Shown here in pieces: positions 1 to 32,000 of a DNA stretch of 32,000 nt. The notes beneath the pieces are model-generated. The model was not told the origin of the DNA. It was given only the letters and a program-made list of their open reading frames with translations, and did no database searches. Position numbers and translations under genes: made by a program. The stretch comes from Cupriavidus necator (GTDB lineage Bacteria > Pseudomonadota > Gammaproteobacteria > Burkholderiales > Burkholderiaceae): NCBI RefSeq assembly GCF_016127575.1, contig NZ_CP066019.1, forward strand, positions 960,001 to 992,000. The letters run 5' to 3'. The stretch's first letter is position 1; every line of letters begins with the position of its first letter.

Positions 1-261
1 GCCCAGTTCTTCGTTGACACCCACCATGGCCACCGTGGGCAGGTCGGCGCCGCCCATCTCCGTGGGCGCATCCAGGCCCCACAGGCCCAGTTCGCGCGAC
101 ATCGCGTCGAGCCGCGCATGCTCTTCCGGCAGCAGCGTCATCTGCCCGCCGGCGGCTTCGCGCGCCAGCACCGCGGGTTCCAGCGGGATCAGCTGCTCGC
201 GCACAAAGCGCGCGACCAGGTCCTTGAGCATCCGGTGTTCGTCGTCCAGTTCAAAGTTCAT
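1..261 (-). CDS. Acyl-CoA dehydrogenase, N-terminal fragment (5' end in window, continues past position 1)
   Basis: Not in the ORF track because it runs off the window. Reverse-complement translation from ATG at 261-259 gives MNFELDDEHRMLKDLVARFVREQLIPLEPAVLAREAAGG...LWGLDAPTEMGGADL, a typical ACAD N-terminus. AGGAGA lies about 7 nt upstream. It is 21 nt downstream of the CoA-transferase stop. Confidence 0.75.
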   Translation of the reverse strand, partial: MNFELDDEHRMLKDLVARFVREQLIPLEPAVLAREAAGGQMTLLPEEHARLDAMSRELGLWGLDAPTEMGGADLPTVAMVGVNEELG

Positions 262-282
262 GCCCTGTCTCCTGCTGATTCG

Positions 283-1473
283 TTATGGTTGGCTGACGCC
301 TTGGGCGAGGCCCAGCTCCTGCAGGACTTCGGCGGTGTGTTCGCCCAGTCCCGGCGCATGGCGGCGCAGCGACAGCGGCGTGGCCGAGAAGCGCGCGGCG
401 GGGCGCACTTCGCGCAGCGGGCCTTCGGTGGGGTGCTGCGTTTCCTGGAACAGGCCGACGGCGCGCAGGTGCGGGTGGTCGACCAGCGCGTCCAGGCCGT
501 AGATCGGCGTGGCGGGGATGTCGAGCGACTCGAACAGCGCCATCCATTCATCGGTGGTGCGCGCCGGCGTCAACTCGGCCAGGTGACCGTACAGCGCGCG
601 GATATTGGCGTTGCGCTGCGCGCGGTCGGCCACCTCGTAGCGCTCGGCCAGGTCGTCGCGGCCCACGGCGCGGAAGAAGGCTTGCCAGTGGCGCTCGGTG
701 TAGGGCAGGGCGCAGATCCAGCCGTCGCGGGTCGGCGCGGGTCGGCGCCCGCCCTGCAGCAGGCGGGCGTAGCCGGCGCCTGTGGGTGCGGGCTCGAAGG
801 TCAGGCCGCCCAGGTGCTCGGCCATCACGAACGCGGTCATGGTCTCCAGCATCGGCACCTCCACCGACTGGCCGACGCCGTGGCGCTCGCGGCACAGCAG
901 GGCTGCCAGCACGGCGTTGGCCAGGGCCAGCCCGGTAGTCTTGTCGGCGATCAGGCTGGGCACGTACTCCGGGCGATCGCCGGTGGTGGAACCCAGCGCG
1001 ACCAGCCCGCAGCCGGCCTGGATGATGTCGTCGAAGGCCGGCTTGTCGCGGTGCGGACCGTCCTGGCCGAAGCCGGTGGCCACGCAGTAGACGATGCGCG
1101 GATTGATGCGCGCCACTTCGGCATAGCCGAAGCCCAGCCGCTCGATCGCGGCTACGCGCATGTTGTGCACCAGCACGTCGGCGCTGGCGATCAGCCCGCG
1201 CAGCGCCTCGGCGCCCTCGGGGGTCTTCAGGTCGAGCACGACCGAGCGCTTGTTGCGGTTCAGCGCCAGGTAGATCGAGCTCATGCCGGCGTGCTGCGAG
1301 ACGCCGTTGGCGCGCATCAGGTCGCCCTCGGGCCCTTCGATCTTGATCACGTCGGCGCCAAAGTCGGCCAGCACCTGCGTGGCCAGCGGCCCGAGCACGA
1401 CCGCGGTGAGGTCGAGCACGCGGATGCCGTCCAGCGGGCCGGCCGGCGTGGCGCGGGTGTCTTGTTCGCTCAT
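283..1473 (-). CDS. Family III CoA-transferase (CaiB/BaiF type)
   Basis: Internal start MSEQDTRATPAGPLDGIRVLDLTAVVLGPLATQVLADFGADVIKIEGPEGD is the canonical family-III CoA-transferase N-terminus. GGAGTG lies upstream of ATG 1473. The upstream part of the 482-aa track ORF overlaps the hydratase gene and was discarded. Confidence 0.9.
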   Translation of the reverse strand: MSEQDTRATPAGPLDGIRVLDLTAVVLGPLATQVLADFGADVIKIEGPEGDLMRANGVSQHAGMSSIYLALNRNKRSVVLDLKTPEGAEALRGLIASADVLVHNMRVAAIERLGFGYAEVARINPRIVYCVATGFGQDGPHRDKPAFDDIIQAGCGLVALGSTTGDRPEYVPSLIADKTTGLALANAVLAALLCRERHGVGQSVEVPMLETMTAFVMAEHLGGLTFEPAPTGAGYARLLQGGRRPAPTRDGWICALPYTERHWQAFFRAVGRDDLAERYEVADRAQRNANIRALYGHLAELTPARTTDEWMALFESLDIPATPIYGLDALVDHPHLRAVGLFQETQHPTEGPLREVRPAARFSATPLSLRRHAPGLGEHTAEVLQELGLAQGVSQP

Positions 1474-1486
1474 CGGGGCCACTCCT

Positions 1487-2257
1487 TCAACGGCGCTTGA
1501 AAACAGGGGCGCGGCGCGCGGCCATGGCGGCGACGCCCTCGCGGAAGTCTTCGCTGCGGAACTGTCCGTGCTGGATTGCCAGTTCGCGCTGGTTGATCTC
1601 GGCGATGCGGTCGGCCAGCCCTTCGCGCAGCGTGGCGCGCGTGGATTCCACGGCCAGCGGGGCAGAGGCGGCGATCTCTTGCGCCAGGGCCATGGCGCGG
1701 GCATTGACCTGCGCCTTTTCCACCAGTTCATCGGCCAGGCCGATCTCGACCGCGTCGGTGCCGGTGATGCGCCGGCCGGTATAGAACAGCAGCGCGGCCT
1801 GCTGCTCGCCCACCAGCCGCGGCAGCGTCAGGCTCATGCCGAAACCGGGGTGAAAGCCCAGCCGGTTGAAGTTGGCGCTGAAGCGTGCCTCGGCGCAGGT
1901 CACGCGGAAGTCCGCCACCAGCGCCAGCCCCATGCCGGCGCCGATGGCGGCGCCTTCCACCGCGGCCACGATCGGCTTGCGGTTGCGGTAAAGCCTCATC
2001 GCATGCGCGTAGAAGCCGCCCGGGTCGTTGGCTATCGCGCCCTGGTCGGCGCCGCTGAAGTCGGCCCCGGCGCAGAAGGCGCTGACGCCGGACGCCAGCA
2101 CGATGGCGCGGCAGTTCTCGTTGTCGTCCAGCGCCTGCAGGGTGTCGGCCAGGCGCCGCATGATGTCGGCATCGACAAAATTGTGCGGTGGGCGGGACAG
2201 GACGATGCGGGCGACGTGGCCTTCATGGGTGACCTGGATATTGGCGTCGGCTGACAT
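1487..2257 (-). CDS. Enoyl-CoA hydratase/isomerase (crotonase superfamily)
   Basis: MSADANIQVTHEGHVARIVLSRPPHNFV...AIVLASGVSAFCAGADF...AAVEGAAIGAGMGLAL is a crotonase oxyanion-hole pattern. AGGAAC RBS-like sequence precedes ATG 2257. Confidence 0.9.
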   Translation of the reverse strand: MSADANIQVTHEGHVARIVLSRPPHNFVDADIMRRLADTLQALDDNENCRAIVLASGVSAFCAGADFSGADQGAIANDPGGFYAHAMRLYRNRKPIVAAVEGAAIGAGMGLALVADFRVTCAEARFSANFNRLGFHPGFGMSLTLPRLVGEQQAALLFYTGRRITGTDAVEIGLADELVEKAQVNARAMALAQEIAASAPLAVESTRATLREGLADRIAEINQRELAIQHGQFRSEDFREGVAAMAARRAPVFKRR

Positions 2258-2332
2258 GCGGGGCGTTCCTCTGTGGTGGATCGGCTCGGGGGCCGGGATG
2301 GACACAGTATTCGCGCCGCACGGCCGTACCGC

Positions 2333-2360
2333 TATACTCTAATTTCACTAACTGAAATTA
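2333..2360. promoter_or_regulatory. -10-like TATACT plus 8-bp-arm inverted repeat TAATTTCA-N5-TGAAATTA (candidate IclR operator)
   Basis: TATACT at 2333-2338. The perfect inverted repeat at 2340-2360 sits in the divergent IclR / hydratase-operon intergenic region, immediately 5' of the IclR start. Confidence 0.4.
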
Positions 2361-2366
2361 TTGGCG

Positions 2367-3203
2367 ATGCCGGACGCCGTGCTGCCAGAGCCCTCCACCC
2401 GCCGCGTCACGCACCAGACCGGCCGCTTTACCCGCGACACCGCGGGCAGCCAGTCGCTGGAGCGCGGGCTGGTGCTGCTGCGGGCCTTCCGTGTTGGCAC
2501 CACCAGCCTGACCAATGCCGAGCTGGCGGTGCGCACCAGCCTGCCGCGCCCCACCGTCAGCCGGCTGACGCGCTCGCTGGTGGATGCCGGCTTCCTGCGC
2601 TATGACGTGAACGAACGCGCCTACCGGCTGGCGCCGGTGGTGCTGAGCCTGGCCGATGCCTTCCACCAGTCCAGCCGCGCGCCGGACATTGCCTTGCCGC
2701 TGATGCGCAAGGTGGCCGAGGCCGGCAAGGTCAACGTGGGGCTGGCCGTGGGCGACCAGCTGGAGATGGTGTACCTGGCGTCGATCCGGCACAGCCGCGA
2801 CAGCGTGTCGCGCACGCGGCGCGTGGTGCCGGGAACCCGCGTGCCGATGGAGATGACGGCGATCGGGCTGTCATGGCTGGCGGCGCAGCCTGAGGGGGTG
2901 AGGGAGGACCTGCTGGCCGGCATCGCCGCGCGCCAGGGCGAGGACTGGATCAACATGCGGGCCAAGGTGCTGCGCGGCATCGCGCAGGCGCAGCGGCACG
3001 GCTATTGCACCGCGGCCTACCAGCCCGGGCACCTGCTGGCCGTGGGGGCCGCATTTTCCGGGCCGGACCAGCAGCTTTACGGGCTCAATATCAGCTTCCC
3101 GTTCAACGAGAGCGAGCGCAGCCGCGACAATGCCCGCTATGCGGCCCAGCTGGAGCGGCTGGTGGCGGACATCCAGGAGGCCTGGCGCCGCGCCGCCGGA
3201 TAA
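2367..3203 (+). CDS. IclR-family transcriptional regulator
   Basis: SLERGLVLLRAFRVGTTSLTNAELAVRTSLPRPTVSRLTRSLVDAGFL is an IclR wHTH, followed by an effector domain. It is divergent from the CoA operon. Start is ATG 2367 (TTG 2361 also possible). No clear SD. Confidence 0.9.
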   Translation: MPDAVLPEPSTRRVTHQTGRFTRDTAGSQSLERGLVLLRAFRVGTTSLTNAELAVRTSLPRPTVSRLTRSLVDAGFLRYDVNERAYRLAPVVLSLADAFHQSSRAPDIALPLMRKVAEAGKVNVGLAVGDQLEMVYLASIRHSRDSVSRTRRVVPGTRVPMEMTAIGLSWLAAQPEGVREDLLAGIAARQGEDWINMRAKVLRGIAQAQRHGYCTAAYQPGHLLAVGAAFSGPDQQLYGLNISFPFNESERSRDNARYAAQLERLVADIQEAWRRAAG

Positions 3204-3210
3204 TCCGGGC

Positions 3211-4089
3211 TCAGTACACCGACGGCATGCCTGCGGGCCGGTTCTTGAAGCGCCGGTGGATCCAGTAATACTGCTCCGGCATGGTGGCGATCTGGGCTTC
3301 GAGGAAGGCGTTCATGCGGCGCGAATCTTCCTCGACGCTGCCCGAGGGGAAGCCTTCCAGCGGGTCGAATATGCGCAGCCGGTAGCCGCGGTAGTCGGGC
3401 AGCACTTCGGTGGTGAAGGGCACCACGCGCGCGCCGGTCATGCTGGCCAGGCGCGAGGCCGAGGTCAGCGTGCAGGCCGGCACGCCAAAGAACGGCACGA
3501 ACACCGAATCGTTGATGCCGAAATCCATGTCCGACGCCAGCATTACCGGGCAGCCGGCGCGCAGCGTGCGCACCACCTGCTTGCCGCTGCCGCTGCGCGG
3601 GATCATCTCGGCGCCAAAGCGCCCGCGCTGCGTGCGCGAGATGTCTTCCAGCATCTGGCTGGACATCCTGGTGTACAGCGAGGCCACCGGGTGGCGCATC
3701 GAATAGAACATGCAGCCGGCCTCGATGCCGACGAAATGGAAGCCCATGAAGATGGTCGGATGCTCCGCGCACGAGGCCAGGTCGATGCGCGAGTCCAGTT
3801 CCACCAGCTTGCCCAGGCGCTCGGCGCTGCCGAACCACTGCACGCCGCGCTCCAGGTAGCTGCGCAGGACGTGGCCGAAGTGGTTCCGTGCCAGCTTGTC
3901 GCGCGTGTCTGCATCCATGTCCGGGAAGCACAGGGACAGGTTGGTATGGACAATGCGCCGGCGGCGGCTGGGGATGCGATACAGCAGCTTGCCGATCGCA
4001 TCGCCCAGGCGTGCGGTGACACCGTACGGCAGGGCGGCGACGAGCTTGAAGACTGCGATGGTGAGCGCAGCCTGGAGCCGGTGTTTCAT
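3211..4089 (-). CDS. lpxL: Lipid A biosynthesis lauroyl/myristoyl acyltransferase (LpxL/HtrB family)
   Basis: MKHRLQAALTIAVFKLVAALPY...RRIVHTNLSLCFPDM...HFVGIEAG...ASDMDFG...MPEQYYWIHRRFKNRPAGMPSVY is collinear with E. coli LpxL (HRNLELCFPEM ... [23 protein letters not shown]). The start was chosen at MKHR with upstream CCTAGGAG. LpxL versus LpxM/LpxP specificity cannot be resolved. Confidence 0.85.
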   Translation of the reverse strand: MKHRLQAALTIAVFKLVAALPYGVTARLGDAIGKLLYRIPSRRRRIVHTNLSLCFPDMDADTRDKLARNHFGHVLRSYLERGVQWFGSAERLGKLVELDSRIDLASCAEHPTIFMGFHFVGIEAGCMFYSMRHPVASLYTRMSSQMLEDISRTQRGRFGAEMIPRSGSGKQVVRTLRAGCPVMLASDMDFGINDSVFVPFFGVPACTLTSASRLASMTGARVVPFTTEVLPDYRGYRLRIFDPLEGFPSGSVEEDSRRMNAFLEAQIATMPEQYYWIHRRFKNRPAGMPSVY

Positions 4090-4605
4090 GTAGATCCTAG
4101 GAGCGGCAGCGGCGGCTCGGGCAAAGGCCCCGGGCAGGCGGCTGCGCGGCAATAATTCGGCGCCACTGGCTGGTGGCGAACGGGGTGCACCCGAACGACG
4201 GGAAGAGCGAGGGCCGGCCCCCGGCATATGCCCGGCGCCTGGCGCGGCACGGTGTGCGCGTCGGAGGCTGACAAAGCAAGGCGGGACGCCAGGGCGGCGC
4301 CCCCGGCACGGCGCGCGGGCCGAAGGGCGGCGTGGGTGCGCTATGCGTCGCTGCGCAAGCTTTCTCTGAAGGGCGCACTGTAGCACGATGGCAGCTGCCC
4401 GGCGATGACGGTTACTACCAGTAGCAAACAGGGGGAGATTATTGCAGCGCCTGGGTGATTCAGCGGAAATGCTCGGGCCGGGGCAGGGCATTTCCGACTG
4501 TGCCGGGGTGCGATCCGGGGAAGGGAAAATGGCGCTGAATAATACGCGCAGGCGGCGTCGTCACGCCTGCAATAATGACCGGCGGGATTATCGGGCAGGA
4601 ATTGC

Positions 4606-4983
4606 TCAGGGTTTTTTCAATTCGCCCAGGTAGTAATTGACCTCGGCCAGCAGGGCGCGGTGGAATTCCGCCGGCAGGACATGGTCGTCGGTCAGCGACA
4701 TCAACTGGTTGATGCGCTGGCGGAAGCGCTGCTCGGCGCTGGCGCGCGCCGCCGGCGGCAGGCCTGTGGTCAGCGAGCACAGCAGCTCGCGCATCACCAG
4801 CAGGCGCGCGCCATACTGGATCATGGCATCGCCTTGTGTCTTGAGGTTTTGCGCCAGCTGTTCCGGCATCGTCTTGCCCGGCTCGCCAGGTGCACCCGGA
4901 GCGGGAGATTCGGCGGTGTTGTGGTCATTGTTGTCGGGCGCGGCCGCGCCGGTCTTTTTTCCAAGCATGGTGATCCTGAACAT
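4606..4983 (-). CDS. Hypothetical small protein (about 125 aa), low-complexity N-terminus and predicted helical C-terminus
   Basis: GC3-rich frame. AGGGAG lies 8 nt before ATG 4983 (an alternative start MMSATA at 5056 is possible). It lies 57-130 nt downstream of the FlhC-like gene on the same strand. I recognise no family, and it is not FlhD-like by sequence. Confidence 0.6.
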   Translation of the reverse strand: MFRITMLGKKTGAAAPDNNDHNTAESPAPGAPGEPGKTMPEQLAQNLKTQGDAMIQYGARLLVMRELLCSLTTGLPPAARASAEQRFRQRINQLMSLTDDHVLPAEFHRALLAEVNYYLGELKKP

Positions 4984-5113
4984 GGGCGAGGCTCCCTGGT
5001 ACAAGCGGGGCCGGCCTGAAACGCCGGCGGCCTGGATGGCAGTAGCACTCATCATGGAAGCCTGCCGTGCACCGGACTGTGCGGCGGCAGACACTGGGAC
5101 GCCTTGCGCGGCG

Positions 5114-5725
5114 TCAGCCGGCCAACGCCGCCGGCGCGGGTTTGCGGCCCTTGCCTGCGCGCGCAGGCGGCAAGCACAGTCCGCAGACGTAGCGGTGGCG
5201 CGCATCGTCGGCCTGCACGACATACTCGCCCCGGCAGTCCCTGCAGCGCGCCAGCCGCAGCATGCCGCGCTCATAGAAGCGCACCAGCGTCCAGGCGCGG
5301 GTAAAGCTGAGCTGCGAGGCCTCGCCGGTGGCGCACAGCTGTTCGCGGTACATGCGGTAGCTGGACAAGACCGCGCGGATCCCGTCCAGGCTGCCGCGGC
5401 TGGTCATGAAGCGGTAGGCGCCAAGCAGCATCGAGGCATGGGCATTCGGGCGCCAGGAGACAAACCAGTCCGTGGAGAACGGCAGCATGCCCTTGGGCGG
5501 CGACACCCCGCACAGCTCCTTGTACAGCCGGATCAGGCGCACGCGTGGCAGAGACACTTCGGACTCCAGCACCTGCAGGCGGGCGCCCAGGCCGATCATC
5601 TCGATTGCCAGGCGGATCTGCTCAACATCCTGCAGCATGCTCTTGCCGGGACGCGGGGGCCTGGCGCGCGGAACCGGGGCCGGTGAGCCGGCCACAGCCG
5701 TGCCGGCGATATCGTGTACATCCAT
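5114..5725 (-). CDS. flhC: FlhC-family transcriptional regulator (orphan paralogue, no adjacent flhD)
   Basis: [52 protein letters not shown]...[33 protein letters not shown] matches E. coli FlhC ([53 protein letters not shown]). This includes the CxxC...CxxC zinc site. A strong GGAGGAGAACA precedes ATG 5725. Confidence 0.85.
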   Translation of the reverse strand: [203 protein letters not shown]

Positions 5726-5734
5726 TGTTCTCCT

Positions 5735-5786
5735 CCGATATATCGGGAATGGGCGCGGGCAAGCCGGTTGCTGATCCGGCTTGCCC
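5735..5786 (-). promoter_or_regulatory. Structured 5' leader of the FlhC-like gene: 11-bp perfect-stem hairpin plus SD-overlapping palindrome
   Basis: GGGCAAGCCGG-N8-CCGGCTTGCCC at 5757-5786. The palindrome CCGATATATCGG at 5735-5746 overlaps the GGAGGA Shine-Dalgarno sequence. There is no U-tract, so it is not a canonical terminator. Confidence 0.4.
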
Positions 5787-6081
5787 GGGCCTGTCACCGA
5801 TAATCATGACCCGGCGTGTCACCGTGCGCGGCACGGCTCCTCGCGGGTCCGGGGCTCAGGTTTCTCGTAGTCGAGGAGGATTTTTGGATCGATCGGGGCG
5901 TTATAACCATGACATGCATCAACAATCATATTTCCGCGATTATTGTGTGTCAGGTACGGCGCCTGGATTTAACCGTCCCCACCCCGGTGTAGGAGAAGTG
6001 CCCGCACGCTATCGGACTGACGCCGATTTCATTGGCAGGCCAATGGACTACGCTGCAAGAACACCAACGACGGAGCGACCC

Positions 6082-6291
6082 ATGGCTGCGAACTTCCTGA
6101 TCAGGCAGACGGCGCAAGGCTGGGAACTGGCGGTCGAAAGTGCCCGCAAGGGCCTGGTGCACTGCGAGGATCGCGAAATCGCCGTCAGTATCGGCATGGC
6201 TGCGGCCAGGCGGCGTGGCGTCGCGCTGATCGTGCAGGAGGAAGGGGGCGGCAATGACACCCCGAGCGGCATCACACCACTGGCTGCCTGA
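6082..6291 (+). CDS. Small DUF2188-like protein (69 aa)
   Basis: MAANFLIRQTAQGWELAVESARKGLVHCEDREIAVSIGMAAARRRGVALIVQEEGG resembles the DUF2188 pattern (GGW-x-V...T-x-x-x-A-I-x-x-A...G-x-L-x-IH). GGAG lies 6 nt before ATG 6082. Upstream in-frame codons of the 248-aa track ORF have low GC3, so they were excluded. Confidence 0.55.
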   Translation: MAANFLIRQTAQGWELAVESARKGLVHCEDREIAVSIGMAAARRRGVALIVQEEGGGNDTPSGITPLAA

Positions 6292-6339
6292 GAACAGGCC
6301 CGCCCCGCCCGATAGCGCGGTACGGCACCTGGCGTGCCA

Positions 6340-6831
6340 TCAGAACACCCCAAGCCCCAATCCCGCTGCCAACCCCTCACCCAACTCCGCGCAACGCGCC
6401 AAGTCCCCGGCTTCGATCTGCTTGGGCGCAAGGATGCGCTCCGGTGTCTGCGCATGCGTACAGACGATCAGCCCCGGCGCCACGGCGTTGAGCCGCCAGC
6501 CGGTGGCGATGCGCTCGATCTGGCGCAGCGCATTCTGGCCATCGCTGCCGGCGCAGATCATGGTGGCGTAGGGGCGGCCGTTGATGCGGTCCAGCGCGGC
6601 GTAATAGCAGCGATCGAAGAAGTCCTTCATCATCCCTGCCATGGCGGCCAGGTTCTCCGGCGTGGCGAAGAGATAGCCGTCGGCGCCAAGGACATCGTCC
6701 GGGCCTGCCTCGGCAGCGGTCTTGAGTACGACCGTGATGCCGGGCTGCTGGCGGGCCGCGCCAGCGGCGGCCTCGGCCATCTGCCGGGTGCCTCCGGTCA
6801 TGGTGTGATAGACGATCAGCAGCGTTTTCAT
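6340..6831 (-). CDS. Flavodoxin-like fold protein / NAD(P)H-dependent FMN oxidoreductase family
   Basis: MKTLLIVYHTMTGGTRQMAEAAAGAA...DGYLFATPENLAAMAGMMKDFFDR shows the flavodoxin-like FMN-binding N-terminal loop. Confidence 0.85.
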   Translation of the reverse strand: MKTLLIVYHTMTGGTRQMAEAAAGAARQQPGITVVLKTAAEAGPDDVLGADGYLFATPENLAAMAGMMKDFFDRCYYAALDRINGRPYATMICAGSDGQNALRQIERIATGWRLNAVAPGLIVCTHAQTPERILAPKQIEAGDLARCAELGEGLAAGLGLGVF

Positions 6832-6948
6832 GCTTGCGTGGGGGCGGTGTGCCGTACGCTGAAGACTGTATCACGCAGGCCGGCGACGACAGTTATCGTA
6901 GAATCCGGGGCAGCCATCCTGCGCGCCCGGCGCACGTGCCACCCCGTC

Positions 6949-7554
6949 ATGCCGAAAGCCAAAGCCCCCGCTCTTGACCGCTCCGCCAGCGAGCAGGCCA
7001 TCCAGTTGCTGGATGCCGCCACCGATCATGTTCTCGCCAATGGCCTGGGCGATCTGTCCTTGCGCAGCGTGGCGGATGCGCTCGGCACGAGCCACCGCAT
7101 GCTGATCTACTACTTCGGCTCCGGGGATGGCTTCTGGCAGGCACTGTTGCATCGCATCCGCCATGCGGAGCAGGCCGCCCGCGAGCGCGTGATGGTGGAA
7201 GGCATGGCTCCCGAAGCCGCGATGGAAGCGGCGTGGGAGCGCTATTCCGCCCCAGGCTACCTGCCGATCATGCAGCTGATGTTCGAGATCTACGGCAAGG
7301 CCATCCGCGACCGCGAGCGCTTCAGCGGCTTTCTGGAAGACGTGGTCGGCAGCTGGACAACCACGTTGGCGACGCGCCTGCAGCGCGACCTCGGCCTCGG
7401 CGCTGCCGAGGCCGGGCTGCGCGCGCGCGTGGAACTTGCCACCATGCGCGGACTGCTGCTGGACCTGGTCACCACGGGTGACCGCAAGGGCACGACGGCC
7501 GCGCTGAAGTACTTCGCCGCCAGGATGGCGGCGCTTCCCCAAACCGGCAAGTAA
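6949..7554 (+). CDS. TetR/AcrR-family transcriptional regulator
   Basis: AIQLLDAATDHVLANGLGDLSLRSVADALGTSHRMLIYYFGS is a TetR HTH. ATG 6949 is the first start downstream of the divergent flavodoxin gene. Confidence 0.9.
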   Translation: MPKAKAPALDRSASEQAIQLLDAATDHVLANGLGDLSLRSVADALGTSHRMLIYYFGSGDGFWQALLHRIRHAEQAARERVMVEGMAPEAAMEAAWERYSAPGYLPIMQLMFEIYGKAIRDRERFSGFLEDVVGSWTTTLATRLQRDLGLGAAEAGLRARVELATMRGLLLDLVTTGDRKGTTAALKYFAARMAALPQTGK

Positions 7555-7601
7555 CGGTTTTTTCCCCGGAAATCCGCGTAAACCCCGATTTTTCCCATTC
7601 G

Positions 7602-7617
7602 TGTACCACGTGGTACA
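7602..7617. promoter_or_regulatory. 16-bp perfect palindrome TGTACCACGTGGTACA (candidate operator, possibly for the adjacent TetR)
   Basis: It is exactly self-complementary. It lies 48 nt after the TetR stop and 56 nt before the Bug gene start, and overlaps a -10-like TACATT (7614-7619). Confidence 0.5.
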
Positions 7618-7672
7618 TTGCATCCCACGCCTTGCGAACGAGGCGAATCGTGGCAAACCAACAGGGTGCAAT

Positions 7673-8640
7673 ATGGATCGGCGACAACTACTGGCCTGGG
7701 TGGCCGGGACTGCGGTGGCGATGGCGCTGCCAGGGATCGGGCAGGCGCAAACCTTCCCTTCGAAGCCCGTACGGCTGGTGGTGCCGCAGGCCGGCGGCAC
7801 CGGCAATGATGTGCTGGCGCGCGCGCTCGCGGAAAAGCTCAGCCGTGCCTGGAACCAGCCGGTGGTGGTGGAGAACAAGCCCGGGGCCAACGGGACGCTG
7901 GCGATCAGCTATGTGATCGGGCAGCCCGCCGATGGCTACACGCTGTTCTTCGCCGGCGTTTCCAACCTGAGCTTCAATCCCTTCCTGTATCCGAAGCTGC
8001 CCTATAACCCGGGTCGGGACCTGACTGGCGTGGCGATGCTCGCCAACTCGCCCTTTGTCTTTGTCGCGGCGCCGTCGCTCAAGGCTATACGTTCCAGGAT
8101 TTCGTGCGGATGGCCAAGGCTCGCCCCGGCGAGATCAGCTTCGCGTCGGGCGGCATCGGCAACTCCACCCACCTGGCGATGGAACTGGTCGCGCAACGCA
8201 CCGGAGTCCGGCTGCAGCACGTGCCGTTCAATGGCAGCGGCGGCTCGACCAGCCTGATGAACGGGCAGACCCCGGTGATGATGAACGTGCTCGCGGGCGT
8301 GCAGCCTTACATCGCCGGCAAGAAGCTGATACCGCTGGCGGTCACCGGCGACAAGCGGCAGCCGGCTTTGCCCGCGGTGCCCACCTTCAAGGAGCTTGGC
8401 TATGACGTGCAGGTACCCGGGTGGTACGCGATCGTGGCCCGCTCAGGCACGCCTGCAGGCGTTATCCGCAAGGTCAATGCCGACATCAACCAGATCCTGG
8501 ACGACCCGCAGTTCCAGGGGAAGCTTGCCTTCCAGTTCCTGGATGCAATCAAGGGGCCGCCGTCCGAGGTGGAGCGCTATATGAAGCGCGACGCCGATAC
8601 CTGGGGCCCGATCATCCGCAACCTTGCCATTTCTCTCTGA
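7673..8640 (+). pseudogene. Bug/TctC-family periplasmic solute receptor, disrupted by a -1 frameshift near 8083-8085
   Basis: Track ORFs 7601..8257 and 8104..8640 together make one Bug protein. The N-terminal part is MDRRQLLAWVAGTAVAMALPGIGQAQTFPSKPVRLVVPQAGGTGNDVLAR...VAAPSLK. The C-terminal part is FVRMAKARPGEISFASGGIGNSTHLAMEL...WYAIVARSGTP. At ctcaaggctatacg, one extra G (ctcaagGgctat) would restore LKGYTFQDFVRMAK. Confidence 0.8.
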
Positions 8641-8651
8641 GGACCGCTGCC

Positions 8652-9842
8652 ATGGCACATCTCACCAAGGCCGTACAAGGCTATCGCCTGGCGGCGATGC
8701 ACAGGCTGATGGACAAGCTGCGCGTCGATGCGCTGGTGTTCGGCACGCCTGACTTTTTCCAGTACGCGACCAATTTCCAGCTCGATGTCTGGCCGTGGGA
8801 GCGCCCGGTGTTCGTGGTGGTGCCGCGCAATGGCGACACCTTCGCGGTCATGAACGAGCTGTCGACCAACCATATGCGCTTTGCGACCGGGAAGGGCTCG
8901 GTCTGGCTTGCCGATGTCACCTACTACGCCGAGCATCCCCGTGTCTCGAATCGCCTGCCGCTGCCTGCGCAGCTGCCGGAAGTGGTTGCCGCGCTGCTGG
9001 GGGCCAGGGGGCTCGGCATGTCGCGGATTGCGGTCGACGTCCAGCATCCGATCCTGGCCGGTGCGCAGCGCTGCCTGCCTGAACTCACGCTGCGGCCCGC
9101 CATGGCGGAGATGCGCAGCCTGCGCTGGGTCAAGCATGCGGAGGAGCTGCAGGTCATGCGCGAGCTAGGTGCGCTGACAGACTGGGTGCAGGATCGCTAC
9201 CGCGAGAACTTCCGGCCAGGCCGGCTGGTGCAGGAGCTTGACCACGCCATGGCGGCGCTGATGTCGGAGGAGGCGGCGCGGCGCTTTCCGGGCGAGGACT
9301 TCGACATCCTCAAATGCTGGACGCTGACCGGGCCAGCTTCGGCATCGCCGCATGGCGATGGCGCCGGATGCGGCGCACGGATTTCCGCCGGCGACACCAT
9401 CGTCAACCTGGTGCTGCCGCGCCTGAACGGGCTGTATGTCGAGAATGAGCGCACCTGGTTTTGCGGCCGGCCCGGCGACGAGCAGGCGCGGTTCTACCAG
9501 GTTGCGGCAAAGGCCACCGACGCTGCCGTTGCCGCGGCGGTGGTCGGCAAGCGCGTCTGCGACATGGATGCGGCCGCGCAGGCTGTGATCGAGCAGGCCG
9601 GCTGCGGGGACTATGTCTTTCATCGCACCGGCCACGCGGTCGGTCTGATGCTGCATGAATACCCGGAGGACATGGCCTTCAATACCCGCCCGCTGCTTGC
9701 GGGAGAGGTGTATTCGGCGGAGCCGGGCCTCTATGTCTACGGCCTTGGCGGCTTCCGGCTGGACGATACCGTGGTGGTTGGCGACCAGCCGGAGGTCATC
9801 ATCAAGACGCCGAAGACGCTGGAATACGCAACCGTGGACTAG
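8652..9842 (+). CDS. M24-family metallopeptidase (Xaa-Pro dipeptidase/creatinase-like)
   Basis: The creatinase-like N-domain has RVDALVFGTPDFFQY. The pita-bread C-domain has FHRTGHAVGLMLHEYP...SAEPGLY...GGFRLDDTVVV. ATG 8652 is 11 nt after the Bug stop. Confidence 0.9.
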   Translation: MAHLTKAVQGYRLAAMHRLMDKLRVDALVFGTPDFFQYATNFQLDVWPWERPVFVVVPRNGDTFAVMNELSTNHMRFATGKGSVWLADVTYYAEHPRVSNRLPLPAQLPEVVAALLGARGLGMSRIAVDVQHPILAGAQRCLPELTLRPAMAEMRSLRWVKHAEELQVMRELGALTDWVQDRYRENFRPGRLVQELDHAMAALMSEEAARRFPGEDFDILKCWTLTGPASASPHGDGAGCGARISAGDTIVNLVLPRLNGLYVENERTWFCGRPGDEQARFYQVAAKATDAAVAAAVVGKRVCDMDAAAQAVIEQAGCGDYVFHRTGHAVGLMLHEYPEDMAFNTRPLLAGEVYSAEPGLYVYGLGGFRLDDTVVVGDQPEVIIKTPKTLEYATVD

Positions 9843-9858
9843 GCGCCCGCAGCGTAGC

Positions 9859-10872
9859 TCAGTCGAGTGTCACCCCCGTATCCGCCGTCAGCTTGAGCAC
9901 CACCGGCAGGTACGCCTTGTACGCCGCCTCTGCCTGTGCCGGGGTATTGCCGAGCGGTTCCGCGCCCATGTCCACGATGCGCCGCTGCATGTCGGCGCTG
10001 GCGACCAGGCTGGCGGTCTCGCGGCCCAGGCGGTCGATGATGTCCTGCGGCGTCTTCGCGGGCGCCATCAGCGTGATCGGGCCGGTCAGCCGGAACGGTT
10101 CGTCGGCGTAGCCGGCCTCGGCGAAGGTCGGCACGTCTGGCAGGCCCTGTGCGCGGCGCGTGCCGGTGACAGCGAGGGGCCGCAGCTTGCCGGTGGCGAA
10201 GTGTTGCTTGAGCGCGGTCACGGAGCCCACCGTCACGTTGACCTGGCCGGCGAGCAGGTCGGTCACCATGGGCCCTTCGCCGCGGTAGGGCACATGCAGC
10301 ATGTCAGCCTGGTACTGCCTGGCGATGTAGGTCTGGATCGTATGCGGCTGCGTGCCCGCGCCCCACGACCCCATGCGCAGCTTGCCCGGCGATGCCTTGG
10401 CATAGGCCAGCAGTTCGGCAACGGTCTTGGCCGGCACGCTGCTGTTGACCGCCAGCACGGTGCGCGCGGTGGCGATGTCGGAGATCGGGCGCAGCTCAGT
10501 GCGCGGATCGTAGGGCAGCTTCTTGTACAGCGCCAGGTTGGACGTGATCGGGCCGGGAATGGTCATCAGCAGCGTATAGCCGTCAGGCGCCGACTTGGCG
10601 ACGTAGTCGGTGCCGATGATGCCGCCGGCACCGCCCTTGTTCTCCACCACCACCGTCTTGCCGAGCTGGCGCGACAGGCCATCGCCGATGGTGCGCGCCA
10701 GCGTGTCGGTCAGCCCGCCCGGCGGGTAGGCGACGATCAGGTGGATGGGCTTGGCCGGGTAGGCGCCCTGTGCGCCGGCCGGGGCGGGCGCGGCGGCCAG
10801 GGCCAGCACGGTGAGCAGGGGCAGGGCGGCTTGCAGCAGCGGGCCGCGCAGCAGGTGGGCAGCGGTCGTCAT
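9859..10872 (-). CDS. Bug/TctC-family periplasmic solute receptor
   Basis: Signal peptide plus YPAKPIHLIVAYPPGGLTDTLARTIGDGLSRQLGKTVVVENKGGAGG...APDGYTLL. AAGGAGA RBS. Confidence 0.9.
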   Translation of the reverse strand: MTTAAHLLRGPLLQAALPLLTVLALAAAPAPAGAQGAYPAKPIHLIVAYPPGGLTDTLARTIGDGLSRQLGKTVVVENKGGAGGIIGTDYVAKSAPDGYTLLMTIPGPITSNLALYKKLPYDPRTELRPISDIATARTVLAVNSSVPAKTVAELLAYAKASPGKLRMGSWGAGTQPHTIQTYIARQYQADMLHVPYRGEGPMVTDLLAGQVNVTVGSVTALKQHFATGKLRPLAVTGTRRAQGLPDVPTFAEAGYADEPFRLTGPITLMAPAKTPQDIIDRLGRETASLVASADMQRRIVDMGAEPLGNTPAQAEAAYKAYLPVVLKLTADTGVTLD

Positions 10873-10930
10873 GATGGCGTTGTCTCCTTGGGATGGATGG
10901 TCCGTGTTGCCCTACGTCGAAGGGGAAGTC

Positions 10931-11911
10931 TCACTCCAGCTTGATGCCGCGCGCCTTGATCAGCTTGCCCCATTTGCCGATCTCCTGGTCGATGAAGGCG
11001 GAAAACGCGCTGCCCGGCTCTGGCTGCGGCTCGAGCCCCAGCCCCAGCAGCTTCTTGCGGATCTCGGCATCGGCCAGCACGGCCGATGCCTCGCGGTTCA
11101 GGCGCTCGGAGACGGCGGGCGGCGTGCCGGCCGGCGCGACCAGGCCGAACCAGCCGTAGCCGACCATGCCCGGGTAACCCTGCTCGGCAAAGGTGGGCGC
11201 ATCCGGATAGACCGGCGAACGCTGTTCCGAGGCCACTGCCAGCACGCGCAGCTTGCCGGCCTTGATAAAGGGCAGCGCCGAGGTGATGGCGGTCAGGGTG
11301 GCGTCCGCGCGGCCGGCCAGCAGTTCGGTATAGGCGGTGGCGTCGCCGCGGTAATGGACATTCAGCAGCTGGAACTTGCCGACCTGCCCGAATAGCTCGG
11401 CGGTCAGGTGCGGGCCGGAGCCTGCGCCCGGGGAGGCCAGCGTCACGCCATCCGGCTTGTCCCGGGCCATGCGCACGAAGTCGGACACGGTGCGGGCCGG
11501 CGAGCTGGCATTGACGATCAGGAAGACCGGGCCCAGCACGCGCGGTCCCACCGGCACGAAGTCCTTGTGGACGTCGTAGCGCTGGGCGATGCCTGCCGCG
11601 GTATTGATGGCGAAGGGCGCGGCAGCCCACAGCAGCGTGTAGCCGTCCGGCGCGGCACGGGCCACCTGCTCGGTGGCCAGGCGCGTGCCGGCGCCAGGCT
11701 TGTTCTCCACCACCACCTGTTGGCCCAGCTTGTGGCCAAGTGCCTCGGCAAGGATGCGGGCAGAGATGTCATTGGAGCCGCCGGCGCCATATGGCGACAC
11801 CAGCTTGACCGGCCGCGACGGATACGTTTGCGCCTGCGCCGGGCTGGCCAGGCACAGCATCGCCAGGCCGGCCGTCAGCACGGCCCGGGCGAAGATTGTG
11901 GTCCGATTCAT
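10931..11911 (-). CDS. Bug/TctC-family periplasmic solute receptor
   Basis: Signal peptide plus TYPSRPVKLVSPYGAGGSNDISARILAEALGHKLGQQVVVENKPGAG...APDGYTLL. The start ATG overlaps the upstream stop (ATGA at 11908-11911). Confidence 0.9.
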   Translation of the reverse strand: MNRTTIFARAVLTAGLAMLCLASPAQAQTYPSRPVKLVSPYGAGGSNDISARILAEALGHKLGQQVVVENKPGAGTRLATEQVARAAPDGYTLLWAAAPFAINTAAGIAQRYDVHKDFVPVGPRVLGPVFLIVNASSPARTVSDFVRMARDKPDGVTLASPGAGSGPHLTAELFGQVGKFQLLNVHYRGDATAYTELLAGRADATLTAITSALPFIKAGKLRVLAVASEQRSPVYPDAPTFAEQGYPGMVGYGWFGLVAPAGTPPAVSERLNREASAVLADAEIRKKLLGLGLEPQPEPGSAFSAFIDQEIGKWGKLIKARGIKLE

Positions 11912-13236
11912 GATGCTTCCTTCATGCGGCGGATGGGTGGATAGCGGAAGGTGCGTTCCAGGTGCGTGGTGCCGGGCACGTAGAGGCGCAACGCTACATA
12001 GAACGGCTCCGCGGGTGCCGGCAGCCAGTTGCCGGCCAGGGCGTTCTCCGAAGGGGGTTGCGCGCCCAGCACGATGCGCAGGCTGCCATCGGGCGCCGGG
12101 CGCAGGGCCGGCGAGCGGTCGCCCAGCGAGTAGCGCTGCAGCGGGTTCTCGACCAGCATGCAGTCCGATTTACGGTACATGGTCAGCGACCAGAATGCGC
12201 CCACTTGGGGTAGTCCTTGCCGGGGAAACACCAGTTCATACTGGCGCCTGCCGTCCAGCGGCAAGCCGTCGCCATCGCAATCGGCCATCAGGTACATGGC
12301 TTCCTCAACGCCCAGCGCACCGATGTAGTTGCGCGCCACTTCGGCGCGCAGAGCGTAGTGGGTGCCGAACGAGGTGCGGATTTCCACCGGCAGGAACCAG
12401 CCGCCGCCCAGCGCGGAGACCCTGGGCGCGGCCAGTTCCGCGTCAACCTGCGTCAGCGCGGTGGCCAGCGCCGCGCGCTGTGCCCCGGTCAGCGGCGCGT
12501 TGCTGCCGATGCCGGCCGGGGCAAAGCTGCGGACCAGTTCCGCTTCGGCCGCGGGTGGCGGGTTCTCGCGCAGCATGCGGGTGACGACGGCGGCGTAGCG
12601 GTCGGGATCGGCCGGCCGCTCGCCGGCTTGCATGCCAGCATCGAATACGGTTGCTGCGCTGGTGCCGTCCGGCCGGCGCAGGCGGATGCCGTCCTGCAGG
12701 GCATGTGCACCCGGCAAATCGGCTTCGCCATCGGCCAGGATGCGGCCGATGATCCAGACCGCGTTGGTGGGGCAGGGCAGCGGCGTTGCGCCGGCCGGCA
12801 CCTCGCCCCGCCAGGCTGGCCCATGCAGCAGCCAGGTGCCGCCTTGCGTGCCGGTGGTGCGGGTGCCGATATAGCCGAACGGGTTGGTATAGGCGTCGAG
12901 CAGGCCTAGCACGTAGTAGCGGCCGCGGCAGTCGGGCACGTCGAGCAGCAGCGGGCCGCCGGACAGGTCGAGCCACGCATTGGTGTAGAGCGTGTCGTTG
13001 TTCGGCGTGACGACCTGCCGGTGCTGCGGGCCGAGCAGCGTGCGCACGTGCGTGACCGTGTTGATCCAGCGCAGCGTTGTGTCGGGCCCGTCGCCGGCAA
13101 AGACCCCGGCGCCATCGCGCCGCGGGCAGGTGGCGGCACGCATGCGCGCCATCTCGTACAGCGGCAGCGTGTAGCGCACCGCGTCGCACGCCAGCGTGCC
13201 GAGCAGGTTGTCGTGGTGTTCCATGGCGCGCTCCAT
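11908..13236 (-). CDS. DUF1254/DUF1214 two-domain protein (paralogue B), no signal peptide
   Basis: VTPNNDTLYTNAWLDL...RYYVLGLLDAYTNPF (DUF1254) and AFWSLTMY...RYSLGDRSP...NWLPAPAEPFYVALRLYVP (DUF1214). The start MERAMEHH at 13236 overlaps the upstream stop (TGATG). Confidence 0.85.
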   Translation of the reverse strand: MERAMEHHDNLLGTLACDAVRYTLPLYEMARMRAATCPRRDGAGVFAGDGPDTTLRWINTVTHVRTLLGPQHRQVVTPNNDTLYTNAWLDLSGGPLLLDVPDCRGRYYVLGLLDAYTNPFGYIGTRTTGTQGGTWLLHGPAWRGEVPAGATPLPCPTNAVWIIGRILADGEADLPGAHALQDGIRLRRPDGTSAATVFDAGMQAGERPADPDRYAAVVTRMLRENPPPAAEAELVRSFAPAGIGSNAPLTGAQRAALATALTQVDAELAAPRVSALGGGWFLPVEIRTSFGTHYALRAEVARNYIGALGVEEAMYLMADCDGDGLPLDGRRQYELVFPRQGLPQVGAFWSLTMYRKSDCMLVENPLQRYSLGDRSPALRPAPDGSLRIVLGAQPPSENALAGNWLPAPAEPFYVALRLYVPGTTHLERTFRYPPIRRMKEAS

Positions 13237-14549
13237 CAGGCAATGCGCCGCAAGGGCGGGATCACGTAGCCGCCGGCCATGAAGCCATCGGTCGGGTGGT
13301 AGAGCCGCAGGATCAGGTAGAACGGGCCGTCCGGTGCCGGCAGCCAGTTGTCCTGCGCCTGCGTGGGGCGCTGGTGCGAGATGGTCAGCGTGAGGCCACC
13401 GTCGACATCGTATTGCAGACCAGGACTGCGGTCGCCCAGCGCATAGCGCCCGATGGCGTTGTCGGTGAAGAAGCGGTCGGCGCCGTAGAGCGAGACCGAC
13501 CAGAACGCCTGCGCCGGCGGCAGGTGTCCCGCGGGGAAGTGCAGGGCGTAGGCGTGGCGGCCGTGCAGCAGTTCGCCGTCGGCGTCGTAGTCGGCAGCGG
13601 CATAGACGGCCTCGTCGGCGCGCAGTGCGCCCAAGCCCTTCATCGCGGTGACCGCGCGCTGCATCCAGTCGTCGCCATAGCGGCCCAGCAGCAGGCTGTA
13701 GGTCCAGCTCTTGCGCGCATGGCTGCGGGTGTTGGCTTCGATCAGGGCCATGCCTTCGTGCCAGGCGCGGACCAGGCCCTGTTGCACCGCAGGCCGCAGC
13801 GCGCCCACATCGACGGCGTCGCCGGCGCGGATGCCGCATTTGCGCAGCAGCGACAGCAGGCCGGCGGCGGAAGGCTCGGCGGGATACTCGCGCAGGGCGT
13901 TGAAGATGTTGGCGAAGAAGTCCAGCGCGGGCTCGCCGCCCTCCTGCCAGTCGCGCACGCAGGCGGGCTGCATCCTGGCGCCGCCGGACAGGTAGAAGCC
14001 GTTCTCGAAGGCGCTCGCCGCCGGCAGATCGTCGGCACCCGTCACCAGCACGCGGCCCAGCAGCCAGACCAGTGCGGTGGGGCAGCGCACCACGTGGTCG
14101 CCTTCGGCCTGCTGCCCGGGGCCGGCCAGCACGATGTCGGCGCCGGCCGCGGGAACGTTGCGCGGGCCCAGGTTCTCGAAGTTGTTGGTCCAGGCGTCCA
14201 GCAGCTCCACCACGTAATAGCGGCTGGCGTCCGGCAGCGCCGGCACGTGCAGCGTGACCGGGCCGTCGGCCAGGTTGACCCAGGCGCAGAAGTAGAGCAG
14301 GTCATTGGCCGGGGTGACGATGTCGCGGTCCTTGTGTGTCCACTGGTGGGTGCTGGCCGACAGCACGTTGACGGGGGCACGGCCGTAGCCGGTGGCCTGG
14401 GCTACGGAGGTCTGCAGCCGGCAGGTGCGCAGGCTTTCAAACAGCGGATAGGTGGCAAGCACCAGCGGCAGCGCCGCCGCGGCGGTGAGGGCTTCCTGGG
14501 GCGTGTCGATGGGCGCGCCGGCAAGGAAGGGCGCAGCGGGTTGGTTCAT
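13236..14549 (-). CDS. DUF1254/DUF1214 two-domain protein (paralogue A), no signal peptide
   Basis: VTPANDLLYFCAWVNL...RYYVVELLDAWTNNF and AFWSVSLY...RYALGDRSP...NWLPAPDGPFYLILRLYHP. GGAGA RBS before ATG 14549. Confidence 0.85.
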   Translation of the reverse strand: MNQPAAPFLAGAPIDTPQEALTAAAALPLVLATYPLFESLRTCRLQTSVAQATGYGRAPVNVLSASTHQWTHKDRDIVTPANDLLYFCAWVNLADGPVTLHVPALPDASRYYVVELLDAWTNNFENLGPRNVPAAGADIVLAGPGQQAEGDHVVRCPTALVWLLGRVLVTGADDLPAASAFENGFYLSGGARMQPACVRDWQEGGEPALDFFANIFNALREYPAEPSAAGLLSLLRKCGIRAGDAVDVGALRPAVQQGLVRAWHEGMALIEANTRSHARKSWTYSLLLGRYGDDWMQRAVTAMKGLGALRADEAVYAAADYDADGELLHGRHAYALHFPAGHLPPAQAFWSVSLYGADRFFTDNAIGRYALGDRSPGLQYDVDGGLTLTISHQRPTQAQDNWLPAPDGPFYLILRLYHPTDGFMAGGYVIPPLRRIA

Positions 14550-14574
14550 GGCGTTGTCTCCGTCGGGTTTTGCT

Positions 14575-16725
14575 TTACTCGTTGATGCCGTCCCCGGCAT
14601 GCAGCGTGACCACGGCATCGGCCGCGACCACGCCCTGGGCGGTGACGATCAGCGGATTGATCTCCAGCGTGTCCAGCCGCGGCCCGAGTGCGGCGGCGGC
14701 CTGCGACACGCGCGCCAGCACTTCGGCCACGGCATCGGCATCGACCGCGGGATGGCCGCGATGGCCGCACAGCAGCGCTTCGGCACGGCTTGCACGCAGC
14801 ATGGTGCAGGCGCGGGCATGGGTCAGCGGGGCCAGGCCGAACGCGGTCTGCCGGAAGATCTCAACTGCCGTGCCGCCGATGCCGGCCAGCGCTACCAGCC
14901 CGAAGACCGGGTCACGCCGCACGCCCACCATCAGCTCGCCCCAGCCGCGCACCATGCCGGCGACCAGCGCGCCCTCGAAGCGCGCCGGGCTGCCGTGGTT
15001 GGTAGCGGCGGCCTGCACCTGCGCAAACGCCGCACGCACCGCCTGCGCATCGGCCACGTTCAGCACCACGCCGCCTACGTCGCTCTTGTGCAGGATGTCG
15101 GGCGAACACAGCTTGACGGCAACCGGGTAGCCGATGCCTTCGGCGATGCGCACGGCCTCGTCGGCATCGCGCGCCAGTCCGTGGGGTGCGGTGGGGATGC
15201 CGCAGGCGTTGAGCCACTGCATGGCTTCGAACTCGGACAGCGACGTAGTGTCGCGCGGAAGGTCCGGCGCAGCCAGGGCCGCGGCAGCTACGGCGGGCTT
15301 CGCATGTGCTGCCGCTGCCTGCGCGGCGGCGCGGGCCAGCACGGCCACGGCCTGCACCGCTTGGGCGGGTTCGCGGAAGACCAGCGCGCCGCGCGCTTCG
15401 AGCCAGCGGCGCTTTTCGTCATCGACCAGCCCGCTGAACAGCAGCGGCGCCGCGGTGCCGCTGCGGTGCAGGGTCTCGACAGCATCCTGCAGGCCAGGCC
15501 AGATGCGCGGCGCACCAACGCCGCCCGCCAGGAAGGCGACGACACTGCCGTAGTCGGGGCTTTGCGCCGCGGCGGCAATCGCGTCCAGCAGCACTTCCGG
15601 CTGCGCCACGATCTGCCCGGTGACATCGATGGGATTGGCCGTGCTGGCAAAGGGGATGGCGCTGCGCAGCGCAGTGGCCGCGGCTTCCGGCATGGGCGGC
15701 AGGGGCAGGTCCAGCGCCTCGGCCTGGTCGGCCATCATGATGCCGACGCCGCCCGAAACCGTGACCAATGCGACCGGCGTGACGGCGCTTTCCGGCTCTT
15801 TCGCCGAGGGCTGCCAGCGCGTCGGCCGACGCCCGCGCGAGAGCACGTAGCCCAGCCGGAAGAAGTCATCCAGCGTATGGGCGCGGAATACGCCGTACTC
15901 GTCGAAGACCGCCTGGTAGACGGCGTCCTCGCCGGCCAGGCTGGCCGTGTGCGATTGCGCGGAGCGGGCCCCGGCCTCGGTGGTGCCGACCTTGGTCACC
16001 ACCACTGGCTTGCCCGCGGCACGCGCCGCCGCCAGCGCGCGGCGCAGGCGGGTGCCGTCGCGGCAGCCTTCCAGGTAGGCCAGGATCACGCGGGTGGCGT
16101 CGTCGTGCGCCAGCCATTCGATCACGTCGGCCACGTGCAGGCCGGCTTCGTTGCCGGTGGTGACCCAGTGACTCAGCCCCAGCGATGCCTCGCGCGCCAG
16201 CCCAAAGGCATAGGCGCCGAAGGCGCCGCTCTGGCTGACCAGCCCGACTTCGCCCAGCGGCGGCAGCCCGCTCAGCGGCATCGGCGAGAAAGTGGCAAAG
16301 ACGCGCTCGCGCAGGTTCATCGCACCCAGGCAGTTGGGCCCCAGCAGCGTGATGCCGTGCGCTTGCGCGAGTGCCGCCAGTTCCGCCTGCATGGCGATGC
16401 CGTCGCCGCCGGTTTCAGCAAAGCCCGAAGTGAAGAACACCGCGGCGCGCGTGCCGTTGCGCGCCAGCTGGCGCATGGTGTCCAGGCTGGCACTGACCGG
16501 CAGCGCCACGATGGCGAGGTCGGCCGGTGTGTCCAGCGCATCCAGCGAGGGCACCGCAGCCAGCCCCTGTACTTCGCGCGCCGTGGCATGCACGGGAATG
16601 ATGCGGCCGGCGTAGCCCAGTTCGCTCAGCAGCCGCACCGGCATGCCGCCCACCTTGTCGGGCTGGGTGGAGGCGCCGATCACGGCGATGGTGCGCGGCT
16701 GCAACAGGGCGCAGAGGTCTGGCAT
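14575..16725 (-). CDS. Acyl-CoA synthetase (NDP/ADP-forming), fused alpha+beta (CoA-binding + ATP-grasp)
   Basis: LLQPRTIAVIGASTQPDKVGG...IIPVH...GFAETGGDG...LLGPNCLGAMN is a succinyl-CoA-synthetase-like CoA-binding/ligase domain. The C-terminal ATP-grasp part has GYPVAVKLCSPDILHKSDVGGVVLNV. GGAGA RBS. Confidence 0.9.
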   Translation of the reverse strand: MPDLCALLQPRTIAVIGASTQPDKVGGMPVRLLSELGYAGRIIPVHATAREVQGLAAVPSLDALDTPADLAIVALPVSASLDTMRQLARNGTRAAVFFTSGFAETGGDGIAMQAELAALAQAHGITLLGPNCLGAMNLRERVFATFSPMPLSGLPPLGEVGLVSQSGAFGAYAFGLAREASLGLSHWVTTGNEAGLHVADVIEWLAHDDATRVILAYLEGCRDGTRLRRALAAARAAGKPVVVTKVGTTEAGARSAQSHTASLAGEDAVYQAVFDEYGVFRAHTLDDFFRLGYVLSRGRRPTRWQPSAKEPESAVTPVALVTVSGGVGIMMADQAEALDLPLPPMPEAAATALRSAIPFASTANPIDVTGQIVAQPEVLLDAIAAAAQSPDYGSVVAFLAGGVGAPRIWPGLQDAVETLHRSGTAAPLLFSGLVDDEKRRWLEARGALVFREPAQAVQAVAVLARAAAQAAAAHAKPAVAAAALAAPDLPRDTTSLSEFEAMQWLNACGIPTAPHGLARDADEAVRIAEGIGYPVAVKLCSPDILHKSDVGGVVLNVADAQAVRAAFAQVQAAATNHGSPARFEGALVAGMVRGWGELMVGVRRDPVFGLVALAGIGGTAVEIFRQTAFGLAPLTHARACTMLRASRAEALLCGHRGHPAVDADAVAEVLARVSQAAAALGPRLDTLEINPLIVTAQGVVAADAVVTLHAGDGINE

Positions 16726-16801
16726 CGCTTGTCTCCGTATGCGTGCGCCATGACTTCCAAGACGGCGCCGCGAATCTTGTCATTGGTGTGTCCGAGCATG
16801 T

Positions 16802-16839
16802 TGTCATGACATGTTATGATGAGTCAATGTTGTTATGAT
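16802..16839. promoter_or_regulatory. Candidate GntR/HutC operator cluster: palindrome TGTCATGACA plus two TGTTATGAT direct repeats
   Basis: The 10-bp perfect palindrome at 16802-16811 fits the GntR-type T-GT-N4-AC-A pattern. TGTTATGAT occurs at 16812-16820 and 16831-16839. All lie in the AT-rich divergent region between the synthetase operon (ATG 16725) and the GntR gene (GTG 16866). Confidence 0.45.
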
Positions 16840-16865
16840 AAGTAGAAGCCCGCATCGGACATGCC

Positions 16866-17603
16866 GTGAACACCGCCAATCTCGTGACAACAAGCTCCCT
16901 GCCTCGCTTCAAGCAGATCGAAGGCGCGCTGCGCCAGCGCATCGTCAACAACGAATGGACTCCGGGCATCAAGCTGCCGTCTGAGTCTGAGCTGATGGCT
17001 GAATTCGGCGTCAGCCGCATCACCGTGCGCCAGTCGCTGGCATCGCTGCTTGCCGAAGGGCTGATCGAGACGGTGCACGGCAAGGGCAGCTTTGTCAGCC
17101 GTCCGGCGGGGCAGGCGGACCTGGGGCCGTTGACTGGCTTTTTCGACTACATGCGCGCGCGCGGGCACGAAGCGCACGGCAAGCTGCTGTCGACGCGGCT
17201 GATCGCGGCGCCGGCCATCGCCACCGATGCGCTGCGCCTGCCGCCGGGAACCAGGCTGCTGTGCGTGACCATGCTCAAGTCAGTGGCCGGCGTGCCGGTG
17301 GCGGTCGGCATGACGATGGCGCCCGAACCGCTGATGCGCGCGATTCTGGAGCACGACCTGGAAAACCACGATGCCCTGATGATCGTGGAGGCCCGCCTGG
17401 GTTATCGCCTCAAGTACCTGCACACGGAGAGCGCAGCAATCCCTGCCAATGCCGAAACCGCGCGCCGGCTCAAGGTGGCGCCGGGCGAGCCGCTGCTGCG
17501 CATCCGGTTCACGCCGCACGACATCGACGAGAAGCCGCTGGCCTTCTCCGAATTCATGTTTCGTGGCGACAAGTTCACCTACAAAGCCTGCGTGCGGCGC
17601 TAG
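16866..17603 (+). CDS. GntR-family regulator, HutC subfamily (UTRA effector domain)
   Basis: PRFKQIEGALRQRIVNNEWTPGIKLPSESELMAEFGVSRITVRQSLASLLAEGLIETVHGKGSFV is a GntR wHTH. The C-terminal part has UTRA-like length. GTG start. Confidence 0.9.
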   Translation: MNTANLVTTSSLPRFKQIEGALRQRIVNNEWTPGIKLPSESELMAEFGVSRITVRQSLASLLAEGLIETVHGKGSFVSRPAGQADLGPLTGFFDYMRARGHEAHGKLLSTRLIAAPAIATDALRLPPGTRLLCVTMLKSVAGVPVAVGMTMAPEPLMRAILEHDLENHDALMIVEARLGYRLKYLHTESAAIPANAETARRLKVAPGEPLLRIRFTPHDIDEKPLAFSEFMFRGDKFTYKACVRR

Positions 17604-17716
17604 CGTCGCCTGGCAGTGGCGCCGGGGGAACTTTTGTGCCGGTGCCGTGGCCTGAACGGCATCGGCGCTGGCGTTAGAATGTGGCGCCCAGTTCTGCCCC
17701 AGCCCAGGAGTCCAAG

Positions 17717-18082
17717 ATGCTCTCGCCGCTTTTCCCGCGTTCCCTGCCCACCGCGCTGGTGATGGCGTTGTCGGTCACGTGCGCGTCGGCGGCGCTGGCC
17801 GCGGGGCAGGATGAAGCGCCAAAGCCGCGCGGCAAGGACGAGGCCCCGGAGGCCCCGGTCGCCTGCATGAAGGCGGTCAAGGCAGCGCTGCCCAATCCCG
17901 CCAGCTTCAAGTGGGTCAGCGGCAAGGCCCGCAAGGTGGCCGAAGACGCCTACAGCGTGGTGGCCGACGTCGAATACCTGGCGCAGGACGGCGCCGTGCG
18001 CAAGGCCAAGGTCCAGTGCGACGTGCTGCGCGCCCCGGGCAACCAGTTCGTGGTGCCCAAGGTCAGGCTGCCGCAGCACTAG
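17717..18082 (+). CDS. Small secreted hypothetical protein (signal peptide)
   Basis: AGGAG RBS, then MLSPLFPRSLPTALVMALSVTCASAALAAGQDE. I recognise no family. Confidence 0.65.
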   Translation: MLSPLFPRSLPTALVMALSVTCASAALAAGQDEAPKPRGKDEAPEAPVACMKAVKAALPNPASFKWVSGKARKVAEDAYSVVADVEYLAQDGAVRKAKVQCDVLRAPGNQFVVPKVRLPQH

Positions 18083-18204
18083 GTCCCGGCAGGCCAGCGC
18101 GGCACAGCAAATCCCAGGTAAAAGTGGACGCTGTCCATTTCATTTGCTAGGCTATGTGTACGGCATCCACAAACATCTGTGGGTGCAATCCAAGGAGACC
18201 GCGA

Positions 18205-18687
18205 ATGAAGACCGAAGCGCAGAAGGAGCACCGCTGGCTGCAACGGCTGGTGGGCAACTGGATCGCCGAAGGCGAGGCATCGATGGGGCCGGACCAGCCG
18301 GTGCAGAAGTGGGAGATTCCCGAGCGCGTGAGCAGCGTCGGCGACGTCTGGGTCCAGTGCGTGACGCAGGGCGACATGCCCGGCTGCGGCCCGTCCACCA
18401 CGGTCATGACGCTGGGCTACGATCCCGCCCGCAAGCATTTCGTCGGGACCTTCATCGGCTCGATGATGACGCACCTGTGGATCTATGAAGGCGACCTCGA
18501 TGCCGGCGGCCAGCAACTGACGCTGCGTGCCGAGGGGCCGGATTGCTCCGGCAATGGCCGCATGGCGCAGTACCGCGACGTGATCACCTTCACCGACGAC
18601 GACCACCGCACGCTGACGTCCTACATGCTGGGCGAGAACGGCGAGTGGACCCAGTTCATGAACGCCAGCTATCGCCGCCAGCGTTAA
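18205..18687 (+). CDS. DUF1579-family protein
   Basis: AAGGAGA RBS. EHRWLQRLVGNWIAEGE...TLGYDPARKHFVGTFIGSMMTHLWIYEG...FTDDDHRTLT is the typical DUF1579 layout. Confidence 0.8.
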   Translation: MKTEAQKEHRWLQRLVGNWIAEGEASMGPDQPVQKWEIPERVSSVGDVWVQCVTQGDMPGCGPSTTVMTLGYDPARKHFVGTFIGSMMTHLWIYEGDLDAGGQQLTLRAEGPDCSGNGRMAQYRDVITFTDDDHRTLTSYMLGENGEWTQFMNASYRRQR

Positions 18688-20945
18688 GCCTGGCGGCGCT
18701 GGGCCGCGAGCCGTGCCAGCCGGCCGCGCGGGCCGGGCGGATCGTCGTGCGGGTGCGCGGCGCTGCCCCCGGCATGGCGCCGGCGCCGGCGGCGGAGCAC
18801 CAGCAGCAGCGACGCCGGCACCAGCAGCACCAGCGCCAGCAAGGCGAACGTGAACAGGCCCGGATCGCGCGCCGCGGCGGCGACCCGGTTCACCAGGCAG
18901 GCAGCGACCACGATGCCGGGCAGCATGCCCAGCGCGGTGCCGACCAGGCAGTCGCGCAGGCCGATGCGCGATGCGCCGATCACCAGGTTGACCAGCGCGA
19001 ACGGTGCAATCGGCACCAGCCGCAGCACCACCATCGCCACCAGTCCGTGCTTGCCCAACTGCTGGCTGACCCGGTTCAGCCGTCTGCCGCCAAAGCGGCG
19101 CACAGTATTGCGCCCCAGCAAGCGGCCGGCCAGGTAGCCTGCGCCGGTGCTCAGCACGGTGCCGCACAGCGCCAGCGCGGCGCCGTAGAGCGGGCCGAAA
19201 ATGACCACGGTCAGCAGGATCAGCAGCGTCACCGGCAGCATTGTCACCGCGCCGGCCAGGTAGACGCCCATCATCGCCAGCGGTGCCAGCGGCATCTCGT
19301 CCAGCTGCTCGACCAAGCCGAGCAGCGCGCGGAAGTCCGCCCATTCGCGCAGCGGCGTATGGCGCCATGCAAATGCCAGCCCCGCCAGCATCAGCGCCAG
19401 CACCACCATCATCCCGACGCGCCCGAGCACGCGCGGGCGTGCCTCATGGCTGACGAACTCGGCCAGCACCTGGTCGCTGTCGATCGGCTCGATCGGGTCC
19501 AGCAGGTTGGCCGCCGGCGAAGCGGCATCGACATCGTCCGGCAACGGCGGCTCGTAGGCTTCCAGCGAGCGCCCGTCCGCGCGCTGCAGGTTGCGGATGG
19601 CCGCAAGCACGCTGCGGGTGGCGGCGACCTCGGCCTGGAAGGTTTCAGGTGCCACATCCAGGTGCTCGCCCAGCAGCCGTGCGCGCATGGCGGCAATGGC
19701 CGCCTGCACGCGCGGGTCGCCGCCCGACATCACCACCACATTGCACTCGGTATCCAGCCCCAGCGAGCGGTTGCTGAGGTTGGACGAGCCGATGGTGATG
19801 AGGTCGTCGTCGATCACCGTGACCTTGCTATGCACATTGACACATTCGGGCATCAGGCCGGGAATCGACGGGCAGTACAAACAGAAGCGTTCGTGCGTGT
19901 CGGCCGCGCGCAGGCGGCGGTACAGGCGAGCGCGCAGCACGCCCATGCTGTGCGCTTCCAGCCAGCCGCTCTCGTTGCGTCTCGACACCAGCACGATATC
20001 GGGGCCGTCCTCGTGCCCCAGCCGTGCCTCCAGCGCGTTGGCGATCTCGCGCGAGCTGAAGTACTGGTTCTCCATGTAGATGCTGTGCCGGGCCGAGGCG
20101 ATGGCATCGTGCAGCAGCATGCGGATCTCGCTGACACTGGGCTCGTCCTCGCACATGGGCATGGTGCGGGCGATGGCGACGCGCACATCGGTCAGCTCCG
20201 GCGCCAGGCCTGGCGGCCACGGGTCTGACGAGGTGGCCGCAACCGGGCGCGGCTCGCTGCCGCTGGCGCGCAGCCAGCGCGCCGCGCATAGGGTGCCCAG
20301 CGCCGCGGCGGCGGGGCCGTCGAGCGCGCACTGCACGTCATGGAAGGGCGGGTAGGGCTTGCCTTCGGCCATGCGCAACGGCGCGCCGGGGGCATGGCGG
20401 TTGTCGTCCCAGCGGCGCAGCGTCAGGTCCAGCCCGCCGACAAAGGCGAGCTTGTTGTCGATCACTACTACCTTCTGGTGGTGCGAGGCGCCCGGGGGAT
20501 GGTTGCCGTCAAGCCGGAACGCCAGGTGCCGGTGCGCCTGCCAGTGCGCGCTGGCCGACGGCAGCCACTCGCGCTCCATCGCCATCACCATGGCGTAGTC
20601 CCAGCTCAGGATATAGATGCGCAGCTCAGGGCGCTGGTCCGCCAGCGCGCACAGGAAGTCGCGCAGGCCCGCCGGCAGGCCGTCCTGTGCGCCCTGCGGC
20701 ACCAGTTCCATGCGGCTGTCGATATCCCAGCCCAGGATGAAGATGGTGTGCTCGGCGCGCGGCAGCGCTTCGCGCAACGCGCGGAAGTAGGCGTCGGCGT
20801 CGACCAGCATGGCAAAGCGCTGGCAGGGCTCGACGCGCCAGCAGTTGCGCCCCGGCTCCGGCGTAAAGGCGGCCGGGGCCTGGTGATCATGCGGAGGGCC
20901 AGTGGCGGGAGACGCGGTGGTGCCGGGCGGGTTGTGTTGCCTCAT
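18684..20945 (-). CDS. Phospholipase D-family (two HKD motifs) fused to a C-terminal DedA/VTT (SNARE-associated) membrane domain
   Basis: HKD1 is HHQKVVVIDNKLAFVGGLDL (around 20425-20483). HKD2 is VHSKVTVIDDDLITIGSSNLSNRS (around 19770-19835). The C-terminal third has multiple TM helices with LAGRLLGRNTVRRFGGRRLNRVSQQLGKHGLVAMVVLRLVPIAPFALVNLVIGASRI, a DedA/VTT signature. The start was chosen at MRQHNPP (20945). Confidence 0.9.
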   Translation of the reverse strand: MRQHNPPGTTASPATGPPHDHQAPAAFTPEPGRNCWRVEPCQRFAMLVDADAYFRALREALPRAEHTIFILGWDIDSRMELVPQGAQDGLPAGLRDFLCALADQRPELRIYILSWDYAMVMAMEREWLPSASAHWQAHRHLAFRLDGNHPPGASHHQKVVVIDNKLAFVGGLDLTLRRWDDNRHAPGAPLRMAEGKPYPPFHDVQCALDGPAAAALGTLCAARWLRASGSEPRPVAATSSDPWPPGLAPELTDVRVAIARTMPMCEDEPSVSEIRMLLHDAIASARHSIYMENQYFSSREIANALEARLGHEDGPDIVLVSRRNESGWLEAHSMGVLRARLYRRLRAADTHERFCLYCPSIPGLMPECVNVHSKVTVIDDDLITIGSSNLSNRSLGLDTECNVVVMSGGDPRVQAAIAAMRARLLGEHLDVAPETFQAEVAATRSVLAAIRNLQRADGRSLEAYEPPLPDDVDAASPAANLLDPIEPIDSDQVLAEFVSHEARPRVLGRVGMMVVLALMLAGLAFAWRHTPLREWADFRALLGLVEQLDEMPLAPLAMMGVYLAGAVTMLPVTLLILLTVVIFGPLYGAALALCGTVLSTGAGYLAGRLLGRNTVRRFGGRRLNRVSQQLGKHGLVAMVVLRLVPIAPFALVNLVIGASRIGLRDCLVGTALGMLPGIVVAACLVNRVAAAARDPGLFTFALLALVLLVPASLLLVLRRRRRRHAGGSAAHPHDDPPGPRGRLARLAAQRRQA

Positions 20946-21151
20946 GTCGCACGCTTCGGGGAGGTTCAGCCAGAAACGTCGCGCAAGTTCCGTACCGGTG
21001 CGCCAAGCGGGCTGGTCCAGGCGTGCAGGCAATGCCCCGGGGGATAAGGGCCAGCCGTGGGCGGCTCAGGCGCGTGTGCGCTTTACCTGCCCTTTGTAAG
21101 AACGGCATGCCGGCGCGGGCGGGTCGGAAGACCCGGCATGCGGCGAAGACG

Positions 21152-21490
21152 CTACGACGGATGGCCGCGCCGCAGCGCCGTGGGGCGCGCAATGCCCCAG
21201 ACATCCAGTAGCGGCTCGAAATGCGGTTTGCTTTCGCGCGGTGCCGGCGCCACGCGGCGCGGCGGCGGCAAAGGCCGGCCGGTCAGCACTAGCGGGGTAT
21301 CGGCCTCTGCCGGCGATTCAGGCTCGCCGGCGTAGGCCACTACGCCCATCTGGCGGGCGGACTTCAGCGCGCGCGTCAGTTCCGCGGCGTTCAGGCGGCT
21401 GGCGGCGGCAAGCTGGTGCCGGGGCATGGGCCCCTTGGCACGCAGGCTGGAAATCAACGCCATCACGCATTCCCGGGTGGTTCGATTCAT
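21152..21490 (-). CDS. Hypothetical protein, possible winged-helix DNA-binding N-terminus
   Basis: GC3-rich frame. ALISSLRAKGPMPRHQLAAASRLNAAELTRALKSARQMGVV looks wHTH-like, and the C-terminal half is Pro-rich. No strong SD (alternative start 21463). Confidence 0.55.
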   Translation of the reverse strand: MNRTTRECVMALISSLRAKGPMPRHQLAAASRLNAAELTRALKSARQMGVVAYAGEPESPAEADTPLVLTGRPLPPPRRVAPAPRESKPHFEPLLDVWGIARPTALRRGHPS

Positions 21491-21641
21491 TTCGCTGCGT
21501 CAGGAAAAAGGGTACAGCGGTGGGCTCGCCAATCGAGCCTGCCGCGTACGGTACCCATTCTTTCGCAGGGGTCATATCCTTGCCAACCGGATATGACACT
21601 TGTTCACATTTCCTAGCGCAGAGAGAGGAATCGTCCCTAGG

Positions 21642-21839
21642 CTAATGCCGCGTTTCCGGGTCGCCGGTCGGAAATCTGCGATCCGCGCGGTCGCGCGGGG
21701 TCAGCATCGTGCCATGCCGGCGCCACTTGCGCGCGTGCCTGGCATGGATGTCTTCGGCAAGTTCGTGCAGTTCGGCAACCCTGGCGTCGATCGGGTCGGG
21801 ATAGATGTCCAGCGGGCGATACCTGAGGAACAGGCGCAT
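21642..21839 (-). CDS. Hypothetical 65-aa protein
   Basis: MRLFLRYRPLDIYPDPIDARVAELHELAEDIHARHARKWRRHG... has high GC3 in this frame. The RBS is weak and I recognise no family. Confidence 0.4.
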   Translation of the reverse strand: MRLFLRYRPLDIYPDPIDARVAELHELAEDIHARHARKWRRHGTMLTPRDRADRRFPTGDPETRH

Positions 21840-22035
21840 GGGGGTCTCGGTTGGTCCTGGATAATGGCGTGCTGCCTTGATTCCAGTATCGGTGACAGAC
21901 CCGTAGCTTTCACGAGCGCAGACGTAACACATTGATTTCACTCAATGTGTTTCCCGCAATGGATTGTTGTGGCCCGCGTTCGCCGCGGGCCCGGGGGATG
22001 CAGGGGGAACCGGCGGTTGACGGTGGCCGGGGTGG

Positions 22036-22308
22036 TCAGTAGCCGACGCGGGCGGTGCCGCGTGCGTCCCGGCAATAGATCTTGCGTTCGCGCACCAGGC
22101 CATCGCGGCCGTGGATGCACAACGGCAGGCCATCCGCGCGCGCGCGCATCCAGCCGGCCGCGATCGCGGCTTCCTGGGTCGGGAAATGCAGCGCGGTGTC
22201 GTCGCCACCGTTCCCCAGGCCTTCGATGGTGAGTGCCCATCCGCCGTCGCCGGCGTATTCGGCGTTGTCGGTTGCGGCGGGAAGCACGTGGATGCTGCGT
22301 GACGTCAT
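22036..22308 (-). CDS. DUF2188-family small protein
   Basis: GGAGA RBS. GGWALTIEG....FPTQEAAIAAGWMRARADGLPLCIHGRDGLVRER is the classic DUF2188 pattern. Confidence 0.75.
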   Translation of the reverse strand: MTSRSIHVLPAATDNAEYAGDGGWALTIEGLGNGGDDTALHFPTQEAAIAAGWMRARADGLPLCIHGRDGLVRERKIYCRDARGTARVGY

Positions 22309-22577
22309 GGTGTTCTCCGGAGGGCGTGGGCTGACATTTGATTTTTAAGCGACGGCGCCGCCGCGGGTATCCGTCGATGTCCTACAAGCGCGCACGCGGT
22401 GACGGCCGGTCGCGCCGTCGGCTGACATCCCGGTAGGACGAAAGCCGACTTTTTGCGCTGCGGTGCGTTGCTACGATCCAATTGCCGGTCGGGCAAGCGG
22501 CTGCCCGGTCCCAAGCCATTCCGATCCACTCCATCCTGGCGGCGCATGTCGCATCCACACGAAGCAAGGAGATCGTC

Positions 22578-22721
22578 ATGAGAAAGCTATTTGCACTGTT
22601 TGCCCTCGCTGGCGTGATGCTGGTCACGGGTTGCAATACCATGGCCGGCGCAGGCAAGGATATCGAGCGCGGCGGCGAGAAGGTACAAGGCGCGGCGGAA
22701 AGCACCAAGCAGAAGATGTAA
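22578..22721 (+). CDS. Entericidin A/B-family small lipoprotein
   Basis: AAGGAGA RBS. MRKLFALFALAGVMLVTGCNTMAGAGKDIERGGEKVQGAAE has the lipobox LVTGC and the EcnA/EcnB-like motif CNT-x-x-G-x-G-x-DI. Confidence 0.85.
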   Translation: MRKLFALFALAGVMLVTGCNTMAGAGKDIERGGEKVQGAAESTKQKM

Positions 22722-22750
22722 GTCCCGCTGCCTGCCGCCCTGGCATTGCT

Positions 22751-22788
22751 ACGGCCCGCGTCTGGTGACGCGGGCCGTTGTCTTTGTC
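22751..22788 (+). terminator. Rho-independent terminator after the entericidin-like gene
   Basis: ACGGCCCGCG-tctggtga-CGCGGGCCGT is a 10-bp GC stem, followed by tgtctttgtc. Confidence 0.65.
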
Positions 22789-22797
22789 ACGGCGAAT

Positions 22798-23802
22798 TCA
22801 ATGTGCGGCCGCCGCCGGCGCCTGCGCCGCATCGATGTGGTTGCGGCGCCAGCTGGCGGGCGGCAGGCCGAACTCGCGCTTGAACGCGCGGCTGAACGCG
22901 GCCTCGGAATCGTAGCCGACCGCGCCCGCGACCTCGCTGATGGAACGGTTGCCGCTGCGCAGTTCGGCGGCCGCGGAGCGCAGCCGCCAGTGCGCCAGGT
23001 ACTGCATCGGTGGCTGCCCCAGCAGGTCGGTAAAGCGCTGCGCCAGCGCCGAGCGCGACAGGCCCACGTTGCCCGCCAGCTCATCGACCGTCCACGGGTA
23101 GGCGGGCCGCGCGTGCATGCGCGACAGCGCCCGCCCCACATAGCGGTCGCGCAGGGCGGCAAGCCAGCCGCTTTCATTGTCAGGCAGGGTGTCGATGCAG
23201 CGCCGCACTGCCTGCACGAACAGCAGCTCAGACAGCTTGGCCAGCACCGTGGCGGTGCCCGCACGCGGTTCCGCCGCTTCAGACGTGGCAAAGGCCAGCG
23301 CCGACGCCAGCCATGCCGATTCCAGCCCGCTGCCCAGCCCCACCTTGAACAGCCGCGGCAGCGACGTCAGCAAGGGGTTGCCCATGGTGTCGTCGAACCC
23401 CAGGAAGCCGCACACCATGCGCGTGGTCTCGCCGCCGCCGCCGTAGGAAACGCGCATGACCTCGCCCGGACTGTTGCGCAGCATGTCGTACACCAGCGGA
23501 GCGGACGGCAGCGGCTGCAGACGCAGGTCGCTGCCCAGCACGTGCGGCTCGCCCTGCGGCACCACCAGCAGTTCGCCGGTGTCGACCCGCAGGCCCGGGC
23601 CGGTGCCGTCGACCAGGCGCGCCCAGCAGACGCCTTCGGTAATCAGGTGGTAGGAGACGACGCGGTCGGCGCGGGGCAGGAAGGCGGCGCGCAATTCAGC
23701 ATCCGCTTCACTGATCAGGCACCACGGCGACTTGAACTCGCCGTTCAGGAACACGGCACCGCTGAGCTGCACGGCGCGCAAGAGGTCGGACAAGGCATCC
23801 AT
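22798..23802 (-). CDS. AraC-family transcriptional regulator with N-terminal cupin-type sensor domain
   Basis: The N-terminus MDALSDLLRAVQLSGAVFLNGEFKSPWCL is the AraC_binding_2/cupin_6 type. The C-terminal part has two HTH motifs (WTVDELAGNVGLSRSALAQRF ... ISEVAGAVGYDSEAAFSRAFKREFG). GGAGGA precedes ATG 23802. Confidence 0.9.
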   Translation of the reverse strand: MDALSDLLRAVQLSGAVFLNGEFKSPWCLISEADAELRAAFLPRADRVVSYHLITEGVCWARLVDGTGPGLRVDTGELLVVPQGEPHVLGSDLRLQPLPSAPLVYDMLRNSPGEVMRVSYGGGGETTRMVCGFLGFDDTMGNPLLTSLPRLFKVGLGSGLESAWLASALAFATSEAAEPRAGTATVLAKLSELLFVQAVRRCIDTLPDNESGWLAALRDRYVGRALSRMHARPAYPWTVDELAGNVGLSRSALAQRFTDLLGQPPMQYLAHWRLRSAAAELRSGNRSISEVAGAVGYDSEAAFSRAFKREFGLPPASWRRNHIDAAQAPAAAAH

Positions 23803-23948
23803 GGTCACATTCCTCCAGATCCGGTGTTTCGCGCAAGAAAGCCGGACGCCCGATCATACGGGCAAGGGGACCGGGCTCCGATACTAGCACCGTGCCTGGC
23901 GCCATACAACGCCGCAGCGCACGTATCAGACTAGCCGGAGACAACACC

Positions 23949-25127
23949 ATGGAAACCCTTTCCGCAGCGGATGCCAGCGCAGGCGCACAGGCCGACTGGC
24001 TCGGCCTGGCCGCGACCCTGGGCCGCACCTTCGACGCACGCGCGCCAGAGATCGATGCCAGCGGGCAGTTCGTCAGCGCCAACTACGACGACCTGCGCGC
24101 GCACCGCTTCTTTGCCGCGGCCGTGCCGCGGGAACTTGGCGGCGCCGGGCTGTCGCACCAGGAGCTGGGCGCGGTGCTGCGCGAGCTGGGCAAGTACTGC
24201 GGATCGACCGCGCTGGCCTTTGCCATGCACACCCACCCGGTGGCCACGGCCGCGTGGCGCTGGCGCAATCAGCAAGCGTCGGTGGAGGGGCTGCTCAAGC
24301 GCGTGGCGGGCGAGCAGATGGTGCTGCTGGGCAGCGGCGGTTCGGACTGGCTGCAGGGCAGCGGCAAGGCTACGCGCGTGGATGGCGGCTTTCGCGTGGA
24401 TGCGCGCAAGATCTTCGCCAGCGGCGCGCCGGCGGCGGACCTGTTCATGACCTGCGCCGTCCATGACGATCCGGAGACCGGGCCCACGGTGCTGCATTTC
24501 GCGCTGCCGATGAAGTCGCCGGGCGTACGCGTGCTGTCGAACTGGCACACGCTGGGCATGCGCGGCACCGGCTCGCATGATGTGCTGCTTGAAGGCGTGC
24601 TGGTTCCGGATACCGCCATTGCCGCCCGCCGCCCGCAAGGCGTGTGGCATCCGATGATGCATACGGTGGCGATGATCGCGCTGCCGCTGATCTATGCGGT
24701 CTACGTCGGCGTGGCCGAGGCCGCGCGCGATATCGCGCTGCAGCTGGCGCGCCAGCGGCGCCTGAGCGCACATGCGGTGGAAGCCGCCGGGCGCCTGTGC
24801 AACGAGGCCGATGCCGCGCAGCTGGCGCTGGATGCGATGTTCGCGGCGGCATCGGGGCAGGCGCCGGGCGCGGTCACCACCAACCGCATCATGTGCGCCC
24901 GCACGCTGGCCGCGCGCGCGGTGCTGGCGACGGTCGAGGCGGCGATGGACCTGGCCGGCGGCGCGGGCTTCTATCGCGATGCCGGGCTGGAGCGGCGCTT
25001 TCGCGATGCGCAGGGCGCGCGCTTCCATCCGCTGCAGGCCGGTGCCCAGCAGGAGTACGCAGGGCGCATGGCACTGGGGCTGGATCTCGATGCGCCGCCC
25101 GGCGAGGTGCGGCCTGCCGCGCAATGA
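23949..25127 (+). CDS. Acyl-CoA-dehydrogenase-fold flavin-dependent monooxygenase (oxygenase component of a two-component system)
   Basis: ACAD-like architecture (ELGKYCGSTALAFAMH ... WHTLGMRGTGSHDVLLEGVLVP ... GGAGFYRDAGLERRFRDAQGARFHP). It is translationally coupled (ATGA) to a flavin reductase. GGAGA RBS. Confidence 0.8.
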   Translation: METLSAADASAGAQADWLGLAATLGRTFDARAPEIDASGQFVSANYDDLRAHRFFAAAVPRELGGAGLSHQELGAVLRELGKYCGSTALAFAMHTHPVATAAWRWRNQQASVEGLLKRVAGEQMVLLGSGGSDWLQGSGKATRVDGGFRVDARKIFASGAPAADLFMTCAVHDDPETGPTVLHFALPMKSPGVRVLSNWHTLGMRGTGSHDVLLEGVLVPDTAIAARRPQGVWHPMMHTVAMIALPLIYAVYVGVAEAARDIALQLARQRRLSAHAVEAAGRLCNEADAAQLALDAMFAAASGQAPGAVTTNRIMCARTLAARAVLATVEAAMDLAGGAGFYRDAGLERRFRDAQGARFHPLQAGAQQEYAGRMALGLDLDAPPGEVRPAAQ

Positions 25128-25687
25128 TCCCCGCCCTGGCGCCGCTGCCGTATGACACGCAAGCCTGCAACGACAGCGGCCAGGACGACCCGGCCCGCGC
25201 CATCAGCCACGATGGCGCGGCGCGGCGGGCCTTGCGCGATGCGCTGGGGCAGTTTGCCACGGGCGTTACCATCGTCACGGCCGCGGACGCCGACGGCCAG
25301 CCGGTCGGCGTCACGATCAATGCCTTTACCTCGGTGTCGCTCGCACCGCCGTTGCTGTTGTGGTGCCTGGCACGCAGCTCCGGCAGCCTGGCGGCGCTGC
25401 GTGCGGCGCCGTGCCACGCGATCAATGTGCTGGGGAGCGGGCAGCAGGCCTTGTGCCGGCGCTTCGCCGCGCGCGGTGCTGACCGCTTCGCGGGCGTCGA
25501 TTGCCGCCCCGGGCCGTTTGGCACGGTGCTGAGCGGCGGCACGCTGGCGTACTTTATCTGCCGGCACCACTCGGTGCGCGTGGTGGGCGACCACGTGATC
25601 TTTGTCGTGGAGGTGGTGGCCTATGGATCGACGCCGGGCGCGCCGCTGGTGTTCCACGCAGGCGGGTTTGAGGTACCAGCGCCTTAG
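25124..25687 (+). CDS. Flavin reductase (HpaC/NtaB-like, flavin_reduct domain)
   Basis: LRDALGQFATGVTIVTAADADGQPVGVTINAFTSVSLAPPLLLWCL...GDHVIFVVEVV is the flavin reductase family signature. The ATG overlaps the upstream TGA. Confidence 0.9.
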   Translation: MIPALAPLPYDTQACNDSGQDDPARAISHDGAARRALRDALGQFATGVTIVTAADADGQPVGVTINAFTSVSLAPPLLLWCLARSSGSLAALRAAPCHAINVLGSGQQALCRRFAARGADRFAGVDCRPGPFGTVLSGGTLAYFICRHHSVRVVGDHVIFVVEVVAYGSTPGAPLVFHAGGFEVPAP

Positions 25688-26550
25688 CCGCGCTTGCCCG
25701 CGATCACCAGCGCAATGCCGCCCAGCACCGCGGCCGCGCTCAATGCCAGCCGCAGGCTCAGGGCTTCACCGAGCAGCGCGATGCCGCCTGCCGCCGTAAT
25801 GACCGGCACGCTCAGTTGCACGGTGGCGGCGATGGCGGCCTTCAGCTGCGGCACCACGGCATACCAGATGACATAGCCCAGCCCGGAGGTGATGGCGCCG
25901 GACAACAGCGCATAGGCCAGCCCCGCGCCGTCCAGTGATCGCTGCGCCTGCATCACCGCACCCAGCGCCAGCGCCATCGGCACCGCGCGCAGGAAGTTGC
26001 CCGCGGTGGTGGAAGCGGGATCCGCGGCGCGCCTGCCGCGCAGCGAATAAACGCCCCATGCGATGCCGGCCGCGATCATCAGCAGCGAGGACGGCAGCGG
26101 CGGCGTGGCCAGCCCTGGCAGCAACAGCCATACCAGCCCGGCCAGCGCCAGGGCCAGGCCAATCCATTGCTGCAGGCGCATGGGCTCGCCGGCATAGAGG
26201 CCATAGCCGGTCATGGTGGCCTGCACCGCCGCGAACAGCAGCAGCGCGCCGGTCCCCGCGGTGAGGCGCACATAGGCAAAGGAAAAGGCCGCGGCATAGC
26301 AGAACAGTGCAAGCGCGGAAATCCAGTTGCCTTCCACCGGCGGCAGCCGTTGCGCCACGACCGTGCGCACCAACTGGTGCCGCGCCACGACGATGACCCA
26401 CAGCACCAGCGCCGCCGCGGCGACGCGGGCCAGCGTAAAGCTGGCCGCGTCGATGGTGGTGCCCTTCAGCGCGAGCCGGCACAGCAGTGAATTGCCGGCA
26501 AAGGCGAGCATCGCCAGTGCGGTCAGCACCACGGTGTTCGCGCGCGGCAT
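25684..26550 (-). CDS. EamA/DMT-superfamily transporter
   Basis: About 10 TM helices and a duplicated EamA pattern (LTALAMLAFAGNSLLCRLAL ... LLSGAITSGLGYVIWYAVVPQL). The start was chosen at MPRANTVV (26550). Confidence 0.9.
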   Translation of the reverse strand: MPRANTVVLTALAMLAFAGNSLLCRLALKGTTIDAASFTLARVAAAALVLWVIVVARHQLVRTVVAQRLPPVEGNWISALALFCYAAAFSFAYVRLTAGTGALLLFAAVQATMTGYGLYAGEPMRLQQWIGLALALAGLVWLLLPGLATPPLPSSLLMIAAGIAWGVYSLRGRRAADPASTTAGNFLRAVPMALALGAVMQAQRSLDGAGLAYALLSGAITSGLGYVIWYAVVPQLKAAIAATVQLSVPVITAAGGIALLGEALSLRLALSAAAVLGGIALVIAGKRG

Positions 26551-26581
26551 GCGGCGGGGTGGGCGGTGGGCGCTGCGTGGT

Positions 26582-27490
26582 TCAGGCTGCGGGCGGTTCG
26601 TCGCCGATGGCGAACGAGGACAGGTGCTCGATCGCCCTGACCAGTCCGGAATGATCCCAGCCCGCGCCGCCCAGCCCGCTGCAGACATTGAACAGCTGCT
26701 GGCACGACGCCGTGTTGGGCAGGCCCACGCCGAGCTGGCGCGCGGTGGACAGCGCCAGTTCCAGGTCCTTCTGGTGCAGCGCGATGCGGAAGCCCGGGTC
26801 GAAGGTGCGCTTGATCATGCGTTCGCCATGCACTTCCAGGATGCGCGAGCTGGCAAAGCCGCCCATCAGCGCCTCGCGCACGCGCGCGGGATCGGCGCCG
26901 GCGCGGGCGGCCAGCACCAGCGCTTCGCTGACCGCCTCGATGGTCAGCGCCACGATCACCTGGTTGGCCACCTTGGCCACCTGGCCGTCGCCGGCCTCGC
27001 CCACGCGCGTGATGTTCTTGCCCATCAGCTGCAGGATCGGCAGCACGCGGTCGAATACTTCCTGCTTGCCGCCGGCCATGATCGACAGCGTGCCCGCCTT
27101 GGCCCCGACCTCGCCGCCGGAGACCGGCGCATCGATATAGTCGACGCCGAGCGCTTCGATGCAGCGCGCGAACTCGCGCGTGGCGATCGGCGAGATCGAG
27201 CTCATGTCGATCACGGTAATGCCGCCTGCCGTGTCGGCAAGGCCGTCAGCGACCCCCTTCTCGCCAAACAGCACCCGCTCCACGTCGGGCGTGTCAGGCA
27301 GCATCAGGATGATGGTTTCCGACTGCTTCGCCACCTCCTCGGCGCTGGCGCAGGCTTTCACGCCGGCATCCTGGAGGTCCTGCGGCACGCCGCTGCGCGT
27401 ATGGGCGAACACGGTATGCCCGCCGTCGACAAGGTGCTGCACCATGGGCTTGCCCATCACGCCAAGTCCGATAAAGCCGATCTTGCTCAT
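26582..27490 (-). CDS. 2-hydroxy-3-oxopropionate (tartronate semialdehyde) reductase-like / 3-hydroxyisobutyrate dehydrogenase family
   Basis: MSKIGFIGLGVMGKPMVQHL...IDMSSISPIATREF...DAPVSGGEVGAKAGTLSIMAGG...GQVAKVANQVIVALTIEAVSEAL...DPGFRIALHQKDL is collinear with E. coli GarR/GlxR. Confidence 0.9.
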   Translation of the reverse strand: MSKIGFIGLGVMGKPMVQHLVDGGHTVFAHTRSGVPQDLQDAGVKACASAEEVAKQSETIILMLPDTPDVERVLFGEKGVADGLADTAGGITVIDMSSISPIATREFARCIEALGVDYIDAPVSGGEVGAKAGTLSIMAGGKQEVFDRVLPILQLMGKNITRVGEAGDGQVAKVANQVIVALTIEAVSEALVLAARAGADPARVREALMGGFASSRILEVHGERMIKRTFDPGFRIALHQKDLELALSTARQLGVGLPNTASCQQLFNVCSGLGGAGWDHSGLVRAIEHLSSFAIGDEPPAA

Positions 27491-27565
27491 GTCAGTGTCC
27501 GGTAGTGGTCAGGCGCCAGGCCGGCCGTGCGTCGCGCACGACGCCGGGTTCATCTCTGATGATAG

Positions 27566-28669
27566 TCAGTCGCACGCCAGCGCAGACAGCGGCCCCGGCG
27601 CAGGCTGCGCGCCGGCGCGCGCGGCCGCCACCCGCGCCGCGGCGTCGTCCAACTGCGCCAGCGTGCCGGCGTCGACCGGCATATGAGTGGCGCGGGCGGC
27701 GCGCCAGGCCCGTTCGGGCTCGCCCGGCAGGCGGATGCCATCCTGCCCCGGCTGCAGCCGCGAGGCCTTCATCCAGTCGGCGAACGCCGCCACCTCATGC
27801 CCGAATGACGTGCTGTTGCCCAGGCGCGCGGGATCGAACACGATCGCCAGCATGTTGTTCCAGACCGCGTGCTCATGCCGCAGCGTTTCGGGGCGGATGG
27901 TGTGGCCGCCGGTGACCGCGGCACCCAGCAACTCGCACATCACGGCCAGCACATGGCCCTTGTGTTCGCCAAAGGGCCGCAGCGCGCCTTGCGGCGCGCC
28001 GTCGGCGGGGTACATCACGGCAGGATCGGCGCTGGGCTCGCCATGCGCGTCCAGCAGGCAGCCGGGCGCCACCGGCACGCCCTTGTTGTGGGCCACACGC
28101 ACCTTGCCCAGCGCAATCGCGCTGGTGGCGAAGTCCAGCACCAGCGGCGGCTCGCCCGCCACCGGCACGCCGATGGTGAACGGGTTGGTGCCGTAGCGCG
28201 CATCGTAGCCGCCGTGCGGTGCCACGATGGGCTTGGACAGCACGTTGACGAAATGGATCGAGATCATGCCGGCGGCGGTGGCCTGCTCGGCCCAGTGGCC
28301 CACGCGCCCCAGGTGGTGCGACTGCCGCAGGCCCATCACGCAGACGCCATGCTCGCGCGCGCGGCCGATGGCCATGTTCATGGCCTGCGCCGTCACCGCC
28401 TGGCCCATGCCGCGGTTGCCGTCCAGGCTCAGCATGCTGCCGGCATCGTGCAGCACGCTGACCTGCTGGTTCAGCTGCAGCTCGTCGGCCTGCCAGGCCA
28501 GCACATAGCGCGGGATCATGCCGACGCCGTGCGAGTCATGCCCGCTCAGGTTGGCGCCGACCAGGTGGTCGGCCGTCAGGCGCGCCTCTTGCGCGCTGCT
28601 GCCCGCGGCAAGCCAGAGATCGGCCACCCACTGGTGCAGGGCGGCGGTAGGGATGCGGTGTTCGCTCAT
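27566..28669 (-). CDS. Ldh_2-family (malate/L-lactate/ureidoglycolate-type) NAD(P)H-dependent dehydrogenase
   Basis: LVGANLSGHDSHGVGMIPRY...GLRQSHHLGRVGHWAE...PHGG.DARYGTNPF...TSAIALGKV...FGEHKGHVLAVMCELL are Ldh_2 family hallmarks. Start MSEHRIP at 28669. Confidence 0.9.
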   Translation of the reverse strand: MSEHRIPTAALHQWVADLWLAAGSSAQEARLTADHLVGANLSGHDSHGVGMIPRYVLAWQADELQLNQQVSVLHDAGSMLSLDGNRGMGQAVTAQAMNMAIGRAREHGVCVMGLRQSHHLGRVGHWAEQATAAGMISIHFVNVLSKPIVAPHGGYDARYGTNPFTIGVPVAGEPPLVLDFATSAIALGKVRVAHNKGVPVAPGCLLDAHGEPSADPAVMYPADGAPQGALRPFGEHKGHVLAVMCELLGAAVTGGHTIRPETLRHEHAVWNNMLAIVFDPARLGNSTSFGHEVAAFADWMKASRLQPGQDGIRLPGEPERAWRAARATHMPVDAGTLAQLDDAAARVAAARAGAQPAPGPLSALACD

Positions 28670-28687
28670 ATCGGCCTTGGCTAGGGA

Positions 28688-28724
28688 TGAAAAAAGCCCC
28701 GTGCCGTGTGACGGCAACGGGGCT
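28688..28724 (-). terminator. Strong rho-independent terminator downstream of the SOS-box small ORF
   Basis: The minus strand reads AGCCCCGT-T-GCCGT-CAC-ACGGC-ACGGGGCT followed by TTTTTT. That is a 13-bp stem with one bulge and a U-tract. It lies 58 nt after the ORF stop and only about 20 nt before the Ldh_2 start codon. Confidence 0.7.
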
Positions 28725-28782
28725 TCATGATACGGCCGGCGCGAGCTTGGTGGCGCCGGCATGGCCGGTGATCGGCTACTGC

Positions 28783-29067
28783 TTACTGGCGCAGCGCAGC
28801 TTCGGCAGGTGACTGGCCAAGGATTTCGCGGATACGGGCCAGGTAGGTATCGCCCACCGCGCGGTGCATGCGCGCCGCCTCGGCCGCGAACTGGCGCCGG
28901 CTGGGCGGGCGGATGCCCAGGCTGCGGCAGATCGTTGACAGATAAGGCTTGCGCTGGCCGCCCAGGCGCAGCGCCGCGGTCTGCAGCGCGGCATCGCCGA
29001 TGCGACCGCGCAGCCAGGCAAGCACCTGGCGGTCATAGTCGTTTTGCACACGGATCAGGTGTTCCAT
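28783..29067 (-). CDS. Uncharacterised 94-aa protein under putative LexA control
   Basis: AGGAG lies 8 nt before ATG 29067. The frame is GC3-rich. Sequence: MEHLIRVQNDYDRQVLAWLRGRIGDAALQTAALRLGGQRKPYLSTICRSLGIRPPSRRQFAAEAARMHRAVGDTYLARIREILGQSPAEAALRQ. I recognise no family. Confidence 0.7.
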   Translation of the reverse strand: MEHLIRVQNDYDRQVLAWLRGRIGDAALQTAALRLGGQRKPYLSTICRSLGIRPPSRRQFAAEAARMHRAVGDTYLARIREILGQSPAEAALRQ

Positions 29068-29081
29068 GGACGGGACTCCTA

Positions 29082-29118
29082 CTGTTCATCCATACAGGTA
29101 CTGTAAATATATACAGTA
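29082..29118. promoter_or_regulatory. Two tandem LexA (SOS) boxes, CTGT-N8-ACAG type
   Basis: Box A is CTGTtcatccatACAG at 29082-29097. Box B is CTGTaaatatatACAG at 29101-29116, embedded in TACTGTAAATATATACAGTA (29099-29118). That 20-mer is one spacer mismatch from the Beta/Gammaproteobacterial consensus TACTGTATATATATACAGTA. Confidence 0.8.
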
Positions 29119-29133
29119 TCCAGAGGGATGCAA
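29106..29133 (-). promoter_or_regulatory. Putative sigma70 promoter of the SOS-box ORF
   Basis: The minus strand reads TTGCAT (29133-29128), a 16-nt spacer, then TATATT (29111-29106). Box B covers the -10 element and box A covers the predicted start site and leader. Confidence 0.45.
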
Positions 29134-29174
29134 GGAGTTTGTCCAGGAATACTTCGGGCGAAAGGCCAAGTTGG

Positions 29175-29825
29175 CTACAAGCCACCCAGGGCGTTCACGG
29201 TGAACGCCAGAATCCCCATGTTGAAAAGGAACGCGGCCACGCAGTGGCCCAGGACCACCCTGCGCATGTGTGCGCCGGCGATGGTCACGTCAGAAGTCTG
29301 GAAAGTCATGCCCAGCGTGAAGCTGAAATAGAGGAAGTCCCAATAGCTGGGGTGCTGCACGCCCGGCACCTGCAGCCCGCCCTGGTCGCCGGTGGCGGTC
29401 TGGAGGTAGTAGAGATGCGCATAGTGCAGCGTGAAAACGGTGTTGGCAAAAAGCCAGGAAAGGATAAGCGTGGCGACGATCAGCGCGATGTCGGCCCAGT
29501 GCGGTGTCTCGGGGCGCGCGATCAGCGTGCCGATTGCGACCAGGATCACCATCGAGAGCAGCACGGTGATCGTGAGCAGCGCTGTGCGGTTGGCATCGTT
29601 GTGTTCCGCCGTGCGCCGCATGGCCGCAGCATCGGCGCGCAACAGCGGCAGCGCGGCGCCAAGGAAGACAAGGGCCGCGAGATCGAAGCCGATCAGCAGG
29701 GCGATGCGTGGCTCTGCGCCGAGCGCACCCGCGGCAAAGGTCGCAACGATCAATATGGCGCCGCACAGCAGAAAGCGTGCGGGTGCGATGCGCTTGCCGA
29801 TAGCGAAGCGGGCGGGTCTGTTCAT
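29175..29825 (-). CDS. DUF1345-family integral membrane protein
   Basis: The start was chosen at MNRPARF (29825). It has multiple TM helices and the motif YWDFLYFSFTLGMTFQTSDV, characteristic of DUF1345. Confidence 0.8.
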   Translation of the reverse strand: MNRPARFAIGKRIAPARFLLCGAILIVATFAAGALGAEPRIALLIGFDLAALVFLGAALPLLRADAAAMRRTAEHNDANRTALLTITVLLSMVILVAIGTLIARPETPHWADIALIVATLILSWLFANTVFTLHYAHLYYLQTATGDQGGLQVPGVQHPSYWDFLYFSFTLGMTFQTSDVTIAGAHMRRVVLGHCVAAFLFNMGILAFTVNALGGL

Positions 29826-29983
29826 GGGGTATTCATCCGGATGACCCTTCGTCAGGAAAGGAGGCTGGCCATGCGTGAATAATATCCGTGCCGTCGCGCA
29901 GTTTGTTACGCTGCATGCGCCTTTCATTTGGCGGCCTCGAGGTCGATAATGGCCCTGTGCCATGACCGGCAAGGAGAGACGCA

Positions 29984-31516
29984 ATGACCAAAAGCTCTTC
30001 CTCCACGGATAAGCCCGATCTCACCCAGGGCGTGCCGCTGGCTGACCTTGCTGACGGCGGCATGGTCACAGGCCAGGTTGGCGGCAAACCGGTCTTGCTT
30101 GTGCGTCGGGCTGATGAACTGTTTGCCATCGGTGCGACCTGTACCCACTATGGCGGGCCACTGGCGGACGGCCTGCTGGTCGGCGATACGATCCGATGTC
30201 CGTGGCATCACGCCTGCTTCAGTCTTCGCACCGGCGAGGTCCTCGGGCCGCCCGCCCAGGACGATCTGAAATGCTGGCGCGTGGAACAGCAAGACGGGAA
30301 GGCCTTCGTCCGCGACGCGCTGCCGGCGGTGCGGCCACCGAGGCTTGCCTCGGCCCGGCTCCCTGAATCCGTGGTGATCATCGGCGGCGGCGCCGCCGGG
30401 ACTGCCGCGGTCGAAACCCTGCGGCGCGAAGGCTATAGCGGCCCCGTCACGCTGCTGAGTGCCGATCGCTCATTGCCGTACGATCGGCCGAATCTGTCGA
30501 AAGACTACCTCGCCGGGACAGCAAACGCGGACTGGCTGCCAATGCGGCCACCGACGTTCTACGCGGATCACGACATCGACGTGCGCTCCGACAACCGTGT
30601 CGTCAAGCTCAGCCCCGAGCAAAAATCCGTCACGCTCTCGGACGGCAGCAACGTGAGCTACGGCGCGCTTCTGCTTGCCGTCGGTGCCGTGCCGATACGG
30701 CTGGACGTTCCTGGCGCAACCTTGCCGCACGTGAGCGTGCTCCGCACGCTGGCCGACTGCGACGCCCTGATCGCGCGTCTCGGCACGGCACGCCGATGCG
30801 TCGTGGTGGGCGCAAGCTTTATCGGGATGGAAGTCGCGGCAGCGCTGCGAACGCGAGGACTGGAAGTGCATGTTGTCGCGCCCGAAGCGCATCCGATGGA
30901 GCGGGTCCTGGGCGCGACGCTCGGCGACATGATCAAGGCGCTTCACGAATCGCACGGGGTAACGTTCCATCTCGGGGCCACGGTGGCAGAGATTCAGCCG
31001 GATCGGGTGAGATTGTCGACCGGCGCGGAGCTGGCCGCCGACCTGGTCGTGACCGGGATCGGCGTTCGCCCCGACGTGGCCTTGGCGCAGGACGCCGGCC
31101 TCGCACTGGACAAGGGCGTGGCGGTCGATGAATTCCTCCAGACCAGCGAACCTGACATCTATGCCGCGGGCGATATTGCGCGCTGGCCCGACCCGGGAAC
31201 GGGCCAGCGTATCCGCGTCGAACACTGGGTGGTCGCCGAGCGCCAGGGCGTGGTGGCAGCGCGAAATATCCTGGGACAGCGGCAACGCTTTGCGGCCGTG
31301 CCATTCTTCTGGACCCAGCACTATGATGTGGCCATCAACTACGTAGGCCACGCGGAGCAATGGGATCGTTTCGATGTCGACGGCGATCCCGCCGCGCATG
31401 ACTGTACGGTGACCTATTGGGGCAAGGATAAAAGGCTTGCGGTCGCCACGGTCGGGCGCGACCTGGCGAGCCTTCGCGCGGAGGTGGCGTTCGAGCAGGA
31501 GACGACAGGACACTAG
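29984..31516 (+). CDS. Rieske [2Fe-2S] domain fused to FAD/NAD(P)H pyridine-nucleotide-disulfide-type (ferredoxin-reductase/AIF-like) oxidoreductase
   Basis: The Rieske motif is CTHYGGPL...CPWHHACF. This is followed by VVIIGGGAAGTAA (FAD GxGxxG), CVVVGASFIGMEVAA (NAD GxGxxG) and YAAGDIARW. AAGGAGA RBS. Confidence 0.9.
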   Translation: MTKSSSSTDKPDLTQGVPLADLADGGMVTGQVGGKPVLLVRRADELFAIGATCTHYGGPLADGLLVGDTIRCPWHHACFSLRTGEVLGPPAQDDLKCWRVEQQDGKAFVRDALPAVRPPRLASARLPESVVIIGGGAAGTAAVETLRREGYSGPVTLLSADRSLPYDRPNLSKDYLAGTANADWLPMRPPTFYADHDIDVRSDNRVVKLSPEQKSVTLSDGSNVSYGALLLAVGAVPIRLDVPGATLPHVSVLRTLADCDALIARLGTARRCVVVGASFIGMEVAAALRTRGLEVHVVAPEAHPMERVLGATLGDMIKALHESHGVTFHLGATVAEIQPDRVRLSTGAELAADLVVTGIGVRPDVALAQDAGLALDKGVAVDEFLQTSEPDIYAAGDIARWPDPGTGQRIRVEHWVVAERQGVVAARNILGQRQRFAAVPFFWTQHYDVAINYVGHAEQWDRFDVDGDPAAHDCTVTYWGKDKRLAVATVGRDLASLRAEVAFEQETTGH

Positions 31517-32000
31517 GCAGGGGCGAGTGCGCGGTCCGCAAGCCCTTCAAGCAGGTCGGCCGACGGGACAAAGAACAGGCTGCCGGTGACCGCCTTGCTG
31601 AAGTCAAGCAGCCGGTCGTAATTGCCGGGCGGCAATCCGACGAACATGTTCTCGAGCATCTTCTCGATCGGCGCGGGCGAACGGGCGTAGCCGATGAAGT
31701 AGGTGCCGAACTCGCCCGCGCCAGGGCGGCCGAACGGCATGTTGTCACGCAGGATCTTCACTTCCTGCCCGTTCTCGACCAGCGTAGTCAGCGAACTGTG
31801 CGATGACGATGGCTTGACCTCTTCGTCCAGTTCGATGTCGGACAGTTTCTTGCGCCCGATGATCAGTTCCTGTGTCTCCACGGGAAGGGCGTTCCACGCG
31901 GTCATATTGTGCAGATACTTCTGCACGATGACGTAGCTGCCACCGGCAAACTCGGCATCCTCGTCGCCGATCACCGTGAAATCGACCGCCTCGCGTCCGG
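31513..32000 (-). CDS. Dyp-type peroxidase (YfeX/EfeB-like), C-terminal part; the gene continues beyond the window end
   Basis: GREAVDFTVIGDEDAEFAGGSYVIVQKYLHNMTAWNALPVETQELIIGRKKLSDIELDEEVKPSSSH...FGRPGAGEFGTYFIGY resembles E. coli YfeX (FAGGSYVFVQKYIHD..WNALPVEQQEKVIGR). The frame stays open to position 32000. Confidence 0.85.
   Translation of the reverse strand, partial: GREAVDFTVIGDEDAEFAGGSYVIVQKYLHNMTAWNALPVETQELIIGRKKLSDIELDEEVKPSSSHSSLTTLVENGQEVKILRDNMPFGRPGAGEFGTYFIGYARSPAPIEKMLENMFVGLPPGNYDRLLDFSKAVTGSLFFVPSADLLEGLADRALAPA

Follow-up and report, generated by a model that had tools for sequence, protein, structure and literature searches.

Double LexA operators have been described at the E. 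coli genes lexA and recN and at colicin genes. At all of them, as at the locus reported here, two close CTGT-N8-ACAG sites lie over the promoter and start, but the regulated gene here is a different one, and cooperative binding of LexA can at present only be called possible. The small SOS proteins DinI, SulA, YebG, TisB and SidA are likewise the products of small, solitary, LexA-controlled genes (in our case the control is predicted), but Pfam, NCBIfam and Foldseek searches detected no sequence or structural likeness between them and the protein described below. The nearest precedent is the gene itself. Using comparative genomics, Sanchez-Alberola et al. (2012, BMC Genomics 13:58; PMC3323433) described the LexA regulons of multi-chromosome bacteria, and reported H16_B0943, under the name "hypA", among the predicted members of the LexA regulon of multi-chromosome Betaproteobacteria. 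According to that study, hypA is confined to this group and lies mostly on chromosome 2 or a megaplasmid, with locations on chromosome 1 in C. metallidurans, B. xenovorans and B. phytofirmans. Orthologues with two sites were reported in 18 strains (including Rmet_1637, RALTA_B0767, Rpic_4716, BPSS1334, BTH_II1090 and Bxe_A3818), and homologues outside the multi-chromosome Betaproteobacteria were said to be absent (PMC3323433). The prediction for Betaproteobacteria was computational only, and a function was not proposed (PMC3323433). For C. necator, the lexA locus is tabulated there as H16_A2280 (2281).

Additional file 4 of the same study gives, for chromosome 2 of R. eutropha H16, hypA as H16_B0943 with the sites ATACTGTATATATTTACAGTAC (at -52) and CTACTGTTCATCCATACAGGTA (at -11) (PMC3323433). 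These are identical to the 22-mers at 29098-29119 and 29079-29100 of the window, by which we mean the whole stretch of 32,000 nucleotides of Cupriavidus necator DNA that was analysed here. A sequence-only reading of the window had proposed a new SOS-regulon member at this position; the gene and both sites are those published in 2012, and the core claim, a LexA-guarded gene of unassigned function, has been known since that year. Our literature search, which included six orthologue locus tags, found no published LexA-binding or damage-induction data for H16_B0943 or its orthologues. No transcriptome or proteome entries for orthologues were found in the B. thailandensis multi-omics supplements, a B. 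cenocepacia paper on genotoxic stress contains no transcriptome, and a full-text search of the literature for PF25860, the Pfam family discussed below, gave no match. What the present study adds is the link to a family of cryptic plasmid proteins, and with it a correction of the 2012 statement on homologues (PMC3323433), in that distant relatives are now found in Neisseria, Acinetobacter, Chromobacterium, Hydrogenophilus and metagenomes.

The pattern CTGT-N8-ACAG has exactly two matches in the 32-kb window, at 29082-29097 and 29101-29116, with 3 nt between them, in agreement with the sequence-only reading. The match farther from the gene belongs to the predicted distal operator (29099-29118, with the 16-mer core at 29101-29116). 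Its 20-mer on the minus strand (29118-29099) is TACTGTATATATTTACAGTA, which departs from the palindromic consensus TACTGTATATATATACAGTA by a single spacer base, as had also been noticed before. The predicted proximal operator (29082-29097; minus strand CTGTATGGATGAACAG) spans the predicted transcript start and the leader. Both boxes were scored with a matrix made from 18 published LexA sites of other Cupriavidus SOS genes, for which the training sites have a median of 36.0 bits and a minimum of 24.7 bits. The distal box is strong (38.2 bits), the proximal box is weaker and falls under the weakest training site (20.4 bits), and the third-ranked site of the window reaches only 0.8 bits. The distance between the box centres is 19 bp in the window and 18-20 bp in most orthologues. 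The promoter region of the 94-aa gene thus matches the LexA (SOS) motif class CTGT-N8-ACAG of Beta- and Gammaproteobacteria.

The gene behind these operators occupies 28783-29067 on the minus strand in the list of open reading frames, and encodes a basic protein of 94 aa. An exact-sequence look-up showed that this protein is CAJ95734.1 (Q0K2P0) of Cupriavidus necator H16, the product of H16_B0943 ("hypA"; PF25860 CPPA), which is located on chromosome 2 of that strain. The clean, GC3-rich frame that had been described from the letters is borne out by a G+C content of 0.80 at third codon positions and by purifying selection (median pairwise dN/dS of 0.2 among ten Cupriavidus orthologues); the ORF is genuinely protein-coding. 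Among 5.8 billion proteins searched there were 69 relatives, all of about 90-130 aa, and a 22-sequence alignment of relatives contains 24 invariant positions. By a count from the sequence, the window protein has about 16 basic and 8 acidic residues (a charge of about +8), and it is mostly helical. A mobile-element setting for the window was considered and rejected, as the neighbours of H16_B0943 are ordinary metabolic genes.

Upstream of the gene, the minus strand reads TTGCAT (29133-29128), a 16-nt spacer and TATATT (29111-29106). We take these as the putative -35 hexamer (29128-29133), read in the sequence and inferred from conservation, and the putative -10 hexamer (29106-29111), which lies within the spacer of the distal box. 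In 19 aligned upstream regions from four genera, the columns of the distal box are mostly invariant (CTG, the central TATAT, and ACAG), so five of the six bases of the putative -10 hexamer (TATAT) stand in invariant columns. A conserved TTG precedes the -10 hexamer at a constant distance of 16-17 nt, as TTGCAT, TTGCCT or TTGAAA in Cupriavidus and as TTGCGG in Burkholderia. The same alignment showed no conservation beyond the -35 hexamer, and the putative promoter and the operators therefore stand out from their surroundings as a clear phylogenetic footprint. A generic promoter scan called no promoter at the boxes, because the -35 hexamer fits TTGACA at only three of six positions. The earlier proposal of a promoter beneath the boxes thus holds as to the presence and conservation of TTGCAT-16-TATATT, with a -35 hexamer that is weak and a scan that is silent; the distal box encloses the conserved TATATT 16-17 nt past the conserved TTG, and the putative promoter is drawn from conservation rather than from a consensus score.

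At the other side of the boxes, a Shine-Dalgarno sequence AGGAG (29080-29076, minus strand) is followed by 8 nt and the ATG at 29067, exactly as first read, and a purine-rich, GGAG-like stretch is retained in the orthologues. The end of the unit is marked by an intrinsic terminator at 28690-28726 on the minus strand, a GC-rich hairpin of 15 pairs (about 28726-28690) followed by a run of six T (six U in the transcript). The 111-nt stretch that contains it folds at -49.5 kcal/mol (z = -4.45 compared with shuffled controls), and the terminator is as strong as had been supposed. By a strict criterion, a hairpin with a T-run is present at only 16 of 83 orthologous loci, and the C. necator-like orthologues have a comparable one; the terminator thus characterises the C. 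necator group rather than the whole family.

The pairing of boxes and ORF is conserved in the Burkholderiaceae. A scan with one genome per species yielded 139 relatives. We inspected 80 loci in Cupriavidus, Paraburkholderia and Burkholderia, all 80 of which have recognisable LexA boxes upstream of the orthologue. In Cupriavidus, two perfect boxes are present at 47 of 47 loci, in the 90 nt or so that precede the start codon. Loci of Paraburkholderia and Burkholderia, whose proteins are about 50% identical, have one perfect box together with one that is perfect or carries one mismatch (ACTGGTTATATTTACAGTACTGTATTTATGAACAGT is an example from the B. cepacia complex). The exceptions are two Paraburkholderia loci (L051 and L054), each with two overlapping one-mismatch boxes; overlapping boxes are also known from colicin genes. 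The proximal box, perfect in all 47 Cupriavidus loci, is present or near-perfect in most loci of the other two genera. Beyond these 80 loci, a Ralstonia solanacearum megaplasmid locus has one perfect and one one-mismatch box, and a locus on a 62-kb Burkholderia plasmid has a single perfect box. The flanking genes, in contrast, vary between genera. Synteny was read from stop-to-stop ORFs, many of which are spurious in GC-rich genomes, and it supports only this difference of the flanks between genera. In the B. cepacia complex, the gene after the orthologue of the 94-aa gene is convergent. Given the variable flanks, the convergent gene in the B. cepacia complex and the terminator in the window, the putative promoter, the operators and the ORF behave as one independent unit. 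The self-contained unit suggested by the sequence-only reading is strongly favoured by comparative genomics, and its repression by LexA is very probable.

The steps of repression beyond the sites and their conservation rest on established knowledge of LexA. In undamaged cells, LexA dimers would occupy both operators. As the putative -10 hexamer lies in the spacer of the distal operator, LexA bound there would cover it and therefore block RNA polymerase. A LexA dimer on the proximal operator, centred 19 bp downstream, would cover the start (about 29098-29100) and the leader and so impose a second block, and the short spacing of the boxes may allow cooperative binding. After DNA damage, RecA-stimulated self-cleavage of LexA would free the promoter, and the induced transcript, of about 400 nt, would end at the terminator at 28690-28726. 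We regard it as highly probable, judging from the comparison of sequences, that the locus is a single-gene SOS unit in which LexA represses H16_B0943, a gene with a CppA-family product and a predicted origin of the plasmid type.

The assignment to a family rests on several searches. PF25860.1 is precomputed on 69 of 69 homologues of the window protein, including the representative of its 90%-identity cluster, which is 98% identical to it; in the gene tables this family is named CPPA (cryptic plasmid protein A). A direct Pfam scan of the window protein gave no match, the Pfam set scanned being one that did not include PF25860. With the window protein as query, tblastn matched an annotated "cryptic plasmid protein A" (E = 2e-5) and gave many matches on Ralstonia megaplasmids, and the two branches, chromosomal and plasmid, were connected by profile searches. 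Among 1.84 billion cluster representatives, a search with a profile detected only 171 clusters, and many of these consist of proteins of about 80 aa. By these sequence comparisons, the window protein belongs to Pfam PF25860 (CPPA). The earlier impression that it resembles no known SOS protein is upheld for DinI, SulA, YebG, ImuA and TisB, none of which was matched in Pfam or NCBIfam at E <= 1; as a claim of no known family it has to be amended, since PF25860 is catalogued and named, though not functionally characterised.

Proteins that NCBI names "cryptic plasmid protein A" are encoded by Neisseria lactamica pNL01 and by plasmids from Hydrogenophilus, Deefgea, Chromobacterium, Acinetobacter and Ralstonia. 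The gonococcal cryptic plasmid was reportedly sequenced in 1985, and the CppA family is said to have gone unexplained since then. In N. gonorrhoeae pJD1, cppA closes the mob transcript and has no assigned function (PMC3032703). The window protein is homologous to this CppA (PF25860), with which it has in common the motifs N-x-RD...L-x-W-L...G and RKPY(V/L)S and a C-terminal HLA-x-IR-x-L helix. Plasmids of roughly 4 kb carry, in order, genes for a replicase, a protein with a weak HTH match and CPPA, with a Mob_Pre relaxase gene on the opposite strand; another member is found on a plasmid with MobA and replicase genes, and yet another overlaps the start of a tyrosine-integrase gene beside ubiquitin-like, E2 and JAB genes. 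Among the genes beside plasmid-borne CppA genes there is much variety and no consistent partner, and a tblastn search of phage genomes with a plasmid member as query gave no match. The plasmid CppA proteins are of about 80 aa and are encoded in rep/mob operons or beside toxin-antitoxin genes, and they mostly lack a cysteine that never varies within the Burkholderiaceae branch. The window gene, in contrast, is chromosomal, solitary and guarded by LexA boxes, whereas no LexA boxes were found at the plasmid or integrative-element members examined. Since the distant relatives reside on plasmids or on an integrase element without boxes, the Burkholderiaceae branch would represent a plasmid-type gene recruited to the SOS response; most likely, LexA gained control of it in a Burkholderiaceae ancestor, and it has been retained since.

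An AlphaFold2 model of the window protein, based on a 59-sequence alignment, is confident (pLDDT 90.3). From the N-terminus, it has a short strand, two helices (10-23 and 25-35), a second short strand at the KPY motif, a helix at 43-50 and a long one at 57-84. The model of a plasmid member (P0182; pLDDT 89.5) has a like order of elements, namely, a short strand, two helices, a short strand, a helix and a long C-terminal helix, as judged by the order and not by superposition of coordinates. Foldseek found no structure in the PDB related to either model (best E-value >4), and none in BFVD related to the model of the window protein (best E-value of all these searches >3); a profile search of PDB sequences likewise gave no match to the window protein. 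For the window protein and its distant relatives, no match to helix-turn-helix, ribbon-helix-helix, toxin, defence or SOS families was obtained at permissive thresholds (Pfam, NCBIfam, PHROGs and PADLOC).

Several other explanations of the locus can be weighed against this evidence. That the boxes arose by chance or are decayed remnants, and regulate nothing, appears extremely improbable: shuffled windows had 0.2 CTGT-N8-ACAG matches on average, and although two of 100 shuffles had at least two matches somewhere, the matches here are adjacent and lie on the inferred promoter, score like genuine SOS sites of Cupriavidus, and have been kept in 80 of 80 loci across genera with proteins only about 50% identical. 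The boxes might instead control another target, either a non-coding or antisense RNA or, by read-through, the gene for an Ldh_2-family dehydrogenase that follows on the same strand about 110 nt past the stop codon. This too is very unlikely, for a strong terminator separates the dehydrogenase gene from the 94-aa ORF, the downstream gene changes from genus to genus (in the Burkholderia cepacia complex it is convergent) but the boxes stay with the small ORF, this ORF is itself under purifying selection, and no Rfam family was matched in the whole window. As to the product, it might be harmful, an SOS inhibitor of division or growth in place of SulA, SidA or YneA, for which the double operator would serve as a tight off-switch. 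Two operators over both the -10 hexamer and the transcription start would suit such a protein, and it is small and lineage-restricted, like the known SOS division inhibitors, and matched none of the repair families tested. Harmless genes, lexA itself among them, also have double LexA operators, however; no membrane segment is predicted in the protein, no likeness to known inhibitors was detected, and the plasmid relatives are apparently expressed without LexA control in rep/mob operons, which argues against intrinsic toxicity. We consider a harmful product unlikely, and the toxic or late function that the sequence-only reading had associated with double operators cannot be derived from these data.

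A role of the plasmid type, in which the target of the protein would be mobile elements or a replicon of plasmid origin (chromosome 2, a megaplasmid), with effects on replication, partition or excision after damage, is comparably improbable. Distant members adjoin plasmid replicase genes or overlap the start of an integrase gene, many of the tblastn matches fall on Ralstonia megaplasmids, and the 2012 study met the gene only in multi-chromosome Betaproteobacteria, mostly on chromosome 2 or a megaplasmid (PMC3323433). Against this, the gene lies on chromosome 1 in C. metallidurans, B. xenovorans and B. phytofirmans, its neighbours in the window are metabolic genes with no replication or partition genes among them, and cppA of Neisseria pJD1 ends the mob transcript, not the rep transcript. 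Because LexA control is strictly conserved, the fold is confident yet without relatives and the ancestry lies in mobile elements, the Burkholderiaceae CppA could also be imagined as a core SOS effector that couples DNA damage either to a cell-cycle checkpoint or to the control of mobile elements or of replicons derived from plasmids, by a mechanism other than that of E. coli; to this we give a small chance.

Predicted LexA control has been kept in Cupriavidus, Ralstonia, Paraburkholderia and Burkholderia, and the product is therefore probably useful after DNA damage. This group of genera includes pathogens of cystic fibrosis and melioidosis. None of the known SOS functions explains H16_B0943. 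For the CppA family, this predicted LexA control is the sole regulatory clue, and it offers a testable entry point to the plasmid members as well. With the regulation already predicted in 2012, the residual interest of the gene lies in its link to the cryptic-plasmid family together with the lack of a detectable structural relative.

As a tentative best guess, the product may be a nucleic-acid-binding protein that serves as a small regulator or an accessory factor, because of its strong positive charge and because replication, mobilisation and integration genes are neighbours of the family. The helix-turn-helix that had been suspected in the central segment KPYLSTICRSLGIRPP found no counterpart: neither the window protein nor 15 relatives matched a helix-turn-helix family model (Pfam, NCBIfam and PHROGs), and Foldseek returned no structure of that kind. 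In the AlphaFold2 model, the segment forms a short strand and helix 43-50, after a 7-residue loop that follows helix 25-35, and this is not a classical helix-turn-helix. A ribbon-helix-helix was also considered, owing to the N-terminal pattern of strand, helix, G and helix and to the plasmid context. In the models of both the window protein and the plasmid member, which are of monomers only, the N-terminal strand is paired within its own chain, to the KPY segment.

In the window, the genes around the 94-aa gene are ordinary metabolic ones. The operator region, in which the two LexA boxes lie at 29082-29097 (proximal) and 29101-29116 (distal), is preceded upstream by a gene on the reverse strand (29175-29984) for a DUF1345 membrane protein (family match E = 6.5e-56). 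As listed, this open reading frame begins with TTG and the DUF1345 match starts only at residue 93, and thus the true start codon probably lies further downstream. The neighbouring genes at 25684-28672 (reverse strand) and 29984-31974 encode an EamA transporter, a 3-hydroxyisobutyrate-dehydrogenase-like protein, an Ldh_2-family dehydrogenase, a fusion of Rieske and pyridine-nucleotide-disulphide oxidoreductase domains, and a Dyp-type peroxidase, and none of them is a mobile-element gene. Besides the box pair, no further LexA-like sites were found around the 94-aa gene, and the whole window gave no Rfam match.

The arrangement of the boxes varies among orthologous loci. In Paraburkholderia tropica and Paraburkholderia sp. 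Ac-20340 (L051 and L054), the two boxes, each with one mismatch, overlap by 2 nt (ACTGTATATATTTACATGTATGGATATACAGG) and are found around 50 nt ahead of the start codon. Such overlap resembles that of colicin-gene operators, whereas at the other loci the boxes are separated. In four upstream regions from Cupriavidus and 'Ralstonia' sp. 25mfcol4.1 (L023, L025, L028 and L035), the box pair is located 70-90 nt from the start codon, compared with the usual 30-50 nt; the added leader of around 40 nt contains GATGGATTGAACAG, which resembles part of the proximal box and so appears to be an incomplete copy of it.

Burkholderia sp. PAMC 28687 carries a CPPA-family gene of the Burkholderiaceae branch on a 62-kb plasmid (L091, 4970-5240); the gene is missing from the annotation of the plasmid record. 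A single perfect LexA box (CTGTATATATATACAG) lies 31 nt upstream of its start codon, the gene itself sits between two HigB-type toxin-antitoxin pairs, and integrase genes are found nearby. This locus may point to the route by which the LexA-controlled form passes from one replicon to another.

On metagenome contigs (L085-L087), a CPPA-family gene (4001-4255) has no LexA box and shares 14 nt with the beginning of a tyrosine-integrase gene. Directly upstream of the CPPA-family gene is a bacterial ubiquitin-like system, a gene cluster for Prok_Ub, Prok-E2_D and Prok-JAB proteins. Finally, a 108-aa protein (P0057) from a 782-bp metagenome contig matches both PF25860 and the C-terminal part of DUF1178 (PF06676, E = 3.6e-15), and may be either a fusion or, given how short the contig is, an artefact of gene calling.
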